Shown piece by piece: positions 1-64,000 of a stretch of DNA of 64,000 nt. This stretch comes from Paraphysomonas bandaiensis (Eukaryota > Protista > Chrysophyceae): the NCBI GenBank assembly GCA_965644295.1, contig CBFFRP010000124.1:28962-92961 (forward strand), given 5' to 3'. The stretch's first letter is position 1. Every line of letters starts with the position of its first letter. The notes under the pieces are model-generated. The model searched no databases, was not told the DNA's origin, and saw only the letters and a list, made by a program, of their open reading frames with translations. The position numbers were made by a program, and so were the translations under genes.

Positions 1-422
1 TAACCAACTCCGAATGCTCGACTCATAGTCATCGCGTGCTCCAAACCTGTTTGGTGTTGTCGCAGCTATCAGCAAAAGGCGTGTGAGGGCTGTGTCATGT
101 AGCACGTATGGAGGTAAGAGTAGGTGGAATAATACTCGTGTTTGTCCCAGCTGTCACTTATATGATTGAAATAATTTGAAACGGATGCAAGTGAAACAAT
201 GTGCTCAACTTTCTCTTGTGATGCGAGTACTGATTACCGAAGCGAGGTAATCAAATCCATTCCTATAGTCCAAAATCCAAACACTTAAGCTGGTTGACGA
301 TTCACGGCACTCAAAAGTATAGCCGTTGAATGAATAATGAAGGAGACCTCCTTAAAGAAGAACTTTCATTATTGTATGAATACTAGACTTTTCTATAGAC
401 ACGTCCTATCATAACTCTCCAA

Positions 423-1589
423 CGGGGCTAGGAAACAAAATATTACAATACTATTGTTAGAGAGCGTTCCAACAATATTATGGATGGAGATTTTAAACAG
501 GCCCAACAATACAATTACAATATATTGCAATATATTAGTATGACTAATCGGTATGTAAACACATTCGTAGATTCCATTTTTAGTATTAGTCATTAAGATC
601 ACATGACAACCAAACCAACTACTGCTTATAGCTAATAAAAATCCACCTCGTCCTCATCCTCTGAGCCATCATCGGTGACATCAACATCATCTTATTCATT
701 CCCAGAATTAATTGAAATATGCTAGTATCCGGCCACAACTGTCTATTAGCTTTGATAAACAACAGCATATTAAGTAGGATGGATACTTTCGAGCAACACT
801 GATATAATATGTTTAGCTGCGCTGAACAGACGTTCCCATGTATTGGAAGTATATACTACATGACTCGTGGACCTGCATGTTTCTTAATTTTTTGAGCTGA
901 CTGAAGATTTTTATTCGCATAGCCAAAATCAGCTTCATCATCCTCTGTATTGTTGTAATAACTGTATGGACGGAGATATATTCTAACAGCATCTTTCTCA
1001 GATCTTGTCAAATAATCAAATTCTTTGCCTGCTTGGATTTTTGCAATTCCATATTCCCTAAATTCCGATCATTAAAAATGGAGCTGTTTTACCTTAAAGC
1101 AGATAGGGGATACCCTGCCCCGAGATCCATCAATAAGGCATCAAAAAATGTTCCGGCATTCATACAGATTCACTTGACTTGAACCTCCTGTTTGAAGCAG
1201 CTTGGAAACTCTTTCAAACTTTCTCAGGTCTTGTTTGTTTTGCCTTCAACTAGACTCCAAAAACAGTGGTAATTATCTCTACTCTTGTATGCATTGCGCA
1301 TTCGTCTCATTTATCAGTATGAGTATATATGTTATATTAAGAGACTGTACATACATGTGTAGAGTACTGTTTGAGCTGGCGATACAAAAAAATATCTTAT
1401 TTTCCCGGTTATTTATATCCATTTTGCACACTACAGTTGAGAATCTTCACTTATATGACTATCATAATATTGATTGCAATATATTGTGAGATACTTTAAC
1501 AGAAACAATATTGATGGGATTTTTGGCCGGTCGACCAATCAATATATTTTACAATATATTGCAATTCAATATATTGTTTCCTAGCTCTG
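423..1589 (-). mobile_element. Non-autonomous/degenerate hAT DNA transposon (family 1)
   Basis: TIRs CGGGGCTAGGAAACAA (423) and revcomp CAGAGCTAGGAAACAA (1589). 8-bp TSD CTCTCCAA at 415-422 and 1590-1597. Decayed minus-strand transposase C-terminus TSNTWERLFSAAKHII near 730-850 (hAT dimerisation motif). Confidence 0.9.
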
Positions 1590-1803
1590 CTCTCCAAGAG
1601 CTAGATAAGCTTACGTATCCACACTTGAATCTTGTAAAACGTGAAGTCTAGCAGACTAGATACGTCATAATTTCGTATATATAATAGTTAACAATGCTCG
1701 GTTAATAGTAATTGATTAAGTTTCCTCACGGAGTCAGTCATCAGCAACAGCGTGAAGTATGGGACTAAAACATTCTATAATATGTTACACTATACGACAG
1801 CGG

Positions 1804-4592
1804 CTAACCAGATATATTCTGTGAATGCGTTGCCTGCCACACGGACTTCCTATTAGTCTGAATTCTAATGACACAGTTCGTTTGATCGATGACAGTATCT
1901 CTTGCTAGTAGTTTTTTCTTCGAATTCCTATCAATTCCTCTGCCTTCAGCTCTTACAAAATCTCCATGCATTGTACAATGTGACAAAGCCCCTCGTTTCA
2001 ATGCATCGAACACATCTTCCACAGTACTACCTTGCTTAAGTTGCAGACAGTCGCGAAGTTGACAAGCGGGGATTTTAGCGCTGCTAGTCCATGCCACAGG
2101 TAGTTCGGTATCCAAATCACTCACAGGAAAGCACAATACTGGTGGCTTCAAGCTAACTGCAGTAGAAATCGCCTCCATGACCCCACTACCTCCCCATGTA
2201 CTCATGCAAGTACGAAGACGTTCTTCTTCTTCAACCCATTTCTTCGAATTTACAGGCGGAAGATTTCTACCAGAAATTTTTTCAAGAGCCCAGCATTCAG
2301 ACTGAGCGGACACGGGCACCGCTGCCTCGCCCCTCTCTGCGGATAGTTTCTGGCAAGCCTCCACAACGCATCTTCCTTTTTCAGGCGACAGAGAATCAAC
2401 CTTATTCAATGCCAGGCATATTGGGAACCGAATGCATATATAATGCGCGACCAGCCTGTGAATATCTCTATCTGGCCAATTAATGGCATGGTCTAAGCTG
2501 AGTCCCGCGCGCTGGGCTGCCAACTCAACCGTCCATAATGGCCCTTTATAACCTGAAAACAAAGCTAATACTCGCTTGCTACATTTGCTGTCCCCTCGAC
2601 GGCCCACAGACTCCCACTTGGCCTTGATATTGTTATATATCCATCGATGTAATTCGAAGCGAATCCACTCCGCATCAGCTAGTGGAGAGGAAGTATGAAA
2701 GGACAACATTGAAGTATCTAGAGTAGCTGTATCCACGTCTGAAGTCGAGTAATCGCCATCTTGTTCAATAATATTACCATCTTTGTCAGAGCGACCCGTA
2801 ATGTCCAACACATGTACCAGTACATCTGCATCACATAAATCAGACAGGAATCTATTACCCTTGCCCCTTCCTTTATACGCCCCAGGTACTAAACCGGCCA
2901 CGTCTTTAACCACTATGGGAAGAAGTCGGCGTCCTGCCATCCGTCCCTCTGTGCATCTTCCATGAAAAGGTTCTCGGTGACCAGGCAAAATATCTCCTAT
3001 GTTGTCGTCACCATCTTCCATGTGAGATGCATACCAGCCCGGACCAATATTGGGTTCAATTGTTGTGAAAGGATGTGCCGCAACCTCAGCCATATGCCGA
3101 TGACCACGTGAATCAAGGGATGCCCGGATAACTGCATTATAGAAAGTACTCTTACCAGCTGAGGGTTTACCTACCAACCACAAATACATCGTCTTATTAG
3201 AATGTACGTACTACGCTTACAGAGAGTACCTATCAATCCAACGGTGTAATTCCACAACCCGCGGGCAGAGGCAGATGCATTCAGACCTTCTGATTCCATC
3301 CACTTCTCTGTATAATTACTGGCATTAACACGATTTTGAGCAGCTATTCTCCCAGCTTCAGAAGATGCATTTCGAATCCATTCGTCCTCCTGTTCATCAC
3401 TTACTTCACCCTGTACGCTGCACTCCGGCATATTACCCACATCAGGAGAACTCTCTTCAGTTGATGGAGTAGATAGGGCAGATGTATGCTGCCACATACC
3501 TTCACTAAGCCATTCGTTACCGGCTTGAACACATTGCAAAACACATGTTTCTCCATTACTACAAATCTCAGCAGCAACCCGCACAATGGAAGAATGCAAC
3601 GAGCGCCTCATGGCTACTGTAAATTCCAACATAGAGAGGCTGCCTGTGTATATTTCGATATGCGGTGGGTGGTTAGGTTCAATAGGATAATTTTCTGCAA
3701 GAGTTATACTAACGCCTAGATTACCAGCCCAACCCTTTGGAGGAGGTGCAGAAGAATATCCAGGAGATAACAATACCCTACATGAAGCAGTGGGGTCACC
3801 TTTACTTGCAGGGGAAGTGTGGACCTCAAACTCTTCAGGTGAATATATACTACCAAGGACATCCATTTCCTCCGCTTGTAGATTCGCACATTCGTCAGAA
3901 ACTACACCTTTTCGTTTTACATCAGGTACTTCAGATAGGGGTGGAGTTACATGTGTGGTAACAGGTGTGTCAGAGGCCATGCTAGAAATTTCATGCTGCA
4001 TTTTTTCTAGGAAGGCGACGTATGAATTTAACATCACGGCACGTGTTGGTATGCAGTGCCCTTGTTCATGTTCAATTACTTCAGGACTGACAAACCTAGA
4101 AGCAAGTAGCGCAGAATTAGCTACTGGAATAACATTATCCTTTTGGCCCATCAGATGTAAACTCCGCACATTAGTTGGTACTTTACTGTTTCCAGAAGCA
4201 TCAAGCAAATACGCAGGCGCATCTGGAGCACCACCAATAATAACAAACTTGATTCCGGGAAATCGCTCGGGCATCGTGCAGAGCATAGCCGTCATTGTTC
4301 CGCCCATAGAAAACCCAAATATGCCCTCAAAAGGCCCCTCAGAGCGCCAAACGCCCTCTAAGTACTGTAACGATTGCTGCAGTGATTCCTCAACAATCTG
4401 ATTTCCATCACGATAAAACCAAGTCCGCAAAGGCACTTCGTCGCCTGTCTTTAATTCGAGAAGATGAGGTGCATCCACTATAGTGAATTTAGCAACAGCT
4501 CGAGCCTTATGGGGCAACCGGCCAAGTCGAGTGCGCAGTACTTCTGCCGATTGTTGTTTCCCATGCAGTGCCAGTATCTTCAGAGTCGACAT
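1804..4592 (-). CDS. Fusion protein (~909 aa): FSH1-type serine hydrolase + RWD domain + Obg-family (YGR210C-like) GTPase; one intron at 3171-3229
   Basis: ORFs 3171-4592 and 1804-3189 join in frame across a 59-nt GT..AG intron, giving WNYTVGLI-GKPSAGKST. Hydrolase motifs LALHG, GFSMG, D and HEQGH; RWD-like EEMDVLGSIY...YP...PP; GTPase motifs G1 GKPSAGKST, G2 PFTTIEPN, G3 DVAGLV, G4 NKVD. Confidence 0.88.
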
Positions 4593-5180
4593 TGGGGAGT
4601 GATCTTGCTATATGACTGCGACTGCCCGACCTATCTGACAGCGCGCCGTCCACTGCACCCGTACAGACTTCACAGTCATTTCTTGTATTTCGCTTGTACA
4701 CTTCCTCACGGACACCGCACGGTACAGCAGTACAGTACATACAATATACCGTATACAAGTCCACCAGGGGCGTCGCTCCGTGGTTTGCAAAAAAACTCCA
4801 GTTTTTTTCCACCGCCCTGCTAAAAAGTTGAGAAAAACTTTGTGTCCGGACTTTTGAATGCAAATCCACAATTTTTTATTCAAACCACGGATGCGCCTAC
4901 CCAGATACAGGATAGTGGTAGAGTACACAGAATACAGTTCTGTAGCAACATTTCAAAGGTGTGCTGCTGGTGCTGGACGGCATGTTTTCACAGATATCAA
5001 CAAAATTTCGTCTTTTCGGAGTTTAAGAACTCCAATTAGAGTGAGGATGGTTTCTGCTCCTGTAATTGCAGTCATGAGCAGGCAGCAGCAGTCGTCCACT
5101 CCGTTATACACTCCTCATATCACCATTTAAACTAGTTCGTAGTACATATACCACTGCCCCTATCAGTTGTCTGTATAATA

Positions 5181-6250
5181 ATGTTTTCTCTTCGGGTTTT
5201 TGTGGCCGGCGTGTGTATGCTGTGCGGCGCCTTGGCTCAAACCTCAACTGTGTGTCCTGATTATGACAGTTCCAAAATTAAGTTGGTCACGTTCGACTGC
5301 TTCGCCGCTCTTATGCAGTGGGAGAGTAAGTATTCGCTCTTATGTCTCGGTAACAGTGTAACAGCATCAATACTGCAGACTCGATGTATGAATCTGTTGC
5401 AGAGGTGATGATGCCGCAATTAACACAGGATCAAGTCTATACTTTAGTTCAGAAGTGGGAATCTGCCTACGGTAGCTACATGCAAAATGGTGGAACTGTC
5501 TTCGAAGAGGGTGTTACAGGGGCATTTCCATTTAGTTGGATGGCTGCCACCTCACTGAAAGGTATTCCTCTTCTTACACTGTTGTTATTGTTTGAAAATA
5601 TGGTTGTATAGACATTGGCAAAAGCATGGACATCACATTCACTCGCGATGAGTTTCACGAGCTGATGCTGTGTTGGGGGCGCCTACTTCCTTGGAATAAT
5701 ACTCAGGAGACCCTGGAGACACTTGTTGCAAACAACTTCACTATTGCGATACTCTCCAACGGAGATACGCAAACACTGTCCAATGCAGCAACTGTTTTTA
5801 AACCTCCTGTAGAATTTTCGTACATATTCAGTTCGGATTTTCCTGTCGGTGCTTTCAAACCACAGAGTGCCATCTACTATCAGGTATTATCTTGACAATG
5901 TGGCGCGTCAGTACTCCCCGTTTCGACTGCACTTTTCTTGAATTGATATTTGTTCACCGTACAGTAACTAATCTATGTTGATATTTGAAGGTATTGGATC
6001 GTACTCAATTTAAGGTTGAGGAAGTTCTCCATGTCGCTGGTGGCGCCTCAGATGGAGGGGGTGCTAGGGATGCAGGTGAGGAATTGTCGTTTGAAATCTT
6101 ACCATTTTCTCGAGGTAAGAGTGTAATATAGGTCTTTTTTCGGCTGTACTACACTCTACTTCGTTTGCTGAGCCACAGACTCTTCAAAGCACTCAACCTT
6201 GCTTCGACCTACCTGACATAACGTACGTCCCAGGAATTCTTGGTCTATAA
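5181..6250 (+). CDS. HAD-superfamily hydrolase (2-haloacid dehalogenase type II-like) with N-terminal signal peptide; multi-exon
   Basis: Motif I KLVTFDCF..LMQWE, motif II ILSNGD, GAFKP...IY, motif IV VLHVAG..SD..GARDAG, spread over GT-AG exons. Stop TAA at 6248-6250. Confidence 0.8.
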
Positions 6251-6625
6251 GAATCGTTGGAGAAATATATATTCTGGTGGTATCTAGAATGTGTTATTGA
6301 TGCCAGTAGTTTTGAACGTAGTGGCATTTGAATGCAGCCAACTACGTTGCTGCATTATTACAGGTACTTACAAACGTAGTACCAGCGAGTTTTATAGTAA
6401 GAACCGTAATAAAGTATAAAGTGTGGAAAGTCGTGGTAGTGCTTCGTGGTTCATATGAGTATCGTTGTATGGGGATTGTAGTGCGTGTATATAGTTATAT
6501 AAATACTCCCAAACACATCATAGCCACAATCACATGTAGGAAACAATATCTACGTACACCTGTTAGTAGATACAGAATACAAATTATCTCACATTTCTAT
6601 AAACACTCCCCTTCACCATGTACAC

Positions 6626-6743
6626 CAGGGCCTGGTAACCATTAATCGTAGCCCAGTTCATGGCAATTACAAATTACAATGCCACCCATGTAGTACGTCC
6701 CGGGAGTTATAATTTCATTATCATTAACGGTTACCAAGCCCTA
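6626..6743. mobile_element. 118-bp hAT MITE (family 2)
   Basis: TIRs CAGGGCCTGGTAACCATTAAT / revcomp TAGGGCTTGGTAACCGTTAAT. 8-bp TSD ATGTACAC at 6618-6625 and 6744-6751. Same TIR at 53224. Confidence 0.9.
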
Positions 6744-6766
6744 ATGTACACATGTACACACTTCAT

Positions 6767-7180
6767 ACCCTCAACAAAGTCGGGCTCGCACCTTTTCGTG
6801 GTGTTTTGGGAGATAAGTACCGGAGATATCTCTCCGGGAAACTAACGTGAGCCGCATATATAGCCAGCAGATAATGTTCTGCCCACTCATAGCCTAATGC
6901 TTGTGTGGTACAAGGGACACTATTAGTGTCACTTGTGTAGACGTCTTTGGGCCTTGACGAATAAACAGGTATCCGAGAATGGGCCCACCTCAAGGGCATT
7001 CGGGGTATTGAGCTGTCTACTGAAGTCAAGCATCCGGGCTGTTAACCTTAAGGGCAGAGAGCGAAAGTACTTTCACCTCGGTGCTTGCGGCGACTCACAA
7101 GCAGCCTCCGTAGCGCTAAATAGTAAGACATCAGAGTTAAGCACTAGATAGTCAAATTGGTATTAACCAGACACTCACTA
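6767..7180 (+). mobile_element. SINE-like element B, copy 1
   Basis: Homologous to 20182-20557 and 42255-42751. Carries the shared 3' module (..GGTGCTTGCGGCGAC..). Near-perfect TSD CACACTTCAT/CATACTTCAT. Confidence 0.8.
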
Positions 7181-7637
7181 CATACTTCATTAAGTATTCT
7201 TTCTAAATCTAAATGGAACACACCAATCGATTTATGATAGCTTACAAACTACTGTGTTAAAAGTTGTGTCTATTTTAACCTAACATAATAAATGCTGCAG
7301 ATACTGTAGTGTACTCTTATCACTGAAGGTATTGTTATGATATGAAAACTGCTACAGTGTGCTAATCAACAGCTATACATATTATTTAAGAAGTTGGAAT
7401 GATAATGATACGTAAACTGGCTTGGTATATGATAGTAGCGTGTCCGCAACACTGCTACGAAATCTAGGAGGACACAGGCTAGTGTAACAATTAATTTGTT
7501 TAAATATGATAATTACAATCATTATTGGTAAATATTGCCAAGTAACTGGCTGTCATAATAATTTAGCTACTGATCATAGGAGTACAAACTCATTATCTGT
7601 TAGTTGTTAACATGTAGAAAAGATTGGATGTAAGTGC

Positions 7638-7738
7638 CAGGGCTAGGGAACAATATATTGCAATACTATTGCGAGCTACTTTAACAGAAACTATATTGAT
7701 GGAATATTTTGCCGATCAATATATTGTTCCCTGGTATG
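7638..7738. mobile_element. Degenerate MITE of hAT family 1
   Basis: AGGGAACAATATATTG ... CAATATATTGTTCCCT inverted termini. Interior matches 1470-1585. Confidence 0.6.
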
Positions 7739-7834
7739 TGCTATGTGCACAGTTACTTTATCAGTATTAATTATTAATCATAAGTTTACACTTTAACTTC
7801 AGCACAAGGGTAGTAACATGTAAAATATCGTTGG

Positions 7835-9546
7835 ATAATTCTCTGCCCTACGATGGCAAATACAGTCCAACATAAAGTTTCACCCTATTAACCAGCTCCA
7901 AGCCCAATGTCTCTATTGAGACCGTGGCTGAGTCACATCAGTGTGCCCAGGGCCTTTTACACTCCCTTACTGCTGCATTTTGTTGACCACCGCGCTTCCG
8001 ACAAATTACCTGTCACACCATGTTGTACACGCTCCAAGCCCCCCTGCCTGGCCTTGCAACCTTCACCCTACTCAACTACTTCAGTTAAACCACGTGCCTG
8101 CACCAATGCAGCGCTGACCGCACCTATGTGCTATCCCCTCAGCAGACAACTTCGTCTCACCCATCGCTTTCTACGGCTACAACCTCTCAGAACATGGCTC
8201 GTGCGAGCAGGCTCACGAAAACGACCCCCATGGACCCCCTATGCAATCACTGAATACTCTCGATCCCTCTCAACTGTGCAACAGGGCTGCCTTCTGCCGC
8301 CCACTCAACCCAACCCAACATGGTTTGTCTGTGGTCCATCCACCCAGCAGGCTACCCCCTCACCCTGTTCACCTATCACCCCCACAGCCCATCCATCTCA
8401 TTGGATAGACACTGTATTCCGCATACGGTATACTCGACTACTGTACTACTGTGTCCTACAGGATGTATACCATTCCGTGTATACCTCTACTGCTGTTGGA
8501 CACATCACCATGTCCATGTACCTGTCTACCTGTACTGCTGGACACATCACCATGTCCATGTACCTGTCTACCTGTACTGTTGGACACATCACCAGCTCTC
8601 TCTCTCTGTCCAACACACTCATAACACCACTGCAGTGTCATACACACACACAGTACACTCTACCTCCTCCTAGAAAACCCCCAGACAAACTATCTCCTCT
8701 CCCTTCGTCTCTGACACCTTGCCGTCATATTCCTTACACACACTCTCTATGCCTCAGTCTGTACCCCCCTGCACCAACACAGACACTAACAAGGGCAGCT
8801 GAGGACGTCCGAGTGTCTCCTCCAGACCATCATCATCATCACGATCATCTCGTGCATAGGTCTATCAGAGTACTCGACCTCAGTGACTCTTGTTCTGTTG
8901 CGCAGTCTCACTCTCCTCAATCAGATGTTGCCTCTCTTGCACCATCACACTCCCTCTCGACTCCCTGTAGCTGGACACACCGGATGACCCTCACATCCCA
9001 CCCCTGTACAGCTATACACCCTCTTGCATGTGTTCTCTACCGCTGGCTAAGACAGCAAAAGAGCCGATTTCGACGCTTCTTCACAGTAGGCCATAACCTT
9101 TTGCAAGACCTTCATCCACATACCTCCGAGCCACTTGGAACAATGCCTAAAGGAAGGCCACCAGATCGCCAATCTCAGAAGGGCATATTACTGTTTCCCC
9201 TAACTGCCATAAGGCTAATAAGTCAGTCCCCGTGAGGTACATAAGGCTATCTATCATATAGCGAGTGGAGTCTCATCCCAAGAGGAGACCTCCAGATCAC
9301 ACGCGCCGGTGAGTCCCAGGACATACGATCATGGCGAGCCTCATAACACACACTAAGAACGGAAGTGGTTGCACCTTGGTGCTTGCGGCGACGCACAAGC
9401 AGCTTCTGTAGCGTTAAATAGTAGGATAAAAGAGTTTGTATTGATTAGTTACGGGTAGTAGTCTAACTAGTATGACTAGCATTCTTCTAGCCACTAATTG
9501 GTGCAGGCTTTCAACGCCTATTGCTAAATAATCAGACATTCAATAT
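7835..9546 (+). mobile_element. 1.7-kb non-autonomous non-LTR element A, copy 1
   Basis: Near-identical to 23263-24973 with the same 5' start. 12-bp TSD AAATATCGTTGG at 7823-7834 and 9547-9558. Shared 3' module; no RT motifs. Confidence 0.9.
7907..9235 (+). CDS. 442-aa Pro/Ser/Thr/His-rich ORF carried by element A; function unknown
   Basis: Intact and the same length in both copies. The divergent block between copies keeps frame and has about ten synonymous third-position changes. Confidence 0.5.
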   Translation: MSLLRPWLSHISVPRAFYTPLLLHFVDHRASDKLPVTPCCTRSKPPCLALQPSPYSTTSVKPRACTNAALTAPMCYPLSRQLRLTHRFLRLQPLRTWLVRAGSRKRPPWTPYAITEYSRSLSTVQQGCLLPPTQPNPTWFVCGPSTQQATPSPCSPITPTAHPSHWIDTVFRIRYTRLLYYCVLQDVYHSVYTSTAVGHITMSMYLSTCTAGHITMSMYLSTCTVGHITSSLSLSNTLITPLQCHTHTQYTLPPPRKPPDKLSPLPSSLTPCRHIPYTHSLCLSLYPPAPTQTLTRAAEDVRVSPPDHHHHHDHLVHRSIRVLDLSDSCSVAQSHSPQSDVASLAPSHSLSTPCSWTHRMTLTSHPCTAIHPLACVLYRWLRQQKSRFRRFFTVGHNLLQDLHPHTSEPLGTMPKGRPPDRQSQKGILLFPLTAIRLISQSP

Positions 9547-9761
9547 AAATATCGTTGGCAAACAGCAAACTGACCACCTCTACACTCTACAACGATCGCC
9601 GTAATCTTTATTCTGTATAGACATAATATTTTAATAATTCCTTTCTTGTAATTTGCTGCTAGTAAGTACGTAATACTACTCAGTATTAGCGTACATTATA
9701 TCTTATGGAACCACCAATACTATAAGCTTGATATTCATCGTCCCAAAATGATTTTTATTGC

Positions 9762-10807
9762 TTACGTAACTTTACGAAAAACAAAAAAGCGTTCAAATCC
9801 TTTATCTCCGAATGCCTTTAACTTACACGTGTATGTAAGGGTCCACTTTCCACTTTCTAACAAGTCAAACAAAGTATCATTGGCATTAGCACCTCCCCTT
9901 CCTTCACCTACATATATAAACACATCGTTCTCCGGCGATGCAGACACATAGGCTTCCAAACATTTGGTCGCCATATCTCCTGGGTCTGGGAAAACAATCA
10001 TCAGGGCACGACCGTCAATTCCTCTAGATCTAGCAGGTACAGTGCCTACACGCTTGAATACTCTTTCATCTCCTTTTTGGACATCTTTGTAGAAGTACTG
10101 AGTGGCTGCCGGATTATGCGAAGCATTTGGTAGGGGAAGGCTCGTCATCGAGTCAAACGCTCTTATATCTACTTTATGCTTGTCTACCAACTGCCTAGCC
10201 CATTGTCCATTTCCTAGAAAAAATATTACTGAAATTCAATACATATTTGGACAAGATAATAGTGGTGTAGATGTATACCTGCCCCTAATTCAACAATTCC
10301 TTCTTTAGAACGTGCTATATCTGCTATGACTGTAAGTACCTCGTCAGTGTATGTTGCACATCCATATTTTTCTAAGTGCGCTTGCCGATCCTGTACAGTC
10401 AAACCTTTCCCATAGACAATATCAGCAACGCTCGTCACAATTTCATTGCGCTCTGACTCAGACATATCCTTCGTGTGTAAATCTTTTCGGTGCTTTACCA
10501 GCATCGATTGCAGCAATGTCTCATCTTCTTTGCGTTTGGCCAGGCCTTTTTTCAGAGACGGCCACAACATCATACCTTCATTCGAGGGTGAATTGGATTC
10601 ATTTTTAAGATACTTTTGGAAATGCAATGAGTCCTCGTTGATAAAGAAACTTTGAATCCACGTTAAGTAGGAAGTATTGGGTTGCACTTGTTTAGCGGGC
10701 ACAGAGCAAGGTGCATCTGCAGTGCAAGTGGACCACTGCTCCAACACACCCGAATATAATCCATAGCTTGCAGGGATAGATGACACTAAAAAACGTCTGG
10801 CAGACAT
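9762..10807 (-). CDS. Class I SAM-dependent methyltransferase-like protein; intron at 10214-10278
   Basis: Spliced motif I GIVELGAG-NGQWA, followed by IRAFD, LMIVFPDPG and FIYVGEGRGGANA. Start assumed at MSARRF. Confidence 0.7.
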
Positions 10808-11212
10808 TGCTGTATGATAAGTAGAACCCAAGCACACGAGAAGGTACTGTCTGATCGTCTGCTATATTGCTGTTGGAGGGTATCATCTGCTGGAAGCAAG
10901 TCTGGATGTGACCACCTCGACAGTTGCAAGAATACCGATACTACATACGATATACACTGGTGTATTATCCGTCTGATGCTGATGGTCACAAACCTCTGTG
11001 CCATATACAGCAGTGTCTACCTCCACATCTACAGCAGTACACTGTATGCACCGGTGTCGGTGTGTGTGTACTGCTGTGGATGTGGAACAAGAATGACCAT
11101 CTATCACTCTCTCTCTATATATATATATGTGTGTGTGTCTGCGTCCGGCCCATTCATAAATCTACACACAATTAATTAACCCAATATGTCCTCTTAAGCC
11201 ACAGTTAACATA

Positions 11213-14200
11213 ATGAATTTAGCTAGATTTCAACTTGCTTTGAATCATGATGATCCGGATATTGTTGTTCGGGGTCTGTATGAGTTCCAGGAGCGGATTA
11301 TAAAAGAACATGATGCAGTTGCAAGTTTCGGTTACAATGGACGGAGTTTGGAGAGCAATCAGAGTGGACCCAATCATCCTGTTGCTACAACAGGGCTTCT
11401 TAAAGAGTACATAGCCTCATCTCCTCAGTTGGAAGAACTGTTTGTGTTGTTTCAGCTTCCTGGAAGACACGACAACACCACACTTGTTCAGACACACACA
11501 AGTTGTTTATCGGCTATTTTGTTTTGTGCTCAATCTGATGCAAAATGTTGTGACACAATCGTTGCACGTGTGCTCAGTGAGCAGTCGAAATGCATCCTCA
11601 ACCAGTTGTCGATGAGTAGTTCAGCTGTTGTGCACTCAACTCTGGGGTTGTTGCTAAATATGTGCCGTGCATCCGACCAAAATTGTCGCGATACATATAG
11701 TCGCCTCATAAACCACGCTACTGAATTCAATAGCCTACTTCAACGAGGCAAAGGAGTATCATATGAAGCAGTTGGAAAGAAAGTATACACTGATGCGAGA
11801 TACCTCATAATTCTTATTGTTTTCTGTCTCCTCAAATCATCTGATGTGCCAATGCAATCGGAACTACTAGCCCATCGTTCTTTGTATAGTCGAGTTATTA
11901 ATGGTATACATAAGGATCCAGACTACACTAAACTAGTTATTTGTTTATGTGTTTTGGATTTGCTTTCTTCTCCTTCCATTAGAGTGACTTTAAAAGCGGA
12001 CCTTGTCGATACGAATTTTTTAACTAAATTGCTTGAGTTTCAAGAAACCGACGAAGAGTCTGGGATTTCGAACGAACTCATTTCATCTGTTCTCTCTGCG
12101 TACTCCTCCGCTCTTAGTCAAGCCGTTGGAGGAACTCGAAAAGGAGGCAGTGGTGGTGGGGATGTGCATGGTCGTATCACCATGTTTATAAAGCAATTGA
12201 AGCCTCACGTTTATTTATTCCATCGCGAGGTAAGATAACACCCACTCAATTTACACTAACTCTGATACATGTATATGTGTTTTGGGTTTACTGTATGAGT
12301 ATTATTCATGTATGCGTGCGTTTATAGTACACTGAGTAACTGGGACTCTGCTGCAGTTGCTGGCCCCTATTCTCAACTCTCGCCCTGCTTTGCTTTCCCG
12401 ATGCTTCGCGGCTATTCCAACACAATGGGAGCACCCTAAATTAACCTTATCATATATCACTTCTCTGTCCTATGTATGTCATTTGTTGGATACTGTTGAT
12501 ATTGATCCAGCACTGCGTTCTGCTGCAAGAAACCTGACATCAAGTGCTAGCGACAGATTGGATTTGCGACACACAGATAAAATGGAGGGTCCTGTGAAAA
12601 CCTTCGTTACTTCCTTGTGTCGCTCTCTGTTGCCTTCAGGTAGTAAGGTTTTCATGACAATTTATTGCTTCTGAACATTTTCGTATATTTCATATTTAGG
12701 AATGACGAAGCGTGATCTTAGTCGAATTCTTCAGCATAAAAGCCCTCTGGTTCAGCGCATGGGGCTCATCCTTTTTCTGCGTGTGATTCAACGTATCGAA
12801 AAGTGTCTTCGTGAAATTTCTCACCACACTGCGGTATTCAACTCCATTCAAGGGCATTTGCTCAGCTCCATTGCTGGAATATTACCGGACATACAACTTG
12901 TGTTTTCTCTGCGAAACAGGTGTATCTGTGCTTCATACGATGTGTTGTGTATCTATTCAAATCACTAACTTCTGTAATGGTGCGTAGGTATATCAAAGTT
13001 TTCTTTGAAAATCAAGCATCCTCTATCTGTCAAGGGGGCGGTAAATTATCAACTTCCGTCAATGACGAAAATGGTGTTAGTACTTTAGATAGTGATGAAC
13101 ACCTCCAGGATCGCGGGGCGTACTTCTCCAAGTTGATTCTCATTATTCTAGAAAAAACGTTTAAAACTATTCCAATGTTGATTCCAACCCAATGCAATTA
13201 TGATATTACGAGGCTTTTAGATGATATAGTGACTTGGGATAGTGATAAATCATCCAGTGAATATTATACTTCAATTCAGGAAAAACTCTCTCCAGTTCAC
13301 AATCCCTCAACAGCACAGCACACAGCAGATATTGTCGTGGGTACTTTGCGTGTGCTGCATGCTGCAACATTGGGTCATCACTGTAAGTGGTTCGGTCCAC
13401 AAAGTGATAGTGTGAAGACTTTATCATCGGTAATAGTCTCACAGAAGTGGGATATCACAGTAAAGCGCACAGCATTGACCAAACTATTGTTGCTGTCTTG
13501 TCTTCCCAACGCCTATTCTGCTGCAGATATCGATGAGCACTCTAAATACTGTACTGTAGAACCAGTTGACGTCTCTCGTATTACGGAGGCAGCCAATCTG
13601 CTTCTGTCTCATGTACTTACCCAATCGGAACTGTTCCAGGGGCACGGAGTAACTGATGTTGAGATGGTTGCGGAGCGCAGTGCATGGCTCTCTGTGATAA
13701 AAAGGTGCATTGCGTCGACCACATCACCCACGTCTCAGTTACATTTTAATTTCATTTTCATATATGAAATGCTATTAAAAATATCTTTTCACTGGAATAT
13801 TGAACTTTGTTCGAAGGCATATAGGCTACTACTCGACTCAAGTGACGGCACGCAAGAAGTATACAGTCTGTATGCTCACAAGAAATGTGTTCCATTTTCA
13901 CCAGTATTGTTTTCAGCCATTTTATTATGCTGTGGAGATTTTGGCATATTCAGTACCCAGTTGCCAAACCATATTAATTCTCATCTTACAGCTCTGCACG
14001 CTGCAGATAACAAAGAGGCTATCTCATTCTTTGATAAATACTGCGTGCACTTTCGGCAGGAAGCAGAGTTTATGGTCTCCCAAGTGCTGCTTACTCTTTT
14101 GCCATGTACCCCTGTGTCTTCATCACTGCTGTATTCGGTCCACAGATGCACTCTTGCTACCGCTAAGTGCACTACCTTGGCCCCGCAGTCAGTCACTGAT

Positions 14201-17200
14201 ATGACCCTATCTGCATGCTCACTTGTGTGCTACTCTTCAACGGCAACAAAAGCAAAGGTTCCTTCGAAAGAGGTGAATACTTTGCGGGCCACCATGGAAT
14301 TTATTGATTTGGAAAATCTATCGTCGTTTCAGTCATCGTTGCAGAACACATTACACATGTCCGATGCTGTCGTCAGGGACGTGTGTTCAGCTTATGCCAC
14401 ACCATCTGTGATCGCCAGTGTTGTGCTGAATATTTTAAATTGGTTACCAATGCTGAATGCTGACAGCATTTCTTCACTTTCAACATCTGAACAACAGACT
14501 TGCCACTTTATCAGACAGTGGTGGATGCTGGTTGTTGAAGTTGCCCTCACGCACTGTAAAGATAATGTGTCGGAGATGTTTATTGAGTGGGTAATGAATG
14601 TGGTCCTTGGAGCGTGCGATATGTCACGGAAGTCATTTGATCACAAAGTATTCATGGTTTCATACTGCCTACAGCTGCTCAAAACTCTCAGTGACTTTTT
14701 AAGTTCCATGCCAGTATCACAGAACAAGACCAGAAAAAGGACGAGGTCATCATCTTTGACTGATTCATCAAAGCAAATCAAATTAAAAGAACTGTGTGAC
14801 CAGTTGTCTGTTGTAATTATAGACGTAATTAAGAGTACTGCCTGTGCTCCTATTATAGCGAGTGTGTTAAATACCTCACACATTCTTGATCACTTTTTGG
14901 AGGCAAATTATATTGGGATGTTGTATCGTAGAATTCTTTGTGCGGCCGTTCTGTGCCAATACAGACGCATACAGACGCAGTCAAAGAAGCGTAAACAACA
15001 AGCGGATGCAAAACAGTGTGAAGATGGAGGGAAATCTCTCTGGATTGCTATTAGCAACAAAGTCCGCGATGTTTCACTATCCTCAACAGGGAACGATGGA
15101 AGTGAATTGTTTTCGTTGTGCTGGACTCTACAAATGATTGTTGATGCTCCTGCTCTCAGAAGTATGTTCATGAACTATGCAATTGAGTGTGGGGATGCGG
15201 AGAATGGCTTTATGTTAACTTCATTCAATCAGAAGCAGTTATTGAAGACAAATGATCGTCAGATGCATTCTATTTTGTTTTCAGGAATGACAGCGGTACA
15301 GCGGTCTATAGTTCAGTCAGCAGGGCCACGTGCAATAGTACGTGCAATTGCAGGACTTGGGAACAAGGTTATGAGTGTTTCAGTGGATGATAGAGGTGAT
15401 TATATGCAGAATGCTCTACTAGGTACAGTAGTGGAAACGAATGGTAGGTATAGTAATGTGGAGAAAGGAGAACTCAAATGCCCATCATTTTATTGTGAAC
15501 CTTTGAGCTTATACGACCCGACAGAGAACATCTCATCCCTTGGGAGTTTATCACGAAATATGTCGGCGCTAATGTTTTTTTCATCACTGTCTCCTAGTGT
15601 CAAATGTACAACTGGCTCTGTATTGCGAAGCATTATATCTTCTGAATCAAATATGGATACTCAACCAACCTATGGTGTTCAGTTGGGTAGTGTAATGTGT
15701 AGTCACACGCTGTCAAGGGATAGTCTTTCGATTTCTGTAACTCAAAATTGGTCCGATGTTTGTAGTATTCCTACACTTAATGACTCAGTAGTTCAGTTAA
15801 AGTGGGATGAGTACAAAGCTACTTTATTGTCCCAATCGAGGAAACTGTCGGGGGTGGTGAGTGCATTTGACCGGCTATTGTTGTGTAACTTCGATATATT
15901 CAAGAATATTTTATTGAATGTTTTATCTACTGTTCAAAGATTTATCGACAACAACCAAGTTGAAATATTTGTGCACTACATAACTCCAGCTTTTTTACAA
16001 TCCGTGAATAGTATTGACTCACTGAACAATAATGAAGTTATTGCTCTGTGGGCGTCATTGTTCATTGACACGTTCACATTTATTGCAGATAAGTCGATAA
16101 GTATCTTGAAAAAGGTATCTAGTGAAGATGTTGGGGCACTTGCACTCAAGGAATGTTTAAAGACGCTTGAATTTCTGCTCTTGGTAAAGATACCCTTTGG
16201 ATTTAATGAATTCCCCGTGGACATTCTCCGTAGGGTTCATGACCAAGTGGCGGGTGTGTTGAATAAATGTTTAAAATTATGCATGAAATTTGGACTCGAT
16301 ATGGATTTTGTCGTTGAGTTCCTGGATTCACTGGCCCGACATTTTTCTGGATTTCGAGAAGGAAGTGTATTAGGGTCAATCCTATCTGAGAAAGCACGTA
16401 GCGATGGTGATCATCAAGGACTGACTGTGTTGAAGTGTCACATGATTTTGGAAATGATAGTCAGTCACTCAAAATTTGCGGAATTGCTAGGAGGATCGGA
16501 TTGTGGTTCCAGTATTAATACCCCTTTGCTGAAGTTTATTCTTTACTTGGTGGGTATTTCGACATGCGATACCCAAAATAGCGATTCCTGTGGAGTGTCT
16601 GTGGATTGCTTGGAGTTCCTCATGCAGTCTTGTTTACTCATATATCGTGGCACGGTATCTATTGAAGACCGTATGATAAAGCGTGTGTTGCACCTTGCTG
16701 AATCCGCTTGCAGTGAGAAAATGTCGCCAGACCATGCAAGAAAACCAATATTTTCCTACCCTCCGCGTTCACTTTTGGGGGCGTCCCGGGGCAGCAATGT
16801 TAACGAGGTGACTTGGGTTTTACAAGCACTGACCCCACCTGCTGTTTATGCCACATTGGCGAATTTCCCTTTGCAGCGATCGTATGTTCCTTTTCCGATA
16901 TATTTCGAGCATGAAGTTGTCACAGAGAACTACTCCAAGCACATGGACCAAATTCGAGATAGTGTATTGCGTAGTGAGGCACACAATGATACTAAAGTGG
17001 ACGATGATAATTCGGAACATGGCAGTGACAGTGATGTGGGCTCCGTTCACGACTCCAACTTATCCTCTTCGATCGATTGGCTGTATCAGTGTGATCACAA
17101 GCTATTAGATCCTGCTTACTGGCTACCATGTATCCATCACTGCCTTCACAACAGTGCTGACGTGTCCATGCGATCTTTTGCTAATTGCGGCGCACTTGCT

Positions 17201-19978
17201 TTGGTGGTTGCTTCGTTATCAAGTGATTGTGTCATAATTCGTACTTATGCGAAAGCTTGCTTACAGTTAGTTCTTGGTTTCTTGCAGAAACAAACTCCAG
17301 ATAAAGACAGCGCATTCAAGGAAAGACCGCAGTTACTACTTGTTGTTACATTTATTCGAAATGCGATGACCAGTAATGATGTAGACAGCCAGTTCCCCTT
17401 ACCCTTGACAAGTGGAATATTTCTTGCTCGTGCAACTTTGCATTTGCTGCAGCCACAACATACTCTCTTTGGATTTATCAATAAATATCTTTTATCACGC
17501 CCTTTCTGTGATACGAAAGATGTTCCACTTTATGATCTACTCATTGTAGACTCTGATATAAACGACGATGCACCTGGTCGATTGGCGGCATTACGATTGC
17601 TTCGTGATTGTATCGGTACTAAGGAAGACCATTTGAATATGTGTCGTAAAAATGCCTACAGCCGACTGATGGTTTATTTCATGCTGTCATCCAGTGACAT
17701 CAAAGTGAACCACGCAATTTTGGATATATTTGATAAGTCGCTGAGTTGCCCCCCAGCTGCGCGGTACTTACTTGAAAGATGTGCGTTTATTCCATGGTTG
17801 CAACAGCTGTCGTCTGTACTTAATAGCAATGACATTTCTCTGCTATCAAAGGAGGGGGTATCACGTAAATTAGTTTACGATACTTCGACCAATGAAAGCT
17901 ATCAACAAGATGCGGCGTCGAGTTTGCCTCCTCTAAAAGCTGCTCCTACTCGATTACTTGCGAGAACTCTCGCTCTAATGAGAAAAACAATAGGCGCCTT
18001 AACTTTGTTGGAAAGTGACGGCTTGGATATTGTGGCCTACCTACATAGGGCATTCACAAGTGTTTCCTGTATTGTGCAAGACATTGTTTCGCTCTCAAGG
18101 CATCGAAGTGAACTATGTGTAGAGTCTATACTGCCTTTTGATTTTTTCAAGCAGTTGACCTTATGTATATGGGATTTATGTGTTGCTATATCTGCTGCTG
18201 ACGCAGAAGATGTTCGTGCGATGGGTATGCAGTGGAGTGCGCGTGATGTGGTTACTCTCGCAATATCGTGCAGAAATATCTACCAACATAGTCAACATGA
18301 GGTTGAGAGTAAGGAAGTTATCATTTCTTTACTCGCTACTCTTGGCTTCCGTCGTTGTATTGCTATCGACTTGGAAAATGCCGAGGTTGGTGAATGCTTG
18401 GAATTACTGATGGGGTTGTCTTTGTCTCAATTTTTCCTTCCAAATATTACCCAGAAAGCTGCCACTGAATCGTCTAATTTATGTATGCTTCCCAACCTGT
18501 CAGCTTTGGCTCAAACAAAGAATCACACCGAGTCTGGAAACATGTACACAACATCTATTCATTTAGTGCATCAAGAGTTGCTACATATTAGGCCAGATGC
18601 ATCATGTGCAAAAGCCGCAACAACCCCCGGTTCAGGTGTAAGCGTGGATGAGTGTATCAGAAACATTATGCATACCAACTGGACCTTGTTTTCAGAAGAA
18701 CAGTTCCAAAATACACGATTGCCAATGTCGCTGGGTCATTTTTTTATGTTGGAAGTTTGCGTGAGAGCAATATCGTCAGTGCTATCCTGCCTTCCATCAT
18801 TCGACTCTGAAACAGCGTCATTAGGCGTTTCGCTATCACGGTGGGCTATTGTTATGAAAAAAGCTTTTGTTGATAGTTTTGTATTTGAAACCGATATACA
18901 GTTCAGCCAAAATTCAAACCGCATTGCAAGTCGCATTGTGAGCCTTTGTGATAATGGTGTGGTATCTGATTACTCAGATATGTCGCGGCTGCACTTGCTC
19001 TCTGCACAGTTGACTAATATTGCTACTGTGAGTCTAATAGAAAGTGGTATTCTCATAGCAGATACAGAACAGTCTCTTGGGTCTCATATTGAATCTGTTT
19101 TCAAAACCTCTCTCGCATGGTTGGTTTGTGGAAGACCCAATGCCTTAGTTGATGAAGTGAAAGCCCGTCTTCGGCTTACAGAGGTGTGGAAACTTGATCA
19201 GCTGCGACATAGTAGCGAAGAATTTATTCATATTTTTTGTGGTATGCTATCCACTGTGCTAACTGTACATGACCGTGATTCTTCTTCGAGAGGGTCATGG
19301 TTTAAAATGCTGTGTCAGACACCACTATCTGCTATGGTGGATGATCCGACGACTGACGACGATATTGTTGCTGCTCTGCTATTTCGCCGAAGTAATTCAC
19401 TGTTAAGTCAGGCCAAATGCTTCGTTGCCGACGATTTCAACCAAACATCCTTGGTTCGAGTGTATAACGATGACATTCCCAGTTTTTCTCAAATAGACAG
19501 TATGTGGAGCGGTGAACACTATGAAACTAAAAGTCGCCGCTTATTGGGATCTTATGTATATCATGAAAATGTAGATTTCAGTACAGTCTGTACATCGGGC
19601 CAGTGGAAATTTGATCCAAAGAGTTGCAGCGATAATTCCGGGGTCGAGCTGCTTCTGAAGATGATTAAGTCAGAAGGAGGCCTCTACACTTTGCGTGGAG
19701 AGAGCACTACGCAATCGAATGCGGCTACTAGTGTTGTTACGACTGAAAACGACATATCCACGAATCGTGATTGTGAAATCAGTGCCAATATGGCATGTAG
19801 CACTTCATCGCGCAAGCGACATTCTGAAATTGAAGAGGATGAAAAAGGTATAGTTTTAAAGCGTCGAAAGGTGCTACCGAGGTTTCATGACTTAAGATAT
19901 GTTGTGCACTTTAGTCGTCTGAAAGTGGGATCTAGAAAAAAACTAGATCTGCGAGAACGCAGATGCAAGGATAGATAG
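11213..19978 (+). CDS. URB1: Nucleolar pre-ribosomal-associated protein 1 (URB1/Npa1); about 4 exons
   Basis: Very large helical protein. N-terminal SPQLEELF Npa1-like region; C-terminal YRGTVSIEDR, LDPAYWLP, GALALVVASLSS, FKERPQLLL and INKYLLSRPFCDTKDVPLY (NopRA1-like). GT-AG introns after ~12229, ~12640 and ~12919. Confidence 0.85.
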
Positions 19979-20181
19979 AAATAGGCTGCAGTGACGCCAC
20001 CCTGCGTGCTTTAGATTGAGTGCTAGTTTGCTTATATTTTGTTATAAAGATAATGAATTATAGATGAAACTTTTATGGTCGCGCATTTTTACATAGCTCA
20101 GCTAGAGGGCAAATACATGATGGAAAAATATTTCAACGACACTAACACTAGTAAAATACAACGTCGATCGAATCACTCCTA

Positions 20182-20557
20182 GTAGTGAATGTCTGACATT
20201 AGCAATGGGCATGTAAGAGTCATGACTAATAGCAATAGCAAAACAATTTGACTAACTAGTGCTTTAACTCTGATACTCTACCATTTGGCTCTACGAAAGC
20301 TGATTGTGCGTCACCGCAGGCACCAAGGTGCAACCACTTTCGCTCTCTGTCCTCAAGGTAATTCGTCAAGGCCCAAAGACGTCTACACAAGTGACGCCTC
20401 TTACTTTAGTGTTCCTTGTACCACACAAGCATTAGGCTATGAGTGGGTAGAACATTATCTACTGACTATATATGCGGCTCACGTTAGTTTCCCGGAGAAA
20501 TATCTCCCGTACTTATTCCCCAGAACACCACGAAAAGGTGTGGGTTGAACTGAGGGT
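20182..20557 (-). mobile_element. SINE-like element B, copy 2
   Basis: Reverse-complement homolog of 6767-7180. 10-bp TSD ATCACTCCTA at 20172-20181 and 20558-20567. Confidence 0.85.
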
Positions 20558-20686
20558 ATCACTCCTACTAGTATAAGTTAGCTAGAAAATGATATATATT
20601 TCCTTCTAAAATAAAATTTATAATTCTTAATACTTAATAATACAAGTACTTTTCCGTACTAATGCTTCAGATGAGATGCGCTTGTA

Positions 20687-21283
20687 CAAAACACAGACAG
20701 AAACGGAAACGCCCAAGGGTGCTAAGATTACTAGGAATCCACAGACGAACCGAGACTGGAACACCGCCCACCGCACATATGAACCCTACCAACCATACAC
20801 AAAGGACCATAGCACCGGACCGTATGAAACCAACAGGCCCTAGACAACGGCGACGACGTCTCCGGCAACTCCACCTATGCCCAACGCCCAGATGGTGCAT
20901 GGCGACACCGCCACATTCCACCACACCATTAACCTTAGTACACACATCTAGTGCTCGGTACACTCAGGACCTTAATACAGAACCCTGTACCTCAGAGCCA
21001 GGCGGAACCTTATCCCAAGGGGAGACCCCCGGACAACACGCGCCAGTGAGTCCTCAGACACACGAGCAGCGCGAACTCACACACAACATTAAGAACGGAA
21101 GTAATTGCACCTTGGTGCTTGCGGCGACGCACAAGCAGCTTCTGTAGCGCTAAATAGTAGGATAATAGAATTTGTGCTGATTGGTTATGAGTAGAGGTCT
21201 AACTAGTAGATCTAGCATTCAACTAGCCACTATATCGGAACGAGTTTTTAACGCCTATATTGCTAAATAAAAAGACCTTTAAT
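20687..21283 (+). mobile_element. 5'-truncated LINE-like 3' fragment (type C), copy 1
   Basis: Matches the 3' ~600 bp of 44379-45317. 11-bp TSD ATGCGCTTGTA at 20676-20686 and 21284-21294. Confidence 0.85.
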
Positions 21284-23262
21284 ATGCGCTTGTATATCGT
21301 GTGGTATACTAATTTAGAATATTGAGTTATCATGCTAAACTAAAAGTTTGTAAATTGCGCCTGTTTAAAGGGTATATAAGTCATACTAATTCAAAAGTGT
21401 CTGATTCTTTGAGACCTTCTTGAAAACTGATTCTTTTTGAAGAAATCTTACACCGCCAGGACTGCTTGATGAAATTTGTTATCGGAACATATAAGGTCTG
21501 TCTCCCAAAGTGGGGGTGACTTTTTGTTGAACGACGAGGTTCTTATACGTTTCTCGTCTATGTCCAGGAGTTATTTCGTCGCCTTACTTCATCCTTTTTT
21601 GCTTGCTACCACTACATTGTGATCACTAGAAGTATCAGACAACACCGTTATATCTGTTTAGCACAAAGAGAATGCATTCTGAATTATCACGTGCCTGTGG
21701 AACTACGGCCCTCTATATATCAAGAAGCGTACAAGAATATACAGTTACATATATACCGAGAGGATGGTTGTGCACCCAAGATATATTTATCCCTCAAATA
21801 TCTCATGAATTGTCGCTCAAGCGACATAATTAACCCACGAGCTATACCACACATACCACGTTTTCATATATAACAGGCCTCTCTATATACGACTGTGCTG
21901 CAACTAGAGTGATCTGATATTTCCAGAAATCATATTGTTTTTAGAAAGTGAGAGGGAAAAAAAGTATTTGCATTAGCCGTTCCAGAAGTGAGAGGGAAAG
22001 AACAAAAAAGGTATAAGAGATCCTCATAAAATCCACTGATTCACTTGTAGCACGCAAGCACTCCCAAGTACTCAAGATTCCGGTACAGCCAAGAATTAAA
22101 TAGCTGAATACTGTTATTATTGAAGTTAAACGCCACGGCGTACACCTCATATTGCTGATATAGATGTAGTATGGTACATACATAATTAGTCAAAACCAGT
22201 AAGTTTTGACAGAGTTCTGTTTCTGTTGAAATTTTTTTCATCTTTCCTTAGCTAAAACATATATGTTCTAAGAAGCTTTGTATGAGTTCGTAGTTGATAT
22301 ATATCTTGAAATACTCTTGCAAACTGTGTTTAACTTTATTGCGATAAAAGTCCTAGCTCAGAAGAAGTTATGTCTTGGGTAAGCTTTTATATACTACATA
22401 TGCTAGTATAAACAGAGATTAGTAGAGGAGAGGTGCAGCGTGATCCATCGTCTGATTATCGAAAGAATCAACATTGGATTAACAAGCCCAGCAACTTTTA
22501 TATTTCAAGAGGTAAAGATAGTTCGACTACTTCAATGTGACCTGTAGTGCTCGCCAGTATATGGCTCGATAGCAGAATACATGCCATCTTTTAACATAGA
22601 CGCCATACATTGAAGCATGTTTGACCGCCATCCAAAAGCATATCACGCGTGGCCTTTCATATAGGCTAATTGCATTGCAAATGTGTGTTTCAAAAATCCC
22701 ACCGCTACTATGTCATCGGTTCTACACGACATAAATACTTTGTTAAAATCTTCTTCAAGTGTTAACTCAGTGTTAATGCCAAAGCAGAACACAGAGTAGT
22801 TGCTTTATCGAGTGAGAGTAGCACAACAAAGACAAGAACAGATTTTGATGTATCTAATAGTTTCAGTATTATTGTGTATGAAATCCACACGTTCCTTTTC
22901 TCGACTAAAAGCATACCAGCATGATGCTAACTCATTTATTGATGTCTGATATCTTTAATCCTGAACTATATGTATGATAAGAGTACCACAACGGTATTCT
23001 TCATTCTTCAAGTAACGGTCATAACTCAAATACCTTAGAAATACAGCTTTTAATTCTCACAAACAGCGAAACTCTACATATCGGCCGTAAAAGAATATAA
23101 GCGATTGACTCATAATTGTCATAAATGCGATAAATTATAATATGCTTCTCACTCACCCACAACACTTGTCGCAATGACAGCACCATTATCTGCTATAATT
23201 TTCAGTTATGGCAAGTTAACTGCCTTGCTATGTTCATCATAAAGAATATCATTGTCTAAACC

Positions 23263-24973
23263 ATTATTCTCTGCCCTACGATGGCAAATACAGTCCAACA
23301 TAAAGTTTCACCCTATTAACCAGCTCCAAGCCCAATGTCTCTATTGAGACCGTGGCTGAGTCACATCAGTGTGCCCAGGGCCATTTACACTCCCTTACTG
23401 CTGCATTTTGTTGACCACCACGCTTCCGACAAATTACCTGTCACACCATGTTGTACACGCTCCAAGCCCCCCTGCCTGGCCTTGCAACCTTCACCCTACT
23501 CAACTACTTCAGTTAAACAACGTGCCTGCACCAATGCAGCGCTGACCGCATGCATATGCTATCACCTAAGGAGACACCTTCGTCTCCTACACGGTTCTCT
23601 ACGGATACAACCACTTACAGCATGGCTCGTGCGAGCAGATCCACGCAAACGGCCCCCATGTACCTTCTCTGCAACCCCTGTCTCCTCTCGACACCTCTCC
23701 ACTGCACAACAGGGCCGTCTCCTGACGACAACCCAGCCCAACCCAACATGGTTTGTCTGTGGTCCATCCACCCAGCAGCCTACCCCCTCACCCTGTTCAC
23801 CTATCACCCCCACAGCCCATCCATCTCATTGGATAGACACTGTATTCCGCATACGGTATACTCGACTACTGTACTACTGTGTCCTACAGGATGTATACCA
23901 TTCCGTGTATACCTCTACTGCTGTTGGACACATCACCATGTCCATGTACCTGTCTACCTGTACTGCTGGACACATCACCATGTCCATGTACCTGTCTACC
24001 TGTACTGTTGGACACATCACCAGCTCTCTCTCTCTGTCCAACACACTCATAACACCACTGCAGTGTCATACACACACACAGTACACTCTACCTCCTCCTA
24101 GAAAACCCCCAGACAAACTATCTCCTCTCCCTTCGTCTCTGACACCTTGCCGTCATATTCCTTACACACACTCTCTATGCCTCAGTCTGTACCCCCCTGC
24201 ACCAACACAGACACTAACAAGGGCAGCTGAGGACGTCCGAGTGTCTCCTCCAGACCATCATCATCATCACGATCATCTCGTGCATAGGTCTATCAGAGTA
24301 CTCGACCTCAGTGACTCTTGTTCTGTTGCGCAGTCTCACTCTCCTCAATCAGATGTTGCCTCTCTTGCACCATCACACTCCCTCTCGACTCCCTGTAGCT
24401 GGACACACCGGATGACCCTCACATCCCACCCCTGTACAGCTATACACCCTCTTGCATGTGTTCTCTACCGCTGGCTAAGACAGCAAAAGAGCCGATTTCG
24501 ACGCTTCTTCACAGTAGGCCATAACCTTTTGCAAGACCTTCATCCACATACCTCCGAGCCACTTGGAACAATGCCTAAAGGAAGGCCACCAGATCGCCAA
24601 TCTCAGAAGGGCATATTACTGTTTCCCCTAACTGCCATAAGGCTAATAAGTCAGTCCCCGTGAGGTACAAAAGGCTATCTATCATATAGCGAGTGGAGTC
24701 TCATCCCAAGAGGAGACCTCCAGATCACACGCGCCGGTGAGTCCCAGGACACACGATCATGGCGAGCCTCATAACACACACTAAGAACGGAAGTGGTTGC
24801 ACCTTGGTGCTTGCGGCGACGCACAAGCAGCTTCTGTAGCGTTAAATAGTAGGATAAAAGAGTTTGTATTGATTAGTTACGGGTAGTAGTCTAACTAGTA
24901 TGACTAGCATTCTTCTAGCCACTAATTGGTGCAGGCTTTCAACGCCTATTGCTAAATAATCAGACATTCAATA
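23263..24973 (+). mobile_element. 1.7-kb non-autonomous non-LTR element A, copy 2
   Basis: Near-identical to 7835-9546. 10-bp TSD TGTCTAAACC at 23253-23262 and 24974-24983. Confidence 0.9.
23335..24663 (+). CDS. 442-aa ORF of element A, copy 2
   Basis: Same start, stop and length as 7907-9235. Confidence 0.5.
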   Translation: MSLLRPWLSHISVPRAIYTPLLLHFVDHHASDKLPVTPCCTRSKPPCLALQPSPYSTTSVKQRACTNAALTACICYHLRRHLRLLHGSLRIQPLTAWLVRADPRKRPPCTFSATPVSSRHLSTAQQGRLLTTTQPNPTWFVCGPSTQQPTPSPCSPITPTAHPSHWIDTVFRIRYTRLLYYCVLQDVYHSVYTSTAVGHITMSMYLSTCTAGHITMSMYLSTCTVGHITSSLSLSNTLITPLQCHTHTQYTLPPPRKPPDKLSPLPSSLTPCRHIPYTHSLCLSLYPPAPTQTLTRAAEDVRVSPPDHHHHHDHLVHRSIRVLDLSDSCSVAQSHSPQSDVASLAPSHSLSTPCSWTHRMTLTSHPCTAIHPLACVLYRWLRQQKSRFRRFFTVGHNLLQDLHPHTSEPLGTMPKGRPPDRQSQKGILLFPLTAIRLISQSP

Positions 24974-25369
24974 TGTCTAAACCGCATATTTTCGTTAGGA
25001 CAAAAAAGGTTGTAATTATATTTTCTATATCCTACATATTTTGCTCAATCGCGATTACAATATATATATGATTCCGTTTATATTTGCGTCCAAAGACAGC
25101 ACAATTTTGAACACAAGGTACACAATCTGGCTCATTGACTATCATAAAGCAATAGCCTACCTTTCTTCCAACATACATTCCGTTTTATTACAGTTATAAT
25201 ATTCACTTAACAACAAACTACCAATACCATGCTGCCTCTCATTATCATCAGCCAGCTCGACAACACCACGCAATAGCTGCTATTACGGAATCACCAGAAC
25301 TCATATTATGTCATCCCAGTACCGCGTAATATTATTTTATTCGCATCCTCTTACTCGGACTTCTTATTA

Positions 25370-28300
25370 TTTTGCATACTGCAGAGTTCATGCGCGTATC
25401 ACAGAGCAAACTCTGTGCTTACGGGGGAAAAATCGGAGCGACGAACCCTTTTCCGAGCTTCAAGAGTGGCACCCACAGACCTAGGGGCCAGACCAAGTGT
25501 CTCTAGAACAATGCGCATCATAGGTGTTCCTGTTGTGGAATATCAGTCAGGGAAGTACAAGAAAACAAACAGGGATTCATATATACTCGGGTGGGTGCTA
25601 TCTTACCACAAAGCAAACTTGAAAGTGCTAATAAATATGACTCCAAAGCAGCCCTCCTGTATAACACAACCATCAATCAAAGCAGCACGCTTCTTATGCA
25701 TATATACCGTTGATTACAGAATGATGCACTTCGCGACTGAATTACCATCATCCCTTTGCCTGTTCATAAAATTACAGTCAATATAAATATTACCAGGCGA
25801 TAATCGCAGAATGAGTGTATCACTTTCACCGACCTGGCAATTCTGGTAGCTTGCTCTGCAATTTCGAGCATTCTGGCCCTGTCAGTGTCCTCAGTACATT
25901 GCTACCAATAACGTTAAAAATCAGGACGCTCAACATCACAACAACTACACCTGTGGAGCTTCTGAAAGTCCCCATATCTTAGTAATACACACGAGCGGGC
26001 GAAGCGCCAGCGTGAAACAACCTTGTACACCACAACTGATCCAACCTCCTGCCACTCCGGAATAGCTGCAAACATATAGCAGTCGTTGAAACATCATATG
26101 ATGTTTCATACGGAATATTACGTTACCTGTTTGTAGCACCGCACTGTACTCTGCGGTCGCTGCTATCCGTAATACCCTCCTAATAATGCAGCAGTCAGAA
26201 AAATTAAGTTTCCATAACATAGTCATACCGATGTAGTGGGTGCGATATGCCCATATAGTCAAGGTCATCATTTTGAATTCCAAAATCGACAAGCTATATA
26301 AAAGTAGTAAGCCAACTTAAATTGATATCTTCAAATTCAAAGCGTATGATATATTGTTTTATACACTTACATGTTGCAGATTATCATAACCTCTAGATAA
26401 AAAGTTATCTGTGTATTGATCTAGTTTTAACGCAGCCAGCCAGGCTGATATATCCACAGGCCCACCAGCATTGGCTATTCCAGCCAATCGCTCCACTGTA
26501 TCGATGCCATCCTTATTTATAACCACCGTTACCACATCATAGTACGCAGGTATAAGGACATACCTTCTCAATTTTCTCCGGAACTTGCGTCACGATGCTT
26601 GACGTGTAAATGTTGTCTGCTCCTCGAGGACTGGCAACAGATGTTCTAGAAGCAGTTCGTAATCTCTGATAATTATCAATCGCCTGTACAAATATATCAT
26701 TCACATCATGTACTTTGATGTGTAATACAACTTAACAACTGAAAAATAAGTAAAGCAATAACTGATGTGTCCATAACTGAGACATACTGCATTACACAGC
26801 ACTCTACACTACTATCCATACCAGTTGTATCGCATCAATCCACTCTAACATCGACTCCTCACCATCAGCGGAAAATTCGCGGTGGTATTGGCTATTAACA
26901 TTTATCTTATGAAATGGCTAACACAAAGGTACTTACGTGGATGGGTCGTGATGAAAGTCTTCTTTCGGATCCAGCACCACAAATCTAAAAATCAGTATAA
27001 GACATTTATCCCATCTAATACCATACATTCACGTACCTATACTGCTTTGTCCTCTTAACTTTGGCGTCGAGCAATTCTATGTGCCCTTTCTCTACACGAT
27101 CTTCAACTGCAGCATACCATCTGTACATTGCACAATTTTTACATACATTTGCTACAAATAACAAGAGCAATACCTCAGCTGATATGGAGTCAGCACAAGC
27201 CACCGAAATTTCCAATTTCTGAATCCTGTACATAGCGTTAGACTATGTGCTCTGGATCAACAGCAATATTTCGAAGTTACCAGTCTTATTCCTTTTGTAA
27301 ATGTATCCCGCCTTGAGAACAGTGTTGGGACCTCCTTCATTGAGAGCATACAGCTCTCGCAATTTCTTCTCTGTTAGAGGCTATAAAGCACCGGTTATCA
27401 TAACAGCAGCTCAATAGTTTCATAAAAAATCTAATTGATATGAAACCCCAAATGGTTCTAACGTTACTTGATGTAAAACGTGGTCATACCTCATGCGATT
27501 GTCCTATCGCACTGCTTCTCTTCGCAATAGGAGACGCCGAGTTCAGTGGCGGTACAGGTGAAGGAGGCACAGAAGCAGCATCATCTGCCTCGTCTTCACC
27601 CATGTCAACAGGCTTCATTGGAGGGGCGGGGATGCAGTCGTCTTCATAGGATTCGTAGAGATCGGACAACCAGTCTATTTACATCATTACAGCCTCGTCG
27701 GTAATTAATTCCACACACAGTGTGTTAGCAACAGCAATGTCTCTTATATGTTCCATATACAGAGCTCAACGACATGTTTTCATCATACAGCAATGAGGGT
27801 ACTCACCGTAGACGTCGTCCGAAAAAGGCCTATCAGCCACCTCATACTCACAGCATTGAAGCGCCAGCATTACTAGAGATGGCGGAGCATCATCCGGCAA
27901 ATCCGCTTGTACTTGTTCCCGGTCTAAAACAAAAGCGTCTTGCGGCTTCCGGTGTGCGAACGATGTTTTTCCTACTTGAACACGCTTCATGATCTAAGGA
28001 AACAATGAATTAAGTTAGCATTCTTCACATCGAAATATACAAAGTGTAGTCCACATATACCTCGAGAAGAACCATACCAAAGCTGAAGACATCTACAGAT
28101 GATCCGTACTCCTCATCAAACATCAATTCTGCCAACAAAATTAATGCCTATCCTCAACATCGTTGAAGTAAAACGTACCTGGCGCCATGTACTCATTTGT
28201 GCCGCATATCGTCATCCTTTACTGTGCAATTAGATTGCCAAATTCGAGATTATCAAGTAATGCAAAACCTACCGGCGACTGAGAACCGGCTCTCCATTTC

Positions 28301-28989
28301 CCGTGCCACCAGCTCCGAAATCACGGGCCATGCCGAAATCAGATAACTACTCATATGCATAGAGTTAAATCATGGACATCTAAATTGAACAACATGCAGT
28401 ATTGATAAAATTCACCTTGCAAGTCCAATTGTGGTCCAGTAACATGTTGCTGCTTTTTATATCACGATGAATGAAGTTATGTCTATGCAAGTACTTCAAA
28501 GCACTAGCAGCATCAGTAGCTATTTTAATTCGAAATTTCCATCCCAATTCGTGGTCAGAAAGTAGCAACCCAAGTAAATCGCCACCCTAAAAGACTTTAG
28601 CAAAGCATGCAAGTAGCATATTGACATTAAAATCTCACCTGACAGAATTCCGTGACAATATACAGTGCATTTAAATTCGATTCGACTTCCGAAACCTCGT
28701 TACATGCACCGATATAATTCACAAGGTTAGGATGAGATGCGTTTTTTAACACAGCCAATTCGCGCAATAAGTAGTTATCCAAATCCTTATCAATCCTCGT
28801 TTGTTTCTTTACAGCAACAAAATCTCCGAAATATTTCCCGATATAGACAGTAGAAAACTGACCTTCACCTATTTGAGGGCCGCTAAAGAAACATTAGAGA
28901 GTGATAAGGCAGCAGTCATGTGCTCACATTGTCACTGACGAGATGTCCAGCCAAAAGTCCCTCTCTTCAAAACTGGGAAACCCCTCCAT
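25370..28989 (-). CDS. Multi-exon TKL protein kinase (LIMK/TESK-like) with PH and SAM domains; 3' end approximate
   Basis: Spliced MEGFPSFEERDFWLDISGPQIGEGQFSTVY, VAVKK, HRDIKSSN, DFGMAR, ICGTNEYMAP, DVFSFG. PH-like VLKAGYIYKRNK and ESMLEWIDAIQ; SAM-like ISAWLAALKLDQYTDNF..GYD. Confidence 0.8.
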
Positions 28990-29533
28990 TGGAAAGGTGC
29001 TAAATGCTTATGAACAGGGGAAGCGTGTCGATCACAGAATGCTCGTAAACTCCTATATCTGTAGATAGGGGGTATAGATGTAATATATGTGCACAGGGCT
29101 TGTATAGGTATGTATGTATCGAGTGTGAAGTCGTGTACGATCATGTCGCAGTACGTATCGGCCTCTACTCCGTATTGTATATCTACCGCCGTATGTGTTG
29201 ATGTAGGCACACACACCAGAGTGGAGTATCCTATTGTGAATACAGGAGCATACTGTACCGCATGCAACCTCCTCTACAGCAATATCCAACAGGGAAAATT
29301 TGCCTTCTCATATACAACTACACTGTATACTATACTGTATACTGCCTACACTAAGTAAAAATACATCAATGTATACACCAGTATTACGAATTCATATGAT
29401 GCATAACTGCCTCGAGGTGGTCTCTGCCTGTTCCGTGCATGTCACTCACTGGCCATTCCACTGAATAGAAGCAAATGCACTAATTCTCCTGTAGTTGGAA
29501 CAAATTAATTTAAGAGACTCGCCTCTGCATAAA

Positions 29534-31804
29534 ATGGACGCACTTCGTGTTCAAAACCAAATTCGTCATAATGCTGAAGAAGTTGGAAGTTTCTTCTCTG
29601 ATTTGGCTAAATGGGAGAAAGAAATAAAAGTGAAAGATAAAAATCTCAGGGAAGGGAAAGGCATTAAAGGTAGAAAGCCTATTCGAAGAGGAGCTGGAAC
29701 GGTACAAGTTTCAACAGGCCCATCCCCAGTTTCACATTCGAATACTAGTGGTACAGCTGGGTCTGTTGATAGGGTCACATCAGCCGCGAAGCACACATAT
29801 GACATCGGATATAAGAAATGGGAGAAGTTTGATGAAGATTCACTGGAGACAGTGTCGAAAGGTTGATTCATTGCTTCTATTAAAATATTGTATAACTTTT
29901 CACTCAGATGACGCTGGCATAATTTCCAAAGAATCCTTGAAAGATAGTGACCTTTCAACTCTGACCCCTGCAACGATCATCAACAGTACTTCCCAGCCTG
30001 AAGTATCAAAGGTGTGTATTGCATTCACGTTTGTACTTCTTCGTGTTCAACTGTTTCTTATTCATGCCTCACATGTGAATATTGTTTGCGCTTCCAGGCT
30101 GAAATTCCTCGTGCTCAAGGCACAGCCTCCAATCGGGATATCGAACTGTACGAACGTGAACGGGGAAATGCAGAGTTCAAGGCGGGTAACTTTACAGCTG
30201 CTGTCAAATGCTACACGAAGTGTCTTGGGTTAAAGGTACAGTACTATTGCAAGATATATCGTAGCTAATATTGAGCTCTTACAGCAACACAACTACATAG
30301 CATTTTCCAACAGAGCGATGGCGTACTTGAAGCTCCATGACAATGTTAAAGCAGAGGTGACCTTACTCGCTAAATAAGTGTCTATATTGGGATTATTAAG
30401 TAATTTCTGTTGCTGTACACTTCATGTCCATAATATTCTTGACTCAATGTAATCGATTATGTATTTGAAGATTGACTGTACCAGTGCCCTGCGCATTGAG
30501 GCCACTCATGTGAAATCTTTGCTTCGTCGAGCGACAGCCAGGAATGCATTAGGAAAACACAGAGCAGCAGTGCTCGATTTGCGAACAGCGGCGTCTATTG
30601 ACCCTACCAAGTAAGCACACGCAACTGCAACGATGTCTTCATGTGAGAGGGTTAGTCGTGGTTTATTTCTAACATATTTCTCCCTACAGCAAGCAAGTTG
30701 CACAAGAACTGAAGAAATCCCTTGACCTATTAAAATCAGCCGTTACTCGCGCACCAATGGTTCAGTTGAAGACTGCGTGGGTATCGGATGGTGATGCCGA
30801 CACTGCTGCAGATGCTGAATTGAAATCAGGTGAAGGGAATGAACTCTCTGTACACACATACGTAGTTATGTTCTGTATATCATGGGTATTACTGATACCT
30901 GATTGTCATTTTGATTCCTCGGTAATTTTTGTGATTAATGTGTATTTATAGTTGATTTATTGGCCGGGCCGGATCTTCCTCATCCTTTAGACAAATCCAA
31001 TAATAACTTGTCATCATCAGTAGAATCCCTATCCACGAAATCCAGTGATGTTGTAGTACCACCGGAAGCCGCAGAAACTGTTAACGATGTACAAACTGAC
31101 AGTCAAGTTGATGCGGATGCAGGTGAATTAACGCGTGCGTGTTCTACTCTAAAATTGTCAGTAATTTTGGTATATTAGACTATGTTAAGCTCTCTGTTCC
31201 GGAACAACATACACCCACGGAATCTAACGAACCTGTAGTTTCTACTTCTAGTTCTGATGGTACTATCGAGCATACATCCAAAACGAGCAAGATAAGCAAA
31301 GTGAACACCCTTTCTTCTGCACCAGCGAAGACGAAGTGTTCCAAACACAGTTCTGGGGGAAAAAAGAAGAAAAGCTCGATGTCTCACGGTGGCACTAAAT
31401 CAAATGCGAATGTATGCTATGGCATTGAGCGCTCTTTAGTTTCATTGCGCGGAAATGATAAACTTCTCTCCGACTATTTGGTCACTCTTGATCCTAATAC
31501 TGTATTTCCTGACCCTTCAACCAGCGCTGCCAGTGGTGGCACTGTTCTTGAAGCTGACGTTATTGTGGACCTGCTATTGAGTGTATCTAAATGTATTGGT
31601 GGGATGCGAAGTGATTGGGACACCGTTCTTCAGTGGTTTGAATCTGTACAGCGTATTCCGTCTTTCGGATTTGTGAAGTCCCTTTTTTCCCAGAAGCAAG
31701 CAAAGGAGCTTAGTGATGCCTTGAATCAGGCGTATGTTCATAGCAATTCAGATGATTACTTGCGTAGAATTGATAATATCAAAGTTGCTTTTAGTTGCCT
31801 CTAA
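29534..31804 (+). CDS. RPAP3: RPAP3/Spaghetti-like TPR co-chaperone (R2TP); multi-exon
   Basis: N-terminal QIRHNAEEV..FFSDLAKWEKEIK; TPR clamp ERERGNAEFKAG, FSNRAMAYLKL, KSLLRRATARNALG; helical RPAP3_C-like end (RIPSFGFVKSLFS). Confidence 0.72.
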
Positions 31805-32129
31805 GTATATGATGTGTTCAGTAATCTATATTTTCATCACTTAATAAAAATTAGCTAAGAAGGGAGAATTGATATGTCTTTGTATTTTGTATGCTGTACT
31901 ATATACTATATGTTGAGTATAGTGAAGCTGTGTACAATGGCTCTGCCTTGCGAACGAATAAAAAGTCAATATTAGAAAAATAACTGTTATTTATAGGAGC
32001 CGTAATCATACAAAGTACGATGACGTAGTGCATTGACAAATTAGATTCATCACGTAACATATATATCACTTGGCATTCGTTACATGCTGGCAAAAACTTG
32101 AATAATTCCAAGCATTATACATAAATCTA

Positions 32130-33312
32130 TCACGAAAGGTTAGGATAACTGGGTGCATCCAGCACACCGCATCGGTCAGCGTCAGATTTCTCTATGCGCA
32201 AGTAACCCTGTTCCCCCCAAGAGGTGCCCCAGCTGTTTTTAATTTTCCAGTAATCGAGGCCAGAGTCAGGATCCGTCCCGTATCCCACAACAAGAACCCC
32301 ATGGTCAACACGCTGTCCACATTTTCCTGAGAAGACACCACTCCCATAGGACTTGATGCCGATTTGATTGGCCTGTATTGCGACGGACACTGGTTGCTGG
32401 TATACAGCAGAGGTGAGGGCACTAACAGACCCCTGAGTTACGTCAGTGTAACTAGTAGGGGCTGTGCCTTTTAAAGATGAGCAAGAAGTAGAGCATTCGC
32501 CAGAGGAGCCCGTATCCCCTGATGAGTATGGGTAAGCAGTGCTGGTGCAAAGTCCACCGTTTTTCTTAACCCAGGAGAATCCGCTGTCCATCCACCTAAG
32601 CACCACACAATATTAATTAGTACATGTAATTACGTTCCAACTCCACGCACCCTCCATCACATCCGGTGTCAGTTGTGTCACAAGATATGATATTCTGCTC
32701 AGAGAGGCTCGTGAGATCGTTGCCTTGAATCTGGTACGCGCTCTCAATTGCTGCAGCAACTGAGAATGCCCAACCACCAGAACTACATGCACATACCATG
32801 TGAAATCACACTTATACGTGCATTGCATAGTCCATTACCTGCACTTCCCCTGGTCCTTTACATCTGTAACCGCTCCCTTACTGGTCCAGTCCCAAGAGCT
32901 GGGGACAACAGTGTAATTCGAGGAAGTATCCACTGGGCCAGCTGACGTAAGCCCCGGCTTTGAGTGAGCAGAAGCACGTAACCCCATATGAGACTCAAAT
33001 TCAGATAGTGTCATATGCGAAAAGGCGTTGTGCGCTAAAGTGTATGTGGACTCTTTATCTAAACAAAAGTTAATGAAATATTTAAAACAAACTGATGTAC
33101 GTACTGGCATTGTGCTCCTCAATGATATTATCCGTTTCAATAAATATCTGTAAACGACGGGCGTATTCACTAGCATTAGGAAATGATATCGAGTACTTTT
33201 CCATCCACTCTGCAAACATATTTTCATAGTGCTCTTGCGAGTGTGTATATGTATGTATACAGGAGCATGTTGATAGGGCGCCCAGCACCACTGCAACAAA
33301 TCCGCTGTGCAT
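32130..33312 (-). CDS. Papain-family (C1A) protease homolog with signal peptide and I29 prodomain; catalytic Cys apparently replaced by Gly
   Basis: ERFNIN-like prodomain, WDWTSKGAVTDVKDQGKC, SLSEQ, GCDGG, DHGVLVVGYG and WKIKNSWG. The spliced active site reads QGKCSSGGWAFS. Confidence 0.88.
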
Positions 33313-33720
33313 CCTCAGTTCCGCTGGATATGAGTAGAAATGAAAGTTGAAGAATTGTTAAGTGTGTGAAAGGAGTGGGAGCGAGGAGTATAATAGCTAG
33401 CTGGATGCTACAAACACTGTGAACTAATTCATCTAGAGATGACACAGACACATATGCACATACACCTCCTACATACACCATGCTCATACTGCTGTATATC
33501 ATGCACACCTACAACAATGTACGTACCTACCTGCCTACCTCACACAACAAGATCTGACGACAGTATTCTGGACCGTATTCTATCTGTAGTTTCCATCATA
33601 TGGATTTCATTGCATGTATTCTCATCATCTCCACTCTGCTGCATGGCTGCATGATGTCCCGATCCACTGCATTAATGAATGATAATATTCACTTCACACT
33701 CATTGAGGTAGATATTGTTC

Positions 33721-34641
33721 ATGCGACAATCAGTTAGAAAATTTTATTCTCGTATACAAGTAGCAAGGGCGTCGTGTCTTTCACAGAGGAGTCAGGGCAC
33801 TCTTGCACTCCAGCACGGAGATTTTCTTGATCTTATATGTGACCATGGCGATGGAAATATTCATTTTATTCCTGGAAAGATTGCCGATATCATACTTGAC
33901 AACCCAGGAAAGCGAAACGCTCTGTCCGGGAAGATGATTGTACAACTCATACGTATAATCGACGAGATCGTTGAAGACCATGAGTGTAGCAGCGTTATAC
34001 TACGAGGTGCCAGTTCTACCCAGCCATCTTTTTGTGCTGGTTTGGACTTTTCTTTAGCTAAAGACTTAATAAATACTCCTGAACGCGGGCTTGAAATGTG
34101 CATGCTCATGACGGATGCTCTTACGAATCTACGTAGGTCACATCTTATCAGTCTTGCTGCGATTCACGGCCCAGCATTGGGAGGAGGTGCTGAATTGGCT
34201 ACGGCATGTGACTTTAGACTAATGTCATCAGCACCAGCGACTCGCATTGGTTTTGTACATGCTACAATTGGCGCGAGCCCGGGTTGGGGAGGTGGCCGAC
34301 GATTGGTAAGCATTGTAGGCCGGTCTGCGGCGCTTCGCCTCTTTGGAACAGCACAGCGATTGAGTGCTGAGGAAGCAGTTGGAATAGGATTAGCGGATGG
34401 AGTGCTATCTAGTTCAGCTATAGAGGAAGATGACAATCTAGAGGAGGATAATATCGGACAGCAGGCAAAAAATTTCCTTCGGCCTTTCGCTGAGATGAAA
34501 TATCCGAGAGCAGTAGGAGAGTTAAAATCATTAGTCGCGAGTATAGCAGATGACCCAAGTGAAGCTGAGGAGATTGAAAAGAGAGTGTTTATGAAGAGGT
34601 GGGGCTCAAGTGACAACGTAAATGCCCTCAAATCGAAATAG
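33721..34641 (+). CDS. ECHDC1: Crotonase-family enzyme, ethylmalonyl-CoA decarboxylase (ECHDC1)-like; intronless, possible mitochondrial presequence
   Basis: LDNPGKRNALSGKMI, FCAGLD, ALGGGAELATACDFRLM, GFVH, PGWGGGRRLVSIVG. Confidence 0.72.
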   Translation: MRQSVRKFYSRIQVARASCLSQRSQGTLALQHGDFLDLICDHGDGNIHFIPGKIADIILDNPGKRNALSGKMIVQLIRIIDEIVEDHECSSVILRGASSTQPSFCAGLDFSLAKDLINTPERGLEMCMLMTDALTNLRRSHLISLAAIHGPALGGGAELATACDFRLMSSAPATRIGFVHATIGASPGWGGGRRLVSIVGRSAALRLFGTAQRLSAEEAVGIGLADGVLSSSAIEEDDNLEEDNIGQQAKNFLRPFAEMKYPRAVGELKSLVASIADDPSEAEEIEKRVFMKRWGSSDNVNALKSK

Positions 34642-34953
34642 AGGTGTGTTCTCGACAACAATTGTCTCTGCCCTCATGGAGTACTAAGAAACCATCTCTT
34701 TGAATATTATTTTGAATAAATTACGTATAAAAGGCTATGTGTATAGAAGTAGCAGAAACCTCTATTGAAACAACGGTATTCAGATATGTGTACATCTACG
34801 ATGCTTTCAACAATAATTGCAAGAAGTGATAATTACTCTCTTTTTTCCCTAATAGCTTGTAAGCTGCTTTCTCAACATATTGTAGTTTTATTCTTAGTAA
34901 ATTACAGTGGTAATACTTACAATCGCGTGAGGCGGTGCTAACATTGACATTTA

Positions 34954-35898
34954 CTATCTACTACGTTTACGTTCAGAGGTAACATCATTTTCTCTAATTG
35001 CTGTAAACTGGCCACATCGTTGTACCCCTTTCCAGCTGTAAAAGATATAATTATTCAAAGCATTGTCGTCATTGACAGGTACTTACAAAAGCCGTCCTGA
35101 CTGGCGGTACACGTGGCCGTGAAGAGAAATATCTTGGCTATTAAACAGATTCTTCTTGAAATAACCACGATATATAAGCTTCACCGGCTGTCCTAGAGAG
35201 GGGTCTACACTGGCTACTGCTTCAAACTGAATGGTACAGTACCTACACCAACATATAAGCAACTGCACACGCGGGAAAACAAATACTACCTTGGCCACGT
35301 CCGTTCTCTGAAGGAGAAATCCGCATGAAACTGTTGGTCATTCAATAATGTAGTTAGCGATCCGTCTTCAGCTATCTTTATCCTTACGGGATAGGCATAT
35401 GTTAAACCATTCTTCGCTTCAATTTCCTGAATCATACGCCACTGTCCTGCTATCTGCTCTAATGAAACGTGTTTTCCTGTATTAGAAAAAATATATAAAA
35501 TAACTCACAAATAACAGTTTGTTCTAACCAGCTAACATATCCACAGAAGTTTTCAGCGTACTTGTAGTCAAGCGCAGCGCTTGAGCAGCTAATTGCGATG
35601 AACCGCTCAATATTTTTTCAGCAACACTTTTTCGATGGGGCGTGGTAACAGCCATTTTGTCATGATCTGACTGGACTCGTCGCCCCTTTCTATTTTCCTT
35701 TGCAATTTCTTCAAATAAGTATGACTTAGTGCGCTCAGATCTTGTTATCTTCGTATTGGTAGAATTTCTTCTGGAAGGCGAACTTTTCGAAAGAGATACT
35801 CTACGGCCCGCAGTATTCTTACCTAATGATGCACTATTCAACGAGGAAGGTTGCATCAATATGCATAAGGCAAATATAAATATAGCGAACAAATGCAT
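34954..35898 (-). CDS. Hypothetical protein with N-terminal hydrophobic signal; multi-exon
   Basis: ORF pieces 35524-35898, ~35290-35478 and 35083-35240 can be joined by GT-AG introns. Stop TAG at 34954. Confidence 0.55.
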
Positions 35899-37469
35899 TG
35901 CAAACGTAACACAGTAGACCCTAAATAAAGTTCCCCTGATTTTGATTTTATACTCTATTCATTTTCAAGCTTCGGCAATGCAAACAATGGCTTGCAGTAT
36001 GGCGACTAACGAGACGAGACTGGCATATCAGAGCAATTTACTTCCATCATGAGCACATGCGCTCGTACCAAGATACGTAGTGTATACAATTGTATTCCTG
36101 GTATTGTCGAATAATACGCACGTATGAGCAGTGATGTACACTGACTGCTGTATCATGTGCGTAACTAGATATGTCCATATATCTCGACCACTGCAGATGG
36201 GAAGGCAACTGCTAAGATAAGACACTCTCGTTGGGTTATAGTGGCTTGAAGTATCGTTACTTATTGTGATTCATGTATAGTGATGAAACCTGTGAGTACC
36301 TATTCAAGACATCCTCAAGACATATCAGAGCAGCATGTGGTTTGGCATATGGATGGTGCCATGGTATATATATGTGATAGAATAGATATCTACAGACTAC
36401 AGATACATGTATATATCTATATGTCGGATATGGCTGATTAGATGAAACACTATCGCAATGTAGCAACACAACTTGACCATCTATTCGGAATAAATGACCT
36501 ACGAATGAGGCTAAATATCGTCACTCTAGTCCAGGAGCGTTTAGTAGTGCTGTATAGTACCTGGAGTAAAGTGCATATGGATTGCAATCAGCAATAGCGA
36601 AGGATATATTTCAATATATATACGAATCAGATTTGTGGAAGTAGGTGTCGAACTAGTCATTGAAAGTATTGTGATGCTTTGTTGATGATATCACACTGGT
36701 TGTTTTTCAGTATCCGTCACGAATACTCTAGGATATTTTGGTACTCATTGTGTTGATATACTGACAGACGCACTAATAGACTTAGCCTGTGTACTGTTAT
36801 AAAAGTGTTAGTGTGCATGGTTTCAACGTAAGAAAACTTCGTTTGGTAACAAAGTATGCTTAAAGCATTTATTATTTTCAACAGTATTCTTGATACTAGC
36901 TAAGTATCTTATCTTATCTATCATAACAAGTTCAAGTAGCGAAATGATATGAGCTACATGGATGACATACCGTGGCTCACTCAGTCATTTTTTCTATCCC
37001 ACTCATTGGTATAAACTATAAACTTTGAACTATTCAGGTCCGATAACTTTAATCCTAGTTATGTCACTGCGGGAATTACATAGGCTTAAACTACATTCTT
37101 TCATATTCATATTCTTATCATTTGAGGAATTAAGAATAAAAATTGAAGAATGAGTTCTTGTTGTGGGATTGAATCTTGGACATACAAAATAAACTACAAA
37201 ATCCTCATTTATAAAAGCGATAGTTGCAATGTAAGAAAATGTCAGATAGTTGAAATTAAAGACTGATATTTCACAGAGCCCATTCTAGTTCAGTAACCGT
37301 ATATCCAATGCACTTTATTTAGTCCACCATTCTATATTGTTGTCAGAATATTTAAAAATCACATGCCATATAAACAGAATAAACCACACATCCGTTATAC
37401 AAGGTAATTTATATACTATAGCTATATACCAAAAGGTAGCCCACTTTATAATGATTCCAAAATAAAATA

Positions 37470-39652
37470 CTAAAGAGATTGCATCCACTTTAGCTTTTCG
37501 TCAAAGGAGGCTATTCTGTGCATAACAACACCACTCCTTGTGTGAGGGCTCAGCTTTTCGACAATTCGGCGGGCAACACCTCTCTTTCCTATCTTTCCTA
37601 GGTGGCGGGTATTCATTTTATTGTATAGCTCTTGGCGAATTTTGTCCGCCTGATTTTTCTCCGCCACAAATAAGTATGATTCAAACTCCTGTACAAAGTA
37701 CACAACACTTCACTATAATACCGAGAAATATCAAGACACTTACCCCCATGTCAATAGTCGAGCCTCCATTGATATCAATACAGGAAAATATAAACTTAAT
37801 CTTCTCTGGTCCGTAGAGCATACCACAGGAAAGAAGCATATCCGAGAACTCCCGTCGGGATAAGCATATACCATCTGAGCTGAACCTATTGCATATGGAT
37901 ACCATACCTTTTCGAGGGTCACTATTCTCATCCCTACAGCTCCGGAGGAATTTCGATCTAAATTCGTCAGACGCTGCGGCATTTGTCGCTGACTTCTCCA
38001 TGACACTCCCAACAATGTCAAGATTAAGAAGTGTGATCGCCTTCAGCACCGACACAGATCTGATGGCCATTGCCAGGAAGGGGAACCCGATGAGGGCCGG
38101 CAACAGTGCAATTACAATTAACCTCGCTGTTGTATCTGGTCCGTGAGAGGACTCGAGTGCCACTGACACAACATGTGTGCTCCACCAGGCCAGATACAGT
38201 GAGTTGCATGTTATCACGAAATCAACAAGCCCATACAATAACTCTGGCCATCGGAACCAGAATACTCCCCTGAAATTCTGTTTCTGTACATTCCTCTTGA
38301 GTCTGTGTCTGAGGCGGCGACTAGTTGAGCTCTCTGGCCTTTTCGACTTGTTGACTTCGCCTTGTACGAATCTGGTCAGACTCTTTCGCCAAGTGTCTCC
38401 TGAAGATTGCTGCTTCATGATTGGTCTTCGCGGCTTGGCAAGGGCGGTAAATTGTTCCAGAGCGCTCGAAAAAGAAGGGTCAGTAGAGGCCGTGGGGTTC
38501 GGATTGGATAAAGCTTTGGGACTTGTCGGAGCTGTAGCACTATTTTTGTTACTTCTGATGGATACATCATTACTCCTATTGCTATTGCGATTCGAGGGTT
38601 CATCTTGCACTGCACCTTCCTCGTCACTACTGCTATCATCTTCTTCGTCATCTTTCTCTTCGATAGCACACACACGAGAGAAGGTACGTGTGGCAGATGC
38701 ACGCGAGCTGACTGCAGCATCGGTGGAAAAAGACTCTCGTCCAGATGATGATCCAGACTTAGATGGGGAATGAGGGTCACCTAATAGCAGCCTTCTCCCA
38801 CTAAAAGGATCATCCGATCCCTCGTTCACTGTGGCCACCGCAGTGGAGATAGGGACCGCAGATGCTGCATTCAAGTGGTAGGGATCGCTAGCCACTTTAA
38901 CTCTTGATCGACTCTGCGCAGTATTATTACGCAGCTTGCTGACAGCCATTACTACAGACTGTCGCAGTCGTCGACCAGATATTTTCCGTTTATTTGCCCT
39001 GGAGTACTCAGCCTGTAACCGAAGATTCTTCTGTTCGGCCATTATTTCCGCAATAGTCTGACGAACAAAATCATTCTTGACAGCAGCAGAGGTAAGTGTC
39101 TCATTGGCATGATCCTCCGCCAGCAGGAATACTGTGTAGTCATCTATATCGGTCACTCCGCAGGTCTCAAAGAGTTGAAGCTCGCTTGAGCGCCCCCAAT
39201 AGAATACTATCACAGATAGCACTGCATTCATTGCCCCACCCGCAGTAAAAATCCAAATCTCCCCGCTCCTATCTTCGCAGCCATCCGGACAGTGTCGCTT
39301 CCAAATCTCAACCTCAATCGCTGCAACCAAAGTCAGACATAAAACCACACACCACTTGCGCGCCGATATCTCAATAATTGACAGGATGTTAGCCTCATGT
39401 GTTGCCCGTAAAAACATGCCAAAGTCAAGATCACCCATCCCTGTACTGATGCCGTACGCACTAGTGAATATACTCCTAAGCATCCTGAATTCCACCTGAT
39501 CCCGGGGTTTGCAAAAAGGAAAGTACCTGGCCTTCCACCATATCGAGTTCTTGACTTCCTCCACATTAAGATTTAACTCTTCAGAGGAAATATTCGCTGC
39601 CACATTCCATATATGAGCTTGTCCTACAGATCCCACCATATATATGAAAGTC
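37470..39652 (-). CDS. MLO-like membrane protein with C-terminal EF-hand; 5' exons not found
   Basis: LDFGMFLR....ILSIIEIS..KW and FWFRWPELL..LVDFVI..N resemble MLO motifs; several TM segments. EF-hand IDINGGSTIDM-EEF is formed across an intron. The first visible exon begins at an AG acceptor. Confidence 0.65.
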
Positions 39653-39720
39653 TGATTATTACATGAGTACGGTTGCGTACAGAAACTAGTTTATGTCTAT
39701 AGACTAGCTAATAACTAGAT

Positions 39721-40155
39721 TTGCTATATACTACTAGTGGCGGGCAATTTTGGGGAGGGCGCCATCATTTATTTCCAGAGGGCTTTTGTTTTCCGAAAGG
39801 TCACGTCAAAATGTTGTGGGATCTATGGTGGGGGGGAGAAGCTCATAGAAATATCTTGCCCTACAGAAGAATCAAAGGCTTCGATTTATCTAGAACTGAC
39901 CGGGTAAATTGGAGTAAATGTTCGTGTATTATGAACACACTAGTCTCCAAAGCCATTGAGATGAACGAGATCGGAGCAGCAGAGGAGGACATTAATAAAC
40001 TACTACCACGACAACGAGATGCGATGCGTTATTCAGCAAAGTTTTTATACCTTTTTGTATGAGTATATTCGCGGCTGCTAGTCCCGCTCGCTCTTCTCGA
40101 TGATATGCGCATCGGAGAAATGTCAATACGACACTCTACGATTACATGAAGGGCC
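39721..40155 (+). pseudogene. Relic of the C-terminal domain of a Crypton-like (tyrosine recombinase) transposon protein
   Basis: WGGRHHLFPEGFCFPK...MLWDLWWGG...ILPYRRI...DL and a frameshifted EMS/YDTLYD tail, recalled from oomycete Crypton-type ORFs; not verified by search. Confidence 0.45.
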
Positions 40156-40789
40156 GCCAGAGGAATGAGCGTAAACGGAATAGATGCAATGGAGCAAACG
40201 GCAGAAGATCATTGACTGGCACACGTCTATGTTAGTGTCGTATGTACGTGAGGGGGGTCTGTGAGACTCTGAACAGGCATCGCATTAGTGGAGTGAGGGG
40301 TTGATGAGAATATGACGGTCAAGTAGATAGATATCGACTTCTGGTGTAGAGATCATCTTGTTTCATGGCACTATTGACAGTTTAAAGCAACATCTAGAGA
40401 TGAACGTTAGTTGACATACACACACAGTCCATCTGGCAGTGCACCATACAGCACCATATACAAGTATACACAGAAATACACATACTACCGTTCTGTTCGA
40501 CCAGCAGTTTTCGTAAAGCGGACCTTCATTGGCATCCTTTGTGTATTTTTGTTCAAAAATGCCTCTAATATTGAGACAACAATTATCTGTATTCCAGCTG
40601 TAGTTGTATGTAGGTACTATAGAAGGTTTTTGCTTCAATTTATTTCCGAATAATAAGATGCTGACTGCCGATACGCTCAACACTGCTGTAGGTGTGTAGC
40701 CTGCCTATACGGTATACTAGCTACAGGCAACTGATTTGAGAGATGGAAGAATCAAACAAATTTGAAGAAATGCTGAGATGAATAGAAGT

Positions 40790-41649
40790 CTATGAGAGCA
40801 TCTATGAGAGCATCTGTAGAAGCGTCTGAACGCCGTGTGAGAGCATCTATAGCTAGATAGGCCTTTAGCTACAGATGCTCTCATGCGGCCTTCAGATGCT
40901 TCTACAGATGCTTCTATAGTAGAAGCGGTGGCTGTTGAGCTTTCCTCATTAATGAGAGACGAAACTCATCTGTCTGTAAACAAATCTGTCTCCAAAATGT
41001 CGCCTTCTTGTGTTATGAAGTTGAAGAATTCTGTCACTGTGTTTGGCGTACTAGATGAAGGAGTGAAGCATGTCATAACGCCTCAGCTGGACATTTTGAA
41101 AGCGAAGAATTACAGCATGCGTATGTCGACATTGGAATATTGAATGCGTCTGCTTATCCTGACCTAAAGTTGACATGCTTCATTAACGTGAGTGAAGAGT
41201 CAGTGGCGAGGGCATCTATTGGGGACAATTTGTTTGCCATTGGCCGTGATGAGACGGGAGCGAATCTGCACATATGGACTGGTGTTGTTTATTCAGTTTT
41301 TCAGGAAGTTTTGGGAAAGGAGTTGGATACTGAAGACGTTCCGGTGGGTTCTTTTATCTCCACGTACCTCAAGACCAGTGGTGGGCAAGTGAAGGGTATG
41401 TCAGGGGCACCGGTGTTCAACGGTTGTGGCCTTTCTGGAGTAGGCACAGGAATAGATTTGCTTTATGAAAATATAGGCTCTAACACAGTGACTTCGTTCC
41501 TGGGGGCCCACGTCGTGCATGTCAATCACATTCTCGAACTGCTACAAATGGACGAGGCCATCCATTTCTCAGTGCAACCTCATGAGGCCTTAGATGCCAC
41601 CATTGTTAACATTCTCATGAAGACATACTGCAGCTCTTGTGTTCCGTAA
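40790..41649 (+). pseudogene. Disrupted trypsin-like serine-protease gene with short coiled-coil repeats
   Basis: KGMSGAPVFNGCGLSGV (GxSG nucleophile elbow). Upstream ORF pieces are broken by stops and frameshifts. Confidence 0.5.
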
Positions 41650-42254
41650 GCGTTTGAGTTAATTCAGTGCAATTCTATTTTTAGCACTCTGCTGATATAT
41701 ATTTTCAGTAATATTATAGATTATTATTTATCGCGAAACGTCGCGAAACACTTTGCTTCTCAACTGACTCCTTCGTAATAAGCTTATTTATTGTGACATT
41801 ATGATTATACGTAATCTCACTTAGCAATTTCTTATGCCTGGCTACACGAATTAGGTATAGCGAATGATAGGAGGCAAAATTTTCCTGTCGGGGATTGGCA
41901 TTAGAAATTAGAAGTGCTTTGAACAGCTTTGAAAGCACTTAGAAGGGTCACTGAAAGGGCAGTATGGGGCGGAGGCTTAGGGCCGCTTGAAAACAAGTAG
42001 GACCCCTGGCTGCTGTTTGTTGAGTTCTGCTGTTGGAGCAATTGAAAGCTGTAATTCTAAGATATTGGAACTATGACGGTTACTAGAGAATACAGTAGTG
42101 GTTAACTGTATTATGAGAAGTAATGAAAAAACTGAATATATATTGACCATACAAGAAGATAGTGACGATATAAGATCGTACTATAAATGAGTGGTAGTAG
42201 AGATAACGTAATATATTGTTTATTATATTTATTATAATCTTCTCTTATCTTAAC

Positions 42255-42751
42255 GTGTGCCCTCAACAAAGTTGGACTCGCACCTTTTCGTGGTGTTCTG
42301 GGGGATAAGTACCGGAGATATTTCTCTGGGAAACTAACGTGAGCCGCAAACATAGTCAGCAGATATTATTCTGCCCACTCATAGCCAAATGCTTGTGTGG
42401 TACAAGGGACACCAATAAGTGTCACTTGTGTAGACGTCTTTGGGCCCTGACGAATAAACAGGCATCCGGGAATGTCCACCTCAAGGGCATCCGGGACAGG
42501 GCCCACCTGAAGGGTAACCGGGGTATTGGGCTGCCTGCTGAAGTCAAGCATCCGGGATGTTCACCTTAAGATCTCAGAGCGGAAGTGGTCGTACCTTGGT
42601 GCTTGCGGCGACGCACAAGCAGCTTTCGTAGCGTTAAAAGTGTGTACTGATTAGTTACAGGTAGAGGTCTAACTAGTTTGTCAAGCATTCATCTAGCTTC
42701 TAAGTTGGTGCAGGTTTTTAACGCCTATTGCTAATAATAAGACTTTCAATA
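42255..42751 (+). mobile_element. SINE-like element B, copy 3
   Basis: 9-bp TSD TATCTTAAC at 42246-42254 and 42752-42760. Complete shared 3' module. Confidence 0.88.
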
Positions 42752-42886
42752 TATCTTAACTTGATTCATGAGTGAATACACGTCCAGTTAACTTAGTAAA
42801 TCATCCAATTGTGTCATAACTGCCTTGACATGGTGGCGGATGGTAGTTGGAAGCAACTGCTGAAGTGTGACCATTGGAGTGTAACT

Positions 42887-43953
42887 GGAGGACTTCCAAA
42901 AATAATACTAATTCTAAGTAGCCATAATTTTAAGAATACTAGTTAGTATGAATTGCTTATTAGTTACCATCCGGCACACAGTTACTCAGTTTACCACCAG
43001 TCAGAGTGCCAACATCAACACTCAACACCATGTTACGTTGTCCTTCACGCTCCTCTTTTTCAATGTGTCGCAATTCCTCGCGTTAAAGTCGCTCCTCCCG
43101 TCTTCTTTCATCTCTCTCGATGCGTTCAATCCTTCTCTCTTCCATCTCTGCCTTGTGCAGTTCGATGAGGCGATCGATAGGATCTCCAGTAGCACCATTA
43201 CTTCCAAGAGTATCAATGAAGAAGTCTATCTTTTGGCGTTTTGTACCCAAGAAAGAGGGTGGAGGGGACGAACCACGTGAACTGTAGCCACTGTTCATAA
43301 TTACGCTTCCACCAGGTGGTGGAACCGGTCCCCCTGCTGCAATACTGCTCAGTTCTTGGTCACAATATCCTGCTCGTCGAGTGCTGAGTGCAATGAGGGA
43401 TCTTATAAAAGATGTGTCTCCTAACTCCTTATGACGAAGTGAGGCTACTCGTCGAGTTGAGTATGGCCACCTTAATTGCAAGCAGCAGTACCTGTGGGCT
43501 TTTTCTTGTTTCTTAAACCTTTGAACTTATTTCTCAGGGACTCCATGTCCCGTGAAAGCTCAAGTGGGAGTTGGCGATTGTACTCCAACGTCAGGTCCTC
43601 CCATCCGTCTGAAGTATAATGAATCACATAATGGATGTGATTGCACATGCTTACCCATGCCAAGAGGCAGTCTCTCTTCTACAAGAGACAGCAGAGTGTC
43701 CAATTCCAGGTGGGTGTAGTTCCGCCCTCGTCCCTCCCTCTTTTTTGGTGTAGAGCTCTTCGTAGTAGGCATGCTGGCTTCCAAACTATTGTGATATATT
43801 GTACACTATACTTTAAGGCACTGCTCTGAGTGTTGCGATGTTGCGGTGCAAAAAGATTCATTTTTGGAGGTCCACGTCGGAACAAACGCCCGGATTTTAG
43901 AAATTTGTTCCTCCTTTTTGTTTTTTCGGATGTTGCATTTTTGGAAGTCCTCC
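42887..43953 (-). mobile_element. Non-autonomous PIF/Harbinger-like element carrying a decayed Myb/SANT-like gene
   Basis: Perfect 17-bp TIRs GGAGGACTTCCAAAAAT. 3-bp TSD ACT at 42884-42886 and 43954-43956. ORF GRGRNYTHLELDTLL..VEERLPLG..WE..YN..RDMESLRNKF..L..KKPTG plus an E/R-rich tail with an internal stop. Confidence 0.82.
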
Positions 43954-44378
43954 ACTGGACAGAGAAGCAGGAGTCCATACGACTTGTAGGGCTCGAGTGA
44001 TACTGCTTTGTATAGTAGAAACATACAGTATATAGGATATAAAACCAGTATTATTTATGAAAATCTCAGATTTTCATACGAACATAGGACAGAAAAAGTG
44101 GACTGGATTGATGCTGTATGAACCCTCTGAAGAGACCCGCATAATCATCAGAATGATGTCTTCTATCTCATGCGCATGGAGTGTGAGCACGGTGATTCAG
44201 TAATGTGTCTGATTGTGTGGATGGGGGTGCAGTGCTATCGATGAGGGTGCGAGTGATGAGGACTCGTGTCCATTATGCTTATATGTGATGAGAGTGTTTC
44301 CTCATGAGATAGATGGAGTGCTATCGATGAGGGTGCGAGTGATGAGGAGTCGTGTCTATTGTGTTCTATATGATGAGA

Positions 44379-45317
44379 ACACACAAAAACGCGCTTCAAG
44401 AAGAACTGAGAAATCCGGAACTACCCCAATGGACCACCACTGTACTCCAGCGGCTCTCCAGCAGGGCCTGGAATCCTTCCGTTCCACAGGTGGAGAGATT
44501 CTGGACGGGTACCATCACAACTGCACAACTCGAGACGGTTTTTGGAGATCATATCCATGAGTCACTGACACCCCAAGGACTGCGCAGCATCGAATCAGCG
44601 GTCATCAGGTTACTTCTACCGCTTTTCGCTGCAGCAAAGCTAATGATCCAAGATCGAAGTAGACGATACGTTACCCTACAGAAAGGTTCCCCAAGGCTAC
44701 TACCGCGACCGCGTCCAAAACACAGACAGAAATGGAAACGCCCAAGGGTGCTAAGATTACTAGGAATCCACAGACGAACCGAGACTGGAACACCGCCCAC
44801 CGCACATATGAACCCCACCAATCATACACATAGGACCATAGCACCGGACCGCATGAAACCATCAGGCCCTAGACAGCGGCGACGCCGTCTTCGGCAACTC
44901 TACCTATGCCTGACGCCCAGACGGTACACGGCGACAACGCCACATACCACCACACCGTCAGCCTCTCAGCACACACATATAGTGCTTGGTACACTCAGGA
45001 CCTTAATGCAGAACCCTGTACCTCAGAGCCTGGCGGAACCTTATCCCAAGGGGAGACCCCCGGACAACACGCGCCAGTGAGTCCTAAGACACACGAGCAG
45101 GGCGAAACACACAAACAACATAAAGAACGGAAGTGGTTGCACCTTGGTGCTTGCGGCGACGCACAAGCAGCTTATGTAGCGCTAAATAGTAGGATAATAG
45201 AATTTGTGCTGATTAGTTATGGGTAGCGGTCTAACTAGTATGTCTAGCATTCAACTAGCCACTATATTGGCACGAGTTTTTAACGCCTATTGCTAAATAA
45301 CAAGACTTTCAATATAA
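44379..45317 (+). mobile_element. 5'-truncated LINE-like 3' fragment (type C), copy 2, with open frame to 45080
   Basis: TSD GATGAGA at 44372-44378 and 45318-45324. The ORF runs in from the truncation point and ends PKGRPPDNTRQ*. Shared 3' module. Confidence 0.8.
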
Positions 45318-45943
45318 GATGAGAGCATCTCCTCATGCGATGGAATGCTATCGATGATGAGCTTGAGGAGGTTGTGGTCAAGGGTGATTTGGGGTTAGAA
45401 AAAGGGCTTGTCTCCCTGTTTTTTATCCCTAATGATCAACTTCTGTATCTGGTACAGTCGTGATACAATACTTCAGTTTCACAATAATAGCTAATAGTAT
45501 ATACATTGAGTTATAATTTAAATACCTAACTACAGCTTGCAATTGCTCACAAGCAGCAAAACTCAACATACAACATCTCAATTTTACTATAACTCTCCTA
45601 GCATAATTCACTCAGTACTGTGTACAATTAAGAACAATAGTTATTAATACCAACGAATGATGAGACATATATTGATTATAATATAATGATTGACTATTGT
45701 CTGCGTATAGTTACGTACGATATTTCACCATCCAAATATGACAAAAGTTGACAGAATATACACATGTTGTGTTGGATGATGCCTGATGGGGAACAGAGCA
45801 CAACGCAAACCATCCTATACTAGTAGGTTCACTGACTGTCGAACACACTTACACAAGACACAAGTTATTCGTACACACAACAGATAACAGCTATATGTAT
45901 GTATTATCTTCAAGGCGGTGGTATGCGTATTGCCACGCACTAC

Positions 45944-48900
45944 TTAAAAACTGTTGGCGTCTTCATATGCCTTCTGCACGTCGTCCTTGTTGAGGACCCA
46001 CCCGCACTTGCCATTGCGACACACCACTTGCCGCAGACCACAGGTCGTGGCTATGTTGTATCCCTCTCTTTTCTCCAGTAACTCCCTAATGGTTTCATAC
46101 GCCAGTCTGCTGCCCTCGGTGGAGGCATCGATCTGCTTCAGCATCTCAGTAGGGTCCTCTGCATCCACCACACTATCCAGTTTCTCTTCCGTAATCTCCT
46201 CTATTTTATCTGGCATGTTGACCAGAGAGAGCGCCTTATCCACATAGCGCTTGTGGACATCCAGGTCAGTGCCCAAAGCCTCAATCACACCTGGTAGAGG
46301 GATGCCCCCCACTGATGACAGGGCGAGCTTCAGGAGCACTAGACCGAGCTTCAGCACAGGACCGGCTTACTCCCGATAGACTTTAATAGGGTAGCCTTTA
46401 CAGCACAGAGTTCAGACACATGTGTAATATGTAACATGTCACACAGACAAACACGTATGTAATAACGTATATATGTATATATATATAACCAGCACCAACA
46501 AGCATGCACATGTATATATTATAATCCTCATCACCTTGTCCATTTGGCCCACAAGGGGCGATGCGGCGGGTGTGGCTGCAGAGGAAGAAGAGGGTGTACT
46601 TCCGAGTGAAAACTCGAGTTGCCCCTCTGAGCAGATATCCCGTCATCGATTGATCTTTGATTTCAGGAAGGACAATCATGAGGGTGGGGATGGTGTGAGT
46701 GCCTCTCAACAACTGTGCGAGGCTATTGTGTAGAGAGTCCATTTGTGCAGAGAGTGCATCCAGGGCACCTACTAACGACGGGTTGCCCTGCATATCTCTC
46801 ATCGCATCGGTCAATTGGATAATGCTTTGTTGAGTCGCCTCCGCCCGAGCTGCATCCTCAGCTTGCATTCTCGAGCGCTTATCTTCAAATTGCTCAATTT
46901 TCTGCTGAAATTGATTGTTGTTCGCAATCACCGACTGAATGGACTCCACCCACTGCTCATGTAGGGAAGACAGTCGCTCTATCACATCATGTCGCAAGAA
47001 CTTATTCTCCCTTTGAACGTGATGAAGTGTCTCTTGGTCTTTGCGATGGGCTCGAGTGAATCCTAGCTCCGCAATCTTGTCCACCACCTCAGCAGCCGTG
47101 GGTCTCTCGGCAGGGTTGAAACTGCACATTGCAAATACCATGTCGACGTAGCCCCTGTTGATGCCTTTCATCTTGGCTGCGAGTAAACCTCTCAGGTATG
47201 TTTCATCGGATGAAAGTGCTCTAGTTAAGAGCGCCTCCTCTTGCCATGGGAGCACATCCTGCCGTCGTGGGTCGGTTTTATTCAGCAGTGCCGCCACCAG
47301 CAGCCCGGCAGTAAATATATCAATGGCAGGGTCGGCTACGAGCAAACCTGGACTGCCGTTATAAACATCGGGACTCACCCATGGCTGAGAGAATATCAGC
47401 TTAGGGGGGGTGCTGTCATCGCAGCGACACAGCTCTGGCCCATCAAGGTCATTCACACAGCGAAACCTTCTAGAACAATCCAAATCACAGAATTTCAATT
47501 GGTTGCCTCCGATCAACACATTAGCTGGTTTGAGGTCCAGGTGGCATAAACCACATGCATGCAATTCCTTTAAGGCCAAAACCAACTGATTCACCCAGTC
47601 GTACTTTGCCCAGGCGTAGTCTTGGTCTATTACGACGCGTAAATCAAACTCGAGGCGCTCCATTACAATATACTGGCAATGTCCCTCTCCACAACCCCCG
47701 TACACATGCACACACCCTGTGGCTGTTCCTGCTTTCAACAGCAGGGCAAAGTTTTGCAACTCCCGCTGCAAGTCTCGTTGTCGTCCATTGGTCTTGATGA
47801 TGACTTCATGTTTCTCGAATTGACCGTATAAGTTTTTATGGACGAAGTTACCAGAGAACATGCCATCCAGAAGGTTACCAATACACACTCCTCTCCTTGC
47901 TGATGTCGCAGTCAATGGCTGTATATTCTCAATAATTTCACCCGACGACACACGATAAAGGGAGGTAGGAGAGGATACCGGAGAGGGCGGAGACAGGGGG
48001 GGAGGGCAAAGCTCTTTCAAGCCCGTCATGAGTCGGACACGGACAGCCAAGTTCGTTATGCCCATCACTTTAAGCTCGCTACCACTATTCTCCATCAAAT
48101 ATTTAGCACTATCCCCAATGATGGCCATGCTATCAAAGTGTGCTTCTGTCAATTTGTCGAACACCGACTTGGCGTCAATGCTTGTGCCTACAAGTGATCA
48201 CAGCAGTATTATATGTTACTTCTTGTATACATAATATAACTGCACATATATATACACCTGCCTATAATCGTACATATAATATATGTGTGCAAAAATACTA
48301 TGAGTAACGACATCAGAATAAGGGAGTTGATGCTGTAGTCATACCGGCAAATATTTTCCGCAGCCATATGAACACCTCGTTCGAATGCAGCTTCTGTGGC
48401 ACATATAGAAGCTTGAGCACATATATAAGTGGGTGCTACTCACCTTAACAGCTGTGCCAACTATACACATACATATATGGTCGCAGTCAAGGGCACACAA
48501 ACATATCATACCATAGAACCACATCACCATCACACACATACCTCTGCAGCAGCTTCCTTCTCCTCTTGCTGTCTCCGTCTCTGTCTCTCAGCCTATACAA
48601 TACACACAATCTCAATTAAAACCAAAACACTCTCGACACCTATATCATACACCAACCATACCAATATATCAAACATATCATACCATATAGCTACTTCACC
48701 ATCACATACATACCTCTGCAGCAGCAGCTTCCTCCTCTTGCTTTCTCTGCTTCTCGGCCTACACAATACACACAACCTCAATTAAAACCAAACACTCTCG
48801 ACACCTACATCATTCACCAACCATACCAATATATCAAACATATCATACCATAGAACCACATCACCATCACATACATACCTCTGCAGCAGCAGCTTCCTCC

Positions 48901-51827
48901 TCTTGTTGTCTCCGTCTCTGTCTCTCAGCCTATACAATACACACAACCTCAATAAACACCAAACACTCTCGACACCTACATCATACACCAACCATACCAA
49001 TACTATCAAACATACCATACCATAGAACCACATCACCATCACACACATACCTCTGCAGCAGCTTCCTTCTCCTCTTGCTGTCTCCGTCTCTGTCTCTCAG
49101 CCTATACAATACACACAACCTCAATTAAAACCAAAACACTCTCGACACCTACATCATTCACCAACCATACCAATATATCAAACATCAAACCATATAACTA
49201 CTTCACCATCACATACATACCTCTGCAGCAGCAGCTTCCTCCTCTTGCTTTCTCTGCCTCTCGGCCTACACGATACACACAACCTCAATTAAAACCAAAA
49301 CACTCTCGACACCTACATCATTCACCAACCATACCAATATATCAAACATCAAACCATATAACTACTTCACCATCACATACATACCTCTGCAGCAGCAGCT
49401 TCCTCCTCTTGCTTTCTCTGCTTCTCGGCCTATACAATACACACAACCTCAATTAAAACCAAAACACTCTCGACACCTACATCATACACCAACCATACCA
49501 ATATATCAAACATATCATACCATACCATATAACTACTTCACCATCACATACATACCTCTGCAGCAGCAGCTTCCTCCTCTTGCTTTCTCTGCCTCTCGGC
49601 CTACACGATACACACAACCTCAATTAAAACCAAAACACTCTCGACACCTACATCATTCACCAACCATACCAATATATCAAACATCAAACCATATAACTAC
49701 TTCACCATCACATACATACCTCTGCAGCAGCAGCTTCCTCCTCTTGCTTTCTCTGCTTCTCGGCCTATACAATACACACAACCTCAATTAAAACCAAAAC
49801 ACTCTCGACACCTACATCATACACCAACCATACCAATATATCAAACATATCATACCATACCATATAACTACTTCACCATCACATACATACCTCTGCAGCA
49901 GCTTCCTCCTCTTGCTGTCTCTGCCTCTCGGCCTACACAATACACACAATCTCAATTAAAACCAAAACACTCTCGACACCTACATCATACACCAACCATA
50001 CCAATATATCAAACATATCATACCATATAACCACTTCACCATCACACATACCTCTGCAGCAGCAGCTTCCTCCTCTTGCTGTCTCCGTCTCTGTCTCTCA
50101 GCCTACACAATGCACATATGGTCCAATGAGGTCATCTCTCTGGGTCTACGAACAAGATGAAACAAGCATACAGCACGCATACTAACATGTGCACTTCTGA
50201 TGACATTACGCGTCTCATCATCTTCTGCTGAGTCCACAGGAGTCTTTCCAACCTGCAAAACAATAAGCATCATAAAGAAGCGGCACTGTGCATCGTCGCA
50301 TATTCATATCTAGATACCGTCTTCACACAATGAGTCAGTGAAGTACATATAGCCCTCTTAGCACTGTATATGTATGTATATCACTGTATATGTATGTATA
50401 TCACTGTATATGTATGTACATCACTGTATACGTATGCATATCACTGTGTATGTATGTATAGGGGGGTTACTTACACTGTTTCTTATAGTGATATCTGCTC
50501 CTTCCCTTATGAGATATTCACATGTATCTCTGTGACCATTACGAGCAGCATAGTGAAGAGCTGTAGAACCCCCCTATAAAACAACAACAATAAAATCACA
50601 TGAGCCCTCTTAGCACTGTATATGTATGTACATCACTGTGTATGCATGTATATCACTGTATATGTATGTATATCACTGTGTATGTATGTATAGGGGGGTT
50701 ACTTACTCTGTCTCCTATAGTGATATCTGCTCCTTTGCTTATGAGATATTCACATGTATCTCTGTGACCTTTAGAGGCAGCCAAGTGAAGAGCTGTCCAA
50801 CCCCCCTATAAAACAACAACAATGACATCACATGAGCCCTCTTAGCACTGTATATGTATGTATATCACTGTATATGTATGTATATCACTGTATATGTATG
50901 TATATCACTGTATATGTATGTATATCACTGTATATGTATGTATATCACTGTATATGTATGTATATCACTGTATATGTATGTATATCACTGTATATGTATA
51001 TATGTATGTATATCACTGTATATGTATGTATAGGGGGTTACTTACATTGTCTCCTATAGTGATATCTGCTCCTTTGCTTATGAGATATTCACATGTATCT
51101 CTGTGACCTCCAGAGGCAGCCAAGAGAAGAGCTGTAGAACCCCTCTATAAAACAATAACAATAACATCACATGAGCCCTCTTAGCACTGTATATGTATGT
51201 ATATCACTGTATATGCATGTATATATGTATATCACTGTATATGCATGTATATCACTGTATATGTATGTATAGGGGGGTTACTTACATTGGTTCTTATAGT
51301 GATATCTGCTCCTTTGCTTATGAGATATTCACATGTATCTCTGTGACCATTATAGGCAGCCCAGTGAAGAGCTGTAGAACCATACTATAAAACAACAACA
51401 ATAACATCACATGAGCCCTCTTAGCACTGTATATGCATGTATATCACTGTATATGTATGTATAGGGGGGTTACTTACATTGGTTCTTATAGTGATATCTG
51501 CTCCTTTGCTTATGAGATATTCACATGTATCTCTGTGACCATTACGAGCAGCCCAGTGAAGAGCCGAATAACCATCCTATAAAACAACAACAATAACATC
51601 ACATGAGCCCTCTTAGCACTGTATATGCATGTATATCACTGTATACGTATGTATATCACTGTATATGTATGTATATCACTGTGTATGTATGTATATCACT
51701 GTGTATGTATGTATGTATGTATGTATGTATGTACCTTATCTTGTGTATGTATATTGATACCCTTCTCAACGCATCTCTTCACACCACTCCAATCACCCTC
51801 AGAAGCAGCTGTAGTAATATCATCCAT
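45944..51827 (-). CDS. Ankyrin-repeat / helical spacer / SAM-like / non-RD protein kinase / coiled-coil receptor-like gene built from exon cassettes; in-frame TAA at 46367-46369
   Basis: ATG 51827; N-cap exon 51735-51827; ANK exons 51478-51576, 51286-51384, 51046-51144, 50707-50805, 50475-50573; C-cap 50187-50252; ten micro-exons 48542-50102; SAM-like EVFIWL...ELKVMGITNLAVRVRL; kinase VIIK, HLDLKPAN, DLD, DIFTAG, ERPTA. All cassette exons are phase 0 with AG/GT ends. Confidence 0.85.
48495..50110. repeat. Tandem array of ten ~160-175-bp exon+intron units
   Basis: Recurring CCTCTGCAGCAGC...CTCAATTAAAACCAAAACACTCTCGACACC. Each unit holds one 42-51-nt minus-strand micro-exon. Confidence 0.95.
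50350..51734. repeat. Tandem ankyrin exon+intron units with a 20-bp intronic minisatellite (TATATCACTGTATATGTATG)n
   Basis: Five 99-nt exons. Introns of 93-240 nt differ mainly in minisatellite copy number. Confidence 0.95.
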
Positions 51828-52859
51828 CTTATATATATGTATATAGAAGACAAGAGAAGTGAAGTGAATAGAAGCAACAATATGATCCTACTATACACAC
51901 ATACACGCCACATCACACCATCTCACATCACACCATCAGCACAATAAGATACCTTCATATCTTGAAGAGACACTCTATTTTTCAGTTGGTGATCAAACAC
52001 ACTCTCAGCTTTGTTTCATTATCATTCTCGTGGCCGTCACTCTGATCTCTCATCAGTTCAGTGTTGCGTTAAGTTGCATGTGAGTGTCTTCATCTTTTCA
52101 ACCATCTGTCGCTGTCGTTCATCAGGATGCGCTTGTGATCATGGTTTGTCTGAGTGAGTCTGCTCACAGTGATGCTGATGGAGGGATGATGCTGGTAGAC
52201 TAATTCAGAGGTGCTGAGCACGAATCTATCGTCATATTATTGTATTTCATTGAGTATCAACAGCCATAGACAGCATGATGACATCGTATCACTCAACTCA
52301 CATGCATGCATTAGCTGCAGTATGAACCCAACCTGACGACACATGCATGTGTGTTACGTACTGACAACACTCTGATTGGTTATACGTGTGTATTGTTCAA
52401 CTGTAGTCTACGATATCAGTGTCTATGAGTGATGTCTATGAGTGAGATCAAACCACAAGTGGTACACTTCACAATCAGAATGAGATGAGAGAAAATCTGA
52501 TGACACATAATGGAGGCACAACCTCAGCGATCTCGTTCCTCTATTTTCAATATTTCAAGAGCGTTGCGTAGGCTCACTTCGAAGAACTAATCAGTGTCAA
52601 AGAGAACGATCTTCGATTACGAATCAGTGAGCCGTATGTGCTAAGTATCCTACCAGCAATCTAACACGCTTGAAGAAGTTTGGGTTATCTTAGTGTTGTG
52701 AGTTTTGAGATGAGTGTGAATAGATGTGTTTCTGGGCGGGGATATTTATCATGATTTATTTCTTTTTGCTTAGCAATAGTGGAACATGGTGGTGCTGAGC
52801 AAGTTGGCTATCAATTTGAGAGTGATATGTGATACCAGGTGTATGCAATGCGTATTATA

Positions 52860-53220
52860 AGGGGATGGTAAGAATAATATTTCAATACTATTGTTAGGTA
52901 GTGTTCCATTGATAATATTAATGGAGTTTTTGGAACCGCCCTAACAATAGCATTGCAATACAGTAGTATCATTAATCAGTAAGTAAACACACCCGTAGAT
53001 TTTATTTTTAGTATCAGTCATTGAGATCACAAGATAGCCAAAACCACTACGCTGACCAGTGACCAGCAAAGAGTAGCTACTGCTTAGCTAATCACTATTT
53101 TGTTCAAAATCACCCACTGAGCCATCATCGGCCACCATACTCATTCAAAATTGATTGAAATATGCATGTATCCGATCACTACTGTCAGAAACAACAGCAT
53201 ATGTGTTGGAGTACGCTATG
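52860..53220. mobile_element. Truncated, diverged copy of hAT family 1
   Basis: Colinear similarity to 424-770 (CAATACTATTGTTAG, TAGTAT.AGTCATT.AGATCAC, CTGAGCCATCATCGG, ATTGAAATATGC). Confidence 0.7.
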
Positions 53221-53223
53221 AAG

Positions 53224-53936
53224 CAGGGCCTGGTAACCATTAATGGCCCATTAATGCATGGTAGTCCAGTTCCCGGCAATTATAATGGTATTAATGAAAA
53301 AAGTCCCGGCAATTATAATATCTAACTTAAAGTAGATAACACCACTCATATAATAGATAGTTTTGTGCTCCCTTAATTACTAATATTTAGTCAAATAGCA
53401 GACTACAAATTTTAACTACTTCTCACTCTCTACTGGCACATCAGGATCTTCTTTCAGGGCTTCATGGAGGGTATAAACATCCCACAACATGTAATTGGCT
53501 CGTAGGAATAGCAACGATTCTAGACGATATGGATTCATGTTTCTACGCTCAGGTGTCATAATCAACTTTGCACGACTAAAGAGCCCCTCAACAACATTAG
53601 ATTGTGCTTCAATATGAAGCAAGAAGCGGTAGTTGGACTCATAGGTACCAAGTCGAGCTCTCTTGGTGACCTCAGCGCTGTCTAGAACACGCTGTGAAAA
53701 ATCAGTTCCTTCACTCTCGTCCTCGTTATTTCTGTCGGGTACGCCAACCTCCATGGACGAATGCAGTTGCAAATGTCTATTTTTTTTCTATGAAGTATGT
53801 CACTATGATATGTAGTGATAATATAGGATGACTTCCACAAAGTGCGTCATAAAATTAAAAAAATGGATGGATATACATAAAATACTCGAACTGTGACTTC
53901 CACAACTGTCATATAGTTATTAGTGACCAGGGCCTG
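53224..53936 (-). mobile_element. Internally deleted hAT element (family 2) retaining the transposase C-terminus
   Basis: TIR CAGGGCCTGGTAACCATTAAT (identical to the MITE at 6626) and imperfect partner CAGGCCCTGGTCACTAATAA. ORF 53416-53772 QSNVVEGLFSRAK..MTPERRNM.PYRLESLLFLRAN..LW. Confidence 0.8.
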
Positions 53937-54138
53937 ATATATATATTGAAAGTCTTTTTATTTAGCAATAGGCGTTAAAAAACTGTACCAATATAGTGGC
54001 TAGTTGAACGCTAGACGTACTAGTTAGACCTCTACCCATAACTAATCAGCACAAATTCCATTATCCTACTATTTAACGCTACAGAAGCTGCTTGTGCGTC
54101 GCCGCAAGCACCAAGGTGCGACCACTTCCGTTCTTGAT
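53937..54138 (-). mobile_element. Shared non-LTR 3' module with (AT)n tail; body different or unrecognised
   Basis: Reverse complement of the conserved ~190-bp end; no TSD found. Confidence 0.75.
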
Positions 54139-55272
54139 GTTGATTGCGAGTTGTGACCACGTGGCATCTCGCGTGCCCTACTTACGTGGCTATAGTGCGT
54201 TACTACAAGTGATACTTCAAGACTATAATGTTGTGCTTGGAAGCGCAGAGCGCGACTAACTATTAATAACGCATTCATCAGCAGACAACAAATAATCACT
54301 CATATTATTATTATTCATAGCAAAACACAGAAGTAAAGAACTCGTTCCACGATGACTAAAGCCTCAAGCTTCTCTCATACCTGAACCAGTACTCGGACTG
54401 CAGCTCTTCAGCATTGAATAGGACTCCTAGCATGGCACCAGTATGTCAGAGACAGGCCATGCAGACCCTTACACCCGCATCGGAAGTATTGCACAGACCC
54501 TGCATACACTGGTCACGGGTAGAAAGTGCATCCAGAGACCATTACCTCCATTTGTGGGTATACGTGGGTGGACTGCCTCTAGTAGTAGGCTCCCAGGAGG
54601 GGGGAGTGTGCTCTGGACCCGGTTCACCATGCGCTTCATAGGAACTGAAGCCGGTAAACACCCTCCTGCTCCATCGCTAACAAGCTCCAACCAGCTTGCG
54701 CTTAATCTTCCCTTACGGACCATACTGGCCTGCACAGCCTCCTTACGCTCCTTGTTGGGGGGTTCGCTGCCTCATTGAGATGCTGCAACTTGCGCTTATC
54801 GAGGTCGTTAGGAGAGACTGCAATGTGAATTATGGTCTACTGGACTCATATGCGACCCTTCGAGAGTCTGTCGGGGGCTCCAGCTGCCTGTGCGAGCAAC
54901 ACTGAGTGATCTTGCCATACTAACATACACACTCGACTTCAGGTGAAAAAGTCATGAAAATAGATGATTTTATGTCTATTTTTTAGAATATACCACTTTT
55001 TCAATATTTGGGTATAAATACTGTGTTTTTTATATAAAAAGCCCCCATTCTGAGGTGTCAGTTGTTCATACTGTCTGTATACATACATGTATGTCCTGAA
55101 CATACTAGTAGATGGGTGTCTGGTTCCCACAATATGCTCGGATGGTTCTGCTCTGTGGAACTCCATTCACCCAACTGGACAATTTTTATCCAAAGAACAA
55201 TAGCGATGCTCGACCATACGACAGTCCCTCGTATGCATCACAAGATGCCCTCATGTGTGTGTATGTGTGTAT

Positions 55273-58200
55273 ATGAATCCACTCATTCTCTGTGTGTTTG
55301 TGTCTCTGATAACACTCACAGTTGCCTCAGTAGCCTCTCAAGAGGCAGCGCTGTGTGACTTCATTCAGGCGACTGATGTTACCTCCGTATGGTCTGAGTG
55401 GACCTGTGCGGGTGTGGGGAACAAGTGCAGCTTCACTGGAGTCACCTGCACAGGATCGAACATAGCCAGGGTGCACTTATCTGATGATGACATATCAGGA
55501 TCTCTCCCCTCATCACTGGGTCAGATGACTGCATTGACATATTTGAATATTGCTTACAACTCTCTCATCGGTACACTCCCCTCATCACTGGGTCTGATGA
55601 CTTCTCTTAGTTATCTCGATCTATATGACAATTCCTTAACGGGTCCTCTCCCCTCATCTATCAGCGATATGACTGCATTGACATATTTGGATATTGATTC
55701 CAACTCTCTCATCGGTACACTCCCCTCATCACTGGGTCAGATGACTTCTCTTAGTTATCTCTATCTAAATTCCAATTCCTTAACGGGTCCTCTCCCCGAC
55801 TCTTTTTCCAGTCTAACTAAATTACGAGTTCTAAGGGGTGATGGCAATATGTTCACAGGTGTCTACCCTTCCGAGCTATGCACAATGCCTCAATTAGCAA
55901 CATTCTACCTCACACAAACCAGTTACCATGAATGCTTGAGGCCCACATCAGCACCGACCCCTTTCCCTTCAGGACAGCCATCTCGTCAACCTAGTGGACA
56001 ACCATCTGGTCAACCTACAGGTGAGCCATCTGGTGAACCGACAGGACAGCCATCATGCCAACCCACAGGTGAGCCATCTGGTGAACCGACAGGACAGCCA
56101 TCTCGTCAACCTAGTGGACAACCATCTGGTCAACCTACAGGTGAGCCATCTGGTGAACCAACAGGACAGCCATCTGGCCAACCTAGTGGACAACCATCTG
56201 GGATCCCTACTGGACAGCCATCATGCCAACCCACAGGTGAGCCATCTGGTGAACCGACAGGACAGCCATCTCGTCAACCTAGTGGACAACCATCTGGGAT
56301 CCCTACTGGGCAGCCATCTGATGAACCTAGTGGACAACCATCATGTCAACCCACAGGTGAGCCATCTGTGATCCCTACTGGACAGCCATCTGGTGAACCT
56401 AGTGGACAGCCATCTGGGATCCCTACTGGACAGCCATCTAGTGAACCCACAGGACAACCATCTGGCCAACCTAGTGGACCGCCATCTGGGCAACCTACGG
56501 GGCAGCCATCATGCCAACCTAGTGGACAACCATCTGGCCTACCTAGTGAACCGCCATCTTGTGAACCCACAGGACAGCCATCTGGTGAACCTAGTCGACC
56601 GCCATCTAGGATCCCTACTGGACAGCCATCATGTCAACCCACAGGTGAGCCATCTGGTGAACCGACAGGACAGCCATCTGGGCAACCTAGTGGACAACCA
56701 TCTGGGATCCCTACTGGGCAGCCATCATGTCAACCCACAGGTGAGCCATCTGGTGAACCGACAGGACAGCCATCTCGTCAACCTAGTGGACAACCATCTG
56801 GTCAACCTAGTGGACAGCCATCTGGGCAACCTACGGGGCAGCCATCATGCCAACCTAGTGGACAACCATCTGGCCTACCTAGTGAACCGCCATCTTGTGA
56901 ACCCACAGGACAGCCATCTGGGATCCCTACTGGACAGCCATCATGTCAACCTAGTGAACCGCCATCTGGTGAACCGACAGGACAGCCATCTCGTCAACCT
57001 AGTGGACCGCCATCTGGGCAACCTACGGGGCAGCCATCATGCCAACCTAGTGGACAACCATCTGGCCTACCTAGTGAATCGCCATCTGGTGAACCCACAG
57101 GACAGCCATCTGGGATCCCTACTGGACAGCCATCTGGTCAACCCAGTGGACAGCCATCTAGTGAACCCACAGGTGAGCCATCTGGTCAACCCAGTGCACA
57201 GCCATCAATCGAACCGACAGGACAGCCATCATGTCAACCTAGTGGACAACCATCTGGCCTACCTAGTGAACCGCCATCTGGTCAACCTAGTGGACAACCA
57301 TCTGGGATCCCTACTGGACAGCCATCTAGTGAACCCACAGGTGAGCCATCTGGTCAACCTAGTGGACCGCCATCTGGGCAACCTACGGGGCAGCCATCAT
57401 GCCAACCTAGTGGACAACCATCTGGCCTACCTAGTGAACCGCCATCTTGTGAACCCACAGGACAGCCATCTGGGATCAACCTAGTGGACAGCCATCTGGC
57501 GATCAACCCACGGGACAGCCATCTCAGTGAACCCACAGGTGAGCCATCTGGTCAACCCAGTGGACCGCCATCTGGCTGCAACCGACAGGGCAGCCATCAT
57601 GCCAACTCTAGTGGACAACCATCTGGCCTACCTAGTGAACCGCCATCTGGTGAACCCACAGGACAGCCATAGCCATCTGTTACAACTCTAGTGGACAACC
57701 ATCTGGGATCCCTACTGGACAGCCATCTAGTGAATTCCAAGAAGAGCCATCTGAGGCTGACTCCCAGGGATCACATTCAAATTTATGGTAGTTATTCACA
57801 ACCTTAGTGGACAAACCATCCAGGCCTACCTAGTGAACCTGCCATCTGGTGAACCCAGCAGGACAGCCATCTGGGATCCCTACTGGACAGCCATCTGGTG
57901 AACCCAGCAGGACGAGCCATCTGGTCAACCTTGGTGGTCCACGGCCAGCTACACTAGTGAACTGCCACCTGGTGAACCTATGGGCAACGACCCAGACCCC
58001 TACTGGACAGCTAGCTGCCAACCCAGGGACAACCATCTGGCTTCAACCTAGCGGACAGCCGTCAAGTGTACCAACAGGGCAACCATCTAGTGAACCAGCA
58101 GGACTGCCATCAAGTGAATCAACAGAATGGTCCATTCAAATTTCTTCTCTGGATGACGCCATCAAGAACAACCTATAGTACAGCCATCCCTGGATTCCAA

Positions 58201-61200
58201 CACTACCGTCATCAAGTCAACCGGCTCAAGAAACACCCACAGGACGGCCATTTGGTGAACCAACAGCACCACCATTTGTCCAACCTACTGCACCGCCATC
58301 TGGACAACTACATTCGATTTTTCCATCGACGCATGCTCCTTCAGCTGCATGGGCGTCTACCTGAGATATTACATATGGACTGGACTGTGTATCGAGATCA
58401 CGTTACACTTTCAATTCTAGCCTCTCTAACCAGAGGCTATGTGACAGCGCAAGCTTTGAATCTATGGTAATCGTCGACTCTGTAAATTCTGTAATTTCTA
58501 CAAACAATTTTGACTACGTGGACGATGCTTCTGTTAACGCCTCAATCACAATAACATCTCTAACACCGTCCACGAATTACACACTCTATTGTGTCACGCA
58601 AAACAATCACCTGTTAGCTCCCTCGTATGAAGAAATGCTCTCGAATGCAGTCGTTTGGGAAACTCTCTGTTGTAAGAGCATATTTGTGGATTTGAATATG
58701 TTTGTACTGCAAGAAAATAGTGTGGGCTGGAATATGGTTGTAGTAACCCTTTCGGCAGCTCCGTCATCCAGCAGTGGTATGTGGATATCTGCTGGGGTGT
58801 CAAACAGCAGTGGTTCGTACACTGTATCCCCCTTTCTGGATGACATTGTGACTGTTACACGTTCCTCATGGTCGAAGACACATTACTTCACTGTCGCCAA
58901 CTGTGCGCCGGGACTGTACACACTACAGGTGACTATGATGGATTTTGCAGTGCAGCAGGAGTATGATGTAATCTTCCGAAGTGGGCAGTCGTTCACTGTA
59001 GAGCCCTCTGAAGTAGAACCCAGCACCCCGCGTTTAATGTCAGCGCAGTTCTCAAAGAGTGGTGAGTCCGCTGTCCTGAAATTTGATTCGCCTACAGACA
59101 AGGCGCAGTATTCCTCATATTTTAAGTGCTCTCGTCTCCTGGATGTAGCTGGGGCCTTATCGTCGGACTGCCTTTGGACCTCGGCCACCACACTTACTGT
59201 GTATTTCAAAGGACCTCTTCTACCTGAAGTGGGTGATAGTCTGGTGCTACTGCGGGGTAAACTGAGAGCTCACAGTACACCTCCACATCGTCAGAGGTAC
59301 TGGCTGGGCTACTGTGAACAGGACAGAGATGGTTTTAGCTGCCCCCTACGACCCCATCTCACCCACCCTCGTTGTGACACACCCAAAAGTCTCCGGTCCC
59401 TGCGACAGACCTGTGATCGATATTACTGCCTCCTCTGGTTCGGGTGGTCGACCATGGAAACACTTCAACATCACTGTGACCAGTTTTAGCGATACCGTCC
59501 ATGACAGTTCAGGAATGGCTTATAGAGAATTACGTGATTAGCCCACCACCTGCAATGCCAGCGCAATTATTTCAAGGTGGTTATAGGTACATTTTTGAGC
59601 TATGAGCTGTGCAATTTTTTCGGTGAATGCAGCTCTGCCATAGCTATCATAAAAACCGTAAATGATATTCTGCCGTATGTTTCTATGGTGGGACAACTCT
59701 CTCGACAGATATTCACTTACACTCCTCTGGTACTGCAGTCTAATGCTTTTTTAACTGAATGCGACGGTTCTGCATCGTATTCCAACTTAATCTATGATTG
59801 GAAAATATTCGAGGATGAAGTGGAGCACTTTGAGTTAGTGTCGTTGTCGAGTGACCCGAGAAAATTTAAGTTGCTACCTTATTCTTTTAACGTAAGTTCT
59901 GTTTACGAAATAAAGTTATCTGTGACAAACTCTCTGTCGAGGCTGTCCTCATCCACAGTTGTATACGTGTCAGTAGTTCAGGTCCGATATTGTGGCAATC
60001 ATTGAGGGAGGATCACAGCAATCATTGCGAATCGGCGGAAGTGTGTTATTGGATGCATCTGGCAGTTATGATAAAAATATTCCACCCGAATTACGCCCTC
60101 CAGCTGAGAGCAGTGGGTTTGAATTCCGCTGGACTTGTATGCAGTTGTTTCCAGCTCTCCTTCTGCGGTGTGATGATTTGAATATACAATCAAATGCTAT
60201 CACAACTCCACATTTACTTCATATATTTACAACGAATAAGACAAAGGAGCACTCGGAGTATTCGATAAGTGTGGAAGTGCTTAGTGTTGCTGACGGCAGG
60301 CAAGCGGAGCGCTCAGTGGTTGTGCGAGTGACTGAAGCATTGGCTCCGATTGTGTCTATAAGGAGAAGCGGAGCAGCGAATGGTGTCAACCCTTTGTCAT
60401 CTCTGGTTTTGCTGGGAACTGCGCACTTAAGTGTGGCCCAATCAGCGTTTTGGGCTATCAACGAGCCGTCTGTTGATCTGGCTTCTATCACATCTACGGC
60501 GACGTATGTATCACTACCAAAAGGGCTACAGTCAGTCAATTTGGTTGTTAGTGCCGGCTCTATTCCTGGTCGGTCGGTTCCCTATGTATTTTCACTTACC
60601 TGTGGCTCGTCCACAGCATCATTGACAGTAATTTTTAATACTCCCCCTCAGCCTGGTCAACTTTCAGTGTTCCCTCTCTCAGGTATAGTGGATACAGTCT
60701 TTACGCTCATTGCGGAGTCTTGGTCTGATGAAACTTGCCATTGTCCTACGTAATGGGTTATGTGGAGGACAAGCTGTCATCTTGATTGTGAGAAGTCGGT
60801 TGGAGATGTCCATGCCAGCTCCACATTTCCACCTGGGGACAGTATGAATGGAAGGTTACACTGTTGTGTTATGTCTGTGTGCTGGATAGTTTGGATGCAG
60901 TGTCTCGGTTGCAGACGTCAGTTGTGGTTCGTTCTAATACAGCCCCCGGGACAACTTTAGCACGTGAGAAAGTCGACTAACCCAGAATCGAGAGGAAATA
61001 ATATTGAGTTGATTGTGTTTAAATCCTCTCATTGTCCAGTTCTTATCTGAATACCAAGAACTGCTCCTCAGCACCAACTGTACCACTCTGAACCGTCATG
61101 AGTGTTTTAGTGTTGATCATACATGTGGATCATGCTTTGGCTGGGTATGTAGGAGAAGAGGGTGCATCTAACCATGGTTGTGTACCTGAAAGCGATATGT

Positions 61201-64000
61201 TAACACATTCTCCTGGTGGATTTTGTGACACTGACTATGACTGCAGTGTATGGGCAATTAAAGATTATGAGCTACCCCTCCGTTTGTGATTATCTTCGGA
61301 AGACATACCGGCAACTGCTCGCATCGAGGCACTTTCATACTTCTCAGGACAGGATATGGAGCTTGCTGTGTCTGGAGGTTCATTATCAATCTGACTCTTC
61401 ATGTGAGGCGAAGTGTTCAGTGTGATAAAGGATTCAGTGGTTTGTTTTGTGAGTATACAGCTGAGGAGGCGAGGAGTACGTACTATTATGAGAGAAGCCA
61501 ATCTGAATGAGCTAGATGGTGTCACTAGAGTGGATGGACTAACTGTGGAGCTGATTTTGGAGTGGCAACAAATTTTAGTTACACTTACGACACAATCGAG
61601 TGAACTATCTTAATGGGGCAGAGTACATGGTCTCAATATTGCTGATGCGATTTTAATAACTCTACACTGCTATCGGTGGACACATTATGAGGCATATTAT
61701 ATGCGACTCTGATAGTAGTAGATAGCATTTCATTAATATTTCAATGAATACTTTGTCATCCTCATTGGCCTCGTCGAGTATCACTCATCCTCACGTGGCA
61801 GCCTCCTCTCGCCATCAGTAGCTCATCCATCGCGTCCCGAGTTGCGTCCGCACTGGACACGTATGGGTCAAGTGTAAGGAGATCTCTGATTGAGGGCCAA
61901 CGCGGGAACCGATTTACGAAAGTCATTTCAACAAATCACAGAAGTTTTTACTCTCTTCAGTTAATAATGAAGATATTTCAATGGCAGTACTACTGTCATT
62001 TGCAAAGACGTTTGCCGGACGGCCACTTCTTCGTCTCTCCAATTTCATAGAAATAGTACACGGTACCCCTCGCGGAGTTTAAAGGTTTCATTGAGTAGTA
62101 TTCGGTCGAAGCTTTATGACAATGGGAACTACATCTGTTAGATGTGTTGCAAATGGCTATTGATGGCTCGATAAGTACACCAACGATTCTTTCAAGATAA
62201 TTATACAAAATAATAATCCTATCTACTACGGCCGAGTACAGCCGCCAGCAATACCACATTTAACGTGACTTGTGATCATGATGTGTACACCACTCACATA
62301 GTACCTCAGGTCGCCCGTCAGCTGTGAACGTCGCTTGTAATGGCACTGCTGCAGAAGAAGACACATTGTCCGGATATTTTCTCTGAACCTCATTGCCGAG
62401 TCTTGTCTACCAGAGGGAACTTCAACTGCACTGTTGACTCTTATACTGCGTGGAACACCACATGCTTGTGTCGGCTCACTCTTAGATATCAATTCGGAGG
62501 TGATGAACTGTCATCGTATGATACAAAAACCGTTCTCCCTTTCAGCGACGCGTGGATGAGACAGGACAAGAAGATTCTGCGAGAGTCGGGGTATGGAGCT
62601 CGTGAGCACGCCTGGGAGTACGTTGCTGGGCGACTTCTGCAACTGCCACTAGGTCAAGTTCGATTCACTGAGGACTCCCTAAAGGTAAAGGTATTGTTGG
62701 TTGTATCGTTGTTTGGGACAGTTTAAAAAGTACGGGATTCCTGCTGCAGGTCAAAAAGAGTATAAGCAGGCAACGTCAGCGTGGCTAGGCTCCAAAAGGG
62801 AGAAATTGTACTGTGCGATAATCCTGAGTCCAGAATGTGAATAGTGCTTCCCAAAATGCAATTACCACGGACTCAATGAAAATGCGACTTCATTCGTATG
62901 TAAAGGAAGTTTTCCCGGCAGTGTACAACACAGAATCACCGTGGAGTCGATTGTGGAGAGAGCTTAAGAGCCATCATCGTTACATAGCTCTAGTTCTCTC
63001 AAAAGACTATACGAATACTGTGAACCATAGAATTCGAGTGTTGTTGCACCTGTTAACGGCACTTTCTATGCTGATGTTTTTCCTGGCGTTGTTGTATGAC
63101 TTTGAGGTATCGTTGCATTATTATATGCCACAATGCTAATGACGTTCATATATGGTTCAGGAAGACAATGAAAATGCGAGTCTATATCACTGCCTCACAG
63201 TGCGCTACTGAGAAGTCGATGCTAGATTCTTGTCCCAGAAAGTGTGTCATGGGTTGAAGATGATGACACGGTTGGGGGATACCGTGTGTATTTGTTAGCC
63301 CTGAGGTTACTCTGAAGGTACATAGACCCCTTTTTCCATATTAGCATTGGTCTTTACATCTCGTCTGTATGTGTTCAATAGGCTATCATGATTGCCTCTG
63401 TTATATGCTCCATCTTCAGCATGTCTGGAAATGCAATTGTCGATTTTATATTCGACATTCTAGCTGCTCCCACTGCATGCTGCTCAAGGCAAATGCTGCT
63501 GAGCAAATAAACGGTCAGATCCAACGGCGTGTTGCTCAATTTGGCAGACGAGTACAAGCTATTGCTTACCATTTATCTGATCAATTTAAGAGTAGTGTGG
63601 GGACGAAGAGAAAACGTCGTCTTTCATAATGATTGAACCCACCACACGTCACCTGCCATATTCTTTGCATGCACCAGCAGTTGGCAACATTCTTCGTTAC
63701 AGTATCGTCGCAGAAGTAAATCCATCCTCTACAAATCATTGAACGTCGTTCCAGTCGTAGTCAGCGCATCAGCAGAAATACGGGTACACCTCACCCACAT
63801 TCGAGTAGTTTTCAGTCCTATTACGGCCCCCGTCCCGCGGTGCTTATGGCGGTCCGAGGTGATGGATATGGTGGCAGCAATTCCGTCGACTACTCCGTCC
63901 ATCTCAACGGATGATTTATATATAGATCTGTATTTTCGATATTGCGGAGCAAATGAAATGCCTAAGAAACCACTAGACAAAAGGATGCGTTTATGATGGC
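55273..64000 (+). CDS. Giant surface protein: signal peptide, plant-type LRRs, PSGQ/PTGE stalk, Ig/PKD-REJ-like region, Cys-rich (EGF/GPS-like) segments and TM helices; heavily frameshifted after ~57.4 kb
   Basis: MNPLILCVFVSLITLTVAS signal; LxxLxYLxLxxNSLxGxLP repeats; (PSGQ)n; AVLKFDSPTD, VLLDASGSYD..FEFRWTC, FNTPPQPGQLSV.P (REJ-like); SRLWRELKSHHRY..LSMLMFFLALLYD (TM). True 3' end unclear. Confidence 0.7.
55970..58130 (+). repeat. Coding 12-bp tandem repeat, P-[S/T]-x-[Q/E], mucin-like stalk
   Basis: CCATCTGGTCAA / CCTAGTGGACAA / CCCACAGGTGAG units with higher-order duplications. Confidence 0.95.

Follow-up and report, generated by a model that had tools for sequence, protein, structure and literature searches.

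A hypervariable, exon-per-repeat ankyrin array joined to a predicted non-RD kinase in a chrysophyte protist: a candidate fast-diversifying recognition module

Introduction

In fungal NOD-like receptors (NLRs), near-identical 33-residue ankyrin (ANK) repeats, termed highly internally conserved (HIC), evolve in concert and differ in number between alleles (Dyrka et al. 2014, PMC4986451; Podospora het-d/het-e, PMC12222747), and the positively selected, polymorphic sites of these repeats lie on the concave face, in the inner helix and the beta-hairpin (PMC4986451). A second group of candidate receptors, the LRR-ROCO and NB-ARC-TPR proteins of Ectocarpus, is encoded with one repeat per exon; here exons are shuffled, genes arise and are lost by birth and death, and the repeat domain is under diversifying selection (Zambounis et al. 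2012, PMC3341825; see also brown-algal ROCOs 2024, PMC11378527). In the general design of the engineered DARPins, internal repeats that are identical and compatible with one another stand between an N-cap and a C-cap (PMC8683736).

The locus described here lies in a window of 64,000 nucleotides, the whole stretch of DNA that was analysed, from Paraphysomonas bandaiensis. It resembles the fungal NLR genes in its near-identical 33-residue repeats, its copy-number differences and the variability of its predicted concave-face positions; in the fungal proteins, however, the repeats are attached to NACHT/NB-ARC domains and no exon-per-repeat organization has been described (PMC4986451), whereas here each repeat has its own exon, the introns carry a minisatellite, and the array is joined to a predicted non-RD kinase and not to a NOD. 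With the Ectocarpus receptors it shares one repeat per exon, exon shuffling, a diversified repeat domain and a stramenopile-type protist setting, but ankyrin repeats and a kinase stand in place of LRR/TPR and ROC-COR/NB-ARC, nucleotide identity of the scaffold is far higher, and the array reaches at least 45 cassettes (on a contig that is possibly misassembled). Like DARPins, it has caps and self-compatible repeats and concentrates diversity at the same six positions, in a register set by alignment; unlike them, it is natural and exon-encoded, has extra variable positions (8, 32, 24 and 28), is fused to a kinase, and can form arrays far longer than the two to three internal repeats of DARPins. 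TAL effector repeats are tandem, near-identical units of ~100 nt in which variation is limited to a few specificity codons (repeat-variable di-residues), and the likeness is one of logic only, TAL effectors being bacterial proteins of another fold with a DNA ligand and no introns. Ankyrin repeats and a kinase domain also occur together in one cytosolic polypeptide in RIPK4/ANKK1, ILK and TNNI3K, but there the repeats are fixed and diverged, with no hypervariable cassettes, and no close sequence relation was detected (a homologous-protein search with the kinase exon returned only two weak bacterial kinase matches and is uninformative on relatives). Lamprey VLRs are solenoid repeat receptors made from a cassette library between fixed caps, by somatic assembly from flanking non-coding cassettes, whereas every cassette here is an exon within the gene, with no sign of somatic assembly in the contigs compared.

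Fast-diversifying receptors of such a design are, in principle, already familiar from fungi and brown algae. What the locus brings together are two devices previously described apart, the conserved repeats with hypervariable sites of the fungal receptors and the repeat-per-exon shuffling of the brown-algal ones, and the combination acts on an ankyrin scaffold, with a non-RD kinase in place of the NLR/ROCO core, in a poorly sampled marine protist. A literature search found no paper on exon-per-repeat hypervariable ankyrin arrays, and a profile of 23 cassettes, when compared with 1.84 billion representatives, retrieved generic long ankyrin arrays, some of them highly conserved internally, and no close relative. 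We consider it probable that the hypervariable array is a fast-diversifying recognition module on a kinase signalling protein, diversified through recombination of its units and selection on the binding face.

Gene architecture and splicing

The gene lies on the minus strand of the window and has its ATG at 51827, in the N-cap exon; five ankyrin exons come next, and then a half-repeat exon. These exons are in phase 0, and each of their borders follows the GT..AG rule. Exon 1 (51735..51827) comprises the start codon and an N-terminal capping half-repeat of 31 aa (MDDITTAASEGDWSGVKRCVEKGINIHTQDK), gives a weak Ank_4 match (E 0.11) and recurs in the genome as 13 paralogous copies. The cassette exons, five in number and 99 nt long, in phase 0, with TATAG before and GTAAGT after each of them, occupy positions 51478..51576, 51286..51384, 51046..51144, 50707..50805 and 50475..50573; the third has the head variant RSLLSG, common to cassettes of contigs C526 and C508. 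Taken singly, cassette exons match the Pfam Ank repeat PF00023 (E 2e-11, as for the first), their 43.8-43.9 bits lying above the curated cut-off of 21.1, and they align in register with DARPin modules (the second among them) and with ankyrin chains. This part of the gene is as the first-pass annotation had described it, and the translations agree exactly with its strings. The 22-aa half-repeat exon (VGKTPVDSAEDDETRNVIRSAH, 50187..50252), present in 25 paralogous copies, had been taken for a dedicated C-cap; it is indeed a C-terminal capping half-repeat, but not a terminal exon, since it has no stop and ends in a GT donor, so that the gene continues downstream to about 45947.

The six introns between the N-cap, cassette and C-cap exons (50253..51734, a span that includes the five cassettes) are conserved at the 5′ end (GTAAGTAACCCCCC) and also at the 3′ end, where a branch-point-like CTAAG stands. 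Each contains a minisatellite with a 20-nt unit (CACTGTATATGTATGTATAT on the plus strand), and its copy number, which differs between introns, sets the intron length; cassette spacing changes in 20-nt steps in all arrays. One stretch of the minisatellite is found at 50846-50999, between cassette exons 3 and 4.

Downstream of the half-repeat exon there are ten tandem mini-exons of 42-51 nt (48542..50102), also in phase 0, which encode a charged helical spacer of 157 aa of the form AE[KR]QR..EEEAAAAE and recur with their introns as units of ~164 nt. A short linker exon (48345..48393), required for an open frame, leads to a large exon (46535..48187) that holds a pre-kinase region, a protein kinase domain (PF00069, E 3e-17) and a coiled-coil-like stretch. 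The motifs CHLDLKPAN, DLD and VIIK are visible in the translation; as the catalytic Asp, in HLD, is not preceded by Arg, the domain is predicted to be a eukaryotic protein kinase of the non-RD class. When the large exon and the C-terminal piece were scanned with Pfam, only Pkinase was found and no NACHT or NB-ARC NTPase domain, so the protein is not of the NLR/STAND type. The last exon (45947..46395) is interrupted as assembled by a TAA at 46369-46367; when 9 nt are restored, the frame is open to 45947 and adds 140 aa with a Cys-containing domain of no assigned family, for which an ESM Atlas search gave scores below 0.8 and Pfam only a weak zf-tcix match (E 0.024), and in which no RBR-type ligase is apparent. 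The spliced product, an ankyrin array followed by spacer and kinase, has ~1,090 aa, and the array, which the first-pass annotation had regarded as a self-contained N-cap/C-cap binder, is the N-terminal module of this ankyrin-spacer-kinase protein.

Splicing was examined in RNA contigs of three public runs from three studies (X1, X4 and X9), compared over 46300-50840, that is, from cassette exon 4 downstream, with X16 as a DNA-like run. The GT..AG joints 50101>50186 (half-repeat exon to first mini-exon), 48393>48542 and 48186>48344 (on the two sides of the linker) and 46394>46534 are found among X1, X4 and X9 (50101>50186 in X1 and X4) and are absent from X16, and the RNA contigs splice the half-repeat exon to the ten mini-exons and on to the kinase exon. 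Run X1 has exon-exon joints at the borders of cassette exon 4 and the joint 50571>50709 at cassette exon 5, together with further cassette-to-cassette joints, for example one that goes back 88 and with 11 letters makes up 99 nt; one of them, when reverse-complemented, reads D|DGS. The 99-nt units are therefore spliced, as had been proposed.

Because all cassette exons and mini-exons are in phase 0 at both ends, any subset of them stays in frame, and the same 20-nt minisatellite stands in every intron. Both features would suit programmed or high-frequency somatic diversification, by mitotic reshuffling through the minisatellite or by combinatorial exon skipping, such that clonal cells would bear different receptors in a VLR- or VSG-like manner, an arrangement that we hold to be highly improbable here. 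Combinatorial splicing, which the first-pass annotation had put forward as one source of diversity, is not supported: the skip-like joints of X1 (such as 50250>50709, with TCAT between) carry paralog-specific letters at the junction and read as the normal last-cassette/C-cap junction of a paralogous copy whose C-cap starts with D, as on contig C483, although contig data cannot show rare isoforms.

Site-specific variation and mosaicism of the cassettes

In the window's five repeats, a recount confirmed that no nucleotide differs between the exons in codons 13-22 and 25-30, and that codon 10 is the sole purely synonymous variable codon. The amino acid varies at positions 1, 3, 4, 7, 8, 11, 12, 23, 24 and 31-33. 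Pairwise differences per nt amount to 0.31 over this set of 12 codons, whereas the remaining 21 codons give 0.022 and 43 nt of flanking intron give 0.037, the variable codons being about ten times more different than framework codons or intron flanks. The positions randomised in DARPins, which we take to be 2, 3, 5, 13, 14 and 33 (Binz et al. 2003), correspond to exon positions 33, 1, 3, 11, 12 and 31. All six lie inside the variable set (hypergeometric P 8e-4), and the earlier view of these units as canonical ankyrin repeats that vary at DARPin binding-face positions thus holds. The five appear to be of common descent despite their divergent faces, for at codon 22 they all carry a silent ATA that is rare elsewhere.

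The cassette forms a large family. Of 518 first-look candidates in a profile search of the genome's contigs, 150 scored as matches, none with an E-value above 3e-15, and 128 candidates from the window and five further contigs were taken for closer comparison: 127 have the AG acceptor, 126 the GTAAGT donor, none contains a stop, and 125 are intact. Over these 125 cassettes, entropy is highest at codons 8, 33, 12, 32, 3, 11, 1, 24 and 31, so that the six DARPin positions are all among the top 9 of 33 (P 7.6e-5), while third positions of scaffold codons are mostly invariant. The dN/dS ratio cannot serve as a formal test where paralogous repeats recombine. It amounts to 5.2 for the DARPin set of six positions, the only set chosen a priori, 6.6 at eight face codons that were picked after the data had been seen, and 0.6 at the 25 codons beyond these eight; the non-synonymous excess at binding-face positions that marks HIC repeats is thereby present, and the pattern first read from five repeats extends to the family. 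Counting codon alleles beyond the first, non-synonymous and synonymous ones stand at 31:1 on the face and 14:6 elsewhere (Fisher P 0.01). Mean column identity over 23 cassettes is 85%, which agrees with the identity of at least ~85% over at least 100 aa of HIC arrays; the window copy alone would be borderline for HIC, since its five repeats share 73-88% identity with the first of them.

The cassettes are also mosaic. Variant patches, whose recurrence in different combinations had been noted in the five exons, occur as 35 head types and 32 tail types in 70 combinations, and all four combinations are present in 48 of 55 codon pairs, which is four-gamete evidence. Symmetric-phase exons and shuffling among cassettes are the features of the exon-per-repeat shuffled receptors of the Ectocarpus type. 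Higher-order repeats of 2-9 cassettes are present as well, and these indicate recent block duplication; the tandem exon-plus-intron units, with their minisatellite, would be prone to slippage, and ankyrin surface positions are variable in all families. One could then suppose an ordinary ankyrin-kinase gene with recent neutral tandem exon duplications, in which the variable sites are unconstrained surface and the long arrays are satellite-like, unstable DNA. We regard this as unlikely, because relaxed constraint raises dN at most to the neutral level, whereas dN at the face codons is 0.59 as against a scaffold dS of 0.045 and an intron-flank p of 0.03-0.15, because face codons differ by two or three nt while adjacent silent sites are identical, and because none of the candidates contains a stop and 125 of the 128 are intact, both splice sites included. 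The pattern fits a scaffold that evolves in concert while selection favours a diverse binding face, comparable to the fungal NLR ankyrin and Ectocarpus LRR/TPR genes.

Versions of the locus

The exon-plus-intron unit is found on five other contigs, of which C526, C639, C483 and C640 have flanks collinear with those of the window, with identities of 95.9% for C526 and C639 and 98.7% for C483 and C640. A conserved neighbour of the ankyrin-kinase locus is an Obg-type GTPase gene, for which a homology search gave named matches in stramenopiles and Plasmodiophora, among others, the best having about 40% identity or less. The window has 5 cassettes, C483 has 7, C640 at least 7, C639 at least 2 and C526 at least 45, and the mini-exons number 10 in the window, 5 in C640 and 1 in C483. 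As judged from the collinear flanks, the locus is present in versions with 5 or at least 45 cassettes, these versions being alleles, haplotigs or segmental duplicates; the sharp difference in cassette number bears out an expectation raised by the window alone, and corresponds to the repeat-number polymorphism, between alleles or loci, of HIC genes. Since the long arrays lie on small, possibly misassembled contigs, and since C526 contains an inverted junction in mid-cassette, exactly between the minisatellite and half a cassette, an array of 45 cassettes within a single gene is tentative.

That inversion, and the coexistence of three versions of the locus in one assembly, would also accord with the idea that the cassettes are substrates of frequent, minisatellite-seeded mitotic recombination, possibly with regulated exon skipping, with clonal lineages carrying different arrays on one kinase. 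Were this so, a protist receptor repertoire would be made within the organism's lifetime, beyond evolutionary time alone, but we give it only a very slim chance: the unique flanking sequence of one version departs from that of another by 1-4%, which argues for diverged germline copies and not for somatic derivatives.

The status of the window copy itself has to be considered here. The in-frame TAA at 46369-46367 stems from a 9-nt gap relative to the paralogs and all four runs, and a broken kinase copy exists on contig C365, so that the copy might be a decaying pseudogene, or an assembly collapse of a long array. Neither is at all likely. Spliced RNA contigs from X1 and X4 agree with the window copy and yet retain the 9 nt: at 46385 they read A, not the G of C483 and C640, and the one from X4 shows a single mismatch over 1,238 nt. 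An error of assembly, or a change confined to the sequenced strain, probably accounts for the TAA. What speaks against a collapse of the other versions is that the window's five cassettes carry heads and a silent marker private to them, and that the mini-exons here number 10, as against 5 or 1.

Proposed mode of diversification and role

If the array is a fast-diversifying recognition module, as we think probable, the duplication unit would be the whole exon plus intron, with one phase-0 exon per repeat and a conserved intron with its 20-nt minisatellite. Unequal crossing-over and short-tract gene conversion would hold scaffold codons and intron ends near-identical and, at the same time, alter the number and order of cassettes and reshuffle a limited set of variant patches, while selection would preserve, and probably favour, diversity at beta-hairpin and helix-1 positions. 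From the alignment to DARPins and textbook knowledge of the fold, these positions are predicted to lie on the concave binding face. The protein, presumably cytosolic, would carry in order the N-cap, five ankyrin repeats, the C-cap half-repeat, the charged helical spacer of the ten mini-exons, the non-RD kinase, a coiled coil and the C-terminal domain, and the ankyrin array would be the putative ligand-binding part, contacting its ligand through the concave face. By analogy with the receptors of fungi and brown algae, a role of the ankyrin-kinase in non-self or pathogen recognition, and with it an immune function, may be envisaged; if the family is a recognition system (for viruses or parasites of plankton, or for self/non-self), it would offer a tractable entry to protist immunity. 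The cassettes also amount to a natural experiment, in which evolution itself has randomised certain ankyrin positions, namely the six that are varied in DARPins and, beyond these, exon positions 8, 32 and 24, and which could inform the design of binder libraries.

Structure and splicing of the gene

The ankyrin array in the window belongs to a minus-strand gene in which each repeat has an exon of its own. A 93-nt first exon (ATG at 51827), encoding MDDITTAASEGDWSGVKRCVEKGINIHTQDK, is followed by five ankyrin exons of exactly 99 nt each (51576-51478, 51384-51286, 51144-51046, 50805-50707 and 50573-50475), all bordered by ...TTTTATAG before and GTAAGT after, with phase 0 at the start and end of every exon. 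Their translations agree exactly with those in the first-pass annotation, and every exon taken singly scores significantly as a Pfam ankyrin repeat (43.8-43.9 bits, cut-off 21.1). The 66-nt exon at 50252-50187 (minus strand), encoding VGKTPVDSAEDDETRNVIRSAH and previously called a C-cap, is indeed a half-repeat, but not the last exon: it lacks a stop, a GT donor follows and the gene continues downstream. There, on the same strand, a charged spacer is specified by ten mini-exons in tandem (42-51 nt; 48542-50102), each encoding AE[KR]QR..EEEAAAAE in a 164-nt exon-intron unit; they are followed by a 49-nt linker exon (48393-48345), a large exon of 1,653 nt (48187-46535) and a last exon. Within the large exon, Pfam recognises a protein kinase (PF00069, E 3e-17), and its CHLDLKPAN and DLD motifs make it a non-RD kinase that retains the catalytic Asp, Lys and Asn.

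Splicing is supported by contigs from public RNA runs of three different studies (X1, X4 and X9). GT..AG joints were found at 50101>50186, linking the 'C-cap' exon to the first mini-exon (X1, and as a variant in X4), at 48393>48542 (RNA contigs), at 48186>48344 (X1, X4 and X9) and at 46394>46534 (X1 and X4), and none of these occurs in the DNA-like run X16. X1 also has contigs that run from one 99-nt unit into the next with no intron between; in one example the alignment goes back 88 with 11 intervening letters, which makes 99, and in a second the intervening string AGAACCATCATC is the reverse complement of GAT/GAT GGT TCT, i.e. ...D/D G S. The cassettes, each a 99-nt exon plus its intron, are therefore spliced at exactly the predicted borders, and so do not show the lack of splicing that the first-pass annotation named as a refuting result. 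The combinatorial splicing also proposed at first is unsupported, as the skip-like joints hold paralog-specific junction codons.

As assembled, the gene model has 951 aa, with no signal peptide obvious at its N-terminus on inspection by eye, and ends at an in-frame TAA (46369-46367) beyond which the same frame is open for 140 codons. The TAA is created by a 9-nt gap (46360-46375, minus strand) relative to the public runs and the paralogs: the window reads GAG TAA GCC against GAG TGG CTA ATA AAA GCC in both paralogous copies, and at 46368 each of the four runs has 9 additional letters, supported at full depth. The 9 nt are present in a spliced X1 contig that also shows the window-specific A at 46385 (G in the paralogs), and in an X4 contig that mismatches the window once in 1,238 nt. 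Because window-type RNA contigs keep these letters, the stop most probably reflects either an assembly error or a change confined to the sequenced strain, and the full protein probably has about 1,090 aa. Its C-terminal domain of ~150-200 aa, with conserved Cys/His (LFFLCSH...APCG...CGLRQVVCRNGKCGW; window 45947-46366, minus strand, and L035:5997-6452, plus strand, on contig C483), had no Pfam match and no ESM Atlas look-alike.

The cassette family in the genome

With one cassette and its intron flanks as query, more than 110 copies of 87-96% identity were found in the 62.5-Mb genome, almost all on contigs C526, C508, C483 and C639. Searching these, C640 and the window by the GHRD core gave 128 units, with an AG acceptor in 127, a GTAAGT donor in 126 and a stop in none. 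Of 518 first-look candidates in the genome, a profile of 23 cassettes retained 150, all with E values of 3e-15 or lower; the N-cap exon has 13 copies and the C-cap exon 25. Copies of the kinase half are confined to the window, C483 and C640 (98% identity), apart from a broken one on C365; other family members must therefore have other partners or none. The C365 copy (G000:C365:54435-55585) is a degraded kinase exon of 64-74% identity with several stops, adjoins another N-cap/C-cap ankyrin gene and looks like a pseudogenised family member. A cassette-like ankyrin match at G000:C633:3547-3642 (minus strand) lies within an uninterrupted 607-aa open frame and may represent an intron-poor or retrocopied relative.

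Where the cassettes vary

Among the window's five cassettes, codons 13-22 and 25-30 are nucleotide-identical and purely synonymous variation is restricted to codon 10, as originally described. Pairwise differences amount to 0.31 per nt at the 12 variable codons, 0.022 at the remaining 21 and 0.037 in 43 nt of flanking intron, a contrast far beyond chance or even-handed divergence, and the observation is confirmed. All five share a silent ATA at codon 22 that is rare elsewhere, and four have a 'head' (codons 1, 3, 7, 8, 11 and 12) unique within the cassette set; the five are closely related to one another, with faces that diverged or were patched.

The same pattern was seen in 125 intact cassettes (75 different sequences at the nucleotide level, 73 at the protein level), where amino-acid entropy ranks the codons 8, 33, 12, 32, 3, 11, 1, 24, 31 and 28. 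Most scaffold codons are invariant, third positions included, codons 13-16 being discounted since they served to find the units. In an alignment to solved DARPins, the conserved Gly is at exon position 2, and DARPin modules differ from one another at exon positions 3, 11 and 12. The original DARPin library of Binz et al. in 2003 reportedly randomised positions 2, 3, 5, 13, 14 and 33, which we take to be exon positions 33, 1, 3, 11, 12 and 31; each of these six varies in the window (P 8e-4), and across the family they all rank within the top nine of 33 positions for variability (P 7.6e-5). By the Nei-Gojobori method over distinct cassettes, which on recombining paralogs is descriptive and not a formal site-model test, dN/dS is 5.2 at these six a priori positions, 6.6 at the eight most variable face codons (dN 0.59, dS 0.09) and 0.6 at the other 25 codons (dN 0.026, dS 0.045). 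Entropy and dN/dS thus agree with the proposal that variation sits at the binding-face positions randomised in DARPins. Intron flanks differ by 0.03-0.15, and codon alleles beyond the first are non-synonymous rather than synonymous in a ratio of 31:1 at the face versus 14:6 elsewhere (Fisher P 0.01). Relaxed constraint alone is excluded by the size of the contrast between face and scaffold (dN 0.59 at the face against dS 0.045 at the other codons).

Shuffling, proposed mechanism and possible role

Each variable codon draws on a small alphabet of 2-8 alleles in many combinations. The 35 head types and 32 'tail' types (codons 23, 24, 28 and 31-33) form 70 combinations, and all four combinations of the two commonest alleles occur in 48 of 55 codon pairs, which bears out the suggestion that variant patches recur in different combinations; arrays also hold higher-order repeats of 2-9 cassettes. 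All six array introns are conserved at both their 5' and 3' ends and contain a 20-nt minisatellite (unit CACTGTATATGTATGTATAT on the plus strand, window 50362-51733, in every cassette intron), whose copy number sets intron length (93-240 nt), and in all arrays cassette periods fall on a 20-nt ladder from 170 to 352 nt. The unit of duplication is therefore the exon plus its intron.

The best-supported explanation is that this unit evolves in concert by unequal crossing-over and short-tract conversion, for which the minisatellite may be a substrate, and that selection keeps or promotes diversity at the concave face, which presumably binds ligand. The outcome would be a quickly diversifying recognition module on a kinase. 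An immune role for the gene would rest on three analogies. Non-RD kinases are reportedly associated with innate immune receptors, as Dardick and Ronald are said to have noted in 2006. In the ankyrin repeats of fungal NLRs, repeat number is polymorphic and the concave face is under positive selection (PMC4986451), and LRR and TPR genes of Ectocarpus are built exon per repeat (PMC3341825). Mating, self-recognition or another conflict would fit equally well. The diversification principle is already established for other architectures; exon-per-repeat hypervariable ankyrin arrays were not described in any paper that our literature search turned up. The window provides a complete, short, transcribed member of the family physically linked to a kinase and, by comparison, one locus known with 5 or, with lower confidence, at least 45 cassettes.

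Versions of the locus

In their unique flanks the small contigs are collinear with the window: C526 (22076-25523) and C639 (375-3831) match window 51624-55079 at 95.9%; the gene halves 3' of the arrays on C483 and C640 match the window at 98.7%, and on C483 more blocks extend collinearity past the gene. The window has 5 cassettes and 10 mini-exons, C526 an N-cap then 45 cassettes, C639 an N-cap then at least 2 cassettes up to the contig end, C483 7 cassettes, a C-cap and 1 mini-exon (L035 about 3790-3850), and C640 at least 7 cassettes, a C-cap and 5 mini-exons, all mini-exons being in phase 0. Divergence is 2.7% between C526 and C639 and 0.3% between C483 and C640. Judged from these alignments, at least three versions of the locus exist, which may be alleles, haplotigs or segmental duplicates. 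At about 9700-9810 of C526 (piece L031), a second, inverted array meets the first mid-cassette, where plus-strand minisatellite directly adjoins a minus-strand cassette that is cut off at codon 17. The junction may be a real inversion breakpoint or a misassembly, and '45 cassettes in one gene' is therefore less secure than '5 versus many'.

Downstream of the gene, C483 has a 2.9-kb insertion relative to the window (L035 6831-9742), and unrelated AT-rich sequence occupies 1-1850 of C483 and 1-1585 of C526, upstream of their truncated arrays; these stretches are possibly mobile elements. The neighbouring gene (window 55255-57672, plus strand) encodes LRRs and a long PT-repeat region (PF04886, E 9e-117) that aligns off-diagonal to its C526 version at only 75-81%, so this gene also varies between locus versions.
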